A DNA stretch of 63,903 bases, filler included. It is 9 parts of 9 records of this genome, joined end to end, with 100 filler letters (N's around TTAATTAATTAA, not from the genome) between each part and the next. Parts side by side here need not be neighbours in the genome. Positions count along the whole stretch, not along the records: positions 28,358 to 40,182 come from SRR20825010_1858; 8 more parts are not named here. One strand, written 5' to 3'. The position numbers and the translations under genes were made by a program. Below the pieces are notes generated by a model. The model did not search any database. It was not told the DNA's origin and was given only the letters and a program-made list of their open reading frames with translations. Below are positions 1 to 63,903 of this stretch, piece by piece. The first letter of the stretch is position 1, and the number at the start of each line of letters is the position of its first letter.

Positions 1-14
1 GCGCGGCACGGATC

Positions 15-2351
15 GTGACCCGCCCTGCTGACTTCTCGGACATGGCATTCTGCCATTCCTGGCGCAGCTATCAGGCCCGGCTGCTGGAAGAGATCGACGA
101 TCATCTCAAGGACGACAAACTGCATTTCGTGGCGGCCCCCGGCGCGGGCAAGACGGTGCTGGGGCTGGAAATCATCCGGCGTCTGGGGCGCAGGACGCTG
201 ATCCTTGCACCCAGCCTGCTGGTCCGCGACCAATGGATCGCCCGCCTTGTGACGGATTATCTGGGCGGCGCGGTACCGGACTGGATCAGCACCGACATCA
301 CTTCGGACGCGCCAGTGCGGGTCAGCACCTATCAGAACGTCCACACCAGCCGGACCAAATCGCTGCCGCCGTTTGATCTGCTCTGTCTGGATGAGGCACA
401 TCACCTGCGCCGGTCGTGGTGGAAAACCCTGACCCGGCTGGCAGAGCGGACCGGCTGCATGACCTTGTCGCTGACCGCCACGCCACCCTATGACGTCAAC
501 GCGTCCGAATGGAACAACTACACCGCCCTGTGCGGCCCGGTGGACGCAGAGATTTCGGTGCCGGAATTGGTGCGCAGCGGCGATCTGTGCCCGCATCAGG
601 ATCTGGTCTATCTGGCCCCCGCCGCCAACGGACGCGACTATCACGACAGTCTGGTGTCCGAACGCGCGCTGTTCGACGATCTGGCCGGGGACGACGCCCT
701 GCTCGCAAGCCTGTCTGCCGATCCCTGGATTGTCGCGACGCAGACCCATGTCGCGGCCATTCTGGACAACCCCGTCCGCTTCAGTGCGATGCTGGTTTAC
801 CTGCGCCACAACGACCGCCCCGCGCCGCCCTATGCCAGACGGGTCTTGCAGGTCAACGATGCGGACTGGCCGGCGCTGGACTGGCACTGGCTGCTGACCC
901 TGTTTCAGGAGTTCCCAACGGAAAAACTGCCGCCCACTGTCCTGACCCGTCTCAAGGGCGCAGGCGCGCTGCGCAATGACAGGTTGACCTTGCCGCCTCC
1001 GGCCTTTGCCGACCGTCTGCATCTGCTCAGGAACGATCAGGCCAAACTGGATGCAATGCCCGACATCTACGCCACCGAACGCGCTGCACGCGGTACAAGG
1101 CTGCGCATGGCGATCCTGCTGGACCGGATTGGCAAGACCAACCTGCGCCTGTCCGACGCGCCACCGGGCTTCAACACGCTTGGCGTGTTCCGGCATCTGC
1201 TGGACCACGTTGGCCAAACCCCGATGGCCGTACTGACCGGGCAATTTGCCATTCTCCCCGCCGCGCTTGGCAGCGGGCTGGAGGGGCGCACCGTTCCCGG
1301 CGTCCCCGGCTATGTCCTTGTCGGAGGCGCGCTGCATTCCGACGCCGTCAGCCGCGCGAACCGGGCGTTTTCCGCAGGCGATGTCGAGGTCATCATCGGC
1401 ACGCAGTCCTTCCTTGGCCAAGGCTGGGATGCACCTGCCTTGAATGCGCTTGTGCTGGGGACGAACCTGAAAAGTTTTGTCGCCGTCAACCAGTTGCGCG
1501 GCCGGGCGCTGCGCACCTCATCAACGCAGCCCGACAAGACCGCGCATATCTGGCACATGGCCGTGGTGCCCGATCACCGGACCGAAGGCGACGACATCAA
1601 CCGCCTGAAACGCCGCTTTGAGTGTTTCGTGCGGCTGGACCGGGACGCGCGCGCCATCCATTCGGATTTCGCTGTGGCCCAGACCGTCACTGACCAGAAC
1701 GCCTTGGCCAAGACGCGCGCGGACACCGGCAGATCACTGGCGGATGAATGGCAGGCGGCGCTGAAGACTGACAGCGGACCCAAGGCGAAACTGACCACCC
1801 GCACGGTCCTGCCATCGCGGCAGCGGTTGCAGGCCCTGCCGGTTCCGGCCCTGTCATTCTGGGGCCGTCTGGCTGCCGAGTTTGGCCGCCCCCCATCGGT
1901 GTCACAGGCCCAAAGGGGGATCGAACGGCTCGCCAGGATGACAATCGCCAGCCTGTCAGAACTGGGCGACCTGCCGCCCGTGACCGCCGACCTGATCCCG
2001 CTTGTGGCATGGGACGGAACCACATGGCAGGTGGGGATCACCAGCACCTGCAAGCTGGACGAGGCGATCTTTCACGAAACGCTCCAGCAGATGTTCAACC
2101 CGGTGGACAGTCCGCGTTATGTGATCTCGGTGAAATCCGGACTGCTGCACAGCAATTTCCAGTATTTCGCCGTGCCGGACCGGTTTGGCTCTCACAAGGA
2201 CCGCGCGCGCATCTTCTGGCGCAACTGGCAGGGCTATGTCGGGCGCGGCGCGTTGGTCTACACCCGCACGGTAGACGGACGGGGCGTGCTGCAAGCAGCC
2301 CGGATCAGCAGTTCCGGACGCCGCACATCCACCAGAACCAGATGGCAATGA
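15..2351 (+). CDS. Superfamily 2 DEAD/DEAH-box (ResIII-like) helicase
   Basis: Walker A AAPGAGKT, DEAHH, motif III TAT, motif VI QLRGRALR; 778 aa; GTG start close to the contig edge. Confidence 0.85.
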   Translation: MTRPADFSDMAFCHSWRSYQARLLEEIDDHLKDDKLHFVAAPGAGKTVLGLEIIRRLGRRTLILAPSLLVRDQWIARLVTDYLGGAVPDWISTDITSDAPVRVSTYQNVHTSRTKSLPPFDLLCLDEAHHLRRSWWKTLTRLAERTGCMTLSLTATPPYDVNASEWNNYTALCGPVDAEISVPELVRSGDLCPHQDLVYLAPAANGRDYHDSLVSERALFDDLAGDDALLASLSADPWIVATQTHVAAILDNPVRFSAMLVYLRHNDRPAPPYARRVLQVNDADWPALDWHWLLTLFQEFPTEKLPPTVLTRLKGAGALRNDRLTLPPPAFADRLHLLRNDQAKLDAMPDIYATERAARGTRLRMAILLDRIGKTNLRLSDAPPGFNTLGVFRHLLDHVGQTPMAVLTGQFAILPAALGSGLEGRTVPGVPGYVLVGGALHSDAVSRANRAFSAGDVEVIIGTQSFLGQGWDAPALNALVLGTNLKSFVAVNQLRGRALRTSSTQPDKTAHIWHMAVVPDHRTEGDDINRLKRRFECFVRLDRDARAIHSDFAVAQTVTDQNALAKTRADTGRSLADEWQAALKTDSGPKAKLTTRTVLPSRQRLQALPVPALSFWGRLAAEFGRPPSVSQAQRGIERLARMTIASLSELGDLPPVTADLIPLVAWDGTTWQVGITSTCKLDEAIFHETLQQMFNPVDSPRYVISVKSGLLHSNFQYFAVPDRFGSHKDRARIFWRNWQGYVGRGALVYTRTVDGRGVLQAARISSSGRRTSTRTRWQ

Positions 2352-2375
2352 CCCGTTCAACCGGCTCAGGTTGGC

Positions 2376-4166
2376 TCACCGCCCCGCCGCATAGGCCTGC
2401 ATCAGGCGCGGCGTCGCCCCCGCCCGCAGAACCCCGTCTGGCCCTCGTGCCACCGCCGTCAGCCGCCCCAGGGACCAAGGCTCTGCCTGCGTGACTTTGT
2501 GACCCCGACCCCGCAGGGCATCAATCGTGCCCGCGCCAAAGCCCGGCTCGACCATCAAGCCCCCCGGCTCTGACCCGCGCGGGTAAAAGCTGGCCTGCAA
2601 GTGTTTCGACAACACCAAAGGCGCGTCAATCGCCTCTTGCAGGTTCATCCCGTGATGCACCATCCGCAGCAGCAGGAACAATTGCCACTGGTCCTGACTG
2701 TCGCCGCCCGGTGTGCCAAAGGCCAGCCGCGTGCCATCGGGCGCGCGCGCCATCGACGGCGTCAGAGTCGTACGCGGTCGCCGCCCCGGTGCCAGCGTCG
2801 TCGGCAGCCCTTCGTCCAGCCAGAACATCTGCGCGCGGGTGTTCAGCGCCACGCCCAGCCCCGGCACCACCGGGTTCGATTGCAACCAGCCGCCAGAGGG
2901 CGTGGCCGACACCATGTTGCCCCAACGGTCCACCACATCCACATGCACCGTATCGCCTTCGCGGTTGTCCAGATGCGCCATGGTCGGCTCTCCGCCGCCT
3001 GCGCCCTTGCCCTTGGGCACTGCCCGCGCGGCGCGGGCCACAAACGCCTCTGCAAGGGTCTCTTGCCCCGGCACCAGACCCGGCCGTTGATCCATCGACG
3101 CCCAAGGACCGATCAGCCCGGCCCGCTCCCGGGCATAATCCCCGGACAGCAGATGTGCTGCGGGAATGTCAAAGAAATCGGGATCGCCGTAATAGGCCTC
3201 GCGGTCAGCAAAGGCGAGCTTCATCGCCTCGACCGCCAGATGTACAAAATCCGCGCCACGGGGATCGGTGTCGGCGATGCCCGTCTGGCTCAGCAGGTTC
3301 AGCGATTGCAACAGCGCGGGCCCCTGCGTCCAGAACCCGCCTTTCCAGATGTCCCAGCCGTGATAGCCGCCCTGCAAGGCCGGTTCGACCGTCGCCTGCC
3401 ACCCGGCCATATCGGCCCCGGTCAGCACACCTTTGCGCCGCGCACCGGCGCCATCCATCACACAGGCGTCGCGCATGTAGTCGTCAATCGCCTCGGCCAC
3501 GAACCCCTGCGAAAAGCTCCGTCGCGCCGCCTCGATCTGCGCCTCGCGGCCCGCGACCGCCTCAGCCTCTGTCAGCAGACGGGTCCAGAACGCCGCCAGA
3601 TCCGGATTGCGGAACAACCTCCCCGCAACGGGCACATCGCCGCCGGGCAGCCAGACCGCCGCCGAGGTGGGCCATTCGGTGCGGAACAGATCGGCCTGAT
3701 CGGCAATCACCCCCACGACACGCGCAAGGATCGGATGCCCGGCGTCGGCATAGTGGATCGCCGGTTCCAAAACGTCGCGCAGACGCTTTGTCCCGTGATC
3801 GCGCAGCATCACCATCCATGCGTCAAACGCCCCCGGTGTCACCGTCGCCAACAGGCCGGAACCGGGGATCAGATCCAGCCCCTGATCGCGGTAATGCGCA
3901 ACGGTCGCCCCGGCGGGCGCTGTGCCCTGACCGCAGATCATCTGCGGCGCCTCCGCCCCCGCCGGCCAAACCAGCGCCGGCATGTCGCCCAGCGGCCCGT
4001 TCAATTGCGGCTCGACCACGTTCAGCACAAAGCCCGCCGCGACCGCCGCGTCAAAGGCATTGCCGCCCGCCTCCAGCAGCTTCATTCCCACCGCGCTTGC
4101 CAGCCAATGGGTCGTGGCCACCATGCCAAAAGTTCCGGTCAGTTCCGGACGTGTCGTGAACGTCAT
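2376..4166 (-). CDS. Gamma-glutamyltransferase family protein (Ntn hydrolase)
   Basis: GGNAFDAAVA N-terminal motif, EAMKLAFADR, autoprocessing site GD|TVHVDVVD, FGTPGGD; GGAGG RBS upstream. Confidence 0.9.
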   Translation of the reverse strand: MTFTTRPELTGTFGMVATTHWLASAVGMKLLEAGGNAFDAAVAAGFVLNVVEPQLNGPLGDMPALVWPAGAEAPQMICGQGTAPAGATVAHYRDQGLDLIPGSGLLATVTPGAFDAWMVMLRDHGTKRLRDVLEPAIHYADAGHPILARVVGVIADQADLFRTEWPTSAAVWLPGGDVPVAGRLFRNPDLAAFWTRLLTEAEAVAGREAQIEAARRSFSQGFVAEAIDDYMRDACVMDGAGARRKGVLTGADMAGWQATVEPALQGGYHGWDIWKGGFWTQGPALLQSLNLLSQTGIADTDPRGADFVHLAVEAMKLAFADREAYYGDPDFFDIPAAHLLSGDYARERAGLIGPWASMDQRPGLVPGQETLAEAFVARAARAVPKGKGAGGGEPTMAHLDNREGDTVHVDVVDRWGNMVSATPSGGWLQSNPVVPGLGVALNTRAQMFWLDEGLPTTLAPGRRPRTTLTPSMARAPDGTRLAFGTPGGDSQDQWQLFLLLRMVHHGMNLQEAIDAPLVLSKHLQASFYPRGSEPGGLMVEPGFGAGTIDALRGRGHKVTQAEPWSLGRLTAVARGPDGVLRAGATPRLMQAYAAGR

Positions 4167-4231
4167 GCCGCCTCCCTGCGCCTCGTTTGCATTGTACCCT
4201 AAGCAGGAAACCCTGCCCTCACCAGCGGCGA

Positions 4232-4891
4232 TCAGATGTGCCGGCCGATGAACACCGACGCGCGGCCAAAGGCCAGATCGGCTGCCGCCGCAACATGATC
4301 CGCGGGCCGCGCGTCGTTGGCAAAAGCGTGACCCGCACCGTCATAGGTATAGACCTCCATGTCGGGCCAATAGGCCCGCGCCGCGTCCAGCATGGCGGGC
4401 GGCACATGGCTATCCTCTGCCCCCCAATGCCCCTGCACCGGGGCCACCAGCGGCGCGATCTGATAGGCATCCAGCCGCGTGCCGTAGAACGGCACCGCGC
4501 AGGCCACATCCGACACCTGCGCCGCGCGGAGCGCCAGTCCGCCGCCCCAGCAAAACCCCAGCACCGCAACCTTGCCGCCGCGCGCCGCCAACATCGCCAC
4601 CGTCGCGTCAATGTCGCTCATCACTGCATTCAGATCCGTGGCCAGCATCAGATCGCGGCCTTTGGGGGCCTCCGAAAAGGGGATCACCGCCCCCTTTTGC
4701 TGGCGGTCGAACAGCGCCGGGATGGCAACGTCATAGCCCTCGGCCGCGAAACGCGCCGCCACCCCCTTGAGCTGGTCGGTCACGCCAAAAATCTCTTGCA
4801 GGATCACAATCCCGCCTCGGCGATCTCCTGCCGCCTCCGCCAGCCAGCAGTCCAGCACATGGCCGTCGGCAGCCGTTACGTCGATCTTCAT
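4232..4891 (-). CDS. Dienelactone hydrolase family protein
   Basis: ILQEIFGV, nucleophile GFCWGG, AGHAF; start placed at MKIDVT. Confidence 0.9.
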   Translation of the reverse strand: MKIDVTAADGHVLDCWLAEAAGDRRGGIVILQEIFGVTDQLKGVAARFAAEGYDVAIPALFDRQQKGAVIPFSEAPKGRDLMLATDLNAVMSDIDATVAMLAARGGKVAVLGFCWGGGLALRAAQVSDVACAVPFYGTRLDAYQIAPLVAPVQGHWGAEDSHVPPAMLDAARAYWPDMEVYTYDGAGHAFANDARPADHVAAAADLAFGRASVFIGRHI

Positions 4892-4955
4892 GTTCTTTGC
4901 CTTCCAAAGAGATCCCAACGCCCGAGGGACAGACCCCCGCGCGTTGCGTACACAT

Positions 4956-5930
4956 TCACTCGCCGACAGAAATCCCGGCCTCTTCGAAATACTTCAACGC
5001 GCCGGGGTGGTACGGCACCGAAGACGCCGGGGCCATCGTCGCCGCGTCGGCGCGTGCAAAGGCGCCAAAGCTGGCCTTTAGCGCGTCTTTGCCCTCGGCC
5101 ACCGCTTTGGTCATCTGATAGGCCAGATCGTCGCTGACATCGCCATTGGTCAACAGAACCCACGGGATGCTCATCAGGTTGGCCCCCGCGTTTTCAAGGC
5201 CGGTGACCTTGTCGTTCTGCGGCAGCGAGACGATGTTGCCTGCAGGCAGGTACTCTTTGAACGCCGCCAGCCCCGCCTCTGAATTGTCCAGCGAGACATA
5301 GCACAGCCCGCCGCGCCCTTGCAGCTTGACAGACGCCTGCTGGCCCGCGCCAGAATTCAGACTGACCAGCGCAATATCGACCAACCCGTCCCCAAGCGCG
5401 TTGATGCCCGCGACAAAGCTGGCCACCGGCACCTGCTGGAAATCGTCATAGGTCAGGCCCGCATTGGCCAGACCACCCGAGATATAGAACGGGATGATCG
5501 TCGAAGAGGTGTATTCCGACGCGATGCGCAGATCGCCCGCCTTTTCCTTCAGCTCCGCGACCGTCTCCAGCCCCAGATCGCAAGGCGCCATGATCGAGGT
5601 GGTCAGCGGGAACATCGTGCCCACCAGCCGGATATTGGAATGCGCGCGGTCATAGTTGCCGGTGCCGTCATAGGCGTATTCCGCCTCGACCCCGTTGGAG
5701 AACCCGAAATCCACCTCCCCCGAATGGATCAGCGGCAGATAGCCCACTAGCGGCTGCGTCCGCGCGGTGATGCCCGCCTCGTTCGCGACCTTGGCCACTG
5801 CCTGCCCGGTGTTGTACGCCAGCGACCCCTGCGCGCCACTGGCCACTGTGACCACCTGCGCGCCGACCGCTCCGGCGGATACGCTCAGCGCAAGCGCGCC
5901 ACTCAGCATCGTGCCTTTGAGAAATGTCAT
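4956..5930 (-). CDS. TAXI-family TRAP transporter solute-binding subunit
   Basis: Signal peptide, VASGAQGS, C-terminal VPYHPGALKYF; start overlaps the permease stop (ATGA). Confidence 0.88.
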   Translation of the reverse strand: MTFLKGTMLSGALALSVSAGAVGAQVVTVASGAQGSLAYNTGQAVAKVANEAGITARTQPLVGYLPLIHSGEVDFGFSNGVEAEYAYDGTGNYDRAHSNIRLVGTMFPLTTSIMAPCDLGLETVAELKEKAGDLRIASEYTSSTIIPFYISGGLANAGLTYDDFQQVPVASFVAGINALGDGLVDIALVSLNSGAGQQASVKLQGRGGLCYVSLDNSEAGLAAFKEYLPAGNIVSLPQNDKVTGLENAGANLMSIPWVLLTNGDVSDDLAYQMTKAVAEGKDALKASFGAFARADAATMAPASSVPYHPGALKYFEEAGISVGE

Positions 5931-7592
5931 GTCATCGTCCTCCCTGGTTCAGATTTCTTGTGTTCGATAGTTCCACGCGCCCGGATCAGCAGCACCGCTG
6001 CCAGCGCAATGATCGCAAGCGCCGCCGGGATGTGCCACGCCGCTGCGCCGGGCAAAAAGCCCAGTGGCAACGCGACAACCCCCAACCCGACAAAGCCCAG
6101 CCGCAGCACCGCCGACAGGCGCGTGCCCCAAAAGCCGACGATCCCCGCCGTCACCGCGCCGATGCCGATCAGGGCAAGACACAGGTTCAGCACAATCGCC
6201 GCCCAATGACCGGTCATCAGGATTTCCGGCGTCGCGACAAAGACAAACGGCAGGATAAACGCGGCCCAGCCGACGCGCATCGCCGCCAGCCCGGTGCCCA
6301 GCGGGTCATCCCGCGTGATCGTCGCCGCCGCAAAGGCCGCCAGCGCCACGGGCGGCGTGATCATCGACATCATGCCGAAATACAGGATGAACAGATGCGC
6401 TGCGATCTGGTCGATCCCTGCCTCCACCAATGACGGCGCGACCAGCGCCGCCAGCAGGACGTAGACGCCAGAGGTCGGCATCCCCATGCCCAGCACGATA
6501 CAGATCACGGCGGAAATTCCCAGCAGCAGCACCACATTGGCCCCCACCGCATCCACCAATACCAGCGTCAGGGCAAAGCCCAGTCCGGTGATGTTCAGCA
6601 CCCCGATGACAAAACCCGCCGCCGCCACCACAAGGATCAGATCGACCATTCCGGTGCCGGTCTCGACAAAGGTCCGCCACAGCGTGCGCACCGTCAGCCG
6701 CTCGCCCCGGTAGCTGCGCAGGAAACTGACCAACACGATGGCCAGCGCCGACAACAGCGCCGAATCCGCCGGATCCATCCGCCACCAGAACAGCGCCCCC
6801 AGCAGCACCCCGAACGGCAGGACAAAATGCCAGCCCTCGCGCAGCACCTGCCGGACGGTCAGCCCGTCCACCTCTGTCGGCGCAATCCGGTCGCGCCCGG
6901 CGATCAGATCCACCTGTAGAAAGACGCTGAAGTAATACAGCGCCGCTGGCAGCAAAGCCGCGCCCGCGACGGTGAAATAGGAGATGTCCAGAAACTCGGC
7001 CATCAGAAAGGCCGCGGCCCCCATGATCGGCGGCGTCAACTGTCCCCCGGTCGAGGCCACCGCCTCAATCGCGCCCGCATCCCGCTTGGTATAGCCGCCG
7101 CGCTGCATCAGCGGGATCGTGACCACGCCGGTTGTCACCACGTTGGACACAGCACTGCCAGAGATCGACCCGAACAGCGCCGAGCCAACGACAGAGATCT
7201 TGGCACTGCCGCCGCGCGACCGTCCCGTGGCCGCCATCGCCAGATCGGTAAAAAACGCCCCGCCCCCGGCGGCAAACAGCAGCTTGCCAAAGAACACGAA
7301 CAGCAAAACGATGATCGTGCCCACCGCCAACGGCGTCGAAAACACCGCGTTGGGGTCAAAGCCGACGTATTGCACCAGACGCTCGGGCGACAGTTCCTTG
7401 CCGATCAACCGCCCCGGCACCTTGTCCGCAAACAGCGCATAGATCAGGAACACACCGACAATGGAAAACAGCATCCAGCCCGCGCGCCGCCGCACGCCTT
7501 CCATCACTGTTATCACCACCACGGTGCCGACAAGCGTGATCTGCCAAGGCCGATAGGCCTGTTCCTTCAGCAGCCAGACAAAATCCCATGCC
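5927..7592 (-). CDS. TRAP transporter fused 4TM/12TM permease (5'-truncated at contig edge)
   Basis: GSISGSAVSNV, EAVASTGGQLTPPIMGAAAFLMAE, LGMGMPT, ITPPVALAAFAAA; many hydrophobic helices. Confidence 0.9.
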
Positions 7593-7692
7593 NNNNNNNN
7601 NNNNNNNNNNNNNNNNNNNNNNNNNNNNNNNNNNNNTTAATTAATTAANNNNNNNNNNNNNNNNNNNNNNNNNNNNNNNNNNNNNNNNNNNN
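7593..7692. other. Artificial contig spacer
   Basis: N-run + TTAATTAATTAA (stops in all six frames) + N-run, 100 nt. Confidence 0.99.
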
Positions 7693-8590
7693 GTTCAATC
7701 TGGTGGCTCAGGTTGCCCGACATGATGTGGAACAACTTGCCGCCTGTCAGGTTCGAAGAACCCTTCAACTGGCGCAGGTACCAATGGGCTTGCGATTCGC
7801 CCTCAATGATCGACTTGTCGAATACTTCAGAATCGGCCGTAAAGTGACCACAGAAAATAATCACAAAAGTCCAGTAATTGCGAATGATGTTGGCGGCAAA
7901 GTTACCCGCCAACACAGGCAAAAAGAAAGGGCCTGCCAACAGCGGGAAGAAAACATAGTCCTTCACGATCTGGCGCCCTGCCTTCTTGAAGGTGGGGATG
8001 GCGCGATCCTTGGTTTCTTTCAGTGTTTTTTCACCGTTGATTACCTTTTCAAGTTCAAGGGTTTGCAAGGCCAGCAGGTTTTCAAAAAAGGTCGCCAAAA
8101 TAACCATCAGCGGCACGTTGGCCAGAAAACGGGGTTCCCATTTTTGCTCCGGGAACAGACGCAGCACGCCATAACCAATGTCGTGGTCTTCACCCAGAAC
8201 ATTGGTGTAGGTGTGGTGGCGGTAATTGTGGCTGTAGCGCCAGTTGTCAGCGGTACACCAGGTGTCCCACTCGTAGGTTTGGCCCGTTAAACGCTTGTTC
8301 TGCATGAAATCATACTGACCGTGCATCACGTTGTGGCCCAACTCCATATTTTCCAGAATTTTGGACACACCCAAGGTTAGGGTACCCAGAATGAATGCGG
8401 GCGGGAAAATACCCGCCATCAACAGGCCTCGGCCGGCTATTTCGGTGTAACGCACTGCCTTTTCAATCTTGGTGATGTACTTGGCATCGCGTTCGCCCAC
8501 GTCAGCCAAATGCTTTTGGCGAATCGCTTCAATTTCAGCACCAAATTGCTCCAGTTCAGCGGGGCTCAATTTGCGGTTAGCTTTTTTCAT
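7693..8590 (-). CDS. desB: Acyl-CoA fatty acid desaturase, DesB/DesA3-like (3'-truncated)
   Basis: His boxes ENMELGHNVMHGQYD, HNYRHHTYTN, GNLSHQIE(HH). Confidence 0.88.
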
Positions 8591-8620
8591 GATCAGCTCC
8601 AGTATTTTTAAGTTTTACTT

Positions 8621-9733
8621 TTACAGGTCCAGGGAAACCGGGCCTTGGGCAGCGTTGATACACAAACGCAGCGCCGTGTTGTTGGTGCCACACACCGATT
8701 TGTTCTGCATGTTTTGCGTGGTGCCTGTCAGCTTTTCACATGAACAGGTATTGCAAATGCCCATGCCACAACCGTGCGGGGGATTAATACCTTGTTCCTG
8801 AAGTGCTTTCAGCAAGGGTTTGTTGTTGCTTACCTCAACGGTACGATTGCTTTTGGTCAACGTCACCGTGAATGTTTTCACCTCGGCGTTTTCATCCACG
8901 GTCAAAGCCATGGGCGTGAACGATTCAGCATGAAAACTTTTCGGTGTGTCGCCCAGAATGCCGCGCAGTGCTGCCATAAAACCATCGGGGCCGCAGGCGT
9001 ACACATCGGTGTTACCCAAACTGCCCGCCACTGCTGCAAACTGTTCAGCGCTTGGGCGGCCCGCTAAATCACCCTCAGCTGGGTTGGCGCCATTTTCAAG
9101 CACGCGCACGTACTTGAAATGTTCGTTGGTTTTTGCTTTCAGTGTTGAGTCAAACAACACGTCTTCAGGGTTACGCGCCCAGCTCATCAACGTAACGTTT
9201 GCTGGCCAACCTTGCTGCTCCAGTTGCTCGATCAAGCTGATCATCGGTGTAATACCGCTACCGGCAGCCAGCAGCAACATGGTTGGGCGCTGTTGGTTCA
9301 TCATGGGTTGAGTGCGTGCAAGGGTCATATCACCAAACACATCGCCCAGCTCCACCACAGCGCCCACTTCCAGCTGGTTCACGAGGTAGCGTGAAACAAG
9401 TCCGGTTGGGGTTTGCTTGATGGTTAAGCGCACAAGGCCGTCAACCGAGGGGGAATTGCTAAAGCTATAAGAACGAGTGTGCACTGAACCATTGATAGTA
9501 ACCCCCAGATTTACATGTTGGCCCGCTTCAAAACCGGCAAACAAGGCATTTGGGCGCAACCGCAGGCTGACAGCGTCGGTAGTTTCACGGTCAACACGCA
9601 CTACCTCTGCCAGACAGCGATCAGTCGCGTGGGTGCTGCCCACCTGCTCAAGCCAGAACGTAACGAATTCCTGACCCAGAATTTTGGAAAGTCCGCGGAC
9701 TACTTTGTTGGACAGCTGGCTATTGGTTCTCAT
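8621..9733 (-). CDS. FAD/NAD oxidoreductase with C-terminal 2Fe-2S ferredoxin (desaturase partner, DesC-like)
   Basis: RSYS, AAGSGITP, YACGP, GCGMGICNTC...C; start at MRTNSQ has an AGGA RBS. Confidence 0.88.
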   Translation of the reverse strand: MRTNSQLSNKVVRGLSKILGQEFVTFWLEQVGSTHATDRCLAEVVRVDRETTDAVSLRLRPNALFAGFEAGQHVNLGVTINGSVHTRSYSFSNSPSVDGLVRLTIKQTPTGLVSRYLVNQLEVGAVVELGDVFGDMTLARTQPMMNQQRPTMLLLAAGSGITPMISLIEQLEQQGWPANVTLMSWARNPEDVLFDSTLKAKTNEHFKYVRVLENGANPAEGDLAGRPSAEQFAAVAGSLGNTDVYACGPDGFMAALRGILGDTPKSFHAESFTPMALTVDENAEVKTFTVTLTKSNRTVEVSNNKPLLKALQEQGINPPHGCGMGICNTCSCEKLTGTTQNMQNKSVCGTNNTALRLCINAAQGPVSLDL

Positions 9734-9748
9734 CAAAAAATCCTGTTC

Positions 9749-9766
9749 GGTGTACATTTGTACACC
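9749..9766. promoter_or_regulatory. Palindromic operator, FabR/DesT-like
   Basis: GGTGTACA-TT-TGTACACC, 15 nt upstream of the oxidoreductase start; resembles the FabR-type GTACA-N2-TGTAC core. Confidence 0.7.
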
Positions 9767-9958
9767 AATTAAACCAAACAACCGAATTTTTTGCAAGCAG
9801 TCCAACAAAAAACCGAACAAACCATTCCTTGGGGCAGACACCTTGCACAGCCCGAGGTACCTACCCCTACCCCCTTACGATCAACCACGACGGGTGATTG
9901 GCCATCTGATAAATGATTAATAGAATCAAGGCTATATTCTGTTAAAGCGACACAACCG

Positions 9959-10498
9959 ATGGTCCCGAAATGGTTTAAAAAACCTGCGAAAGGCTTCTCA
10001 ATGCTGGAAGCAGTGATAACGGTTGCTATTGTTGCGGTCCTCGCCACGCTGATGATTCCCCCATTGTTTGAGCAAACCCAAGCAGCCCGGGTTGACGCCA
10101 CGGCACGCGAAATGGCCGCGTCTGTCCGCTTGGCCCGGGCAGAGGCCAGGGCAAGAAACAGACTGGTTTATGTTGGCGCGAACAACAATGACTGGAGCAA
10201 CGGCTGGAGAGTGTGGATCGACGACAACAACGAAACCTTCGTGAGCGGCGGATCAGACGTGCTTCTTTTCGAGGTGCTTGAAGTGGCTGACTCAATGCGT
10301 CTCGCCTTTGGACAAGCCTCCGGAGCTATTTTCAGAATTAGCAATACCGGTTATGTAGAAACCAGGCTTGAAAATAACCAATGGGCCCCCCGGGAATTGA
10401 CTTTCACGATATGCGAACAAACACACAGAAGGCGATTGACAGTGACCCGAAGGGTGCACACTTCCATTGAAGTGATACCAAACGATGGCACATGCTAG
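9959..10498 (+). CDS. fimT: Type IV minor pilin FimT/FimU (GspH-like)
   Basis: Prepilin cleavage KG|FSMLE, LARAEA, DWSNGWRVW. Confidence 0.8.
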   Translation: MVPKWFKKPAKGFSMLEAVITVAIVAVLATLMIPPLFEQTQAARVDATAREMAASVRLARAEARARNRLVYVGANNNDWSNGWRVWIDDNNETFVSGGSDVLLFEVLEVADSMRLAFGQASGAIFRISNTGYVETRLENNQWAPRELTFTICEQTHRRRLTVTRRVHTSIEVIPNDGTC

Positions 10499-10556
10499 AA
10501 GCTTCCATATAGAAGTGCGAGAACAGCGAAAATCAAACCCAGTAAAGTGAGTAAAC

Positions 10557-11063
10557 ATGAAAACTTCGTTGGCACGTAACAAACACAAAGGGGCCGCACT
10601 GATAGAAATACTCATTGCGAGTTTTCTTTTCGCCATTGGTTTTCTCAGCTTAAGCAGCCTGCAAACACAATCTTTTAAATCCTCCTATGTTGCAGAGAGG
10701 CGTGCACACGCATCCATGCTTGCGGTGGACTTGACAGAAAGAATGCGCGCTAGCAAACCTTTCATTGAAACATTCGAACTGGGCGGGAAAAGGGTTAATG
10801 TCGAAAATTTAATCAAGCTGCTAAAAAACAAGCCGGTAAGAAAAAGACATGATGACGTTGCATTGGATAGCCTTGTCAGGTGGCATAACCAAATGATCAA
10901 GTTACTTCCAAACGGACGCGGTTGTGTTGACTTTTTAAATCGGCGAAAAGTGGTGGTAGTGGAGATAATGTGGCGAGATACCTCCACCACAGAAAAAGGC
11001 TACAACTGCGAAACAACACCAAGTAGTTCAGAAAACTATTACAGACTGATGGGTAGATTATGA
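10557..11063 (+). CDS. pilV: Type IV pilus modification protein PilV
   Basis: KG|AALIE, IGFLSLSSLQ, DLTERMRA, LLPNGRGC; position in the cluster. Confidence 0.8.
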   Translation: MKTSLARNKHKGAALIEILIASFLFAIGFLSLSSLQTQSFKSSYVAERRAHASMLAVDLTERMRASKPFIETFELGGKRVNVENLIKLLKNKPVRKRHDDVALDSLVRWHNQMIKLLPNGRGCVDFLNRRKVVVVEIMWRDTSTTEKGYNCETTPSSSENYYRLMGRL

Positions 11064-11821
11064 GCACGTTCCAAGCAATTCATGGAAGAAAAGCCATGAA
11101 AGCCTACACCCTGATTGAACTGATGATCTATGTTTTCCTAAGTGCGATCGTTGTTTCATCCGCATTTGCAGGCATATCGAGCTTTTACCACAACAATTTT
11201 TCCCACAACGGCATGTTTTCAATTCTTGAAAATGCCAGGCTGCTGCAAGAATCAATCAATCACGAAGTAAAAAAGGCTGGTTACAAATACAAACCCACAT
11301 CGAGTGATCTTCACCGATTTCCCGAGGAATTCGGATTCAAAGCAGGAGAGTCGATTATTCTTCGGAATGACTTTATTCTTTTCTACAGATTCTATGGAGA
11401 TAGAGACGACGACTTTCTTGCATCTTTCGACTGCACAGGACGAGATCTTCCAAGGGTCAGCGTGATTTACTACGTACGAATTCGCCAGGTGGGCAACAGT
11501 GTCACTTGCCAACGTTTTGAAAGAGACGAGATAGCGAGCAACCCCAATAGATTGAGTGGACTCGACCCGGTTGCCGACCCGGTTGTGTTTGCAACAGGAA
11601 TTGAAAACTTTATTTTCTGGGCCGGAATGGACGATGATGACGATGGTTACGTCGATTTTTATGTTCGAGGAGACAACTTTAAAAACCGCATTGAGGCAGG
11701 TGATGTTGTCAGCCTGAGATATCGGTTTGATGTGGTGGTAAATGACAATACAACAACCACAAATCAGGGTAGAGCGATGATCCGTGAACCCTTTGACCGG
11801 GTTATATATCTTAGGAATTAG
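11060..11821 (+). CDS. pilW: Type IV minor pilin PilW
   Basis: A|YTLIELMI, ENAR...KKAGY, GIENF...GMDDDDDGYVD. Confidence 0.78.
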   Translation: MSTFQAIHGRKAMKAYTLIELMIYVFLSAIVVSSAFAGISSFYHNNFSHNGMFSILENARLLQESINHEVKKAGYKYKPTSSDLHRFPEEFGFKAGESIILRNDFILFYRFYGDRDDDFLASFDCTGRDLPRVSVIYYVRIRQVGNSVTCQRFERDEIASNPNRLSGLDPVADPVVFATGIENFIFWAGMDDDDDGYVDFYVRGDNFKNRIEAGDVVSLRYRFDVVVNDNTTTTNQGRAMIREPFDRVIYLRN

Positions 11822-11825
11822 AAAG

Positions 11826-12407
11826 ATGCGCCAATTTCTCAATAGATCAAACCGATTAAATGGCTTTGCCTTGGTTATTGTGCTGATAACACTTTTCCTT
11901 GGAACAATTGCCAGTGCCTCGTGGATTCGAAGCAACACGCTGAACCTTCGCGTTACATCCGGATCGAACGATTATGATATTGCATACACCGCCGCCAGCT
12001 TGGGTTTAAATTATGCTGAGCAATGGTTAACTTCCAACAACTCGCCGTTCATGCCATTTAACCCAAATATCGACTTCCCAAAGTACCGAAAAATTGGTGT
12101 TCATACATTTGAGAAAGGTGTCTCGATTGATCAGGCTATTAATCGCAATCAGGTATTTTCTGTTTCCAAGCAATTTGTAAATTCCAACGGCGGAAAGGAA
12201 TTTTTCCCCTTGGTGACACCGATTCCAAACGTATCCAGCCAACCGGTATTTATGGTGCGACTGGTCAGACATTCTTGTGTACCTCCCTTCGAACAAGCCC
12301 TTGTCAGAGTGACTGCTCGTGGGTCGGGAATAGACCCAAACACCACATCACAAGTAAGCAAGTTGTTATTATTAAATGTGAAATGTGATTTCTCACTTTC
12401 TTTGTAA
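11826..12407 (+). CDS. pilX: Type IV minor pilin PilX
   Basis: G|FALVIVL lacking Glu5 as typical of PilX, AEQWL, RVTARGSG; start at MRQF inferred. Confidence 0.75.
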   Translation: MRQFLNRSNRLNGFALVIVLITLFLGTIASASWIRSNTLNLRVTSGSNDYDIAYTAASLGLNYAEQWLTSNNSPFMPFNPNIDFPKYRKIGVHTFEKGVSIDQAINRNQVFSVSKQFVNSNGGKEFFPLVTPIPNVSSQPVFMVRLVRHSCVPPFEQALVRVTARGSGIDPNTTSQVSKLLLLNVKCDFSLSL

Positions 12408-12446
12408 AGATTGTGACTGCGATTTGTCAAGAAAGGATTTTGTAAA

Positions 12447-14354
12447 ATGAAATCGAGCAATATTCGTTATTATCTTCTAGCTTGTATGCTGGGATTGAAC
12501 ACTATATGTTCAAACGCAGTTGCCGACATTAAGTTCCTGGAAGACAACCGGGCTGAAGGCTCTTACATTGGATCGGGGGCAGTCAACGCCCCGCAGATCG
12601 GCAATTTGATAGACGTACCACCCAAGCTGTTTTTAAACCCCAGAGGAACTTTTTTTTACTGGTATGTTCCTTCGTACTATCAAGAAAGTCCCCCGATTTA
12701 CACCAACAAACGATTTGATGGTAATTTCATCGCACGCCAATTCAGAGATAGCAGTTTTGCAACTGTAAACCCTAAGGCAGTATTTTATTTTTGGTCTGCA
12801 GAGTTGCAATTGAAAAAAAGAACAAATCCCCGAATTATTATTACCGGGGATGGGGTTTTGCAAAACCCTGCGTCCGGCAAACCAGGAAACAAAACGTTCC
12901 TTTTTTCCCCCAACGAATTGCCCACCGCACTTCGAAACAGAATTGACACCAACGAATCAAAAGCCAAGTCAATCATTCGATACATGCACGGGGAAGCCCT
13001 ACCCGTCGGGTTTACCCAACGTTCCAGCCAACTGGGCCAGGTTATTAACTCAAATATTCTGTATCACAAACACAGTGAAAACAGGCAGATAGTTTATGTT
13101 GGTGCCGATGATGGAATGCTGCACGCATTCAATGCTGAAACGGGCGAAGAGGAATTTGCCTACATGCCCAGCTCAATACTTCCGAATTTAAACACGCTGA
13201 CAACAGAAGCTGGTTACAACATATCGAAACGCCCCCTGCACACTGTCGACGGAAAAATCAGGATTTACACAATAAAAAAGAATGGGAAGAGTATCCAAAC
13301 CATATTGATCGGCACTTTGGGCGAAGGGTTAAAGGGCTTGTACGCCCTTGACATAACAAAAGGTGGTAGAGAAACAAAAATACTCTGGGAGCTTTTTTCC
13401 GGAAACAAAATGGGCCACATCGAAGGTTCAGTTGAAATTGCCATATCGGAAGCTGGCTCAGGCAAAGCCAAACCAATGGTGTTTATCGGAAACGGACTCG
13501 GGTCCACAGCGAATACAGCCACCTTGTTTGGCATTAACATTCAGAATGGAAGGATTGAATTTGAGAGGGATGTTCCCAATGGTCCAAACTCAACAACGAA
13601 CAAGGGTCTTTTTGCACCTGCGCTGACCGATATAGATCTGTTTGAAGTGGCAGACCACGCCTATGCCGCCGATTCAAGTGGCCAGCTGACGCGGTTTAAT
13701 CTGAAACATTTTCAAGAATCAGGCGGTCTATACAGAATTTACAGGAAGCCGAACCCAAGCAGGACGGAATTTGTTTCATCAAAGCCGGCGATACTTAGAC
13801 ACCCTAAAGGTGGGAATGTGGTCAGTATTGTTACCTCACAAAAAGACGGCAAATCAACCCCAGAGGTGGTTGGAATCTGGAGCACGGTACTTCAAGATGA
13901 CTTTACAATACAGAATTTTCAGAATTTTGACATAAAAAATGCAAGCTACCAATCAGACGGCAACCCGGGTCGGGCACTGGTAGGCGACAGCAACCTGCTA
14001 AAAGTAAACTGGAACAAAAACAGTGCCTGGCGCATTAACCTTCAAGAGGGCGAACAGATCAGGCATCAAGACGCATTCCAGTTCAATGGTCGCCTTTATT
14101 TCTCCAGTATATTGAGTTCCGGGGCTTATCATATAAACCGGATTGGAATTATCGATCCAACCTGGTCAGCCTGCGGCACCATTATTTATGCATCAGAAGG
14201 CAACGGCACCGACAAGCAGTGCCAAGACCAACACTTCATATCTGAAGTGATGGATCGTCGATTGATGGTTCAACCCAACTTGGTTTTGCTTAACCACACA
14301 GCATTTCGACCGAGAAAAGTTGAGGAAATATGGCGCGAGGAGTTCATTCGATGA
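12447..14354 (+). CDS. pilY1: PilY1/PilC beta-propeller pilus adhesin (short form)
   Basis: Signal peptide, VYVGADDGMLHAFNAETGEEEFAYMP, VDG, YALDIT, LWE. Confidence 0.8.
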   Translation: MKSSNIRYYLLACMLGLNTICSNAVADIKFLEDNRAEGSYIGSGAVNAPQIGNLIDVPPKLFLNPRGTFFYWYVPSYYQESPPIYTNKRFDGNFIARQFRDSSFATVNPKAVFYFWSAELQLKKRTNPRIIITGDGVLQNPASGKPGNKTFLFSPNELPTALRNRIDTNESKAKSIIRYMHGEALPVGFTQRSSQLGQVINSNILYHKHSENRQIVYVGADDGMLHAFNAETGEEEFAYMPSSILPNLNTLTTEAGYNISKRPLHTVDGKIRIYTIKKNGKSIQTILIGTLGEGLKGLYALDITKGGRETKILWELFSGNKMGHIEGSVEIAISEAGSGKAKPMVFIGNGLGSTANTATLFGINIQNGRIEFERDVPNGPNSTTNKGLFAPALTDIDLFEVADHAYAADSSGQLTRFNLKHFQESGGLYRIYRKPNPSRTEFVSSKPAILRHPKGGNVVSIVTSQKDGKSTPEVVGIWSTVLQDDFTIQNFQNFDIKNASYQSDGNPGRALVGDSNLLKVNWNKNSAWRINLQEGEQIRHQDAFQFNGRLYFSSILSSGAYHINRIGIIDPTWSACGTIIYASEGNGTDKQCQDQHFISEVMDRRLMVQPNLVLLNHTAFRPRKVEEIWREEFIR

Positions 14355-14773
14355 TCCACAATATTCAAATGCATAAACGTCAATACACCCATGGCTTTAC
14401 ATTGGTGGAAATCATGATTGTCATAGCGATCATTGGTGTTTTGGCGTCGCTCAGCTTATTCAACAATGGTAATGCAGTGGAACGAACCCTGTACCGCACT
14501 GCGCAAAACGATTTGCTTGAGCTTGCCAATCACCTGGAAAGAGAATATTTGCGGACGAATAACTATCCTCCAGAAACGTTCACGTTACCGTTCACCACCA
14601 GCCCAAGGAACGAAAATCAGGCTCCTTACACAATTAATTATAGACCCGACAACAATCGGAGAAATTTTATACTGACAGCAGCCCCAAGAGTTGGCGATGC
14701 TCGTGCCACCAGGTGCGGCACGATCACCTTAAACAACGTTGGACAATGGACCACCAATACCGTGTGTGACTAA
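14351..14773 (+). CDS. pilE: Type IV minor pilin PilE
   Basis: G|FTLVEIMIVIAIIGVL, LERE, FILTAAP, CGTITL and C-terminal Cys pair; start uncertain. Confidence 0.82.
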   Translation: MIHNIQMHKRQYTHGFTLVEIMIVIAIIGVLASLSLFNNGNAVERTLYRTAQNDLLELANHLEREYLRTNNYPPETFTLPFTTSPRNENQAPYTINYRPDNNRRNFILTAAPRVGDARATRCGTITLNNVGQWTTNTVCD

Positions 14774-14791
14774 GCGCGCAATGATGGGATT

Positions 14792-14836
14792 AAAAAAAGG
14801 ACCTGAACGCAATGGGCATTCAGGTCCTTTGTTTTT
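14792..14836. terminator. Bidirectional intrinsic terminator between pilE and tRNA-Ile2
   Basis: AAAGGACCTGAA...TTCAGGTCCTTT stem flanked by an A-run and a T-rich run, between convergent genes. Confidence 0.8.
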
Positions 14837-14915
<79 letters not shown>

Positions 14916-14938
14916 CTTCTTTTACCTTTTAAATGTTT

Positions 14939-15178
14939 TTACTCGCCTTCCAGGAAGCTTTTCAGCTTGTCTGAACGGCTGGGGTGGCGCAGCTTGCGAA
15001 GTGCCTTGGCTTCAATCTGACGAATCCGCTCGCGGGTTACATCAAATTGCTTGCCCACTTCTTCCAGCGTGTGGTCGGTGCTCATTTCGATACCAAAACG
15101 CATGCGCAGCACTTTGGCTTCGCGTGGGGTCAGTGAGTCAAGCACGTCCTTGGTCACAAAACGCAGGCTGCTGTATTG
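14939..15178 (-). CDS. rpoD: RNA polymerase sigma-70, region 4 (5'-truncated)
   Basis: [15 protein letters not shown]...[33 protein letters not shown]. Confidence 0.95.
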
Positions 15179-15278
15179 NNNNNNNNNNNNNNNNNNNNNN
15201 NNNNNNNNNNNNNNNNNNNNNNTTAATTAATTAANNNNNNNNNNNNNNNNNNNNNNNNNNNNNNNNNNNNNNNNNNNN
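15179..15278. other. Artificial contig spacer
   Basis: N-run + TTAATTAATTAA + N-run. Confidence 0.99.
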
Positions 15279-18200
15279 GGCTGGGTTGGCCTATGGTCAG
15301 GTAACCCAATCCCACATCGTTCAGCAGTTGCAAGGCCTGCGCAATGGCGGGGTGCGCTTCAAAAAACGGGGCGGCCTCTGAACAACTCATGTTCAGAATT
15401 TCCGCGGCGGTTTTGTCGCGCCAAGTGACTTGTAAGGTTTCGGGGTTGAAGCGTTTTCCACGGCAGGCTTCGCACACCACTTTCACATCGGGCAGGAAGT
15501 TCATTTCAATGGTTTGCATGCCTTGGCCGTCGCACACCGGGCAGCGGCCCGGCCCAGCGTTGAAGCTGAAGCGGTTGGCCGCAAAGCCGCGCATGCGGGC
15601 TTCAATGGTGTCGGCCAACACATTGCGAATTCGGTTCCAGAAGCCAATGTAGGTGGCTGGGCAACTGCGCGGTGTTTTTCCAATCGGGGTTTGGTCTACC
15701 TCAAGCACACGGGCCACTTGTTCAGCGCCTTCAATTGCATCGCAGGCAAACCAGTTGTGGGCAGGCTTGCCTTTCTTGTTCTGGTTCAGCACATACTGGC
15801 GCATATTGGCCAACAAAATGTCGCGTGCCAGTGTTGACTTTCCACTGCCGGAAACCCCGGTAATTGCCACCAGGCGGCCCAGTGGAATGTCCACATTCAG
15901 GCCTGTGATGTTGTGCAGTTTCGCGCCTTGAATGCTTAAGCGCGGCGTGGCTTTTTCCACAGGGCGTTTGGGTTGCAACAGGTGCGGAATCGGGGTTTTC
16001 AAATAGCGGCCTGTCAGCGAATTTTTATCCGCCGTTACTTCAGCCACGGTGCCTTGGGAAATAATTTCACCACCCAGCTTGCCTGCGCCGGGGCCAATGT
16101 CCACCAACCTGTCTGCACGTTGCATGGTGTCTATGTCGTGCTCAACAATCACCAAGGTATTGCCCTTGGCGCGTAATTCTTCCAAGGCATCCAGCAGGCG
16201 GTGATTGTCGCGGGTGTGTAGGCCAATGGTGGGCTCGTCCAGCACATAGCAAACGCCGCGCAGGTTGGTGCCCAACTGCGAAGCCAAACGAATGCGCTGC
16301 GCTTCGCCACCACTTAAGGTGGGTGCACTGCGGTTCAAGTGCAGGTAATCCAGCCCCACCTGCTTCAGGAATTTCAAACGCCCCGCCATTTCAATTCGAA
16401 TGTCTTTCGCAATCGCGGTTTGGCGTTCGTCCAGTTCAAGCTGATCCACCCACTGCAAGGCGTCGCTTACGGTTTGGTCGGCCAGTTCGGCAATGTTGCT
16501 GTTCTTGAATTTCACGGCCAGCGCGGTGGGGTTCAAGCGTTGGCCATTGCAAGATGCACACACCATGCTTTCGCGTAAATAGGTTCCCGTTTCGTTTTCT
16601 ACGCCCTCCTCCGCGCTTTTGTCTTGCTCGGAAAGCCACTTGCCTTCTTCTCCAGTGGTTTCTGCATCGAAGCCTTCAACTTGCTCGCCCACACCAAAGC
16701 AGCTGGCGCACCAACCATGTTTGCTGTTGTAGCTGAACAGGCGAGGGTCGAGTTCGGGAAAGCTGCGTGCGCAACTGGGGCAGGCACGTTTGGTGGAATA
16801 AAAACGAATTGAAGGTGAATCGGCTTCGCTTTTGCCACTGCGTGCCGGTGCTTCCACCATCACCGTGCCTTTGCCGTATTCAAGCGCAAGTGCAAGCACT
16901 TCGCGCAGTTCTTTCTCGCCTTTGGCTTGAATGCTCAGGGTTTTAACGGGCAGTTCAATGTGGTGTTCCTGGTAACGGGCAAGCTTGGGCCAGGGGTTGG
17001 TGGGCACGTATTCACCATCCACGCGCAGGCGTTCATAACCACGGTCTACAGCCCACTTGGCAATTTCGTTGTAAATGCCTTTGCGGCCCTGCACCAGCGG
17101 GGCCAGCAGCGTAATTTCCTGCCCTTTGTAATGCTGCATGATTTGCGCCAGCATGCTGTCCATGCTTTGCGGGGCAATGGGTACTTCGCAGCTGGGGCAA
17201 TGCTGAATGCCCAGCTTGACAAACATAAGGCGCAGGAAGTGGTACACCTCGGTTACCGTGGCCACCGTACTTTTACGGCCACCACGGCTGGTGCGCTGCT
17301 CGATCGCCACGGTGGGCGGTATGCCAAAAATTGCATCTACATCGGGCTTGGCGGCGGGCTGCACAAACTGGCGCGCATAGGCATTCAAGCTTTCAAGGTA
17401 GCGGCGCTGGCCTTCGGAAAACAGAATATCAAATGCCAATGTAGACTTGCCACTGCCGGAAGGCCCGGTGATCACGGTCATCTTTTCACGTGGAATGGTC
17501 AGGCTGACGTTTTTCAAATTGTGTTCACGCGCATGCAGAATTTCAATTCCGTCGGTCAAACCGCGTTTGGTGTGTGCAGTGTTCAGCCCGTACAAGGCTG
17601 CCGCCTCTGCGAGCAAATGGTCGCTGCGTTTATTACCGTCTTTGTTGTCGCCTTTGTTCAAATCCGCAGCATCCAGCAAATTGGTTTGCGCCAGGTACTG
17701 CTTGATTGCAACACCCGTGTGGCTGGCATTGTTTTTTGCAAGTTGTTCGGGTGTGCCCTGGGCCACCAGCTCGCCGCCGTATTCGCCCGCCTCAGGGCCA
17801 AGGTCGACCAACCAATCGGCTGCACAAATTACATCCAGGTTGTGTTCAACAATCAGCACGCTGTGCCCTGCTTCCTGCAGCAAGCGAAGTGAACGCATCA
17901 GCTTGGCCACATCGTCAAAATGCAAACCGGTGGTGGGTTCATCAAACACAAACAAGTCGCCGCGCTTGGCCACTTTCTGACCACTTGCGGTGGGCTTTAA
18001 GTTGGCCAGAAAACCAGCAAGTTTCAGGCGTTGTGCTTCACCACCGCTTAGCGTGGGCACGGGCTGGCCCAAGCGCAAATAATTCAAACCAACCTGCGCC
18101 AGTGGCTGCAAGGTTTTAAGCAAGGCGGTGTCTTTCTCGAACAAGTCAAGCGCTTGGTCTACGGTCAGTTCCAGCACCTGCGCCATATTCAGTACCTGGC

Positions 18201-19840
18201 CTTTGCGTTCCAGTGTTACTTCCAGTGCCTCCGGGCGATAGCGCGTGCCATTGCATTCGCCGCAACGCAAATACACGTCGCTTAAAAACTGCATTTCTAC
18301 ATGTTCAAAGCCGTTGCCGCCGCACATGGGGCAGCGGCCATCGCCACTGTTGAAGCTGAAAAAGCCGGGTTTGTAATCACGCTCAACCGCAATTTTTGTT
18401 TTGGAAAACAGTTTGCGCAGTTCATCAAATGCGCCCACATAACTGGCGGGGTTGCTACGCGTGGTTTTGCCAATCGGGCTCTGATCGACGAACGCCAATT
18501 GTGCAATGTGTTCAACGCCATCGAGAGAATCAAATTCGCCGGGTGCTTCAGTGGGTTCGCCTTTTATTTTTTTTATTGCAGGCACCAATACGTCTTGCAC
18601 CAGGGTACTTTTGCCGGAACCGGAAACACCGGTTAGCACCACCAGCCGGTTCAGCGGCAATTTGAAATCAATGTTTTTTAAATTGTTGGCGCGCACACCT
18701 TTTATTTCAATGTGCTGTTTGGCATCGCCCAGCGGTGTGCTGGTTTCCACCACTTTTAACTCGCCTTTCAAATAGCGGGCGGTTAGCGAATTGGATTTTG
18801 AAATTTTCGACGGTGCGCCATCAAACACAATGTTGCCACCAGCCTCGCCGGGGCCGGGGCCAATGTCCACCAGCCTGTCGGCTTGGTTCATCAGTTGTGG
18901 GTCGTGTTCAACCACCACCAGGGTATTGCCTGCTTCTTTCAAACGCTGCATGGCTTGGGCCACGCGAGCAATGTCGCGGGGGTGCAGGCCCACTGATGGT
19001 TCGTCCAGCACAAACAAAGTATTCACCAGCGAACTGCCCAGCGCCGTGGTCAAGTTAATGCGCTGCACTTCACCGCCGCTCAGCGTTCTGCTTTGCCTGT
19101 CCAAAGTTAAATAGCCCAAACCCACTTGAATCAAAAAGCCCAAGCGGGTGCGAATTTCTTGCAGCACCAAATCGCTGGCTTCGTCCAGTGCGCCGGGCAG
19201 TTTCAGGTTTTTGAAAAGTTGCGCCACTTTCAACAAAGGCATTTGCACAATTTCATGAATGCTGTATTTCGCATTCTCGCTGGGCAGTTTCCACAGCAGG
19301 GAATCAGGCTTCAAGCGTGCACCACCGCAATCGCCACACGGTGTGTAGCTGCGGTATTTGGAAAGCATCACCCGCACATGCATTTTGTAAGTGCGGCTTT
19401 CAAGCCATTCAAAATAACGGGCTACGCCGTAGAAGTAATTGCCGTCCCAATTGCCATCAAAATTTGCATCGCCTTCGATCACCCACAACTTGTGTTCTTC
19501 GGGCAAATGTTTGTAAGCAATGTCGCTTGCAATGCCGCGCTTTTTGGCAAAGCGCACCAAATCTTTCTGGCAGCTTTTAAAACTTTCCGTGGTCCAGGGT
19601 TTTACAGCCCCCTCTTCCAGCGACTTGTTTTCATCGGGAATAACAAGGCCGTAATCAATACCAATGACCCTTCCAAAACCACGGCAGGTGTCGCAGGCAC
19701 CCAAGGGCGAATTGAAGCTGAAGTGGCTGGGCAGCGGGCTTGAATAATCCAGGTCGCAAGTGGCGCAGTGTAGCCCCTCGGAGAAACGCCAGGGTTCTTG
19801 CTCTTCGCCATCAACGTCTGCCAAGGCAAACACATTCACT
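15279..19840 (-). CDS. uvrA: Double-length excinuclease ABC subunit A (both ends truncated)
   Basis: Three Walker A motifs (GVSGSGKS, GPSGSGKS, GVSGSGKS), three LSGGE signatures, DEP Walker B, FSFNS zinc-finger motifs; a second UvrA start (AREHNLKNV) begins mid-ORF. Confidence 0.92.
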
Positions 19841-19940
19841 NNNNNNNNNNNNNNNNNNNNNNNNNNNNNNNNNNNNNNNNNNNNTTAATTAATTAANNNN
19901 NNNNNNNNNNNNNNNNNNNNNNNNNNNNNNNNNNNNNNNN
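19841..19940. other. Artificial contig spacer
   Basis: N-run + TTAATTAATTAA + N-run. Confidence 0.99.
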
Positions 19941-20066
19941 AAAGAAAAGCCTGCATTAGCAGGCTGGTTTGTTGGACAAGTCATGAAATCCACGTCTGGC
20001 AAGGCTAATCCGCAAGCGGTCAATGAAATTCTAAGGTCCAAGTTAGGCCTATTGTCCGATGACTGA
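19941..20066 (+). CDS. gatB: Asp/Glu-tRNA amidotransferase subunit B, C-terminal fragment
   Basis: Manual translation [41 protein letters not shown]; not in the ORF track. Confidence 0.88.
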
Positions 20067-20286
20067 TTAAAAAATCTATCTCGCTGATGAACGATTTGTA
20101 AACCACTTTTCCCGGAGAGTGGCCTGCCTCCGCTTGCACAAATTTGCAACACTGTGTTGCAGAGGTGATCGGGTGCGCTCATATTATTTGACGCGTCTAA
20201 GGGGTACTTGGGCGCGTGCAGTGTGTGCGTTGCGAGTCAATGGATTGTCGCCGGACAATAACGGCACATCAGGAGCTAGAGAAAAC

Positions 20287-20769
20287 ATGGCTACGAAAGC
20301 AAAAGCGAAACCTGCCGCTAAAAAGGCAGCAGTGAAGAAGCCCGCCGCCAAGAAACCGGCAGCGAAGAAAACGACAGTGAAAAAAGCTGTCGCAAAGACA
20401 ACAGCGGCTAAGAAGAAGCCCGTTGCCAAGAAGCCTGCGGCTAAGAAGACAGCGGTCAAGAAGCCTGCTGTTAAAAAGGCAGCAGCTAAGAAACCTGCCG
20501 CTAAGAAGCCTGCCGCCAAAAAAGCCGCAGTGAAAAAGCCTGCGGCTAAAAAAGCAGCAGTCAGGAAGCCTGCCGCCAAAAAGGTAGCAGTGAAAAAGCC
20601 TGCGGCAAAGAAAGCTGCGGTTAGAAAGCCTGCTGCTAAGAAAGCCGCAGTCAAGAAGCCTGCGGCTCGTAAGCCGGCGGCCAAGAAGACAGCTGCTAAG
20701 AAGCCTGCTGTACGCAAAGTTGCTGCAAAGAAGCCTGCCGCTCGTCGTAAACCGGCGGCAAAGAAATAA
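20287..20769 (+). CDS. Histone H1-like Lys/Ala/Pro-rich DNA-binding protein
   Basis: 160 aa made almost entirely of KKPAA/KKAAV pentapeptide repeats; AGGAG upstream. Confidence 0.85.
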   Translation: MATKAKAKPAAKKAAVKKPAAKKPAAKKTTVKKAVAKTTAAKKKPVAKKPAAKKTAVKKPAVKKAAAKKPAAKKPAAKKAAVKKPAAKKAAVRKPAAKKVAVKKPAAKKAAVRKPAAKKAAVKKPAARKPAAKKTAAKKPAVRKVAAKKPAARRKPAAKK

Positions 20770-20771
20770 AA

Positions 20772-21575
20772 ATGAGCGCTACTCGCCGGCCTGCCGCAAG
20801 TTCTGCGGCGGCCTCGCGCTCTTTGACTAAGGCATTGCCTGTCGCGCCCGTAAAGGCGCGGTCAAGCAATGCTAAGCTGATCGAACTTTTTTACTGGCCA
20901 ACTCCGAATGGTTGGAAAGTTTCGATTATGCTGGAAGAGTGCGGTCTGCCCTATGTGGCAAGGCCGGTGAATATCGGTGTGGGTGAACAGTTCGAGCCGT
21001 CTTTTCTGAAGATTGCGCCGAACAACCGGATGCCAGCAATTATTGATCCTAATGGTCCAGGGGGAAAACCGATTTCGATTTTCGAGTCGGGGGCTATTCT
21101 TCAGTATCTCGGCCGAAAAACGGGGAAGTTTTATCCTTCGCCCGAACGGCAGAGAGTGGAAGTGGATCAGTGGCTGTTTTGGCAGATGGCGGGGCTTGGT
21201 CCTATGGCCGGACAAGCCCATCATTTTCGCCAATATGCTCAGAAGAAAATACCTTATGCAATTGATCGCTACACTAATGAGGTTAACCGGCTTTATGGCG
21301 TGATGAACATGCGCCTGAAAGATCGGGATTACCTCGGAGGTCGCTATTCAATTGCGGACATGGCCTGCTGGGGCTGGATCGTTCCATACAAGAACCAGGG
21401 TCAGCAGCTCATAGACTTTCCCTACCTTAATGACTGGTTCGAGCGGGTTAGTGCTCGCCCTGCAGTTCAGAGAGGATTTGCCCTTGGACGCGATTTGCGT
21501 AAGGGAACACTCGGGGACAAAACCAAGGACGCTGAAAAGGCTCGTCGTATCCTTTTCGGGCAACGCGCACAATAA
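20772..21575 (+). CDS. Glutathione S-transferase, YfcG/YghU (Nu) class
   Basis: YWPTPNG, PNNRMPAI, FESGAIL, WQMAGLGPMAGQ, YSIADMA; start uncertain. Confidence 0.9.
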   Translation: MSATRRPAASSAAASRSLTKALPVAPVKARSSNAKLIELFYWPTPNGWKVSIMLEECGLPYVARPVNIGVGEQFEPSFLKIAPNNRMPAIIDPNGPGGKPISIFESGAILQYLGRKTGKFYPSPERQRVEVDQWLFWQMAGLGPMAGQAHHFRQYAQKKIPYAIDRYTNEVNRLYGVMNMRLKDRDYLGGRYSIADMACWGWIVPYKNQGQQLIDFPYLNDWFERVSARPAVQRGFALGRDLRKGTLGDKTKDAEKARRILFGQRAQ

Positions 21576-21697
21576 ACGGGACGGGGTATTGCGGGGCTTA
21601 ACGCGCCGCCCGGACCTTGATAGACTTCAGCGCGCTCGGGAAACTGGGCGCGCTGAATGTCTTTTGGCGTTTGCGTTTAGAAAATAGGGAGTTCGGT

Positions 21698-22069
21698 ATG
21701 GCGACCACTCACACAAAAGGCTTTTCCCGCGTTGTTTTCGCGACCTTTTTGAGCTTAGGGCTGGTTCCATCGACATATGCTTTTGCGGGTGATGTGCGGG
21801 CAACCAGCACCGTCATCATGAATGACAAGTTCCACACTAAAGACGAGTGGGGCGATAAGCTGATTTTGCCGAAAGATGGAAAGATCACTCGCGTGATGGA
21901 CGGTACTTACGGCTTTGATATCAAGACAGAGGCCGGCGTTCAGGTGGCGAGTTTTTTGGACCCGCAGGATGCCGTTGGTATGTCATTGCCTGCGGGCACC
22001 TATTTGCTTAATCCTTATGTCTGCAAGCGACATCGCCATCATCATATTGAAGTGACCGCAGCCTATTGA
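21698..22069 (+). CDS. Secreted hypothetical protein with C-terminal Cys/His-rich motif
   Basis: AGGGAG RBS, signal peptide ending AFA, C-terminal CKRHRHHH. Confidence 0.65.
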   Translation: MATTHTKGFSRVVFATFLSLGLVPSTYAFAGDVRATSTVIMNDKFHTKDEWGDKLILPKDGKITRVMDGTYGFDIKTEAGVQVASFLDPQDAVGMSLPAGTYLLNPYVCKRHRHHHIEVTAAY

Positions 22070-22514
22070 TTGATTGCAATAGGCGGTTGGGTACAGCGAC
22101 ATTTGTCGCTGCTGATTATCTCAATCGTGGATATGGTTATTTACCCTTGGATGGCCTTTCGCTTGAGGCATTGATGAAAACTGGTTTGGGATAACATCGG
22201 CAACGCTGACAATTTACGTCGGTGGTTCAAAGTTCCCGAAAATTGTCTAGCTGTTCGAGCCGGGATGTTATTCTCGAAAATTTGAATCAATTTTTTTTCT
22301 TCGACACTTTCGTCGAAGTCTTTGAAATAGCTTGTTTTTTCTCTCGCCATTCATCGGTGGGATGGGGAGTTTAAATATGCTTTCCCCACTATTAACCTTT
22401 TTTTTAGTGGGTCAATGGAATCCTCATGTTCGGGCAAGGGTGACCTTGCAGGTTGGGCAAGTGGGACCGGTTCATGCTGAGTGCGGACGGACCACGATTT
22501 GAGGAGATGGGCCT

Positions 22515-22784
22515 ATGGCTCGCGTGCAGATGGAAACGCTCGAGAAATTCGAGCTGGCGGCCGAGGGGAGCTCTTGTGACGCGCTTTATGATCTTGGATT
22601 GATCTATTCGACAGGGCGTGGTGTCGAGGTGGACCTAGTGGTTGCGCATAAATGGTTCAATCTTGCTGCAGTTCGCGGAAGCGCGGCGGCAAAGCAGTGC
22701 CGCGCAGAGTTGGCGCTCGAAATGGCTCCTGCCGAAGTGGCTGAGGCACAGCGTCAAGCGCGTGAGTGGCTCGCTGCACATTAA
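22515..22784 (+). CDS. Small Sel1-repeat protein
   Basis: LYDLGLIYSTGRGVEVDLVVAHKWFNLAA; GAGGAG RBS. Confidence 0.88.
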   Translation: MARVQMETLEKFELAAEGSSCDALYDLGLIYSTGRGVEVDLVVAHKWFNLAAVRGSAAAKQCRAELALEMAPAEVAEAQRQAREWLAAH

Positions 22785-22885
22785 TGACCCGGTCGGACTA
22801 GCTTAGCATCTTGAATCGTCGGTTAGGGTGACAGACTCCCACTGAACGCCTATGTTGCAGGCGCGAATTGAGAGGATTCTTCCCA

Positions 22886-23746
22886 ATGACTGATGCTGTT
22901 GAAGACCTGATTCAGATACTTGATCTTGAGAAGATTGAGGAAAACCTGTTCCGTGGCCATAGCCCAGATGTGAGCTGGCAGCGGGTGTTTGGCGGACAGG
23001 TGATCGGGCAGGCTCTTGTGGCTGCCTATCGCACGGTAGAAGATCGAGTCTGCCATTCACTGCATGCTTATTTCATTCGTCCGGGCGATCCCAAAGTTCC
23101 GATCGTCTATGAGGTAGACCGTTCGCGCGACGGTAAAAGTTTTACAACGCGCCGCGTTGTCGCTATTCAGCATGGCAAGCAGATATTCAATTTGGCGGCA
23201 TCGTTTCAAGTGCCGGAAAAGGGCTTTGTACATCAGGCGACGATGCCTGATGTCCCCATGCCTGAAGACCTTCCGAGCGAGCGCGAATTGCGTGAGGAGG
23301 TGGCAGGAAAGTTACCTGAGAGCATCGCCAAGCATTTCGCGCGTCCGCGGCCTGTTGAAATCAGGCCGGTAAACCCACAGAAATATATCAATCCTGAGCC
23401 GATGCAAGGCGATCACTATGTCTGGATCCGCGCCCGTAAAGCTATCGATGAGGGGAATATCGCACTTAACCAGAGTATTCTGGCTTATGCATCCGATATG
23501 ACCTTGTTGGACACATGTGTGCGTCCGCATGGTGTGAGCTGGATTTCCGGTAAGCTGCAATCCGCCAGCCTCGATCATGCAATGTGGTTTCACGAACCGT
23601 TTAAAGCTGACGAGTGGATGCTCTATGCCATGGATAGCCCTAGCGCATCAGGGGCCAGAGGCTTCAATCGAGGCAGCCTTTACTCCCGCGATGGGCGTTT
23701 GGTCGCATCCGTTGCCCAGGAAGGCCTAATTCGCTACCGGGAATAA
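22886..23746 (+). CDS. tesB: Acyl-CoA thioesterase II
   Basis: RVFGGQVIGQAL, HSLHAYF, LAYASD, ASLDHAMWFH, VAQEG. Confidence 0.93.
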   Translation: MTDAVEDLIQILDLEKIEENLFRGHSPDVSWQRVFGGQVIGQALVAAYRTVEDRVCHSLHAYFIRPGDPKVPIVYEVDRSRDGKSFTTRRVVAIQHGKQIFNLAASFQVPEKGFVHQATMPDVPMPEDLPSERELREEVAGKLPESIAKHFARPRPVEIRPVNPQKYINPEPMQGDHYVWIRARKAIDEGNIALNQSILAYASDMTLLDTCVRPHGVSWISGKLQSASLDHAMWFHEPFKADEWMLYAMDSPSASGARGFNRGSLYSRDGRLVASVAQEGLIRYRE

Positions 23747-23823
23747 GAAAAACGTGAGTACAGGCTGGGTTTGCCTGAGTTCGGACTTGATGCGGGCCGT
23801 ATTCTTGGGCATACACAGGGCAC

Positions 23824-23873
23824 GGAGACGTGGCCGAGTGGCTGAAGGCGACGGTTTGCTAAACCGTTATACG
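23824..23873 (+). tRNA. tRNA-Ser(GCT), 3'-truncated at contig end
   Basis: GGAGACGTGGCCGAGTGGCTGAAGGCG-ACGGT-TTGCTAA-ACCGT. Confidence 0.88.
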
Positions 23874-23973
23874 NNNNNNNNNNNNNNNNNNNNNNNNNNN
23901 NNNNNNNNNNNNNNNNNTTAATTAATTAANNNNNNNNNNNNNNNNNNNNNNNNNNNNNNNNNNNNNNNNNNNN
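23874..23973. other. Artificial contig spacer
   Basis: N-run + TTAATTAATTAA + N-run. Confidence 0.99.
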
Positions 23974-24350
23974 ATGGAGCGCATATCGACCGCGCGCGAC
24001 TGCACCATCTCCAGTCCCACCGCCGCCGAGCGCCAGCAAAGAAGGCCAAGCGTCAGGATGGCGAGGATCAGCACGACCCGCCCGGCCAGCAGGCGCATCG
24101 TTTCCGGCATAGCCGCTGTGAAGGACGAGATCGCCACATGGCCGTTGTTGCGCACCAGCCAGGGTGCCGCCGCCATGGTGGAGAAGAGCATCACATATTC
24201 GACGATGGCGCTTGTCGACTGGAAAGGGCGAAACCCGGTGTTACGCAAGACAACGTCGACAATGATGGCAAGCGAAATGAAAACGAGACTGGCGGCGCCC
24301 AGCACGGCCAGCCCGGTGATGATCCGGTTATAGAGACGTATCAAAAACAT
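23974..24350 (-). CDS. TRAP transporter small permease DctQ (3'-truncated)
   Basis: DVVLR, EY, GHV(A)I motifs; hydrophobic; follows DctP. Confidence 0.85.
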
Positions 24351-24407
24351 GGCGCGCGGCTTTTCAAAGGGAGTGCGGCGGGAGCCTGGGCCCCCGCCGG
24401 TACGGGA

Positions 24408-25421
24408 TCAACGATCGTAATAGGCTTCGCGCAATGCGTCGTAGTATTCCGACCCCGAATCCTTCATCCGCTTCCAGGCGCTGTCATAGGCCAGATCAAG
24501 GAACTTCGCCTCTGCCTCCCCCTCGAGCGTGATCACTTCCATGCCGTTCTCGCGAACCGCCTTGTCGGTCTCCTCGATCACCTTCTGGAAGTTCTCATAG
24601 GAGGTCTGCTCATATTCGGCCGCAGCTTCGTTGATGATCTTCTTGGCCTCGTCGCTCAGGCTCTCCCATTTCGCCGGGTTCACCACCACGGCGAGATCGG
24701 TCTGGAAGAAGCCCGGGTCGATGCGGTAGCGCAGGAACTTGTCCCAGGAGAGATCCTGAATGCCCACAATGGGCCAGCCCGAACCGTCAAACGTGCTGCG
24801 CTCGAGACCCGTATAGACATCCGGCACAGGAACGGAGACAGGGATCGCGCCCAGCGCTTCAAAGAAAGAATTGTAAATCGGCTGCGAGCGGATGCGCTGA
24901 CCGTCGAGGTCGATGCCGCCATCGTCGGTCCGCTTTGGCTCATTGATCGTGTAGATGTAGAACTTCACACCGGTGTCGAGATGAGCCAAAAGGTTCACAC
25001 CGAGTTTCTTGGAAAAGGCTTCCTGCATAATGCCGAAGCCGCCATTCTCGCGCGCCTTTGCGGCCGTCACCGTCGAACCGACCCAGGCATCCGCCTCCGG
25101 CATCGTGCCGAGATAGTAGGAGGCAGGGCCATACTGCATGTCAACGACGCCGCGGCGCACGGCATCCACCTGCTGGTTCGGCGGGAACATTTCCGGCCCG
25201 CCCGCATAATTGATCTGGATAACCCCCTTGCCGCGTTCATTCACGAGGTCGACAAAGCCCTTGAAGCTTTGCGAGAAGGCGAGCGACTGCGGGAAGGCGG
25301 AAATCGCCTTCAGCGTTTCTTCCGCACTGGCCTGTCCGGCAAAGGCGATGCTGGTCAGCGCCGTTGCAAGAAGGCCGTTTCTGATGGTCCTGGCGATCGA
25401 TCTGGTCGTGGCTTGGTACAT
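24408..25421 (-). CDS. TRAP transporter substrate-binding protein DctP
   Basis: Signal peptide, GGPEMFP, GQRIRS, LGAIPV...DVYTGLER. Confidence 0.88.
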   Translation of the reverse strand: MYQATTRSIARTIRNGLLATALTSIAFAGQASAEETLKAISAFPQSLAFSQSFKGFVDLVNERGKGVIQINYAGGPEMFPPNQQVDAVRRGVVDMQYGPASYYLGTMPEADAWVGSTVTAAKARENGGFGIMQEAFSKKLGVNLLAHLDTGVKFYIYTINEPKRTDDGGIDLDGQRIRSQPIYNSFFEALGAIPVSVPVPDVYTGLERSTFDGSGWPIVGIQDLSWDKFLRYRIDPGFFQTDLAVVVNPAKWESLSDEAKKIINEAAAEYEQTSYENFQKVIEETDKAVRENGMEVITLEGEAEAKFLDLAYDSAWKRMKDSGSEYYDALREAYYDR

Positions 25422-25482
25422 TTTTCTTCGTCCTCTCTGGTTGTCCGGGCTTGTTCCACCCGGTTTTGGTTTCAACTGCTCC

Positions 25483-26469
25483 CTAAATCACTGGCGGCCG
25501 CACGAGCCCTGCATTGTCGAGCGCCTTCAGGAAGGCGGCCATGCGGCGCTGGCGATAGGCATCGACATCCATGTCAGAATAATCGAAGAAGCCGGAGCCG
25601 GTCTTCAGGCCAATGCGCCCCTCTTCCATATTGCGGCTGATGATCTCCGGCGCTTGATAACGCTCATCCTCAAACGCCCCTGCGAGATAGCGGCTCGCAT
25701 AGTAGAGAATGTCGCCACCGCCCCAGTCGATGAATTCCAGAAGGCCGAGCACACCGAAACGCAGGCCGAAACCATAGGTCACGGCCTTGTCGACATCCTC
25801 AGCGCTCGCAACACCTTCTTCCACGATGCGTGCCGCCTCGTTCATGGCCAGCGCCTGTATGCGCGGCACGATATAGCCGGGCGAAGCCTTGCAGACGATC
25901 GGCACCTTGCCGATCCCTTCAAGGAAAGCGCGCAGGAAAGTGACCGTCTCGCCCTCGGTTTCATCGGCCGGGCTCAATTCCACCAGCGGCATGAGAAACG
26001 CCGGGTTCAGCCAGTGCGCATTGAGAAAGCGCTCCGGCGCAGTGGTGAAACCCGCCAGCTCCGTCGACAGCATGGTCGAGGTGGTCGAGGCCAGAATGGC
26101 GTTGCCATCCGCATGGGCGTCGAACAGCGCAAACGCATCGCGCTTGGCATCCGCCACTTCGGGCACGCCCTCGAACACGATGCGCGCGCCGGCAAGACCC
26201 GCCGCCGCCTCGCCGCGCGGCACGATGCTGACCCGCTCCATGATCTGCGGAACGGCATCGACCTTGAACGCGCCGAGTGCCGCGATGGAGGCGAGCGCCG
26301 TGCGGATTTCGTCCAGCGCCTCATCGCGCAGTCTTGCGAAAGCCTCGGCGTCGCGCTCCTTGGCATCGATCAGCCGCACCTGATGGCCCGCATAGGCAAC
26401 GCATTGCGCAATGCCCCGGCCCATGCGCCCGGCACCGATGCAGGCGATGGTCACGTCATCTGCCATCAC
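25483..26469 (-). CDS. 3-hydroxyacyl/3-hydroxybutyryl-CoA dehydrogenase family
   Basis: GAGRMG, EGVPE, ASTTS, HWLNPA, PGYIVPR, GLKTGSGFF. Confidence 0.88.
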   Translation of the reverse strand: MMADDVTIACIGAGRMGRGIAQCVAYAGHQVRLIDAKERDAEAFARLRDEALDEIRTALASIAALGAFKVDAVPQIMERVSIVPRGEAAAGLAGARIVFEGVPEVADAKRDAFALFDAHADGNAILASTTSTMLSTELAGFTTAPERFLNAHWLNPAFLMPLVELSPADETEGETVTFLRAFLEGIGKVPIVCKASPGYIVPRIQALAMNEAARIVEEGVASAEDVDKAVTYGFGLRFGVLGLLEFIDWGGGDILYYASRYLAGAFEDERYQAPEIISRNMEEGRIGLKTGSGFFDYSDMDVDAYRQRRMAAFLKALDNAGLVRPPVI

Positions 26470-27542
26470 AGCCCCTCACGCAGCATGGTCTGCACCGCCT
26501 CGCGGCTCTCGCCCGCAAGACCGATCTGCTCCATCGTGCGGCCTTCGGCGCGGAAATCGCGCTCGGCCACGGCCCCGGCAATGGCGAGAAGCCCCGCCGC
26601 TACCGGACAGGGTACGCCCGCCCATTCACCGACCGAAACCATGAAGGCGAGGCCCATGCCCACATCCTCCAGCATGTAGCGGTGGGATTTGAGGTCCAGC
26701 TTCTCGTGCCAGTCCCCGGAATCCACCAGTTTGTCATGGGCCAGATTGCCATACATCCAGTCGCTGGTCTCGTAGTGATCGGCGAGCGGGAAATGCGGCG
26801 CGCCATAGCCCAACGCCTCGCGGATCGCCATGCGCTCATTGTCGAGCGCGGTGTGCGTGCGGCGGATGGAAGGCTGCGTGCCTTCATTGTGAATGTCCCA
26901 ACGGTCGAAATGCTCGATGGGACCGGCATTCATGAGGATCAGCGGTGGGTGGATGATCGGGCCGGCGTTCATCAGCGCGCCCGACAGCGCATCCTCCACC
27001 GGCTCGATGGATGCCGGGAACACAGCCGCAATGGCCTTGATCGCATGATCCGTATGCCTAGCCGGCAACACGCCCGTGGGCAGGCGCGAGGCCCGCGTCG
27101 TCACGCGCACTTCCAGCGGCCCCTGCTTGCGCGTCAGCCATGGCAGTGTGCCTGTTTCTGCAATCGCGATGTCAGCCTTCGAGCCCGCTTCACGAATACG
27201 CTTCATCATCAGGTAGGAGCCAAACGTGCCCGGCGGCAGGTAGATCACCTGCCCGTCCTCCAGATGCGGAGCGAGCTTCGTGGCGATGTCCTCCTGAGCA
27301 AACGCCGGCGTCGGCGCAACGATCAGTTCCGCCCCTTTCAGCGCCGCAGCAAGATCATCAGTCGGAACGACCGCGATCTTTCGGCTTCCCTCATGATCCG
27401 TGAGGGTGATGCCGCCTGCCTTCTCGACATCCGCGAAACTGGCGCGGTCGCGCCGCCACCAGCGGACGTCATGCCCCGCCTCGGCAAAATCCGCAGCCGC
27501 AGCATAAGAACCGTTGCCTCCGCCCAGAACCGCTACTTTCAT
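26466..27542 (-). CDS. NAD/NADP octopine/nopaline (opine) dehydrogenase family protein
   Basis: GGGNG Rossmann motif, AETGTLP, NAGPIIHPP, LDNER, HRYMLEDV. Confidence 0.85.
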   Translation of the reverse strand: MKVAVLGGGNGSYAAAADFAEAGHDVRWWRRDRASFADVEKAGGITLTDHEGSRKIAVVPTDDLAAALKGAELIVAPTPAFAQEDIATKLAPHLEDGQVIYLPPGTFGSYLMMKRIREAGSKADIAIAETGTLPWLTRKQGPLEVRVTTRASRLPTGVLPARHTDHAIKAIAAVFPASIEPVEDALSGALMNAGPIIHPPLILMNAGPIEHFDRWDIHNEGTQPSIRRTHTALDNERMAIREALGYGAPHFPLADHYETSDWMYGNLAHDKLVDSGDWHEKLDLKSHRYMLEDVGMGLAFMVSVGEWAGVPCPVAAGLLAIAGAVAERDFRAEGRTMEQIGLAGESREAVQTMLREGL

Positions 27543-27587
27543 TCCTGTACTCCCCTCGTTGCCGCATAATTTCTACGGATGATTGTT

Positions 27588-28013
27588 CTACTTTTGAGCA
27601 GGCAAAACCGCCGTCGCCTCGATCTCCACGACTGCCTCCGGCTCCACAAGCCGCGTCACCTGAACAGTCGCCATGGCCGGAAAACAGCGCCCGAAGACAT
27701 CGCGATACGCCTTTCCGAGCCCCTTCGGATCGGCGAGATAGTCTTCCACGTTGGTCACATACCAGGTGAGACGCGTCAGATGCTCCGGGCCGGCACCTGC
27801 CGCCTCCAGCACATCGCGGATGTTGCGAAATGTCTGGTGAGCCTGCGCCACAAAACCTTTCGGGAAACGTCCTTCACGATCCCATCCAACCAGGCCTCCC
27901 GTAAAGATGATGCCGCCATCCGTCTTGACCGCGTTGGCGTAGCCCCTTGGCTGTGGCCAGCCCTCAGGGTGCACCGTCTCATGCAGCAAAATGAGGCTGG
28001 AGATATCCTTCAT
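27588..28013 (-). CDS. RidA/YjgF family protein
   Basis: PEGWPQPRGYAN, FPAMATVQV, VEIEATA. Confidence 0.88.
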   Translation of the reverse strand: MKDISSLILLHETVHPEGWPQPRGYANAVKTDGGIIFTGGLVGWDREGRFPKGFVAQAHQTFRNIRDVLEAAGAGPEHLTRLTWYVTNVEDYLADPKGLGKAYRDVFGRCFPAMATVQVTRLVEPEAVVEIEATAVLPAQK

Positions 28014-28257
28014 GACACGCTTGCCTCCAGTTCTGCCGGCGCTGACGGAGCCTGGCTCGCAGCGTCATCTCCTCCCCGGCAAATTGCGTGTATGTCTTTC
28101 AACACCGCCTTCAGGCGGGCCGCGTCCGTGGTGCCAAGGCGAGAAACAATCAACATTTCATGCACTCTCGCCTTCTCCACCAAACCTGTCCCGATCGCGC
28201 GCCCGGCTGCCGTGAGGTACACACGCACGCGCCTGCGGTCGCGCTCATCGCTGCGGC
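28010..28257 (-). CDS. MarR-family regulator, C-terminal fragment
   Basis: DERDRRRVRVYLTAAGR wing motif. Confidence 0.75.
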
Positions 28258-28357
28258 NNNNNNNNNNNNNNNNNNNNNNNNNNNNNNNNNNNNNNNNNNN
28301 NTTAATTAATTAANNNNNNNNNNNNNNNNNNNNNNNNNNNNNNNNNNNNNNNNNNNN
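28258..28357. other. Artificial contig spacer
   Basis: N-run + TTAATTAATTAA + N-run. Confidence 0.99.
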
Positions 28358-29201
28358 GCACTTCCACGGAGGGGCGATGCCTGTTGACGGGTTCTGCATC
28401 GGACAGCTGGCAAATGTAATTCGCCCCGTTTCGCCCTAGTAGCAGATGCCTGTCTCCGGGTGCTATGTACGCATGCCCTGGCAACACACGCTCGCCATGC
28501 ACGGCCTCTTTCACTGTAATTTTGCACACCTGGTTCAAGCGATCCGCAAAACTTTTGGTGAAACCGGCCGGCATGTGCTGGGTAATCAAAATGGCCGGGC
28601 TGTCGTGGGGCATTTGTTCGAGTATGACCCGAATGGCCTCGGTACCCCCGGTGGATGAACCAATCAACACCAGTTTTTCCGTGGCCGCATAGCGGTTGCC
28701 CAAGACCATTTTGGTGGGCACCACCAATCCGGTGACGGGGTCATTCTGGGGCGCCTGTGTTTGTACTGCCGTTTCAGGTGGCAAACGTTTCAAGCGAAAA
28801 CGGGCAGCATACGCCCCGCGAATTTTGTCGGTAATTTCATTGGCGTAATCAATCATGCCCTGGTTGATGTCTAGTTTGGGTTTGGTCACGAAATCAACGG
28901 CTCCTAGCTCAAGGGCGCGGAAGGTCACATCCGCCCCTCTCTCGTTCAACGTTGCCACCATCACCACCGGCGTGGGGCGTAAACGCATGATTTTTTCCAG
29001 AAATTCAATGCCATTCATTTTAGGCATCTCAATGTCCAGTGTAATCACATCTGGATTGAATTTCCTGATTTGATCGCGTGCAATAAAAGGATCCGGGGCT
29101 GTCGCAATGGTTTCCATGTCGCGCTGCGAATTGATGATCTTACTCATCACACTGCGGATCAAGGCCGAATCATCAACTACCAATACTTTGATTTTGTCCA
29201 T
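28358..29201 (-). CDS. cheB: Chemotaxis methylesterase CheB (3'-truncated)
   Basis: REC domain ([14 protein letters not shown]), GSSTGG, TQHMP, HRPSV. Confidence 0.95.
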
Positions 29202-29255
29202 TTCACGAGCCCGGCAAGGTGGGGGTCACAGCGGCAGGGGGTACAAACCCGGTGT

Positions 29256-30248
29256 TCATGCAGACAGCTTGCGCGCTGGGCTTTCGCCATCAGCACCTGT
29301 TTTCGCCGCTTTGTCAGCGTTTACGGTGTAAACAGTTTTGCCACGCAATGAGAAGTAATCCCGGGCCATTGCGAAGTTTTCCGAATGCCCTGCATACAAC
29401 AGGCCGTTTGAATTCATCAGGGGGGCAAATCGTTTGAGAATTTGAAGCTGTACGTCTTTCTCAAAATAGATCATGACGTTTCTACAAAATATGGCATCAA
29501 AACCTGGGCGAAGTGACCACACATTGTCCATCAGGTTGAGCTTTCGAAAGGTCACCATGGCCTGCACTTCCGGGCGCACATGAATCATGCCGTCACTTTC
29601 GCCTTTGCCCTTGATGAAGTATTTTCGAATAATGTCTTCGGGAATTTTCTCGATCTGATCCATCCTGTAGACACCTTTCCTGGCATGTTCCAGCACTTTG
29701 GTGTCAATGTCGGTTGCCAGAATCCGCACGGGGGGATTCATGCTGTTGAAGGCCTCCATGGCAGTGATGGCCATGGTGTAGGGCTCTTCCCCGGTAGATG
29801 CGGCGCTGCACCACAATTCAATTCGAGCATTGCGCGACAACGATTGAAGTTGCTTTTTCAGAATCTCGAAGTGGTGTGCTTCTCGGTAAAACGAGGTCAG
29901 GTTGGTGGTCAGTGAATTGGTGAAGTGTTCCCATTCGGGGTTGCTGGAATTAAGTTCGAGCGCATCCAGATAGGAAGAAAAGCGGTTGTGCTTGCAGGCA
30001 CGCAGCCGCCGCGCCAGCCGGCTGTAGACCATGCTTTGCTTGCTGGGCGCCAGCGAGATCCCGGCAATTTTCAGAATCAACGCCCGCACACGGGCAAAAT
30101 CTTTTTCATTGAATTCAAATTCACGCTCGGCGTTGTCATCGCTTTGCAAACTAAGGTTCACCGCGGCAGCGGCCTGCTTTGCGTCCGCAACAGCATCGGT
30201 GCCGGATCGGGTTCTGGAAAATTCGAATTTCAATGGGGGACGATTCAT
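29256..30248 (-). CDS. cheR: Chemotaxis methyltransferase CheR
   Basis: LTTNLTSFYRE, WCSAASTGEEPY, ATDID, IFCRNVMIYF, GHSE. Confidence 0.95.
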   Translation of the reverse strand: MNRPPLKFEFSRTRSGTDAVADAKQAAAAVNLSLQSDDNAEREFEFNEKDFARVRALILKIAGISLAPSKQSMVYSRLARRLRACKHNRFSSYLDALELNSSNPEWEHFTNSLTTNLTSFYREAHHFEILKKQLQSLSRNARIELWCSAASTGEEPYTMAITAMEAFNSMNPPVRILATDIDTKVLEHARKGVYRMDQIEKIPEDIIRKYFIKGKGESDGMIHVRPEVQAMVTFRKLNLMDNVWSLRPGFDAIFCRNVMIYFEKDVQLQILKRFAPLMNSNGLLYAGHSENFAMARDYFSLRGKTVYTVNADKAAKTGADGESPARKLSA

Positions 30249-30433
30249 CTAGGGCCTTTGTCGCTGGGGGGGTTCACACAATTAGGTGGGTGGCCCGACA
30301 CGAATGAGTTCTATACCCTGTTATGTTCCGATAATATGATTGAAAGAATGCAAGGATTAAAACCTTGAAATGGTGTTAAATCTCGCTTTGATTCCGCGCA
30401 AAACAAGAAAGCCAATCAATAGGCGTACAAACA

Positions 30434-31972
30434 ATGAGTGAATCCAGAGGATTGCCCCCATCATTGTTGGACATCAGCAACTTTTCAGATGGTGGATTGA
30501 AAGTACTGGTGGTGGAAGACAATGATTCGGACTTTGAGCTGATGTGTTACCGCCTGAAACAGGGTGGGCTCAAATACACGGCCACCCGTGTTGACCGCAT
30601 CGATGATCTGCGCCGCTGCCTGGAGCACGAAGAATGGCAGGTGGTTATTTCTGATCACAACCTACCTGGCTTTGGATCCGAAGAAGCCTTGAAAATAGTT
30701 CGCGATTCAGGCCTGGATATTCCCTTCATTATTGTGTCAGGCAGTATTGGCGAACATGTGGCGGTCGAGGCCATGCGGGCCGGGGCTGACGACTATTTGA
30801 TGAAAGACAAAATGGCACGCTTGGTGCCTGCCATTGAACGGTCGCTTCGGGCGGCCAACGAACGGCGCAGCCTTGCTACGGCAGAACAGGCACAGCGGGA
30901 ATCCGAACGCAGGTTCGCCGCCATTGCAGAGAACATTCCCGGCATTATTTTCCAGATGCAATCCGGTCCATCCATGCCCCGCCCCACTGTGCCGTTTGTC
31001 AGCGAGGGTGTGGTGCGTTTGTTTGGGGTGCCGCCACGGCTTTTTCTGGAAAACCCCCACTACTTTTTCGAACAGTTTGAACCCGAAGATGCAGCCGCAC
31101 TGTTTGAACAGTTGATGGAACCACCGCGCCCTGGTGTGCCTGTGACTTGGGAAGGCCGCTTGAAGAACTATGGCAAGCGGCTTGACCGGTGGGTACTGAT
31201 GAATGCGGTGGCCAAACCGCGTGGAAACCTTTTTGTCTGGGATGGCGTGTTGCTGGATATTTCTGACCGCAAAGAAGCCGAGGAGCGGTTGGTCAGCGCT
31301 AAAACCGAATTGCGCCTGGTCACGACCGAGTTCGAGAAGCGGCGGGAACAGGAGCGCGGCGCAATTGCCCGGGAAATACACGATGACATGGGCGGTTCAC
31401 TGACCAAGCTGAAAGCCGATGTCGCATGGCTGAGCAAAACATTGGCACCCGACCCTGCCGTGCAGGAAAAACTGGATGACATGCTGGAGTTGATTGAACA
31501 CCTGTTGGCCAGCAGCCAAAGAATTTCAAAAGATTTGCGCCCCGGCATACTGGACTACGGCCTGATTCCAGCACTGGAATGGCAGATGGGCGACTTTCAG
31601 AAGCGTACCCAGATCGAAGGGACTTTCCAGTGCAATGTGGATGAACTGGAACTGGATGCCGAGAAAAATACGGCACTTTTTCGAATTCTGCAGGAGGCTT
31701 TGACCAATATCGTGAAGCACGCCCAAGCAACTAGGGTTGATGTGGAGTTGTTTGTGTCGGAAAATGAATTATCGTTAGAGATCCGTGACAATGGTCGCGG
31801 TATCGAGAATACTGACAAATTAAAAGAAGCATCATTTGGCCTGCGCGGCATGCAAGAACGGGTTGCTGCTTTTGAGGGCTGGGTAGATGTGAGCGGATCG
31901 CTGGGATCGGGTACGACGGTCATGGTTTCAATACCAAGAAGCAATCACACAGGTGAGGCAGATAATGATTAA
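30434..31972 (+). CDS. Sensor histidine kinase, REC-PAS-HisKA_3-HATPase
   Basis: N-terminal REC (VVED, VISDHNLP), PAS-like middle, IAREIHDDMG, QEALTNIVKHA, DNGRG, FGLRGMQER; no transmembrane helices. Confidence 0.9.
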   Translation: MSESRGLPPSLLDISNFSDGGLKVLVVEDNDSDFELMCYRLKQGGLKYTATRVDRIDDLRRCLEHEEWQVVISDHNLPGFGSEEALKIVRDSGLDIPFIIVSGSIGEHVAVEAMRAGADDYLMKDKMARLVPAIERSLRAANERRSLATAEQAQRESERRFAAIAENIPGIIFQMQSGPSMPRPTVPFVSEGVVRLFGVPPRLFLENPHYFFEQFEPEDAAALFEQLMEPPRPGVPVTWEGRLKNYGKRLDRWVLMNAVAKPRGNLFVWDGVLLDISDRKEAEERLVSAKTELRLVTTEFEKRREQERGAIAREIHDDMGGSLTKLKADVAWLSKTLAPDPAVQEKLDDMLELIEHLLASSQRISKDLRPGILDYGLIPALEWQMGDFQKRTQIEGTFQCNVDELELDAEKNTALFRILQEALTNIVKHAQATRVDVELFVSENELSLEIRDNGRGIENTDKLKEASFGLRGMQERVAAFEGWVDVSGSLGSGTTVMVSIPRSNHTGEADND

Positions 31973-32594
31973 GGTGTTGTTGGCAGATGACCATGCATTG
32001 CTTCGGGGCAGCCTGAAGCAATTGCTTGAAGACACGAATTTTGTGCAGGTGGTAGCCCAAGCCGGGGAATATTCCGAAATCATGAAAGCCATGGGTGCAC
32101 ACGATGTTGACCTGGCAATCCTGGACATTTCCATGCCGGGCAAAAATGGCGTGGACATTGTCAAAATTCTGAAAGACAAATACCCTGCCCTGAAAATCCT
32201 GATGTTGTCCATGCACCCGGAAGACCAGTATGCCGTGCGCTGCCTGAAAGCAGGCGCGTCGGGTTACCTGACGAAAAATACCGCCCCGGAAAAGCTGGTG
32301 GATGCCATACAAGTGATAGCTGCCGGGCGTAAATACATTACACCTGAGTTGGCTGAATCGCTGGCGAGCCACTTGACTGAAGATTCCGAAAAGCCCTTGC
32401 ACGCTTCGCTCAGTGACCGTGAATTTCAAACCATTCGCATGATTGCCGCTGGCAAGAAACTAAGCGAAATTGCCGATGAATTGTCTCTAAGCCCGAAAAC
32501 CGTCAGTGTTTACCGGGCACGCATTCTTGAAAAAATGCGCATGAAAACCAATGGTGAACTGACGCGGTATGCGTTGGAGAATGGGCTGATCTGA
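31965..32594 (+). CDS. NarL/UvrY-family response regulator
   Basis: LADDH, LDISMPG, LSDRE, LSPKTVSVYRARILEK. Confidence 0.92.
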   Translation: MIKVLLADDHALLRGSLKQLLEDTNFVQVVAQAGEYSEIMKAMGAHDVDLAILDISMPGKNGVDIVKILKDKYPALKILMLSMHPEDQYAVRCLKAGASGYLTKNTAPEKLVDAIQVIAAGRKYITPELAESLASHLTEDSEKPLHASLSDREFQTIRMIAAGKKLSEIADELSLSPKTVSVYRARILEKMRMKTNGELTRYALENGLI

Positions 32595-32599
32595 TTTCG

Positions 32600-32841
32600 T
32601 GCGCGGGTGTTGATGTTGGGTCAACTCGTCATGGGTTACTTGCTTCCGCACTGAAAACCGCTTGATCCCTTATTGAACGAAGGCTTTGCATTCACCCAAG
32701 CCCGACAACACTGATGGTCGGGCCTTGGGTGTCGCCTTGCGGCGAACATTAAAGCCTTGTTCAAGTGGGGCGGTTTTCTTGATGTGCGGAACAAGCAAAC
32801 CCACTACCGAGTTGACTGACAACCGGCATCGACGACGCGCA
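32600..32841 (-). repeat. Structured non-coding element, copy A (long stem + three-way junction)
   Basis: Nested inverted repeats GTCAACTCG/CGAGTTGAC, TTCCGCAC/GTGCGGAA, GAAAACCGC/GCGGTTTTC, TTGAAC/GTTCAA, AAGGCTTT/AAAGCCTT plus two terminal hairpins; homologous to copy B in opposite orientation; strand inferred. Confidence 0.8.
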
Positions 32842-32882
32842 GCAGCATCTCAATCCAACGATTTGTGTGACCCAATACGCCA

Positions 32883-33182
32883 TTGAATCGTCCCGCATTT
32901 CTACTCAAATTCAAACTAAACATTAATGATCCTTCAGAACCTGAATTTGCGGAACTTGAATTTACAAGAGGATGCATGCTGTTGCTTGAAGAAGCATTGA
33001 GCCATAACGCAGTCATGCGGATGAACGCGCAAATTTTAACTTTAAAACCTTTCTCAACTGAAATTCCGTATGGCTCCGTTTCACTGACGAAAGAGCCATT
33101 TAGCGGTGGAATAGCTGGAGGGTATTCGTTGATATTTAAAGTTAGCCGTGGGGCACAGGGAGACCAAGTTGAAATTAAATGA
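32883..33182 (+). CDS. AT-rich orphan ORF between the two structured elements
   Basis: 99 codons, TTG start, no clear RBS, no recognised motif. Confidence 0.35.
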   Translation: MNRPAFLLKFKLNINDPSEPEFAELEFTRGCMLLLEEALSHNAVMRMNAQILTLKPFSTEIPYGSVSLTKEPFSGGIAGGYSLIFKVSRGAQGDQVEIK

Positions 33183-33242
33183 GGCCGGTGCTTGCTTACA
33201 CGGCTCGGCCATCGCACCCACGATGGGCAGAAAGCAGCCGAA

Positions 33243-33450
33243 GTTCAGCCAACTCGGCAGTGGGTTTGCTTGCTTCCGCACTTCAAGAAAACCGCCCCGC
33301 TTGGGTTTATTCGCAGCGTTCGGCGTCAAGCCGACACTGAATCAGGCCATCTGTTTTGCCTGATTCGGTGAGCAAGAATAAATTCAAAAAGGGATACAGC
33401 GGTTTTCAGTGCGGAAGCAAGCAAACCCACGACGAGGTGGCATTGAAGCT
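33243..33450 (+). repeat. Structured non-coding element, copy B
   Basis: Perfect 23-bp inverted repeat 33260-33282/33408-33430, GAAAACCGC/GCGGTTTTC, TTGGGTTTATTC/GAATAAATTCAA, hairpins TCGGC-GTCAA-GCCGA and CACTGAATCAGGC-loop-GCCTGATTCGGTG. Confidence 0.8.
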
Positions 33451-33474
33451 ACAGCCCAATAAGGTCTAAACGAC

Positions 33475-34452
33475 TTAGCCGATGAAGTTAAACAGCGTTA
33501 ATTGTGAAACGCTGGCAAAGCTTTGCTGCGCGGCCTGAAGCTGCAACTGCCCTTGTGACAGCTCGCTGATGGCCTTGGCATAGTCCAGCCCCACCGCCTC
33601 GCCAGCAACGCGCTCCAGCTCCAGTTGGGCAGCCTGGTTGATTTGCTGCAGTGTTTCTACTTCACGCAAGCGCACACCTGCTTTGGTTCGCGAAATTTGC
33701 ACCTGGTCAAAAATATCGTCCAGCTGTGCGCCCTTGTCGTTGAAGGCTTTCAGGTATGTGTCTTGTGCTGTGGCACCCTCTTGCCCGTTGGGGTAAGCGG
33801 GGTTGCGCAGCAAGGCCACCGCATCGCGCAAAATGGCGAATGCATCTTCGTTGGTGTTGGGGTCTACAAATGCGTTCTGGCCGGTGATGTTCAGGTTTAC
33901 AAAACGACCACTGGCCACTTGGATTTCACGACCAATCACGGCTTCGCCAGCCGCGGCTGTGGTGGTTTCCAGAAATGTGCCGGTTATGCCCGGGCCCGGT
34001 GTTTGAAAGGGTTCACGATCCTGAAATGTTCCGGAAAACATGAAGTAGCCGTTTGCATCGGTGCGGTTGGCAATGCCCCGCAACTCTTCCATTCTACCTT
34101 CGATGTCTTGCGCAATAATTTCGCGGTCAGCGGGGCTCAAGGTGGCATTTCCTGCCTGCAAAAAGGCTTCCTTGATGGACACCATGATGTCGGAAGCGGA
34201 TTGCAAGGCCACATCCATTTGACCCAGCTGGTTGTTCACGTAGGTGATATTGCTTTGATAACTGTCGATTGTCTTTACACCGGCTTTGGCACCCAAAGCC
34301 ACTGACATGGCCAAAGGGTCGTCCGAAGGCTTCAGCACCCGAAGGCCGGTCGCCAACTGCCCCTGGATTTTGACCAGTTCAGTTTGCTGTTTGCTCATGC
34401 GGTCAGTGCTGAGCTTGAAATACTGGTTGGTGCTGATTCTGCCGATTGCCAT
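33475..34452 (-). CDS. flgL: Flagellar hook-associated protein 3
   Basis: RIST, QLATGLRVLKPSDDP, LDYAKAISEL, LTLFNFI. Confidence 0.93.
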   Translation of the reverse strand: MAIGRISTNQYFKLSTDRMSKQQTELVKIQGQLATGLRVLKPSDDPLAMSVALGAKAGVKTIDSYQSNITYVNNQLGQMDVALQSASDIMVSIKEAFLQAGNATLSPADREIIAQDIEGRMEELRGIANRTDANGYFMFSGTFQDREPFQTPGPGITGTFLETTTAAAGEAVIGREIQVASGRFVNLNITGQNAFVDPNTNEDAFAILRDAVALLRNPAYPNGQEGATAQDTYLKAFNDKGAQLDDIFDQVQISRTKAGVRLREVETLQQINQAAQLELERVAGEAVGLDYAKAISELSQGQLQLQAAQQSFASVSQLTLFNFIG

Positions 34453-34472
34453 AATTTTTCCTTGAAACCTGC

Positions 34473-36206
34473 TCAGAACATGCTGAGGATTTGGTCAAAC
34501 AATTCTTTGGACAGTGAAATGACTCGCCCGGAGGCCTGGTAAGCCTGCTGAAACTTGATCAGGTTGGCGGCCTCTTCATCCATGTTCACGCCCTGCAATG
34601 CATCGCGTGAGTCGGCAATCTGATTCAACACAGTTTCGCGCGATTCAGCAGCCAGATTGAATTCACGGGTTTTATTGCCCACCCGGCTGACCAGTTGATT
34701 GAAGCCATCCGAAATGGAAACACCTGCCGAGTTGTTGGACTGTGACAAGGTACGCGCGGTTTGCAGCGCCGCCACTTTCAGAATATTTTCGTTGTTGCCA
34801 ATGCTGGGGTTAACAGCGGAAGACGCTGCCACTTCAGAAGGTCGATCAATTGCAGTGCGCATGTTCAAGGCCGCTTCACGCACTGGCATCAGGGTAAAGC
34901 GATCACCTTCCTGCGGTGCGGCATTGTCAAGCTGGAAGCTCAGCAACGGTGCGCCTGCCGGGTCACGAATTTCATAGTAATCACCGCCAGGGTCTGTTAC
35001 CAATGCCGCAGGAACAAACGGACCATCCGTACCCATTTCGCGATAACGGGGCTGGCTCCCCACAATTTGAACTTCGTATTCAGCGGCGCCAAGCTTGGAC
35101 AAATCAAGACCGCGCATGGTGATTTGCGTGGGGTTGGCTGTGCTGTTGTTGATATTGGGCACAACGCGGGAAATGTCGTCTACAAAATTGCCACTGCTGC
35201 CAAAACTGAACAGTGCATTGCCCGGGTTGTTGTCCAGGTCCACACCCGTGGTTTGAATGTCATTGACTGCCTGGCCAATTCGCGCAGCCAGCAAGCTGAT
35301 TGTGTTTTGGTATTCCGTCAGTTCATTTTCACGAAAACTCAGGAAACCCGACAGTGCGCCATTGCCCAGACTTTTCGAATCAAAGGCGAGAAGGCGATCC
35401 TGGCCGTTTACTTTGCTTGTCATTCCAACCAGCAGGTTTTGTGGATCTTGTGGATCGACCTGTGTTTGAACCGGAAATTGTGTGGTGCCTACAACCAACG
35501 ACTGACCATTGGCCAAAAACAGGTTGGTTGAGCCATCGGCTACATCCACGCGGGTAACCTGTACCTGTTCAGACAACTGCAAAATCAACTGATCTCGGCG
35601 ATCCAGCAAATCGTTGGGTGGTCCACCGTTCGATGTCTGGTTCAGCGCAGTCACAATTTGATTGTTCAATGCTGCAATTTGTGAAGTCGCGTTGTTCAGC
35701 TGCTCCACCGTGTCGCGCACTTTCAAGTTCGTGGCAGTGCGCAATTCATCCATCACCGTGTTCAGCCCGTTGAATCGGGTGGACAGTGTGTCGGCCGCCG
35801 ACAAATAGTTTTGCCGGGCGGCCAGGTCGGCCGGGTTGGTCGACAGCGTTTGTGCCGCACCAAAGAAGATGCTGAGCGCACTGGACAGTCCCGAAGCATC
35901 ATCGGCAACCATGGCGTCTACGCGTGCAATTTGCTGGGCCTTGGCACCGAAGAAGGCAGCATCGGAGGTGGCCTTTTGTTCCTGTGCATTAATAAAATCA
36001 GAATACACACGCTGAACGGACGCAATATCAACGCCTTGGCCAATGTAGCCAATGTCGCTGCCCGTGGATGGGCGCGACTGTTGAATCACCTGCTGCCGGT
36101 TAAAACCAACGGTGTTGCTGTTCGCAATGTTGTGCGATGTGGTGGATAGCCCAGACCGGGCCGCATTTAGGCCGCTGAGCGCAATTCCGTAGACCGAGTT
36201 CGACAT
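34473..36206 (-). CDS. flgK: Flagellar hook-associated protein 1
   Basis: SGLNAA...HNIANSNTVGFNRQ, NDLLDRRDQL, GVNMDEEAANLIKFQQAYQAS. Confidence 0.94.
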   Translation of the reverse strand: MSNSVYGIALSGLNAARSGLSTTSHNIANSNTVGFNRQQVIQQSRPSTGSDIGYIGQGVDIASVQRVYSDFINAQEQKATSDAAFFGAKAQQIARVDAMVADDASGLSSALSIFFGAAQTLSTNPADLAARQNYLSAADTLSTRFNGLNTVMDELRTATNLKVRDTVEQLNNATSQIAALNNQIVTALNQTSNGGPPNDLLDRRDQLILQLSEQVQVTRVDVADGSTNLFLANGQSLVVGTTQFPVQTQVDPQDPQNLLVGMTSKVNGQDRLLAFDSKSLGNGALSGFLSFRENELTEYQNTISLLAARIGQAVNDIQTTGVDLDNNPGNALFSFGSSGNFVDDISRVVPNINNSTANPTQITMRGLDLSKLGAAEYEVQIVGSQPRYREMGTDGPFVPAALVTDPGGDYYEIRDPAGAPLLSFQLDNAAPQEGDRFTLMPVREAALNMRTAIDRPSEVAASSAVNPSIGNNENILKVAALQTARTLSQSNNSAGVSISDGFNQLVSRVGNKTREFNLAAESRETVLNQIADSRDALQGVNMDEEAANLIKFQQAYQASGRVISLSKELFDQILSMF

Positions 36207-36236
36207 AATTCAGGATCCTTTGGTGTCTTGAACGAC

Positions 36237-36263
36237 TTAACGGTCGGTTTTCGGGAAAGTTGA
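36237..36263 (-). promoter_or_regulatory. Putative sigma-28 (FliA) promoter for flgKL
   Basis: Minus strand TCAACTTT-N11-ACCGTTAA versus consensus TAAAGTTT-N11-GCCGATAA, 30 nt upstream of flgK where enterobacteria have a class 3 promoter. Confidence 0.6.
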
Positions 36264-36650
36264 GGGAAAGTCTTTCTTGACCTGCGACGGTGAAAAAACG
36301 GTTTGCTCACCGCCCACGCCCGCACCAGCCTTCAACTGCCGAGCAATTTCACTGGCCAGGCCCAAACCTTTGCCAGACAGCTTTTGTACCAGTTCCTGGT
36401 CATACATGCCTTGGTAGGTTTTGGTACTGGAATCTGTGAACAAACCGCCTTCAGGCGTGGCATCGCGCATGCTTTTCAGGGCCATCTGCAAAAAGATGGA
36501 TTCGAACTGCACGGCCACTTTGTCCACCGCCGCATTGAATTCTTCACTGCCCCGTTCTGCCCTGGCACCACGTTTCAGCCCTTCCAGGCTGCGCGAATCC
36601 ATGGACAACATTTGTTGCATGTCTGCTGGCTTGTTGGACAATGGCGTCAT
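36237..36650 (-). CDS. flgJ: FlgJ rod-binding domain only (no muramidase domain)
   Basis: QFESIFLQMALKSMRDA, YQGMYDQEL, GLGLASEIARQL; 137 aa; lies between flgI and flgK. Confidence 0.88.
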   Translation of the reverse strand: MTPLSNKPADMQQMLSMDSRSLEGLKRGARAERGSEEFNAAVDKVAVQFESIFLQMALKSMRDATPEGGLFTDSSTKTYQGMYDQELVQKLSGKGLGLASEIARQLKAGAGVGGEQTVFSPSQVKKDFPSTFPKTDR

Positions 36651-37795
36651 CAGATCACCTCGAGTTCAGCTTTCAGGCTGCCTGCGGTTTGCATGGCCTG
36701 CAATATGGAAATCAGGTCGCTGGGGGTGGCGCCCAAGGCATTCAGGGCTTTGACCACATCCGACAACTGCGCAGCGCCCTTGATTTCGATCAGTTCACCA
36801 CCGGATTCAGAAATCTGGATGTCAGCCTGCTCGGTCACCACTGTTTCACCCTGACCAAAAGGTGCTGGCTGGGAAATAACAGGCGTGGAAGTAATTTTCA
36901 CGGTCAGGTTGCCGTGGGCCACAGCGCAGCTTTCCAGCATCACGGCCTGGTTCATGACAACAGAACCGGTGCGTGCATTCACGATCACCTTGGCACTGCC
37001 AATCGATTTGTTGATGCTCAATTCCTGAACCCGCGACAAAAAGGCCACACGATCATTCGGATTGGAAGGCGCGCGCACCTTGATGGTACGGCCATCCAGT
37101 GCTTGCGCCACATTCGGGCCCATGTTGTTGTTAATGGCTTCGGCCACGCGAATGGCATTGGAAAAATCGGTGGTGGTCAATTCAAGTTGCAGGGTTTCAC
37201 CCAGCAGGAATGGCGAGGCCACTTCACGCTCAACCAAGGCACCAGCCGGAATGCGACCTGCTGACAAATGGTTGATCACGGTTTTGGATCCACCGGCAGA
37301 AGCACCAGCGCCCCCCACAATCAATTGGCCTTGGGCCAAGGCATACACCTGGCCGTCTGCGCCTTTCAAGGGGGTCATCAACAACATGCCACCGCGCAGG
37401 CTTTTGGCATTGCCAATCGAAGACACGGTTACGTCGATAGCCTGGCCCGGCTGCGCAAATGCAGGCAGGTTGGCGGTTACCATGACCGAGGCCACGTTTT
37501 TCAATTGCAGGTTGGCACCCGGCGGCAAGGTAATGCCAGACTGCTGCAACATGGACACAATGCTTTGGCTGGTGAAGGGGGTTTGGGTTGTTTGGTCACC
37601 CGTGCCGTCCAGACCAATCACAATGCCGTAACCGTACACCGGGTTGGAGCGCACGCCCGACACGGTGACCAAATCGCGAATTCGGGTTTGCGCGTCGGCT
37701 GGCGAGGCAATCGCTGTGATCCCCACCACCACCAACGTCAGCGCGAGCGTTTTGAGCAATCTGTTTTTTAAGTCTGACAACAAGTTTTTCAACAT
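36650..37795 (-). CDS. flgI: Flagellar P-ring protein
   Basis: RIRDL, GYGIVIGLDGTGD, AKSLRGG, NARTGSVV; start uncertain. Confidence 0.95.
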   Translation of the reverse strand: MLKNLLSDLKNRLLKTLALTLVVVGITAIASPADAQTRIRDLVTVSGVRSNPVYGYGIVIGLDGTGDQTTQTPFTSQSIVSMLQQSGITLPPGANLQLKNVASVMVTANLPAFAQPGQAIDVTVSSIGNAKSLRGGMLLMTPLKGADGQVYALAQGQLIVGGAGASAGGSKTVINHLSAGRIPAGALVEREVASPFLLGETLQLELTTTDFSNAIRVAEAINNNMGPNVAQALDGRTIKVRAPSNPNDRVAFLSRVQELSINKSIGSAKVIVNARTGSVVMNQAVMLESCAVAHGNLTVKITSTPVISQPAPFGQGETVVTEQADIQISESGGELIEIKGAAQLSDVVKALNALGATPSDLISILQAMQTAGSLKAELEVI

Positions 37796-37807
37796 TGGAT
37801 ACGCTCT

Positions 37808-38497
37808 TTAAAATGGCAGTACGGTCAGGAAAAAGCGGCTCAACCAGCCCATGGCGGTTGCAGAATCCAGTGCGCCTTTCCCGCGGTATTCAATACGTGC
37901 ATCGGCCACTTTGGTGCTGGGCACCACGTTGCCGGGCAAAATCGTAATGGGGTTTACTACCCCGCTGAACTTCAGGTATTCCACATCGCGGTTGGTGCCA
38001 ATCTGCTTTTCACCCACCACTTGTAAATTGCCGTTGGGCAATACGCCAGACACCGTCACGGTAATGGTGCCGGTCAGGTTGTTGGCGGCTTTGCTTGAAC
38101 CTTGACCAGAAAAATCTTTCTCGCTGCTGGCACTGCCGCTGATCGCTTTCAAATCGCGACTGCCGAAAAAACCCTGGATCAGTGGCACGTCGATGCTGGC
38201 TGAGTCGCTGCGGGAGGCATTCATGGAATTGGTTTGGGCCGCGTTGATCTGCTCAAGAATTTGAATGGTCAAGGTGTCACCCAGAAAACGGGCACGCTGG
38301 TCCTCGAACAATGGGCGATAACTTGCAGGGCTGTACAGGCTGCCGGTGGGCGCTGCCATGGCCAGTTGGGCCGGCTGCGGAACAGGCTGCTGCACGGTGG
38401 TTTTTTCAGGCATGTCCACTTGCGGCGCGAAAGTTGAACAAGCGCCTAAAGTTATCGAGAACACTGCCGTTAAACCGATAAGAAACAATTTTTTCAT
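37808..38497 (-). CDS. flgH: Flagellar L-ring lipoprotein
   Basis: Lipobox LGAC, LFEDQRA, VLPNGNL, KVADARIEY, GWLSRFF; start at MKKLF. Confidence 0.94.
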   Translation of the reverse strand: MKKLFLIGLTAVFSITLGACSTFAPQVDMPEKTTVQQPVPQPAQLAMAAPTGSLYSPASYRPLFEDQRARFLGDTLTIQILEQINAAQTNSMNASRSDSASIDVPLIQGFFGSRDLKAISGSASSEKDFSGQGSSKAANNLTGTITVTVSGVLPNGNLQVVGEKQIGTNRDVEYLKFSGVVNPITILPGNVVPSTKVADARIEYRGKGALDSATAMGWLSRFFLTVLPF

Positions 38498-38545
38498 GCC
38501 ATACACTCCACCAGAACACACCCAGTGTGCCCAATGTTTTACAAA

Positions 38546-39328
38546 TCAAAGCTGAGATAAGCGCTGTAACATCTGGTCTGATGTCGTGATTGCCTTGGAA
38601 TTGATTTCATAGGCGCGCTGGGCCTGAATCAAGCCCACCAGTTCTTCCACCACGTTCACGTTCGATGTTTCCACGAAGCCCTGGGAAACGAAGCCAACAC
38701 CATTGGTGCCCGCCACCGCCTGTGTGGGCGCGCCTGAGGCGGCTGTCTCCTGATACAGGTTTTGACCCATGCTGAACAAACCAGCCGGGTTCACAAAGCT
38801 GGCCAACTGGATTTGACCCAGTTCCTGTGGTTGAACCTGACCCTGCACCACGGCGGATACAACACCGTCTTGAGAAATCGAAATGTCTTGCACACCTTGA
38901 GGAATGGTGACCGGCCCAAGTACGGGATATCCGTTCGATGTGACCAGCGTGCCGTTGGCGTCAATCTGAATGCTGCCGTCGCGGGTGTAGCTGGTGGTGC
39001 CATCGGGCATTTGAACCTGAAAAAAACCCTGGCCGTTGATGGCCACATCCAGCGTGTTGCCGGTTTGCTGCAAATTGCCTTGCGAAAAATTGCGCACGGT
39101 AGACACTGGTTTTACACCAGTACCAATTTGCAGGCCTGAAGGGACCTGGGTTTGTTCGGTAGTTTGGGCGCCGGGCTGGCGAAGGGTTTGATACAACAAA
39201 TCCTCGAACACCGCGCGCGAACGCTTAAAGCCGTTGGTGGCTGTGTTGGCCAGGTTGTTGGAAATAACATCCAGCTGGGTTTGCTGGGCATCCAGGCCTG
39301 TTTTTGCAATCCACAAAGAACGCATCAT
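38546..39328 (-). CDS. flgG: Flagellar distal rod protein
   Basis: [43 protein letters not shown]. Confidence 0.96.
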
Positions 39329-39341
39329 GGCGGGTTTCTCC

Positions 39342-40079
39342 TTAATTCATGCCAAACAGGCTGTTGGCAGCCTGGCCGTTTTCCTTGGCCGTGCTGATCA
39401 TTTTCATTTGGGTTTCATACTGGCGGGCAGCGGTGATCATTTGCACCATCATGTCCACCGCATTCACGTTGCTGGATTCAATAAATCCACCAGCAACTCG
39501 TACATTCAAATCTGCATCGGCCGGGTCGCCATTGGCTGCGCGAAACAAGCCGTCGTCACCCCGGTTGATTTCACCTTCGGGAATGTTCACCAATTTCAGG
39601 CGGCCCAGTTGAACCACATTGGTGTCGCCACTCAGGGGAATGGCAGACACAGATCCATCGCCTTCAAAAGACAAGCGATGATCGGGCGGCACATTGATTG
39701 GGCCATTGGTACCAATCACTGAATAGCCTTCCTGGGTTACCAGGTTGCCCGTGCCATCCAGTTGAAAAGAACCGTTGCGGGTGTAGGCTTCGTTGCCCTT
39801 GGCATCGTTGACTGCAAACCAGCCTTCGCCCTGAATGGCCACATCCATTTCCCGGCCTGTGGACTGGATTTGCCCTGGCGTGGTGTCGAAGCCTACGCTG
39901 GTTTCCACCGCGAAGCTTCTCGAACCACTGCCCTCGCCAGTTACGGGCGCGCTTTGAAACGCCATGAGCTGTTGCCGAAACCCGGGCGTGTTCACGTTGG
40001 CCAGGTTGTTGGCAATGTTCTCTTGGCGAGACATCGTGCCTTTGGCGGCTTGGGCGGCCAGGAAAATCAGTTTGTCCAT
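39342..40079 (-). CDS. flgF: Flagellar proximal rod protein
   Basis: [32 protein letters not shown]. Confidence 0.94.
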
Positions 40080-40090
40080 ATCAATTCACA

Positions 40091-40182
40091 TTAACGAAGG
40101 TTGGTAATGGTCTGGAAAATCGAATCTTGTGTTTTGATGGTTTGCGAGTTGGCCTGATAAACGCGCTGTGCGGAAATCATGG
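40091..40182 (-). CDS. flgE: Flagellar hook protein, C-terminal fragment
   Basis: Manual translation MISAQRVYQANSQTIKTQDSIFQTITNLR*. Confidence 0.9.
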
Positions 40183-40282
40183 NNNNNNNNNNNNNNNNNN
40201 NNNNNNNNNNNNNNNNNNNNNNNNNNTTAATTAATTAANNNNNNNNNNNNNNNNNNNNNNNNNNNNNNNNNNNNNNNNNNNN
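40183..40282. other. Artificial contig spacer
   Basis: N-run + TTAATTAATTAA + N-run. Confidence 0.99.
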
Positions 40283-40284
40283 AC

Positions 40285-42210
40285 ATGATTCCCAATAATC
40301 CGCTCCATAAATTATTAGCGCCACAATACTGGAATTGGGTGCAATTTGCGCTGTCGATTCCCGTGGTGTTTTATGCCACTTGGATGTTCTTTCAACGTGC
40401 CTACCGAAGCATCAGAACATGGAATTTGAACATGTTTACCCTCATTGGAATTGGAGCTGGGGTGGCTTTTGTGTTCAGTGTACTTGGATTGCTATTTCCG
40501 GAATTTTTTCCTGACCAGTTCAAGGGAGGAACCGGCGCTGTACATGTGTATTTTGAGGCCGCGACAGTAATTCTTACGCTGGTGCTATTGGGACAATTAT
40601 TGGAAGCCAGGGCACATAGCAAGACCAATAACGCCGTAAAAGAATTGTTGAAACTGGCTCCCAACAAAGCCATAAAAGTGGTGGACGGGGAAGAAGTTGA
40701 GGTCAGCATCGATGACATTGAGAAAGGGGATATTCTCCGAGTAAAACCCGGAGAAAAAATTCCTGTGGACGGTATTATTACCGATGGAGAAACCTCTGTG
40801 GACGAATCCATGATCACAGGGGAACCCATCCCTGTTGAGAAGACGGTTGATGATAAAGTGAGCAGCGGTACTATCAACGGGAACCAATCTTTTTTGATGA
40901 AGGCCGAAAAGGTGGGCAGTGATACGTTACTCTCACAAATCATTGATATGGTGAACCAAGCCAGCCGAAGCCGGGCACCCATTCAGAATTTGGCGGATAA
41001 GGTATCTGCCTATTTTGTGCCCATTGTGGTGATAATTTCCATAATTACCTTCGCGGTTTGGGCCGTTTGGGGTCCACAGCCCGCTTATGTCTATGCATTG
41101 ATCAATGCCATTGCAGTTTTGATTATCGCTTGTCCTTGTGCACTGGGTCTTGCCACACCAATGTCCATAATGGTCGGGGTGGGTAAGGGCGCCCAAAACG
41201 GCGTGCTCATCAAAAATGCGGAAGCTTTGGAGAAACTGGCCGATGTGGACACCTTGATCATCGATAAAACGGGAACCATTACCGAAGGTAAACCCACCTT
41301 TGACCATTTGGAGGCCTTTTCGGATGACTATTCAGATAGAGATTTGTTGCAATACGTTGTTTCGGTAAATGCCAACAGTGAACATCCATTGGCCCAGGCC
41401 ACGGTGAATTATGGCAAGGAACAAGATGTACAGGTTCTACAAACTGATTCTTTCAATGCCGTAACGGGAATGGGAGTTGAAGGAAAAATCAATGGTTCCG
41501 AAGTCCATTTGGGTAACCTCAAATTGATGGAAAAGGCCAATGTCGAAATCTCTGATTCGATAAAGGAAAAGGTGATAAAATCCCAAGAAAAAGGAAAGAC
41601 GGTTTCCTATTTGGCCATCGATGGAAAATGTCATGGATTTGTGGCCATTGGTGATAAAATAAAGGCAACCAGTGCCAAAGCCATCAAAGCTATTCAGGAC
41701 AGGGGAATTTCCGTAATCATGCTTACAGGCGACAATGCCAACACAGCCAAGGCGGTGGCGGGAGAACTTCATTTGGATGATTTTAAGGCAGAAGCTTTAC
41801 CGGAGGATAAAATGAAGGAAGTGGAACGCCTACAAGGTGAGGGAAAAGTGGTCGCGATGGCCGGTGATGGCATCAACGACGCCCCGGCCCTCGCCAAAAG
41901 TGACTTGGGCATTGCGATGGGCACGGGTACCGATGTGGCCATAGAAAGCGCTATGGTCACTTTAGTGAAAGGTGATCTGCACGGTATCGTTAAAGCAAGG
42001 AACCTTAGTGAAGTCGTCATGAAAAACATAAAACAAAACCTATTTTTTGCATTGATATACAATACCATCGGAGTGCCCGTAGCGGCAGGGGTACTCTATC
42101 CGTTATTTGGGATATTGCTCTCACCTATGATCGCGGCTCTAGCCATGAGCTTTAGCTCCGTATCGGTGATTACCAATGCATTACGACTACGAACTAAATC
42201 AATCGACTAA
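40285..42210 (+). CDS. copA: Copper-translocating P1B-type ATPase (5'-truncated)
   Basis: [25 protein letters not shown] and MxxSS Cu(I) signatures. Confidence 0.92.
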
Positions 42211-42217
42211 TACAAAA

Positions 42218-42925
42218 ATGGTAAAACGAAAAACAGCGATTAAAATTAGAAAGGCCCACAGGTATTTGGGACTGTTTTTGGGAATACAATTCATTATGTG
42301 GACGGCCAGTGGCCTTTATTTCAGTTGGACCGATATTGATGAAATCCACGGAGACCATTTCAGGAATATGGATCATAAACCTGTTGCCTTTGATGGTCTC
42401 ATCGGAAGTTCAAAAATCAACATACCGGGTAAAATAAGTTCGTTGAGCCTTAAGGAAATAGCAGGAAAACCCTACTACTGGATAAACCATGAGTTTTTGG
42501 TGGATGCGAGGGATGGAAGCCTGAAAAGCAACATTTCGGAACAAGAGGCCTTGGAAGTTGCAGCGCGTGAGATGGCACCGAGTTTAAAAGTGAAAAATGT
42601 GGAGGTCATCAAGGAAACCGATAAGCATCATGAGTATCGAGGTAGAACACTACCCGCTTATGTGATTTCTTATGATTCCCCCGAGAATATCAAGGCCTAT
42701 GTTTCCCTTGCCGACGGTTCTTTTCAAACCGTACGACATCGAAACTGGAGATGGTTCGATTTTTTGTGGATGACCCACACTATGGATTATGAGGGCAGGG
42801 ACGATTTTAATACAACTGTCCTTCGGGCCTTTTCCCTTTTGGGATTGATCACTGTACTGAGCGGATTTTTGCTCTGGTTTACCTCGTCGCCAACGATGCG
42901 GAAAATCGTTAAACGTAAAAAATAG
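42218..42925 (+). CDS. PepSY-associated membrane protein
   Basis: HRYLGL, WTASGLYF, WRWFDFLWMTHTMDY, SGFLLW. Confidence 0.8.
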   Translation: MVKRKTAIKIRKAHRYLGLFLGIQFIMWTASGLYFSWTDIDEIHGDHFRNMDHKPVAFDGLIGSSKINIPGKISSLSLKEIAGKPYYWINHEFLVDARDGSLKSNISEQEALEVAAREMAPSLKVKNVEVIKETDKHHEYRGRTLPAYVISYDSPENIKAYVSLADGSFQTVRHRNWRWFDFLWMTHTMDYEGRDDFNTTVLRAFSLLGLITVLSGFLLWFTSSPTMRKIVKRKK

Positions 42926-42929
42926 AAAA

Positions 42930-44666
42930 ATGAAAAAGGAAAATATCATTTATATCGGAATTGCTGTGGTAGTGGGATTATTGGTCGGCTATCTCATATT
43001 TGGGGGCAGTGAAGGCAGCACTACAATGGACGAACATGATCACGGCACCGAATCTACTACCAGCGAAATGTGGACCTGTTCCATGCATCCACAGATCATG
43101 CAGCCGGAGCCAGGATCTTGTCCCATTTGTGGTATGGACCTTATTCCTGCGGAAAGTAGCGAAGAAGGACTCATGGCCAATCAGATTAAAATGACCCAGA
43201 ATGCCATGGTGCTCGCGGGGGTGGAAACTATTCAGGTAGGTTCCCAAACTGAAGGGGAAGGTAGTGTCAAGGTTTCGGGCAAGATTACCGTTAACCAAGA
43301 ATCCGACGCGGTCCAATCAGCCTACTTTGATGGTAGGATAGAAAACATCTTCGTGAATTTTGAAGGGGAAGAGGTGCGCAAGGGCCAAAAGCTGGCCACT
43401 ATTTATGCGCCGGCCTTGGTTTCGGCACAGCAAGAATTGCTGACGGCGGCCAAATTGAAGGAAACCCAACCCCAATTGTACAAAGCGGTCCGCAATAAAT
43501 TAAAGCTCTGGAAGTTGTCCGAATCACAAATTGATCAAATAGAGAATTCGGGTAACGTTGTTGAAAATTTCCCGATATATTCCAACGTCAGGGGAGTGGT
43601 TTCAAAAATAATGGTAGAGGAAGGGGATTATATCAAAACAGGTTCACCTTTGGTGAAAGTGGCCAATTTGGGCTCTGTTTGGGCCATTTTTGATGCCTAT
43701 GAAAGTCAATTGGGACTTTTTGAAAAGGGTCAAACCTTGGAAATCACGACAAGATCTTACCCGAATGAAACATTTCCCGCGACAGTTTCTTTTGTTTCCC
43801 CGCTATTGAACAACAGTACAAGAACCTTGGAGGTTCGCGCGGAACTTGATAATGAAAAAGGATTGCTAAAACCCGGAATGTTCGTGCAGGCCAAGATTGA
43901 GATGTCCAAAAATGAAAAAGATGAGGTTTTGACCATTCCCGAGAGTGCGGTTTTATGGACAGGTCAACGCTCTTTGGTGTATGTGCAGCCGGACCCTTCA
44001 ACTTCGATTTTTGAAATGAGGGAGGTGGAACTGGGAAATTTGAGCAATGGAAGCTATGCGGTCAATTCGGGATTGAAACCTAGGGAACTGGTCGTTGCCA
44101 AGGGAACTTTTACGGTGGATGCCGCAGCACAATTACAGGGTAAAAAGTCCATGATGAACCAAGATGGTGAAACCATGACCATGGACCACGAAGGCCACTC
44201 AAAAATGGGCGGAACCATGAAAATGCAATTTTCAGAAGAGGTACAGGACAAGTTTGGGGGTTTACTGGGGGTATATCTGGACCTAAAAGATGCCTTGGTA
44301 GCATCGAACAGTGAACAAACGCAGGCAATGGCACAAAAAGGAGCAAGGATAGCTTTGGACATCAGTGGTATGCAAATGGATGATATGGGCAGGAGCCACA
44401 TGTCCCAATTGGCAGAACAACTGGCAGAAATGGCTTCAAAAAGTACATTGGAGGATCAACGTGGGATTTTTATCCAGCTTTCCCAAAACATGATCCAGAT
44501 CGGACAACAAATGCAAGGTTTGGAAACGAAGATTTATGTCCAACATTGTCCTATGGCAAATAATGACAAAGGTGCGAACTGGCTGAGTTTGGAGCAAGAA
44601 ATACGAAATCCTTACTATGGTGATGCCATGCTTACCTGTGGCAGTGTGGTAGGAACCATCGAATAG
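42930..44666 (+). CDS. CusB-like RND periplasmic adaptor with heavy-metal-binding domain and DUF3347-like tail
   Basis: WTCSMHPQI...CPICGMDL, adaptor core (LKPGMF), YLDLKDALV, CPMA...WLS...NPYYGDAMLTCG. Confidence 0.88.
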   Translation: MKKENIIYIGIAVVVGLLVGYLIFGGSEGSTTMDEHDHGTESTTSEMWTCSMHPQIMQPEPGSCPICGMDLIPAESSEEGLMANQIKMTQNAMVLAGVETIQVGSQTEGEGSVKVSGKITVNQESDAVQSAYFDGRIENIFVNFEGEEVRKGQKLATIYAPALVSAQQELLTAAKLKETQPQLYKAVRNKLKLWKLSESQIDQIENSGNVVENFPIYSNVRGVVSKIMVEEGDYIKTGSPLVKVANLGSVWAIFDAYESQLGLFEKGQTLEITTRSYPNETFPATVSFVSPLLNNSTRTLEVRAELDNEKGLLKPGMFVQAKIEMSKNEKDEVLTIPESAVLWTGQRSLVYVQPDPSTSIFEMREVELGNLSNGSYAVNSGLKPRELVVAKGTFTVDAAAQLQGKKSMMNQDGETMTMDHEGHSKMGGTMKMQFSEEVQDKFGGLLGVYLDLKDALVASNSEQTQAMAQKGARIALDISGMQMDDMGRSHMSQLAEQLAEMASKSTLEDQRGIFIQLSQNMIQIGQQMQGLETKIYVQHCPMANNDKGANWLSLEQEIRNPYYGDAMLTCGSVVGTIE

Positions 44667-44747
44667 ATTTTAGTTAATATTTAGCCAAATAAAATCTACA
44701 TATTTAAATCTGGAATACATTTACTTCAGTTTTTAATTTATTGACTC

Positions 44748-44843
44748 ATGAAACAAGCGAAGTCAACTGGAAAGTCATCTCCTGCAAAAGCTGTAAAGCC
44801 TGCTGCCAAGAAGACTGCCCAAGCTACTGGTAAAAAGAAGTAA
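44748..44843 (+). CDS. 31-aa Lys/Ala-rich basic small protein
   Basis: Manual translation MKQAKSTGKSSPAKAVKPAAKKTAQATGKKK*; AT-rich leader; followed by terminator; below the ORF-track cut-off. Confidence 0.65.
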   Translation: MKQAKSTGKSSPAKAVKPAAKKTAQATGKKK

Positions 44844-44884
44844 CTTGGTTATTGGTTCTTATGAAGGACCGCACTAAACAGATA

Positions 44885-44926
44885 AAAAGAAAACGCCCCG
44901 ATGCAAATCGGGGCGTTCCTATTTTA
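44885..44926. terminator. Intrinsic terminator downstream of groEL, probably bidirectional
   Basis: AACGCCCCGAT-GCAA-ATCGGGGCGTT with A-rich and T-rich flanks. Confidence 0.85.
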
Positions 44927-44945
44927 TAATACTTGTATTCATGAA

Positions 44946-46423
44946 TTACATCATGCCCGGCATTCCGCCACCTCCCATTGGAGGCATAGCTGGTGCATCT
45001 TCTTTGATGTCCGTCAAGGCACACTCTGTGGTCAAGATCATTCCGGCAACGGATGCGGCATTTTCCAGAGCAATACGGGTCACTTTTTTAGGATCGATGA
45101 TCCCTGCTTTAAGCATATCCACATATTGGTCGGACTTGGCATCGTAACCGAAGTCTTTTTTGCCTTCCAATACTTTGGCAATCACTACGGAGCCTTCTCC
45201 TCCTGCATTTTCTACAATGGTACGCAAAGGAGCTTCGATGGCCTTGGCCACGATTTGTACACCTGTAGTCTCGTCCAATGAGTCGGTTGCCAATTTTTCA
45301 AGAACCTTTTTGGCCCTTACCAAGGCAACACCACCACCGGCAACAATACCTTCTTCTACAGCGGCACGGGTAGCGTGCAAGGCATCGTCCACACGGTCTT
45401 TCTTCTCTTTCATTTCTACTTCAGAAGCTGCACCAACATAAAGTACGGCAACACCACCGGCTAATTTGGCCAAACGTTCCTGAAGTTTTTCTTTATCGTA
45501 ATCAGATGTGGTTGTCTCGATTTGAGCCTTTATCTGGCTTACTCTTGCTTTAATGTCAGAAGCGTTTCCGCTACCGTTCACGATAGTTGTGTTGTCCTTA
45601 TCGATGGTCACGGTCTCAGCAGTACCCAACATATCCAAAGAAGCATTTTCCAAAGAGAATCCTCTTTCTTCAGAGATTACAGTACCGCCTGTTAGGATAG
45701 CGATGTCTTCCAACATAGCTTTTCTTCTGTCGCCAAAACCTGGAGCTTTAACAGCTGCAATCTTAAGTCCACCTCTCAATTTGTTCACCACCAATGTTGC
45801 CAAGGCTTGGCCTTCTACATCTTCAGCGATGATCAAAAGAGGTCTTCCGGATTGTGCCACTGGCTCAAGAATAGGAAGGATTTCCTGAAGATTGGAGATT
45901 TTCTTGTCGAAAAGAAGAATATAAGGGTTCTCCAGATCAGCGATCATTTTATCGGTATCGGTAACAAAGTAAGGGGAAAGGTATCCTCTGTCAAACTGCA
46001 TACCTTCAACAACGTCAACGTAAGTGTCGGTACCTTTTGCTTCTTCAACAGTGATAACACCTTCTTTTCCTACTTTGGTGAAAGCAGTGGCGATAAGGTC
46101 GCCGATAGCTTCATCGTTGTTTGCAGAGATAGAAGCAACTTGCTTGATCTTATCAGAGTCGTTGCCAACTTCTTTGGTTTGTTTTTGTAAATCGGCCACC
46201 AAAGCTTCAACGGCTTTGTCAATTCCGCGTTTCAAATCCATTGGATTTGCACCGGCGGCAACGTTTTTAAGACCTTCTTTTACGATAGCCTGTGCCAAAA
46301 CGGTAGCAGTAGTGGTACCATCACCGGCCTGGTCATTGGTTTTGGAAGCAACTTCCTTCACCATTTGCGCACCCATATTCTCCAGTGCGTCTTCCAATTC
46401 GATTTCTTTTGCTACAGATACAC
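44946..46423 (-). CDS. groL: Chaperonin GroEL (5'-truncated)
   Basis: [23 protein letters not shown]-terminal GGGGMPGMM. Confidence 0.97.
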
Positions 46424-46523
46424 NNNNNNNNNNNNNNNNNNNNNNNNNNNNNNNNNNNNNNNNNNNNTTAATTAATTAANNNNNNNNNNNNNNNNNNNNN
46501 NNNNNNNNNNNNNNNNNNNNNNN
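46424..46523. other. Artificial contig spacer
   Basis: N-run + TTAATTAATTAA + N-run. Confidence 0.99.
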
Positions 46524-46566
46524 GCGCGAGCCCTCCGGTGACACACCGGGCGGTTCGCTCCGCTAC
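46524..46566. repeat. Truncated REP/REPIN-like hairpin (GTAG type)
   Basis: GCGAGCCCTCCGGTG-ACA-CACCGGGCGGTTCGC hairpin followed by TCCGCTAC (reverse complement GTAGCGGA) at a contig edge. Confidence 0.5.
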
Positions 46567-46643
46567 AGCCGAACTTGATTCCGAACGGTTCCGTACGGCA
46601 CCGCTATCGCAAGCGGAAACCCACGGCCGGTTATTCACTCTCC

Positions 46644-46853
46644 TCAGTCGAAGCGTTTTGTATCTTCTGACTGGCCTTCGACCGAATTGTCCTCGGCTGC
46701 TTTGGACCCATCTTGGCTGTGGAGGATCATCCGTCGACATTCTGGACAAAGCGAGTCCAAATCACTCGGCCAGTTTCCTACGGACTCAATGCGATGCGTT
46801 GGTTCCAGGAAGTGAAAGAGACGACGACACTGCTGGCAATTGTTGAACGGCAT
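46644..46853 (-). CDS. Small hypothetical protein with two CxxC motifs
   Basis: MPFNNCQQC...LCPECR, 69 aa. Confidence 0.45.
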   Translation of the reverse strand: MPFNNCQQCRRLFHFLEPTHRIESVGNWPSDLDSLCPECRRMILHSQDGSKAAEDNSVEGQSEDTKRFD

Positions 46854-47033
46854 GCTTCCATTGTAGCGGACCACTTGCAGTGAGATGGTTGTTCATTCGA
46901 ATCGCTCGCGTTGAATGAGTCGCCATTCTCCGATCTCCAGGCGAGCTGCGAAACGGAAGATTCCGTTTCGCAATGATCTTGACCAGCGTTTCGCCGGATG
47001 GCTCGGGCGTCAAACCGAAGCCTCTAAGTAAGC

Positions 47034-47225
47034 TCAACGAAACAAGCGTCGCAGCAACGGCACGGACGCATGGTGATGGGTGGTGGTGTGCTTGAAGTAG
47101 CCAACATTTGGATGTTGGCGACGGTCGATAACAGAATGGGTCGGGTTGGCGGAAGCGACTCCGGTTGCAGTCAATACGGCAACCAGCGAAGCGATTGCAA
47201 TCATGCGACGGACAAGTGAGGACAT
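47034..47225 (-). CDS. Small secreted hypothetical protein
   Basis: AAGGA RBS; MSSLVRRMIAIASLVAVLTATGVASA signal peptide; tail HTTTHHH...LLRRLFR. Confidence 0.55.
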   Translation of the reverse strand: MSSLVRRMIAIASLVAVLTATGVASANPTHSVIDRRQHPNVGYFKHTTTHHHASVPLLRRLFR

Positions 47226-47506
47226 TGCTTTTTCCTTTGTAAAAGTGAAGCACGGAACAAGATCGGAAGTGATCTTGGATGCACTCTGAAAAGCACGCGT
47301 CGTACCAACCGACAAGACGGTCAGCCAATGTTTCTCGGGAGACTCGCGATTCAACGTTTTCTGCGGCGTTTTTGATCTCCCGCGAATTGTCCGAATCAAA
47401 CTTGGCCAAGCCTCGCCCGCGTTCGGCGAAGCCAATCGACTGCAAAATCTCGCCCCGTCCTGCAAGAAATTGCGTTGTCGCGATGGTTCACTCAAGCAAG
47501 TGCTTT

Positions 47507-47944
47507 TTACTTGCCGCTTGCCATCAGGATGGCCCCCACGGTGATCAATCCCACTCCCAAGCAGCCAACAAATGAAAGGCGTTCGCTGAGGAACAATGCC
47601 GCGATCACAGCGACCAGGACCACACTTAGTTTGTCGATGGAGGCGACCTGTGCGGCTTGGCCAATGTCCAACGCTCGGAAGTAGCAAATCCAACTGCAAC
47701 CGGTCGCCAACCCAGACAAAATGAGGAAACCGACCGCCCGTCTAGAAAGTGTTTTCACTTCGCCGATCTGGCCGCTTGCGATCAACATCATGGCAACGAA
47801 ACACAAGATCACGATCGTTCGCACAAAGGTCGCGACGTCAGGTGGAATGCCCTTCACGCCAAGTTTGGCAAAGATGGCGGTGAGTGCCGCCGCCAAAGCT
47901 GACATGAATGCCCAAAACTGCCAACTGGTTGTGATGACCTGCAT
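47507..47944 (-). CDS. EamA/DMT family small transporter
   Basis: AALTAIFAKLG, LSGLATGCSWICYFRAL, VASIDKLSVV, FLSE. Confidence 0.9.
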   Translation of the reverse strand: MQVITTSWQFWAFMSALAAALTAIFAKLGVKGIPPDVATFVRTIVILCFVAMMLIASGQIGEVKTLSRRAVGFLILSGLATGCSWICYFRALDIGQAAQVASIDKLSVVLVAVIAALFLSERLSFVGCLGVGLITVGAILMASGK

Positions 47945-48149
47945 GCTTCGATCCTTGTGTCTGATGACGGTGCGTTGACTAACAGCCTACTGATTCTGCT
48001 GGATCTGGGAATGTTTTATCGCTGCCGTGCTTCCAGTTGCTCTGCCATGGAAATGATCAATGCAACGTCTGACCGATCGCTGGCGCCAAATTCGCATGGC
48101 TGAAGGGGCCTGAGTCGAAGACATCGCTGGAGCATTTTCAAGAAGCGAT

Positions 48150-50642
48150 TCATCTCGAACGCGCTTCTCGTTGAGCGAGTTGGTCCACGTTCGGGACGGT
48201 GCTGACTCGGTAGAGCGTTGCTGGGCCACGTTGAAGCAGCGGGACGATTTTGCTTTTGGTGGGCAGTTGATCTCGCAGCGATTCAATGGCGATGTGCGAA
48301 TCAACAATCAAAATGCAGTTCGAGTTTCGAAGCAGGAAGCGTTTGATGCCTTGATCGCTCAGCCTGGCGAAGTGAGCGATGTTCGCTCGGTTGAGATAAA
48401 AGGGCACTTCGGAGAATTCGTGCTCGATGGTTGCGATCGGTGTGGATTCGTCGACCCCGAGTTGCTTCGCCACTGGAGAGGATGCTCCGAAGAGTGTTTG
48501 GGATCGGCTGTACGCGGGAATCATCTGGTGCATGACCATGACCGCAAACAGGAACGCGACCACGGCGGAGGTTCCCCAAGCGATTCGGGCCTGATGTCGA
48601 TCCGCCATCAGCACCAAGGACGAAATCAACAGAGCGGCCCACAGCATCGCCCAAGCGAACAGCACGACGGTGGCGTCGTCGGTGTAGATCATCACGTAGA
48701 TCACAAATGCGACGCCTGCAAAACAAGTGGTCGCCGTTGCCGAACGTGCGGACCAGAATCGAGCAAAGAAGTGCTGTTCAGGATGACTTGCATCGGCGAG
48801 TACGGTGTGAAGGTAGTGGCCGACCATCAACGCCAGTGCCGGAGCGGCGGGCAAAAGATAGGTGGGCAATTTGCAACTCGACAGAGAAAAAAACGTGAAG
48901 CACCAACCACTCCACAGCAGCAGATACCCGACGGCAGGAGGTCGTTGGCGGCGAGACCTTTCGTCGCGGCTCAGCAAGAACTTGCCATAGGGGATTGTTA
49001 GAAAGGACCATGGGTGACCGGCGATGAGAAGGACAGGCAGGAAATACCAAATGGGCTTGGGATGGAACTCGCCGGCGAACCTTGCGATGTTGTGTCGGTA
49101 GAAGAACTCGTGCAAAAATGCGGGGTCTTCGAGGTGCACCATCAGAAACCAAGGTGCAGCGATCATGGACGCGACGCCACCGAGAACTCCGTAGTGCCAC
49201 CACCTTGGGCGTGCGTGAGCTTCGGATACCCAAGTCATTGCCAGCACGGGTGGAAGCCAAAGCACGATCGCGATCGGTCCTTTGGTCAAGAATGCCAAGC
49301 CAATGCAAACGCCTGAAAGGATCCACCACCCGAGGTGCAAAGAACCCTTGCCAACGGTTGAAGTCGGATTTCGAATCGCCTCCAGCGAGGTGAACAGTGA
49401 AAGCGAAACAAAGAGTGCCAACACGCCGTCGAGCAATAGGTAGCGACTGGTGAATGCGAAACCGACCGAAAGCATCAGCACGACGCCAGCGTATAGTCCG
49501 ACCGTTCGTCCGAAGAGCCGCGATCCAAAGAACATCGTGGATGCCAAAGTGCAGATCGCCGCGAGAGCGGGAACGAAGCGGGCGGATGCTTCACTGATTC
49601 CGAACAACTGGAAGCTGATCGCGCACAGCCAGTACAGCAGGGGTGGTTTGTCGTAGTAGGTTTCGAAATTGAGTTGCGGCAAAACCCAGTTGCCGGTTGC
49701 GATCATTTCCCGAGGGATCTCCGCGTACCTTGTTTCGTCGCGATCAATGAGCGGGTACTCAAGGTTGGCAAACATGAACACCGCCGCAATGAAAATCAGT
49801 CCAATTTGCAACCAGCTCGGGTTCAGGCCAAAACAGCCTGAGGATGTTGTTTCTGAATTCCGGCGATCCATGAGGGTTTGGGGCGGGAACTGGACTTCGT
49901 TCCACCAGTAACGCACCAGAGACGTGAGTACTTTCGGAATGTGCTTGATCGAGACCGTGCTTTGGCCAAGCGTGCGTGGTCGGTGCGAGACGCCAACCTC
50001 GACGACGCTGTGACCAAGGCGATTTGCCTGGGTCAGCATTTCTGAATTGACAAGGAAGCCGTCCCCGGTGATCCGCAACTTCTTCGCGACGTTGACATCA
50101 AACATCTTGAGAGCGCAATCGACGTCACGAACCCCGGTGCTGAGCATCGCTCGAACGAGCAGGTTGTAGACTTTTGAGTAAAGGCACCTTAGCGACGAAT
50201 CTTTCCGGTCGATGCGATAGCCACAAACGACGTCGTAGCGTTCCGATAGCAAGACGAAACGATCCAATTCGGTCAGATCGAATTGACAGTCCGCATCGGT
50301 GAAGGCAACCAAGTCACACTGTGCCGCGGAGAAACCGGAGCGAATCGCCGCCCCGTAACCTTGGTTGTGCGGGTGCTGGATCAATCGCAACGAGTGAATG
50401 AACTTTGCGAACTCGCGAACGATTTCGGCTGTCGCGTCAGAGCTGCCGTCATCGACAACGATGATTTCGTATCGATGCGTGATTGACGAAAGCGCCGAAT
50501 CAGCTTCCATGATTGCGTCGGCGATCACTTCCGCTTCGTTGTAAGCCGGCAGTATCAGGGTGATGGACGGCGTCCGGCGAGTCTTCGCGACGATCTTGGC
50601 TGTGTCAGCGGTTGACGCATGACTGGTTTCGATAGCGTGCAT
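48150..50642 (-). CDS. GT2 (ArnC/DPM1-like) fused to GT83/ArnT-like transferase
   Basis: ILPAYNE, VVDDGSSD, NQGYGAA, DAD, DVDC; then DRDETRYAEIPREM, YDKPPL, LTKGP and many transmembrane helices; AAGGAG RBS. Confidence 0.88.
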   Translation of the reverse strand: MHAIETSHASTADTAKIVAKTRRTPSITLILPAYNEAEVIADAIMEADSALSSITHRYEIIVVDDGSSDATAEIVREFAKFIHSLRLIQHPHNQGYGAAIRSGFSAAQCDLVAFTDADCQFDLTELDRFVLLSERYDVVCGYRIDRKDSSLRCLYSKVYNLLVRAMLSTGVRDVDCALKMFDVNVAKKLRITGDGFLVNSEMLTQANRLGHSVVEVGVSHRPRTLGQSTVSIKHIPKVLTSLVRYWWNEVQFPPQTLMDRRNSETTSSGCFGLNPSWLQIGLIFIAAVFMFANLEYPLIDRDETRYAEIPREMIATGNWVLPQLNFETYYDKPPLLYWLCAISFQLFGISEASARFVPALAAICTLASTMFFGSRLFGRTVGLYAGVVLMLSVGFAFTSRYLLLDGVLALFVSLSLFTSLEAIRNPTSTVGKGSLHLGWWILSGVCIGLAFLTKGPIAIVLWLPPVLAMTWVSEAHARPRWWHYGVLGGVASMIAAPWFLMVHLEDPAFLHEFFYRHNIARFAGEFHPKPIWYFLPVLLIAGHPWSFLTIPYGKFLLSRDERSRRQRPPAVGYLLLWSGWCFTFFSLSSCKLPTYLLPAAPALALMVGHYLHTVLADASHPEQHFFARFWSARSATATTCFAGVAFVIYVMIYTDDATVVLFAWAMLWAALLISSLVLMADRHQARIAWGTSAVVAFLFAVMVMHQMIPAYSRSQTLFGASSPVAKQLGVDESTPIATIEHEFSEVPFYLNRANIAHFARLSDQGIKRFLLRNSNCILIVDSHIAIESLRDQLPTKSKIVPLLQRGPATLYRVSTVPNVDQLAQREARSR

Positions 50643-50838
50643 CCGTGCACTCCTTTGTACTGTGTTTTTAGTAATTAACGGCAGGTGGTTTTCATTGCTT
50701 GGTGGCGATGACTGCAGACGGAAGTCGTAAGGGTTTAGTAGTTAGGTTTGTGAAGCATGGGAGTTGTGGACTCATTGAGCGTGCGGGATTGGAAGGGAGG
50801 AAAGTCGGTGGACCGTTCCACGACGTTGCGATTTTCGT

Positions 50839-51945
50839 TCAGTCTTCTTCCGTCAGCAGTTCGTGCATCTGCACGCGATCTTCGAATGACTCGAAGTCTC
50901 GGACCTGCAGATTGAATTGATGCAATGCTTTCGCGGTCCATCTTGGCCACGGGGACCAATCGCTTCGTTGCGACGCCATCACGTTGGTTGGCAACCAAAG
51001 TTGTTGCACGAGCGTCGTGCAGAGCAAGATGATGCAGAGCGAAAGGACAGGCCGCCAATGAGCTTCACGCGGTTTGCTCTCCGCAAGCATCACCAGTCGT
51101 TTGCTGCGGCGAATCAAAGTGCTGTCATTGTTTCCAAAGGCGAGTGTTCCCTTTGGAGCACCATCGCAGGAGACTCGGCGGCATTGTTCGGCGACTTTGG
51201 CCAAGGTTCTTAGATAGACGCTGAACTTTCCGATCGTGGTGGCAGCAGCTTCGTCGCACAGAAATTCGCGTGTCAATTCAGCACGGTATGCCGCGGCCCG
51301 AACCATTGGATGAAACCAAAACATCGTCGAGCAAATGCCTTGCAGGAAATGCTGCATCGGGTGCTGAGTACGGAGGTGTTCGAGTTCGTGAAGCAGAACG
51401 TGGCGAAGGGTTGCGTCTCCCGTTTGATGTTCGCTGACCATGAACGATGGCAGCACAACGACGGGGCGGTGCAATTGCCAGCAGAATGGTCCTTGGATCT
51501 TGTCAGAGACAAAAATGGACAGTTCGCGATCCTCGTCTGATGAGATCTCAGTTGCTTTGAGTAGTTCCGCTGCATCGATCCGATCGCATTCGAAATTCAG
51601 AAAATGCAGCAAGCGGACGCATAGCCAGCACCGCTGCGCGAGGGACCAGGCGACGCCCGCCGTCCACACCAACAACAACCCCATCGCGATTCGGGTTTGC
51701 CAAACCACGATTTCAAGCATCGCTTCACGCGAGGGTGTGAAGGGGAAGTGAAACAATCGGCGATGGGGAAGCATCAGTGCTGCGGCGACCAATCCGATGA
51801 TGCAAAGGAAGCAAGTTGTCCAGAGTCGGCATCCCCAGCGTGCGTCCACGACCCAGCGTTGCAATGCGGCAGTCAACGCAATGACAATCGTGATTTGGAC
51901 GCACAACGTGCTTCCGACTTCAAATGCAAATCGAAGATCCATCAC
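50839..51945 (-). CDS. BlaR1/MecR1-like M56 metallopeptidase without penicillin-binding domain
   Basis: N-terminal transmembrane helices, GPF, HELEH, FWFHP, REFLCD; overlaps the blaI stop. Confidence 0.88.
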   Translation of the reverse strand: MMDLRFAFEVGSTLCVQITIVIALTAALQRWVVDARWGCRLWTTCFLCIIGLVAAALMLPHRRLFHFPFTPSREAMLEIVVWQTRIAMGLLLVWTAGVAWSLAQRCWLCVRLLHFLNFECDRIDAAELLKATEISSDEDRELSIFVSDKIQGPFCWQLHRPVVVLPSFMVSEHQTGDATLRHVLLHELEHLRTQHPMQHFLQGICSTMFWFHPMVRAAAYRAELTREFLCDEAAATTIGKFSVYLRTLAKVAEQCRRVSCDGAPKGTLAFGNNDSTLIRRSKRLVMLAESKPREAHWRPVLSLCIILLCTTLVQQLWLPTNVMASQRSDWSPWPRWTAKALHQFNLQVRDFESFEDRVQMHELLTEED

Positions 51946-52325
51946 GAATCCCCGAGTTTCGCGGCGGCTTTTTTGACCGCTTCGATGTCATCCGGCGAGA
52001 CGGCATCGGATTCAAGTAGATTCAAGACAAGCGAACGAATGGAACCACCAAACAACTGGTCGGCGAGCGATTTCACCATGCCTTCCTGGACTTGCTCTCG
52101 CGAGACTTTTGGGGTGTAGGTGAACGCGCGGCCGATTTTCTTTCCTCGGCGGACGATTTTTTTGTCTTCCAAGATCTTCATCGTCGTCAGCACTGTTGTG
52201 TAGGCGAGTTCGCGATCGATGGTGTCAACGACATCGTTGACGGTAACGCTGCCCTTGTCCCAGACAACGTCCATCACTTCAGCTTCACACTTGGTCAGCT
52301 CAACTCGCTTTTTCGATCGTGGCAT
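51942..52325 (-). CDS. BlaI/MecI/CopY family repressor
   Basis: LTKCEAEVMDVVW, LAYTTVLT, GRAFTY, LFGGS. Confidence 0.92.
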   Translation of the reverse strand: MPRSKKRVELTKCEAEVMDVVWDKGSVTVNDVVDTIDRELAYTTVLTTMKILEDKKIVRRGKKIGRAFTYTPKVSREQVQEGMVKSLADQLFGGSIRSLVLNLLESDAVSPDDIEAVKKAAAKLGDS

Positions 52326-52416
52326 CAGTTGGTATTTCAGTGAGGAACGTGGATTGGAGACTTTGTTTTTTCAGCTTGTGGTGGCAAAACATTCGGTCGC
52401 AAAGCGAAATGAATGG

Positions 52417-53313
52417 CTACTCTCGAAGTTTGGCCCAGCGGTGATACTCGTGTAGGTCAACGTTTTCGGTGACGAAGGTTACATGACCATCACCCCACAA
52501 GAAGTTCGCTCCGCCCGGATGGCGGCTGGAGTGATCACACTCGTCGGCCAAGGGATTGTTGATGCCTTCCAGTGCAGAGCCGACCAAACGGGCCGCTGCG
52601 TCCTCGCCCGCCAAGTTGACGCCGATCCATGTGGATGGAACCTGGGCCATCGTTCGCTCACCAACGATGATTGTGTGAGAGGTTCCACGCTGGAAATCGC
52701 GGAAACGCGTCGCGTGATTTTCCAGGAAGGCTCCGTCGCCCACAGGTGCGGGGGTGCAATCGTCCGCTTCGATGGTCCCAAAGATTCCGACGTAGTTGGC
52801 GGTTGGCAATTGCATCAACGCAACCGATCTTTCGACGGGGCTGAATGATTCCCCTTCGTCGTGCTCTTCGTCGTCTTGGTAGAGCGTGAAGAACGGTTCG
52901 GTGATATCGGACGGACAGAGCATCCAGTCCAACGATGTCGATCGGGCGAATTGATGTCGCGGATCGTTCAGCGGTCGCTTTCTGTCGATCTGTTCCGCCA
53001 ATGCACCTTGTTCGATATACGGCAACAGTGGCACGACCCAACCGTAAGCAGATGTGCTGCCGGGCGAAAAACTCCAACCAACAGGCAGCTTGTTCTCGGT
53101 GGAATGATGGTTCTGCATCGCCAGCCCGATCTCACGCAGATGATTGGTGCATTGCAATCGTCGAGCCGCCTCTCGAGCGGAGCCGATGGCGGGCATTAGT
53201 AAAGCGATCAAGACACCAATGATCGCCACGACGACAAGTAACTCGAGGACCGTGAAGCCAACTCGAGAGTCAGTCGAGGATCGTTTGTAGTGGTGTGAGG
53301 TCGTTTGATTCAT
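52417..53313 (-). CDS. DUF1559 planctomycete prepilin-like protein
   Basis: G|FTVLELLVVVAIIGVLIALLMPA...AREAARRLQC, HPGGANFLWGDG (H-X9-DG); start uncertain. Confidence 0.9.
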   Translation of the reverse strand: MNQTTSHHYKRSSTDSRVGFTVLELLVVVAIIGVLIALLMPAIGSAREAARRLQCTNHLREIGLAMQNHHSTENKLPVGWSFSPGSTSAYGWVVPLLPYIEQGALAEQIDRKRPLNDPRHQFARSTSLDWMLCPSDITEPFFTLYQDDEEHDEGESFSPVERSVALMQLPTANYVGIFGTIEADDCTPAPVGDGAFLENHATRFRDFQRGTSHTIIVGERTMAQVPSTWIGVNLAGEDAAARLVGSALEGINNPLADECDHSSRHPGGANFLWGDGHVTFVTENVDLHEYHRWAKLRE

Positions 53314-53461
53314 GTTGGTTGGCCACATCCGTGTGGGGGCGATCCGAAACAAGATACGAATGAATTAGTTTTTTGGCAATCCCGTTTCGCATTGGGATTC
53401 GGCTTGTTTTGAAAACTATAGGATTCGTAAATGGAGGCGTTGTGATACGCTTCCCTTCAAG

Positions 53462-54430
53462 GTGCTTCAGGTGATTTGTTCCATTTTCGACCTTCTGAAA
53501 CCAAAGTGTTTTGCGGCGAGCATCAGCTTGCTGGTCGCCGCCCTCGGATCGCTTTCGGTTCAAGCGGACGAGCCGTTTTTTATCGGGCAATCTCCGCCAA
53601 CACGATTGGTTTCGCACGCGGCGATCTGGGACGATTCCCTGTTGTTGGATGATCCGGCGTTCGGGGCCACCGAAGATTGGGCGGGACACCTCGAAGCAGA
53701 CGAGTTCCAACGCGAGTCGTTGTGGCAGAGAATCCAAATGGATCACCTGCATTTTTATGATCTGGAATCGTTTGGATTGCTGACTGGCGGCTTCCTGCTG
53801 GGGGCTGCCGTTGCCAACACGCAACTCGATGACGAATTGCATCGACACTTTCAAGGCAGCGTTCGCGGAGCGACCAGCGATGACTGGTCAGAGTTTCTGC
53901 ACGCGGACAAAGAGCTCGGCAACGGTGTTTATTCGTTGCCGATCTTCGCCAGTGTTTGGGCAGCGGGCGAATTCTTTGATGAGTCGTCCTTGCTGGTTAC
54001 GACTGGTCGTTGGGGAGAACGATCGATGCGTTCGTTTCTGGTTGGTGCTCCACCGTTGATGGTTGCTCAGCGACTGACCGGTGGTTCTCGACCTGGAGAG
54101 CTGGACCGTGGTTCTCGCTGGCTGCCATTCCAAGACAACAACGGTGTGAGCGGCCATGCATTCATGTCAGCACTTCCGTTCATCAACGCAGCAAAGATGA
54201 CAGACCGTCCTGTGCTGAAGGCAAGCTTCTATGCGGGATCGCTGCTTGGTCCTCTTTCGCGAGTCAACGACGAGGCACACTATCCATCGCAGGTTGCTCT
54301 TGGATGGTGGTTGGCATACGTGGCTGCATCGGCGATCGATCGAACTGAAACGTCCGATCACAACGTTCGATTCTTTCCGGTCATGGATTCGAACGGAGGC
54401 ATCGGCGGAATGCTTGAGATTCGGCTGTAG
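53462..54430 (+). CDS. PAP2-family phosphatase
   Basis: GGSRP, SGH, SRVNDEAHYPSQV (PAP2 motifs C1-C3); signal-like N-terminus. Confidence 0.8.
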   Translation: MLQVICSIFDLLKPKCFAASISLLVAALGSLSVQADEPFFIGQSPPTRLVSHAAIWDDSLLLDDPAFGATEDWAGHLEADEFQRESLWQRIQMDHLHFYDLESFGLLTGGFLLGAAVANTQLDDELHRHFQGSVRGATSDDWSEFLHADKELGNGVYSLPIFASVWAAGEFFDESSLLVTTGRWGERSMRSFLVGAPPLMVAQRLTGGSRPGELDRGSRWLPFQDNNGVSGHAFMSALPFINAAKMTDRPVLKASFYAGSLLGPLSRVNDEAHYPSQVALGWWLAYVAASAIDRTETSDHNVRFFPVMDSNGGIGGMLEIRL

Positions 54431-54531
54431 CCGCTTGGATTGATTAAGGCGTTGGAACGATCCGATTGCTGCGTCGAGGTTCGCTTGCACGGATGTTCAA
54501 TCGAATCGAGACGCGGTCAGACAAGCGAGGT

Positions 54532-55158
54532 TCACTTCAACCGAATCAGAACTTCGTTGCGACGCAGGGGGGCGGGGGTGAAGGGGGGATCGTAGGATGC
54601 TGCTTCGACTCCGCTGGTTTGGATTGACTCGGTGTCTTCGCTGACTGCGGCGGTCAGGCCTTTGGTTTCCATCCAGGCTCGTAGTTTGGCTTCGGATTCC
54701 TTCGCGAGCTTTTTGTCCAACTTGCCAGGGAACCGGATCACGGCAAAACGCCCACCGGCTCGTTTGCGGACATCGACATCGGGGCCGGTCGGCGAGGGAA
54801 CGCCTTCCACCGCGACTTCTTTGGGCATCACAAACCCCATCTGGACTTCCGAATCAGCCTTGTCGTTTTCCATGAAGACGGGAGTCGTCATCGAGATCTT
54901 TTGTTCAGCTTCGTTGGCTCCTGAGATGTAACGAAACAGTTTCATGAAGCTGCCGTCGCGGCCCTGAGCATCGATTTTGGTCTTCGTGGCGACCAGCATC
55001 AGGTCGGGGTATTCGCGGATTTCGAAATCACCGTCGGATTCGACCACTTTGTATTCCGCGGATTCGTAACCCGCTCGTGTGGTTCGGCTCAGCAAGAAGA
55101 CTCCGCCGGTGACCAAAGCGGCAATGGTCGCGACAGTCATGATTTTTCGACGGGACAT
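54532..55158 (-). CDS. SOUL heme-binding protein
   Basis: FEIREY, FMKLFRYISGAN, ISMTTPV, YDPPFTP..LRRNEV. Confidence 0.9.
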   Translation of the reverse strand: MSRRKIMTVATIAALVTGGVFLLSRTTRAGYESAEYKVVESDGDFEIREYPDLMLVATKTKIDAQGRDGSFMKLFRYISGANEAEQKISMTTPVFMENDKADSEVQMGFVMPKEVAVEGVPSPTGPDVDVRKRAGGRFAVIRFPGKLDKKLAKESEAKLRAWMETKGLTAAVSEDTESIQTSGVEAASYDPPFTPAPLRRNEVLIRLK

Positions 55159-55256
55159 CAGGTAGCCTTTACTCTGCGATTGATCGATGGCAACAAATCG
55201 GAAAGTGATTTGTCTGCCAAAGAACCATAGATGGCCGGCTAGGTGGAGCGTGGACT

Positions 55257-56714
55257 CTATCGCTGAACGTTCTTCGCGATTCCGCGAAGCATGACGGGAA
55301 AGACCAAACCGTGCAGCGGCAACACCGCGTACCAGTACGCCAGTCCCAGCAAACCTTTGGGGCGGAATCTGGCTGTCATGACGACTTGCGTTGTTTCGGC
55401 AGAAGACGGTTCCACTTGGAAGTCGAGTTCCGCTTCGCCGGGCAGCTTCATTTCGGCTCGCAATGTCAGACGTTCGTTGGGAACCAGTTTGGTGACACGC
55501 CAAAAGTCGACCGCTTCGCCGTAGTGCAAATCACGCGGATGCCGGCGGCCACGTCGCAGACCGGGCCCGCCGATCGCTTGATCCATCCAACCGCGAACTT
55601 GCCAGAGGAACCCGGCGCCCCAATAGCCATTGGCTCCGCCGACCGATCGAATTTCCGCAAAGGTTTGCTCGACCGATCCTTGGACCGTGATCTCGCGGCG
55701 GTCGGTCAGCGTCGTTCCCCCGGACCAATCTGGATCGCCCGGGATTTTGCCCGCCGTTGACCAGCGTGTTTCGATATCGCCTTGCTGTGTTTTACCCAAC
55801 GCTGCTTCGATGGCGGCTTCAATCCCGAGGCAGTCACCAGGCATCAATCGCACGGCGTCGTCATTCCGGCAAACGGTGCGGTTTTTCAATCCTTCTGAGA
55901 GCGGTCGGGCGATGCTGCTGCTGACCGGCGTCACCAAACCAATCCACAGACTGCTGAGGTAAGGAGTCAGAACGGGGACCGGCAAAATGATTCTTCGACG
56001 GAGTTTCAGTTTTTCTGCCATCACCTGCATCACATCGCGATACGACATGACGTCGGGGCCACCAATGTCCAACGTGCGGCCGGCGGTCTCTTCCACGCCT
56101 AAGCAAGCGACGAGGTAACGCAAGACATCTCGAATCGCGACGGGCTGGGTTTCTGTTTTGACCCATTTGGGAGTGACCATGATCGGCAAACGTTCGACGA
56201 GGTAACGCAGCGTTTCAAAGGACGCGGATCCGGAACCGATGATCATCGCGGCTCGGAACACCGTGGTGGGGACGCGGCCGGATTGCAGGATTTCGCCGAC
56301 TTCGTGTCGACTGTCGAGGTGTTCGGAAAGGTCCGCACCCAACTCGCCCAGACCACCAAGATAGATGATTCGACGACACGAAGAAGTTTGGGCGGTGTCG
56401 CGGAACCCGGTCGCCAGTTCACGGTCTCGCTGAGCGTATTCGCCTTTGGCGGACTGCATCGAATGCACGAGGTAGTACGCGAAGTCGATGTTTTCGAGAG
56501 CACGCCGGGTGGCTTCGGTGTCTTCCAGTTCGCCTTTTACAACCGTGAGACGCTCGTGTTGCCCCCACGAAAACTTGGTCAGCTTTTCGGGACTTCGAAC
56601 CAGGCAAGTCACCCGGTAGCCCTCTTCCAGCAACCGTCTGGCCAGCCGTCCGCCGACATAGCCGGTGGCACCGCAAACCAAGATGCGTTCGCTGCGAGGA
56701 GAAGATTCGGTCAT
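55257..56714 (-). CDS. NAD(P)-binding SDR-like protein with DUF2867 (YbjT-like)
   Basis: GATGYVG, YYLVHSM, IIGSGSASFE, DFWRV, AEMKLPG, GLAYWY. Confidence 0.9.
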   Translation of the reverse strand: MTESSPRSERILVCGATGYVGGRLARRLLEEGYRVTCLVRSPEKLTKFSWGQHERLTVVKGELEDTEATRRALENIDFAYYLVHSMQSAKGEYAQRDRELATGFRDTAQTSSCRRIIYLGGLGELGADLSEHLDSRHEVGEILQSGRVPTTVFRAAMIIGSGSASFETLRYLVERLPIMVTPKWVKTETQPVAIRDVLRYLVACLGVEETAGRTLDIGGPDVMSYRDVMQVMAEKLKLRRRIILPVPVLTPYLSSLWIGLVTPVSSSIARPLSEGLKNRTVCRNDDAVRLMPGDCLGIEAAIEAALGKTQQGDIETRWSTAGKIPGDPDWSGGTTLTDRREITVQGSVEQTFAEIRSVGGANGYWGAGFLWQVRGWMDQAIGGPGLRRGRRHPRDLHYGEAVDFWRVTKLVPNERLTLRAEMKLPGEAELDFQVEPSSAETTQVVMTARFRPKGLLGLAYWYAVLPLHGLVFPVMLRGIAKNVQR

Positions 56715-56971
56715 GAAGTGAGCCGGGTTGGGGAGACTGTCGTTTGTGCGTTGTGGTTTTGTGCGGTTGCCGTGCGATCCTTCTCGTCGCAGTTCTACCG
56801 CTGCCGTCAACGCTCTGCAGAAAGGTTAGCGGGAGGAACAGGCGGCGGTGCGGTTCAGCCAAAGAAAAGCACCGCGGGCTGCCGCTGGGTTGGCACGAGC
56901 TTTGCGATGCTGGCCCATCACGTGCCGCTCGTCGGCGTTCAAATCGCCGCCAGCCGCATGACTGTTCTACG

Positions 56972-58426
56972 ATGGATCTACTCGCTCACCTGGACCGTTG
57001 CTTCGGGTTCCAATCCTTTCGTCACGGTCAACGCGAGGCATGCGAGTCGATCGTGGCTGGCAAAGACACGATCGTGTTGATGCCAACCGGGGCCGGTAAG
57101 AGCCTGTGCTATCAACTGCCCGGCATCCTCCGTGACGGAGTGACGTTGGTCGTCAGCCCGTTGATCTCGCTTGCCAAAGATCAAGCGGAACATCTGAAGA
57201 AGGCTGGTCAGCCAACCGTGGTGCTCAACAGCACGCGTACAAAGAAGCAAATTGAGTCCGCACGGTCGAAGATTGCCGCGGGAAAGGTCAAGTTCGTTCT
57301 CACGACACCGGAACGATTGCAGAAAACCGACATCTGCGAATTGCTGGCCGGTGTGGGAGTCGGGTTGATGGTCGTCGATGAGGCTCACTGCGTTAGCCAA
57401 TGGGGGCACGATTTTCGCCCGGATTATTTGTGCCTGCCATCCATTCGCGAACGTTTGGGGAATCCGCCGCTGGCTGCTCTCACCGCAACCGCATCGGAAC
57501 GAACCTTGGATGAAGTCCGATGCTCGCTGCGTTTGAATGATCCAACCATTGTGCGAACTGGAATCGACCGACCCAATCTCCGGATCGAAGTTGTTCGTTG
57601 CTATTCGGCGGAAGACAAACTGAAACAGTTGCACCGGGCTCTCGAGATCGAAGGCATGCTGGAACGCACCGAGCCGGCGATTGTCTATTGCGGGACGACC
57701 AAGACGGCTGACCAGTTGGCGAAGTCCTTCGGTGGTTTGTGCTACCACGGCAAAATGCGAAAGGCCGATCGAGCGGCCGCTCAAGAGGAGTTCATGAACG
57801 GCCGTCCGAGCGTGATGTTCGCGACCAATGCGTTTGGGTTAGGCATCGACAAACATGACCTCCGACAAGTCATCCATGTTGAGTTGCCTGGATCGTTGGA
57901 GTCGTACTACCAAGAGATGGGACGAGCTGGGCGAGACGGCAAGCGATCGCGTTGCACACTGCTGTACGATCCGTCCGATGTGGACCTGCGAAAGATGTTT
58001 GCGGGCGGGATGATGGCGGCGAGCAAGATCATGACGGCGCATCACACGTTGGTTCGCGGGGTTCACGAGTTGGGCGAAGATGGCGAGGTGGCTTTGTCGA
58101 AGCTGGCACCGATCAGTCCGCTCGGCCGGGTCACGTTGAAGAACTGTTTTCAGTTGTTGTCGTCTCGCGGCATCGTTGCACCAGCCGGACGCGGGCGATG
58201 GCGTTTGATTGTGGACGAGCTCGAGCATCGTGTCGCGGATCGGTTGGAGGAAGCGACTCGAGTGAGATCCGAGGATCGTCAGGTTGCGTTGCGCGAGATG
58301 GTGGAGTTTGCCGAGTCATCGAAGTGTCGTTGGGAATTGCTCCGTGAGCATTTTGGCGTCAGCGAAACGACGAGCTCGGATTGTCTGTGTGACCAGTGTG
58401 GAGCCGCCGTGGTCGCGAGTGCGTGA
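56972..58426 (+). CDS. RecQ-family ATP-dependent DNA helicase
   Basis: MPTGAGKSLCYQ, DEAHCVSQWGHDFRPDY, TATA, YYQEMGRAGRDG, Zn site CR...CLCDQC. Confidence 0.92.
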   Translation: MDLLAHLDRCFGFQSFRHGQREACESIVAGKDTIVLMPTGAGKSLCYQLPGILRDGVTLVVSPLISLAKDQAEHLKKAGQPTVVLNSTRTKKQIESARSKIAAGKVKFVLTTPERLQKTDICELLAGVGVGLMVVDEAHCVSQWGHDFRPDYLCLPSIRERLGNPPLAALTATASERTLDEVRCSLRLNDPTIVRTGIDRPNLRIEVVRCYSAEDKLKQLHRALEIEGMLERTEPAIVYCGTTKTADQLAKSFGGLCYHGKMRKADRAAAQEEFMNGRPSVMFATNAFGLGIDKHDLRQVIHVELPGSLESYYQEMGRAGRDGKRSRCTLLYDPSDVDLRKMFAGGMMAASKIMTAHHTLVRGVHELGEDGEVALSKLAPISPLGRVTLKNCFQLLSSRGIVAPAGRGRWRLIVDELEHRVADRLEEATRVRSEDRQVALREMVEFAESSKCRWELLREHFGVSETTSSDCLCDQCGAAVVASA

Positions 58427-58437
58427 GTGGTGTCGCA

Positions 58438-58746
58438 GTGAAGTATCCAGTAACACCCGACGGTCGATACTTTGTTCACCAGCAACGATTGTGGCGATGT
58501 ACCAACCCGAATTTGAGTGAGCCGGAACGCCAACGCCACGTTCGCGAGCTGATGAAAGCTCGGCGAGACGTGAAGGCGGCCAAGGCATCCGGCGATGACG
58601 ACGCGCTGCGAATGGCTCGCGACGCCGTGAACAAGGCGAAGATCAAGCTGGGTGAGCGAGGACCGACGTGGTGGGACGATGACACCGATCACAACCGAAA
58701 ATTGGTGCAAAACAGCCCTTATGCGGATTGGTGGGCGGCACGTTGA
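58438..58746 (+). CDS. Small hypothetical protein
   Basis: YPVTPDGRYFV...LWRCTNP...LGERGPTWW...SPYADW; protein-like composition; GTG start inferred. Confidence 0.7.
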   Translation: MKYPVTPDGRYFVHQQRLWRCTNPNLSEPERQRHVRELMKARRDVKAAKASGDDDALRMARDAVNKAKIKLGERGPTWWDDDTDHNRKLVQNSPYADWWAAR

Positions 58747-58915
58747 AATTGGTTTGCGGAGTCGGTACGAAACGGATGCGGTGGGGCGGTTTCTCTTTTT
58801 TGAAAGGTGCCATTGTGCGGTAGGCTGGATCGGCTTATAGCCTGCTCCAATCGTCTCACATCTCGTTCTCGCAGGCTTTCAATCCGGGCCTGCATCCGCC
58901 CAACCAGCTCGCCTC

Positions 58916-59974
58916 ATGAAACGCTCCAACGACTCGCTTCAAGGTTTCTTGCATCTGCTACGGGCCCTCATTCGTGAACCGTCTGTTGTCGGAGTGGAAG
59001 ATGCTTTTTTTCGTGTCTTGCGGCGTGAGTTGGAAGAATTCCCGGTCACGATCACGCGTTATCACGGGTTGCTGGTCGCTCAAGGCAGCGAACCAGAAAG
59101 CAATTACCTGTCCGCTCACGTCGATCGTCACGGGTTGCTGTGCACGGGGCCACGGGAGTTTCAGTACGCGGCATTCATTGCTGGGAACCGTGGGGAGCTG
59201 AACGGGGATTCGATCTCGGAACAGTTCATGGAGTTGATTGCTGGTCGTTTTCGTGGACAGCGCGTGCAAGCGCACACGCCGTACGCGGGATCCTATTTGG
59301 GACAGGGGACGATCACGGAATCGTTCATCTGTCCGCGTCGCAAGAACTTGATCTTCGACATCGACGGGCTCGACTTCTTGCAACCGGGAACACCGATTTC
59401 GTTTGTCGATCGACTGAGGGAAGAAGACGGGCAGATTTCCGCTCAGCTCGACAACGTCGTGTCAGTCGCCATCTTGATCGAAATGATTCGTCGAGGTTTT
59501 CGCGGAACGGCATTCTTCACCGCGGGCGAAGAGTGCGGCCGCAGCTATCGATACGTCGCGGAGTGGTTCCAGCGTTTTGATTTGAAGACACAGCGATTGA
59601 TCGTGTTGGACACCAGTCCGTTCCCGACGCAGGAGGATTTGAACGCTCAAGAAGTGGTGCTTCGCAATCGCGATTCGGTCGCCGAGTTTGAACCCACCGT
59701 CACGGACGAACTCAGAGAGGTCTGCGATCAATTGAAGGTGACGCATCGATTCAAAGACGAGTACGTGATCGAGCTGAACAAGACACGTGAGAAGCAAAGT
59801 TCCATCGGCCGAACAGAACTCGGACGATTGATTGACGCAACCAGCGGTGACGTGACCGGAACAACGCTGCAGTTGCCGACGTCGTCCTATCACACCCAAA
59901 CTGAAACGGCCAATTTGTCGAGCGTCGAAGCGGTACTCAAAGTCTTGACGCGACTGACCGGTGCGAGTGTTTGA
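58916..59974 (+). CDS. M42/M20-like metallopeptidase
   Basis: PSVVG(V)E, SAHVD, AQLDN, GEE, YHT. Confidence 0.78.
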   Translation: MKRSNDSLQGFLHLLRALIREPSVVGVEDAFFRVLRRELEEFPVTITRYHGLLVAQGSEPESNYLSAHVDRHGLLCTGPREFQYAAFIAGNRGELNGDSISEQFMELIAGRFRGQRVQAHTPYAGSYLGQGTITESFICPRRKNLIFDIDGLDFLQPGTPISFVDRLREEDGQISAQLDNVVSVAILIEMIRRGFRGTAFFTAGEECGRSYRYVAEWFQRFDLKTQRLIVLDTSPFPTQEDLNAQEVVLRNRDSVAEFEPTVTDELREVCDQLKVTHRFKDEYVIELNKTREKQSSIGRTELGRLIDATSGDVTGTTLQLPTSSYHTQTETANLSSVEAVLKVLTRLTGASV

Positions 59975-60061
59975 ACAACCAAGGGAATCGAAGTTCAGAT
60001 TCTTTCCGAAAGGATGGTTGGAGACTTTGATTGTCCATCAATTGCATGGTGTCGTTGTTCG

Positions 60062-60094
60062 ACGCGAAGATTGAAACGCGAAGATTGAAACGCG
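60062..60094. repeat. Short tandem repeat, 14-bp unit, about 2.4 copies
   Basis: ACGCGAAGATTGAA ACGCGAAGATTGAA ACGCG. Confidence 0.8.
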
Positions 60095-60107
60095 GAGTGG
60101 CGGAGGA

Positions 60108-60207
60108 NNNNNNNNNNNNNNNNNNNNNNNNNNNNNNNNNNNNNNNNNNNNTTAATTAATTAANNNNNNNNNNNNNNNNNNNNNNNNNNNNNNNNNNNNN
60201 NNNNNNN
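60108..60207. other. Artificial contig spacer
   Basis: N-run + TTAATTAATTAA + N-run. Confidence 0.99.
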
Positions 60208-61866
60208 ACCTGAGACCCATAGAACTTCGCCCAGATGCGCGGCAATTTCAGGGTCCGGCAATTTTTTCAGCGCTTCGCGAAGATGCACGATGGCCTCTTG
60301 GTGATTGCCCATCTGGTAGAGCACCCAGCCTAGACTGTCGGTGGTGGCCGGATCACCCGGGTTTAGCTCCAGAGCGCGGGTGATCAGTTGATAGGCTTCT
60401 ACGTAGCGATCAGTGTTCACCGTCAGGGTATAGCCGAGTGCATTCAGCGCCGTGGCGTTATTCGCATCCCTGGCAAGAATGGTCCGGAGATCCTTTTCCG
60501 AGCTGGCGAAGTCATCTTGCTGTTCGCTCAGCATGGAGCGGGTGTAGAGCAGTGCGTTATTGTCAGGGTGTTCGTTAATGGCTTCGTTCATCAGGCTGCG
60601 GGCTTCATCGAGCGAGCCGTGATCGGCAAGCAGTTCGGCCTCAATCTGAAACAGGGGAGCCGATTGTCGGGGATGGTTCAGTCGCAATTCGTGCAGGTAG
60701 AGCCGGGCATTGTTCAGCTCGTCATGCCTTGCCATGAACTGGCTGAGCCGGACTGCTGCGGGGAGGAGCTGTTGGCCACTGCGTACCTGGGCATAATGGA
60801 ACAGTACCGAATCCATATTTTCTGCCTCTTCTGCCATTTTTCCGAGCTCGAAATGGGCAGCTGCAGCAGTTCCCGGATGACGGGTCAGATCGGTAAGCAA
60901 CTGGCGTGCTTCGTCAGTTTTATCCAGGCCCCGACTCACCATTGCCAGAGTGAAGAGCAGTTCGGTATCGCGGGGGTGTTTGTCAGCCAGCAGGCGCAGT
61001 TGGGCATGGGCCCCTTCCAAGTCGTCCTCCGAAAGCAGCCTGGCATACTGGAGGCGCAGTTTCATGCTGTCGGGCAGAGTTTTCAGGCTGCCTGCGAGAA
61101 AAGCTATGGCCTCTTTTTTGCGATCCAGCTGGTGGAGCAGTTGTGCCTTGAACATGAGCGCATTTTCTTGTTCAGGTGCCAGTTCCAGCAGTCGATCAAT
61201 GGTATTCAATGCCTGTTGCAAATCCTCTTGCTGACTGAACAGCATGGCGCTGGAGAGCAGGAGTGTTTGGTTGTCGGGGAATTGCTTCCGGAGGCTCGAA
61301 TATTCGGTCAGCAACGGCGCTCGCTGTTCAGGGCTGAGGCCACCGGCGGCTACAGCAATAGACATGACCGGTTCATCGTCACCCTTACTGATTGAAAAAA
61401 CTGCATGTGTCATGGCTTCGCTAAGTCGTCCGCTACGTGCAAGCGAGAGGGCTGCCAGACTGCGGGCATCGAGATTTTGCGGTTCAATATCGCTCCATAA
61501 CAGCGCCATTTCCAGTAGTGCCTCACGATCCTCGGCGTAGGCTGCAACGCTGGTTGCCCTGGCGACAACACCGGGGTCACGGGTGATTCGGGCCTGCTTC
61601 AGATACTTTTCCCGCGCAATATCCAGATGATTGCGCATGCCGGCCAGCTCTCCTACCAGCAAGTCGTAAAAAGTATCGGTGGGAAATGGCCGGGATGGCA
61701 CATCGGCTTTTACCTCAGTAGCTACCTGGTCTGGCGCGGTCTCTGCGGGTGGTTGCTTCGGTGCTGAGGTCTGGAGATCGGTTTGTTCAGACCCCTGGTG
61801 GGCACAGCCCGTCAGTACCTGGAGGGCCAGTAGCAGGGTCAGTAATAGGTGGCCGGGTATTTTCAT
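60208..61866 (-). CDS. TPR-repeat lipoprotein divergent from hemA (3'-truncated)
   Basis: Lipobox LTGC, LLVGELAG, ALNALGYTL, DSLGWV, EIAAHLGEVLW. Confidence 0.88.
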
Positions 61867-62078
61867 AGGGGCAGGCTTCAGCCTGGTGCTCTGTCGATTA
61901 TGATGAGAAAAGTACGGTTGTGATTTCGTTTGAGTCGCAACCCGTGATGGCAACATTGTATCCAATAACTCAGACAATAACGAAAGGGGAATATTGCAGT
62001 CCGGGTTAAATTCGATACCGCTTGTCTTTGCCTGGCCAGAACCGGACAATTGCCGATCTACTGCCAAGCACTGTTGTA

Positions 62079-63344
62079 ATGACGATTTTTGCCCTAGGGA
62101 TCAACCACCGCACCGCATCTCTCGATATCCGGGAGAAGGTAGCCTTTGCCCCTGAGCAGACTGCTGAAGCGATACAGCACTTGTGCGATTACGCCGGTAT
62201 TGAAGAAGTCGCGATTCTGTCTACCTGTAACCGGACAGAGATTTACGGCATCGGCAATGAGCCCGAGCAGGCCCTGGGCTGGATGGCGGATTATCACCGT
62301 ATCACCCTGCCTGAATTACACCCCTGCCATTATCTGTACCGGGACACTGACGCCGTTCGGCATATTATGAAAGTGGCCTGTGGTCTCGATTCCATGGTGT
62401 TGGGTGAGCCGCAGATCCTCGGTCAACTGAAATCCTGTTATGCCGTGGCCAGAGAAGCCGGCAAAGTCTCTACTCAGCTCAATTTGTTGTTTCAGCAGGC
62501 ATTTGCGATTGCCAAGCGGGTTCGCACAGAAACGGCTATCGGTCAGAATCCGGTGTCCGTTGCCTATGCTGCGGTCAGCTTGTCCCAGCAGATATTTTCC
62601 GATCTCCGCGATGTGCGGGCGTTGTTAATTGGTGCCGGTGAGACGGTGGAATTGGTGGCCCGGCATCTCAGGGAAAAGGGGGTGAAGGAAATCATGGTCG
62701 CCAATCGCACCCTCAGTCGAGCGCAGGATCTGGCCCTCCAGTTTGGAGCACAGGCCATTTTACTTTCGGAAATACCCGATTTTTTACCCCGGGCCGATAT
62801 GGTGATTTCCTCCACGGCGAGCCAGTTGCCGATTCTGGGGAAAGGGGCCGTGGAGTCAGCTCTGAAGCAGCGCAAGCACAAACCCATGTTCATGGTGGAT
62901 ATTGCGGTACCCAGGGATATTGAGCCAGAAGTCGCAAAGCTTCAGGATGTCTACCTCTACACGGTCGACGACCTGCAGGCGGTGATTGAAGAGAACATTC
63001 GCTCTCGTCAGAGTGCCGCCAGTAAAGCAGAACAGATTATCGAAGAAGGGGTGAATGCCTGGCAAAATCAGCTGCGGGGCCTGGATGTGGTGGAAACCAT
63101 CCGTGCTTTCCGCAGCAGCGCAGAGCAGGTGCGCGATCAGGAGCTGGATAAGGCCATCGCGCTATTGCGCACGGGTCAAGCGCCGGAGCAGGTGTTGAAA
63201 ACACTGGCGCGCAACATTACCAACAAACTTATGCATGTGCCGACCACGCGATTAAAGCAGGCCGGTGAAGCGGGACGCACCGAGCAACTGAGTCTGGCCC
63301 ATGACCTGTTCGGTCTTGACAAGTCTGATTCCGAACCCAAATAA
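62079..63344 (+). CDS. hemA: Glutamyl-tRNA reductase
   Basis: [42 protein letters not shown]. Confidence 0.97.
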
Positions 63345-63378
63345 AACGACGTCTATAACTCTCCATTAATGAGCCTCA

Positions 63379-63903
63379 ATGAAACAATCGATCCTGGAAA
63401 AACTGCAACATTTGGCCGACCGCTATGAGGAGGTGGGCGCGCTGCTGAGTGACCCCGAAGTGATCGGTCAGCAAACCCGCTTCCGTGAACTGTCCCGTGA
63501 ATATGCGGAGCTGGAGTCGGTGGTAAAAAGCTATCGCGACTACTATCGGGTTCAGACGAACATTGAAGAGGCGAGAGTATTGCTCAAGGATGCCGATGCG
63601 GATATGCGCGCCATGGCGGAAGAGGATCTTCTTGAAAACCAAAGTCGGCTTGCCGACCTTGAGGTTGAGTTGCAGACATTACTGTTGCCGAAGGACCCCA
63701 ATGATGACCGCAATGTGTTCCTTGAAATCCGTGCTGGAACAGGGGGTGACGAAGCGGCGATCTTTTCCGGTGACCTGTTTCGGATGTACAGCAGGTACGC
63801 GGAAAGCCGGCGCTGGAAAGTGGAGGTTATCAGTGAAAGCCACGGTGAACACGGTGGCTATAAGGAGATTATCAGTCGTATTGTCGGACAGGGGGCCTAT
63901 TCC
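63379..63903 (+). CDS. prfA: Peptide chain release factor 1 (3'-truncated)
   Basis: Manual translation MKQSILEKL...LLPKDPND...[15 protein letters not shown]...GGYKEII; follows hemA. Confidence 0.95.

Follow-up and report, generated by a model that had tools for sequence, protein, structure and literature searches.

Two structured units between convergent genes

In the 63.9-kb window (the whole stretch of DNA analysed here), a response-regulator gene converges on a gene for a flagellin-domain protein, and between them lie two large hairpin-forming units, A and B, in opposite orientations on either side of a spacer. The features of the locus are as follows.

31953–32594, + strand: left flanking gene, response regulator with a LuxR/GerE HTH (Pfam Response_reg 1.2e-28, GerE 1.3e-16)
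32620–32816, − strand: unit A, type 1, variant with a longer closing stem, 197 nt (covariance model R1, 167.2 bits)
32817–33247, no strand: spacer between the 5′ ends of A and B, 431 nt, A+T-richer
32976–33182, + strand: 68-codon ORF within the spacer, in the frame of ORF 32883–33182, with an AGAGGA-like site upstream
33248–33441, + strand: unit B, type 1, 194 nt (covariance model R1, 195.4 bits)
33248–33298, + strand: 5′ arm of B, with the conserved asymmetric TTCAA bulge and the invariant GAAAAC helix strand (predicted structure, invariant columns)
33299–33389, + strand: inner three-way junction of B, with closing stem, small hairpin and long hairpin whose conserved loop contains CATCTGTTTTG
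33390–33441, + strand: 3′ arm of B, with the GGGAT internal loop, the invariant GGTTTTC and a terminal unit ending in CGACGAGGTGGC
33475–34452, − strand: right flanking gene, flagellin-N-domain protein (Pfam Flagellin_N 4.1e-21)

The right flanking gene is probably that of FlgL, the hook-filament junction protein, a FlgK_D1 domain being present in the neighbouring gene.

An earlier, sequence-only reading had placed two copies of a structured element here, and model R1 recovers both with the scores listed; the third-best R1 match in the window reaches 11.3 bits (E 0.24). In an inverted-repeat scan A and B match along arms of 45 nt (89%), 30 nt (93%) and 28 nt (93%), and the arms of B pair with each other over 23 nt (100%). 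The 25-mer and 24-mer quoted in that reading each occur exactly twice in the window, which none of 100 shuffles matched. The predicted folds likewise agree with what had been described. In the minimum free energy (MFE) structures of both units a long bulged basal stem leads to a three-way junction with a small hairpin and a long hairpin bearing the conserved loop, and the stem differences between A and B preserve pairing. Shuffled sequences fold far worse: none of 200 is as stable as B (−118.3 kcal/mol, z −14.1) and none of 200 as stable as A (−110.4 kcal/mol, z −10.2). The inner-domain variant of A is common to L024, L002, L037, L031 and L001. Each unit indeed lies beside the stop of a convergent gene in the same relative orientation, A 25 nt past the response-regulator stop and B 33 nt from that of the flagellin-like gene, both antisense to the gene concerned.

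The spacer has a GC content of 0.395–0.45, against about 0.5–0.55 in its surroundings. At 431 nt it is atypically long, the linkers of other dimers measuring 0–231 nt, and it has no match in any other locus compared. Its 68-codon ORF, which matches no Pfam family, may be cargo or spurious.

A Limnobacter-wide family of intergenic repeats

A and B are members of an undescribed, Limnobacter-wide family of hairpin-forming intergenic repeats. The additional copies that a covariance-model search was suggested for are abundant (28–86 matches per genome): 28–66 in each of five genomes, and 32 and 86 in two complete ones. Carriers make up 20 of 61 related genomes and all fall among the first 23 listed, of which G006, G011 and G019 have no match; copy number differs about threefold between species. 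The first reading could not assign the element to a known family, and no Rfam family matches it: cmscan of window positions 32000–34000 (E ≤ 10) yielded a single 19-bit RAGATH-19 match, which lies in the regulator gene and is irrelevant, and cmscan of the L062 and L112 loci, which hold types 1–4, a single 18-bit lncRNA match outside the elements (E ≤ 1). A distant-mode blastn search of a plasmid collection with unit B returned no match, and no published description of these Limnobacter repeats was found in the literature searched.

The basic unit is about 193 nt long (range 189–202 nt) and consists of a roughly 45-bp bulged stem and a three-way junction, with motifs in bulge and loop that do not vary. 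At least four subtypes can be told apart, their stems fully compensated, and all 45 sequences agree in the T/G columns of the apical loop. Ahead of each unit lies a semi-conserved leader of about 26 nt, and tandem copies of the last 20–45 nt often continue beyond the 3′ end; small palindromic units of 20–30 nt are seen at the 3′ ends. Deletion decay and chimeras are both seen among the units.

Units form heterotypic head-to-head dimers

With few exceptions the units stand in head-to-head (−,+) dimers of about 0.45 kb, their 5′ ends facing each other, and clusters are never larger than two full units. G014 and G018 together have 32 close (−,+) pairs and, as the sole other close arrangement, one (+,+) pair 522 nt apart. 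A dimer normally joins two different subtypes; in the first loci typed, 20 of 26 pairs were 1+2. The linkers are short, some of them 0–31 nt, and semi-conserved, as are the leaders. Most dimers are without cargo, and occasionally the linker holds cargo genes. Wide (−,+) pairs were considered as possible autonomous elements and rejected: those examined enclose an NlpC/P60 gene with a partner, a C92 amidase with a partner, or housekeeping genes, and no transposase.

According to gene calls based crudely on longest ORFs, 23 of 32 dimers are flanked by convergent ORFs and only one by divergent ORFs, and single units show no consistent orientation to the nearest gene. Since the units stand in inverted dimers, the model strand is read as its reverse complement from either neighbouring gene. 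This arrangement, together with sites that are filled, empty, truncated or swapped, speaks against a strand-specific 3′-UTR element, one of the possibilities raised at the outset.

Covariation and strand asymmetry

Compensatory changes are found at 36 of the 52 base pairs of the consensus. In a comparison of 371 pairs of copies with identities of 80% or more, 1301 double changes were observed against 370 expected, 82% of them keeping the pair, and the difference rate is 0.117 at paired sites versus 0.250 at unpaired sites. The original proposal that the structure is under selection is thus upheld for the family. As for the individual copies, single changes in the closest copy pairs disrupt pairing in 1966 cases and preserve it in 1746, roughly equal numbers, and so lend no support to selection acting on each resident copy.

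The two strands are not equivalent. With RNA parameters the model strand has the better fold of the two in 43 of 45 copies, with DNA parameters in 41 of 45, and it contains 164 G-T/U pairs as opposed to 99 on the opposite strand.

Turnover at orthologous sites

Across species, orthologous sites are found filled, empty, truncated or occupied by a different subtype. G001 has the element at the L004 site, where all five other genomes lack it; at the L062 site, G001 and G009 carry the dimer, G014 and G002 are empty and G003 retains a deleted remnant. The regulator–flgL site itself occurs in six states among seven genomes. There, relatives of the window have single or partial units orthologous to B: L022 has at this locus a unit 95.9% identical to B, and G005 keeps the 3′ half of B. 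We infer that this is an old site at which B is ancestral, A and the 431-nt spacer having been added only in the lineage of the window. DNA contigs from four runs break inside B because of the repeat, and neither joints nor excision forms were seen in them.

The subtypes differ in how recently they have been active. Type-3 copies in G014, about 15 of them, are nearly identical, pointing to recent multiplication. Types 1 and 2 show no recent activity, the best within-genome pair in G001 being 88.7% identical. Between species, type-3/4 modules are 90–97% identical, compared with 79–89% for the flanking genes and 53–65% for third codon positions. Neither a target-site duplication nor a fixed target motif was seen at two filled/empty sites, where the flanks are very diverged and the ends blurred by tandem units; the flanks beyond the 3′ ends have no fixed motif.

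Dimer polarity follows replication

In two complete genomes, with dnaA at position 1, dimer polarity follows the direction of replication. Co-orientation with the fork was found for 23 of 30 type-1+2 dimers (p 0.005), for 18 of 20 single matches in G014 (p 4e-4) and for 14 of 15 type-3 composites, including all seven in convergent contexts. Taken alone, G018 shows a modest bias, both for dimers (17/24, p 0.06) and for single matches (23/34, p 0.06). IS families that make no use of single strands can also be oriented with replication (PMC3971601). Because dimer polarity follows replication, a single-stranded DNA substrate is the best fit among the readings first put forward. That reading was right in this respect; of 16 carrier genomes, however, 15 lack the partner it had named, a RAYT or other HUH enzyme.

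Search for a mobilising enzyme

The Pfam family Y1_Tnp (PF01797) is missing from those 15 carrier genomes, both complete ones included, although the same search finds matches in 6 of 14 control genomes, E. coli among them. The only Y1 gene, in G016, belongs to an ordinary IS200/IS605 element, has a TnpB-like ORF as its neighbour and does not resemble the repeats. IS110 was found in none of 16 genomes of the genus, Y2_Tnp (IS91-type) in one genome and DDE_Tnp_1 in only one of five. No transposase is enclosed by any of the (−,+) pairs examined. Of the rve matches, those followed belong to a conserved Tn7-like cluster next to gyrB in G014, which was dismissed because it ends in A+T-rich repeats with no relation to the element.

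Comparison with known repeats and mobile elements

ERIC/IRU, Correia (NEMIS) and MITE sequences are palindromic, non-coding, genus-restricted long hairpins of 100–200 nt beside genes, and to our knowledge no cognate transposase has been identified for ERIC/IRU, Correia and similar repeats. The Limnobacter repeat resembles all of these in being palindromic, non-coding, genus-restricted and without a cognate transposase that we could find. Unlike ERIC and Correia, it is normally a heterotypic dimer, has a three-way junction with an invariant apical loop and shows fork polarity; moreover, no TA or other target duplication was seen at two Limnobacter sites, whose flanks have diverged. Several hallmarks of MITEs are present: the ends of the dimer are inverted 3′ arms, its length of about 0.45 kb is below the roughly 600 bp expected of MITEs, the dimers checked contain no ORF, and orthologous sites are polymorphic for presence and absence. 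A parent autonomous IS with the same ends was found in none of the wide (−,+) pairs examined.

Integron attC sites are folded single strands recognised by their structure, with asymmetric extrahelical bases and compensated stems of variable sequence. The Limnobacter units share these structural features and may be recognised in a similar way. However, attC sites form same-orientation arrays, one per cassette, next to an integrase, whereas the Limnobacter units are dispersed inverted dimers, mostly without cargo. An integron attC, a retron and a CRISPR locus were set aside on arrangement alone.

BIMEs are extragenic imperfect palindromes clustered in alternating orientation (PMC2817692), and REP sequences are linked to RAYTs (PMC6006769). 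Like the REP/BIME system, the Limnobacter family is multi-copy and extragenic, has alternating units and characteristic linkers, combines two unit subtypes, lies mainly at gene ends, and persists at its sites while its sequences homogenise (PMC2817692). The differences are equally clear. A REP is a 20–40-nt hairpin and the Limnobacter unit an approximately 193-nt structure with a three-way junction; only head-to-head dimers occur, with no longer alternating arrays and no RAYT; and fork polarity and tandem 3′-end units are peculiar to the Limnobacter side of the comparison. In IS200/IS605 elements, orientation is tied to the lagging-strand template (PMC6006769, PMC5027513). The Limnobacter dimers share with these elements and with PATEs two different hairpins at the ends on one strand, a lagging-template-linked orientation and the lack of obvious target duplications. 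In contrast to IS200/IS605, each of their hairpins is a full palindrome and 5–10 times as large, TnpA-Y1 is lacking in 15 of 16 carriers, and no conserved tetranucleotide target was found.

Discussion

Taken together, our results make it probable that A and B represent a non-autonomous, single-strand-folding DNA repeat of the REP/BIME/MITE kind. Such an element would spread and be homogenised as DNA, and selection would act on the single strand in its folded form, as exposed at the fork during replication, with the best-folding strand of types 2/3 on the lagging-strand template. This strand may be recognised, via the conserved loop and bulge, by a trans-acting enzyme other than Y1/Y2 HUH or IS110. 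A probable by-product is that transcripts of both convergent genes are ended or stabilised by the hairpins.

A more far-reaching version, which we put forward tentatively and regard as rather unlikely, is that the dimers are the non-autonomous form of a fork-coupled single-strand mobile element, whose large three-way-junction hairpins would be recognised, by way of the invariant apical loop and bulge, by an enzyme outside Y1/Y2 HUH, IS110 and the common DDE families, possibly a conserved host protein. If true, this would amount to a new transposition or copy mechanism, also capable of capturing small cargo such as the peptidase/partner gene pairs and perhaps the 431-nt spacer of the window.

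Could the by-product instead be the function? On such an account each unit would be a host-selected RNA hairpin at the end of a gene, one unit per gene, acting as a bidirectional terminator or insulator, a block to 3′ exonucleases or an RNase III site. The preference of dimers for convergent ORFs, tens of nucleotides from the stops, would fit, as would the conservation of the repeats between species, which far exceeds that of synonymous sites. Their most invariant part, the GAAAAC...GGTTTTC helix around a GC-rich base, recalls the A/U tracts of bidirectional terminators, and, read from the adjacent gene, the TTCAA bulge extends the U-rich run to GGTTTTCTTGAA. Yet these flanks enclose, ahead of the U-rich run, a junction domain of about 115 nt and not a simple terminator stem, and a consensus scan of 32400–33600 yields 2 terminator-like sites against a shuffle mean of 1.6. 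The empty sites point both ways: at the L004 site four of the five element-free genomes have a canonical bidirectional terminator (A-tract, GC-hairpin, T-tract) in its place, but the other empty site has none, with intergenic gaps of 16–19 nt. Finally, a gene-end function assigns no role to the 35-bp outer stem, the apical loop, the pairing of subtypes, the tandem 3′ units or the fork polarity, and the inconsistent orientation of single units to the nearest gene does not suit it either. We therefore consider it improbable as the primary explanation.

Alternatively, the polarity relative to the fork might mark a host DNA signal on the lagging-strand template, for instance a hairpin that serves for loading or restart, or one that is bound by a nucleoid or segregation protein. 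The conserved loop and bulge do suggest sequence-specific recognition by a protein, and high cross-species conservation in the absence of any transposase found would be natural for such a signal. Its sites, however, are dispensable, with empty or truncated orthologues; G006, G011 and G019 are without a match and copy number varies about threefold; and the turnover of subtypes, together with the recent burst of a single one, looks like selfish spread. The chances of this explanation appear slim.

A dedicated ncRNA gene for the units, as first envisaged, is unlikely, considering the inverted dimers, the variation of sites between species and the fact that no promoter or terminator consensus stands out. 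In its specific form, a multi-copy sRNA family in which each unit is its own gene transcribed outward from the linker, this idea could draw on the better folding and more numerous G-U pairs of the model strand (43 of 45 copies), the conserved loops and bulges, the ~26-nt leader and the missing Rfam match. However, the strand asymmetry is equally present with DNA parameters. Neither the window spacer nor the leaders contain a sigma-70-like promoter, no terminator follows the 3′ ends, and linkers of 0–31 nt are too short for two divergent promoters. Decay by deletion, chimeras and tens of copies with presence/absence polymorphism and fork polarity are likewise atypical of sRNA genes, making an sRNA family very doubtful.

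Least credible of all is a REPIN-type population mobilised by a RAYT (TnpA-REP) or an IS200/IS605 TnpA: extragenic hairpin substrates in inverted doublets, REP-sized palindromes of 20–30 nt at the 3′ ends and a polarity that puts the folding strand on the lagging-strand template, as in IS608/ISDra2 (PMC6006769), are set against units about ten times the length of a REP, a PF01797 search that works in controls and comes up empty in 15 of 16 carriers, and a single Y1 gene, in G016, which sits beside a TnpB-like ORF and is unlike the repeats.

If we return to the preferred reading, a DNA repeat mobilised in trans, the strong covariation documented here in what is most likely a DNA repeat and not an RNA gene calls for caution in covariation-based discovery of ncRNAs. 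The combination of subtype pairing, fork polarity and conservation above that of synonymous sites, without a RAYT or IS partner, makes the family a tractable case for studying how orphan repeats spread, and likewise a tractable test of whether orphan palindromic repeats are maintained by the cell. Limnobacter is a common freshwater and marine genus, and in its genomes these large structured repeats fill many of the gaps at gene ends and break the assemblies.

A multicopy family of structured repeats in Limnobacter

The two folded elements of the window, A and B, belong to a multicopy family and are not a lone pair. They lie among the following features:

29256-30248 (-): CheR methyltransferase
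30434-31972 (+): hybrid histidine kinase with receiver domain
32620-32816 (-): unit A, covariance model R1, 167.2 bits
32976-33182 (+): 68-codon ORF with an AGAGGA-like site upstream, within the spacer 32817-33247
33248-33441 (+): unit B, covariance model R1, 195.4 bits
34473-36206 (-): FlgK

A scan of species-representative genomes with an 18-mer from the 3' arm gave 84 stretches; by BLAST, similarity extends over 100 nt or more at 51 places, every one in Limnobacter records or in MAGs labelled Burkholderiales or 'Gammaproteobacteria'. Pantoea, archaeal and other records were rejected as carriers, having only a chance 20-25-nt word in common. An alignment of 45 well-formed copies, from which R1 was built, has 52 consensus pairs, 36 of them with pair-keeping changes on both sides. 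With 150 candidates scored in each, five Limnobacter genomes gave at least 66, 34, 53, 60 and 28 R1 matches, and the complete genomes G014 and G018 at least 32 and 86 at E<=1e-8; these figures hold for the genomes searched and should not be read as exact copy numbers. Any R1 match at all was found in 20 of 61 relatives of genome G001; these carriers all fall within the first 23 genomes listed (three of the 23 have no match), with none among those listed later. A reading made from sequence alone had proposed a covarying structure under selection that it could assign to no known family. The compensated pairs (36/52) bear out the first part, and an Rfam search, which gave nothing for any subtype, agrees with the second.

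Within the window, each motif quoted in the sequence-only reading indeed occurs exactly twice, and none occurs in any of 100 shuffles. A repeat scan recovered the arm matches between A and B as well as a perfect 23-nt self-complement in B. Both units adopt the fold that had been described (a bulged basal stem, a three-way junction, a small hairpin and a long hairpin with a conserved loop), at -118.3 kcal/mol (z -14.1) for B and -110.4 kcal/mol (z -10.2) for A, each unmatched by 200 shuffles. Nothing comparable exists elsewhere in the window, the next R1 match scoring 11.3 bits (E 0.24). This weak match, at 21807-21906 (-), spans the whole model within only 100 nt and is possibly a heavily deleted remnant, or chance.

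The proposed placement also holds: each unit adjoins the stop of a neighbouring gene and is antisense to it, A at 25 nt from a LuxR-type response regulator and B at 33 nt from a flagellin-like gene, probably flgL. The surroundings (29256-36206) form a chemotaxis/flagellar neighbourhood of CheR, the hybrid kinase, the regulator, the FlgL candidate and FlgK. Contigs from four metagenome studies run in the same order from the regulator through A and the spacer into the beginning of B, so the arrangement does not stem from faulty assembly of a single record. The spacer has no match in the other loci fetched and is missing at the same site in relatives; its ORF belongs to no Pfam family, and the insert could be captured cargo or non-coding filler.

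Unit anatomy and subtypes

The family comprises at least four subtypes. Type 1, to which A and B belong, and type 2 disagree at roughly half the positions of the outer stem as well as in the GAAAACC-GC/TG helix, every difference being compensated; type 3 consists of type-2 arms around a different three-way junction, and the more distant type 4 is the partner of type 3. Nearly or fully invariant across subtypes are the asymmetric TTCAA bulge, the GAAAAC/GGTTTTC helix, the CCC/GGG step and the apical loop ..TGTTT(T/A)G. Each 5' end is preceded by a leader, semi-conserved and about 26 nt long, and at many 3' ends the last 20-45 nt recur one to four times in tandem beyond the unit. Several type-1 leaders (L031, L045 and others among the public loci) contain GCTGGTGG, which we take to be the E. 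coli Chi octamer, or a near variant. Compared with its complement, the strand described by R1 has the better fold in 43 of 45 copies under RNA parameters and in 41 of 45 under DNA parameters, and carries 164 G-T/U pairs against 99.

Units join 5' end to 5' end. All 32 close pairs in G014 and G018 are (-,+), with gaps of 55-231 nt, the sole other close arrangement being one (+,+) pair 522 nt apart. The first loci set, fished with a type-1 word and thus biased towards type 1, likewise yielded 26 (-,+) pairs out of 26: 20 of types 1+2, five with one untyped unit and a single 1+1 pair, which is A/B. Seemingly single type-3 units in G014 carry a type-4 partner missed by R1. The window pair is therefore atypical twice, in having two type-1 units and an A+T-richer linker of 431 nt.

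Two long linkers hold gene pairs in the usual place of the short linker, between (-) and (+) units: an NlpC/P60 gene with an unannotated 171-aa partner (L011:2029-3097, orthologous in L085) and a C92 permuted-papain amidase with an unannotated 204-aa partner (L167:1226-2388). Both look like effector/immunity-style cassettes framed by repeats. Dimers also decay, as seen at L003:3074-3265, L050:7372-7559, L083:294-487, L007:154-255 and L123. In some products a type-1 3' arm (reverse complement) is joined to the inner domain and 3' arm of type 2, a pattern that would fit deletion across short direct repeats in the closing stems; in others a unit has lost its entire junction domain.

Genomic context and turnover

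By crude longest-ORF calls, the 32 dimers of G014 and G018 lie mostly between convergent ORFs (23), less often between co-directional (8) and only once between divergent ones. Occupancy varies among genomes. At the L004 site, the G001 unit is missing from all five other genomes, four of which have a textbook bidirectional terminator at that place. At L062, G001 and G009 have a dimer, G014 and G002 gaps of 16-19 nt, and G003 an internally deleted remnant; at L020, G001 has one unit, and G003, G004 and G014 two. At the window's own site, L022, the nearest relative among public records, carries B without a partner (95.9% identity), G005 retains just the 3' half of B, and in G001-G004 a type-1 unit or its remnant is accompanied by a type-2, type-3 or type-4 unit; A with its 431-nt spacer occurs in the window only. 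By this comparison B appears to be old at the site, and we infer that it would be the resident unit, with A and the spacer as later arrivals.

Between the species compared (two close pairs left out), flgL and the regulator agree at only 53-65% of third codon positions, yet units from different loci attain 85-97% identity across species. Where the flanking genes of two species share 79-89% identity, their type-3/4 modules share 90-97%; such modules include L107-L122 and L124 of G014, with matches in G002-G004 and G009. Outer arms and inner domains also appear in new combinations at one orthologous site. The high identity reflects either strong sequence constraint or continual replacement/homogenisation, possibly with exchange between species. 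Types 1 and 2 are old within genomes: in G001 the best pair reaches 88.7% identity and the median is 73.5%. In G014, type 3 numbers about 15 near-identical copies; all 15 composites sit no more than about 1.06 Mb from the origin, and the third nearest the terminus has none.

In a set of 371 copy pairs with at least 80% identity, 1301 double changes fall in base pairs where 370 were expected, 82% of them keeping the pairing, and paired sites differ at a rate of 0.117 against 0.250 for unpaired ones; because the copies are related, these pair statistics, like the fold statistics, are descriptive. Single changes are split roughly evenly between those that break a pair (1966) and those that keep it (1746), and the closest copy pairs show almost no double changes. 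The structure is thus selected along the family's lineages; constraint on each resident copy does not follow from these counts.

Orientation relative to replication

In both complete chromosomes dnaA is at position 1, and we assumed the terminus to lie near the midpoint. The lagging-strand template is the top strand of each replichore.

Orientation of units and dimers relative to the replication fork
G014, matches outside detected dimers: 18/20 co-oriented, p 4e-4
G014, type-3 composites: 14/15 co-oriented, p 0.001
G014, type-3 composites between convergent genes: 7/7 co-oriented, p 0.016
G018, singles: 23/34 co-oriented, p 0.06
G014, type-1+2 dimers, type-2 forward strand on the fork's top strand: 6/6, p 0.03
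G018, type-1+2 dimers, type-2 forward strand on the fork's top strand: 17/24, p 0.06
G014 and G018 together, type-1+2 dimers: 23/30 co-oriented, p 0.005

Because gene direction cannot set polarity between convergent genes, the seven composites in that context separate polarity from transcription. IS608/ISDra2 are described as targeting the lagging-strand template (PMC6006769), and an orientation linked to replication is also reported for other IS families (PMC3971601). The bias therefore indicates a link with replication in general rather than single-strand transposition in particular.

Search for a partner enzyme

For a RAYT/HUH transposase, one of the possible partners named in the sequence-only reading, the search was negative in all but one genome: Y1_Tnp (RAYT/IS200) is missing from 15 of the 16 carrier genomes, in a search that does match control genomes, and the one hit is an ordinary tnpA-tnpB element with no relation to the repeats. 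Y2_Tnp occurs in one genome only, IS110 in none of 16 genus genomes, DDE_Tnp_1 in one of five and rve with 1-4 matches per genome; the wide (-,+) pairs examined enclose no transposase.

Both complete genomes have a conserved Tn7-like set (TnsA-like, rve/Mu-type TnsB-like, TniB, TniQ) right downstream of dnaA-dnaN-gyrB, in G014 at L184:7885-13499, about 8-13 kb from dnaA, with a similar rve ORF at G018:C1:10794. This cluster, the only rve cluster inspected, was rejected as a partner, its A+T-rich end repeats being unrelated to the hairpin family.

Possible mechanism and relation to known repeats

The element is a modular, structured, non-coding repeat that forms polar heterodimers at gene ends and turns over between species, with at least one recent burst. 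In its working it comes closest to REP/BIME clusters and to the large palindromic repeats ERIC and Correia, or to MITEs. It differs, however, from REPs in size, from REP/RAYT systems in having no cognate RAYT, from MITEs in having no parent IS among the families searched and from IS200/IS605 derivatives in having no cognate TnpA. We lean, with moderate confidence, towards a REP/BIME/MITE-like class of element that would propagate as DNA, and hold the details more loosely: the selected object may be a folded single strand at the replication fork, whose conserved loop and bulge would be read by a putative protein.

A role as a gene-end hairpin is plausible, either secondary to propagation or instead of it, given where the units are placed, the terminator found where one site is empty and the resemblance of the invariant helix to an A-tract with its U-tract, but it leaves the outer stem, the subtype rule, the tandem ends and the polarity unexplained. 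Least likely of these readings is an independent sRNA gene.

We found no published description of the family in the literature on Limnobacter and repeats, and conclude that it is real and undescribed. What is new here is the absence of known transposases, conservation above that of synonymous sites, a rule for the pairing of subtypes and a polarity relative to replication.
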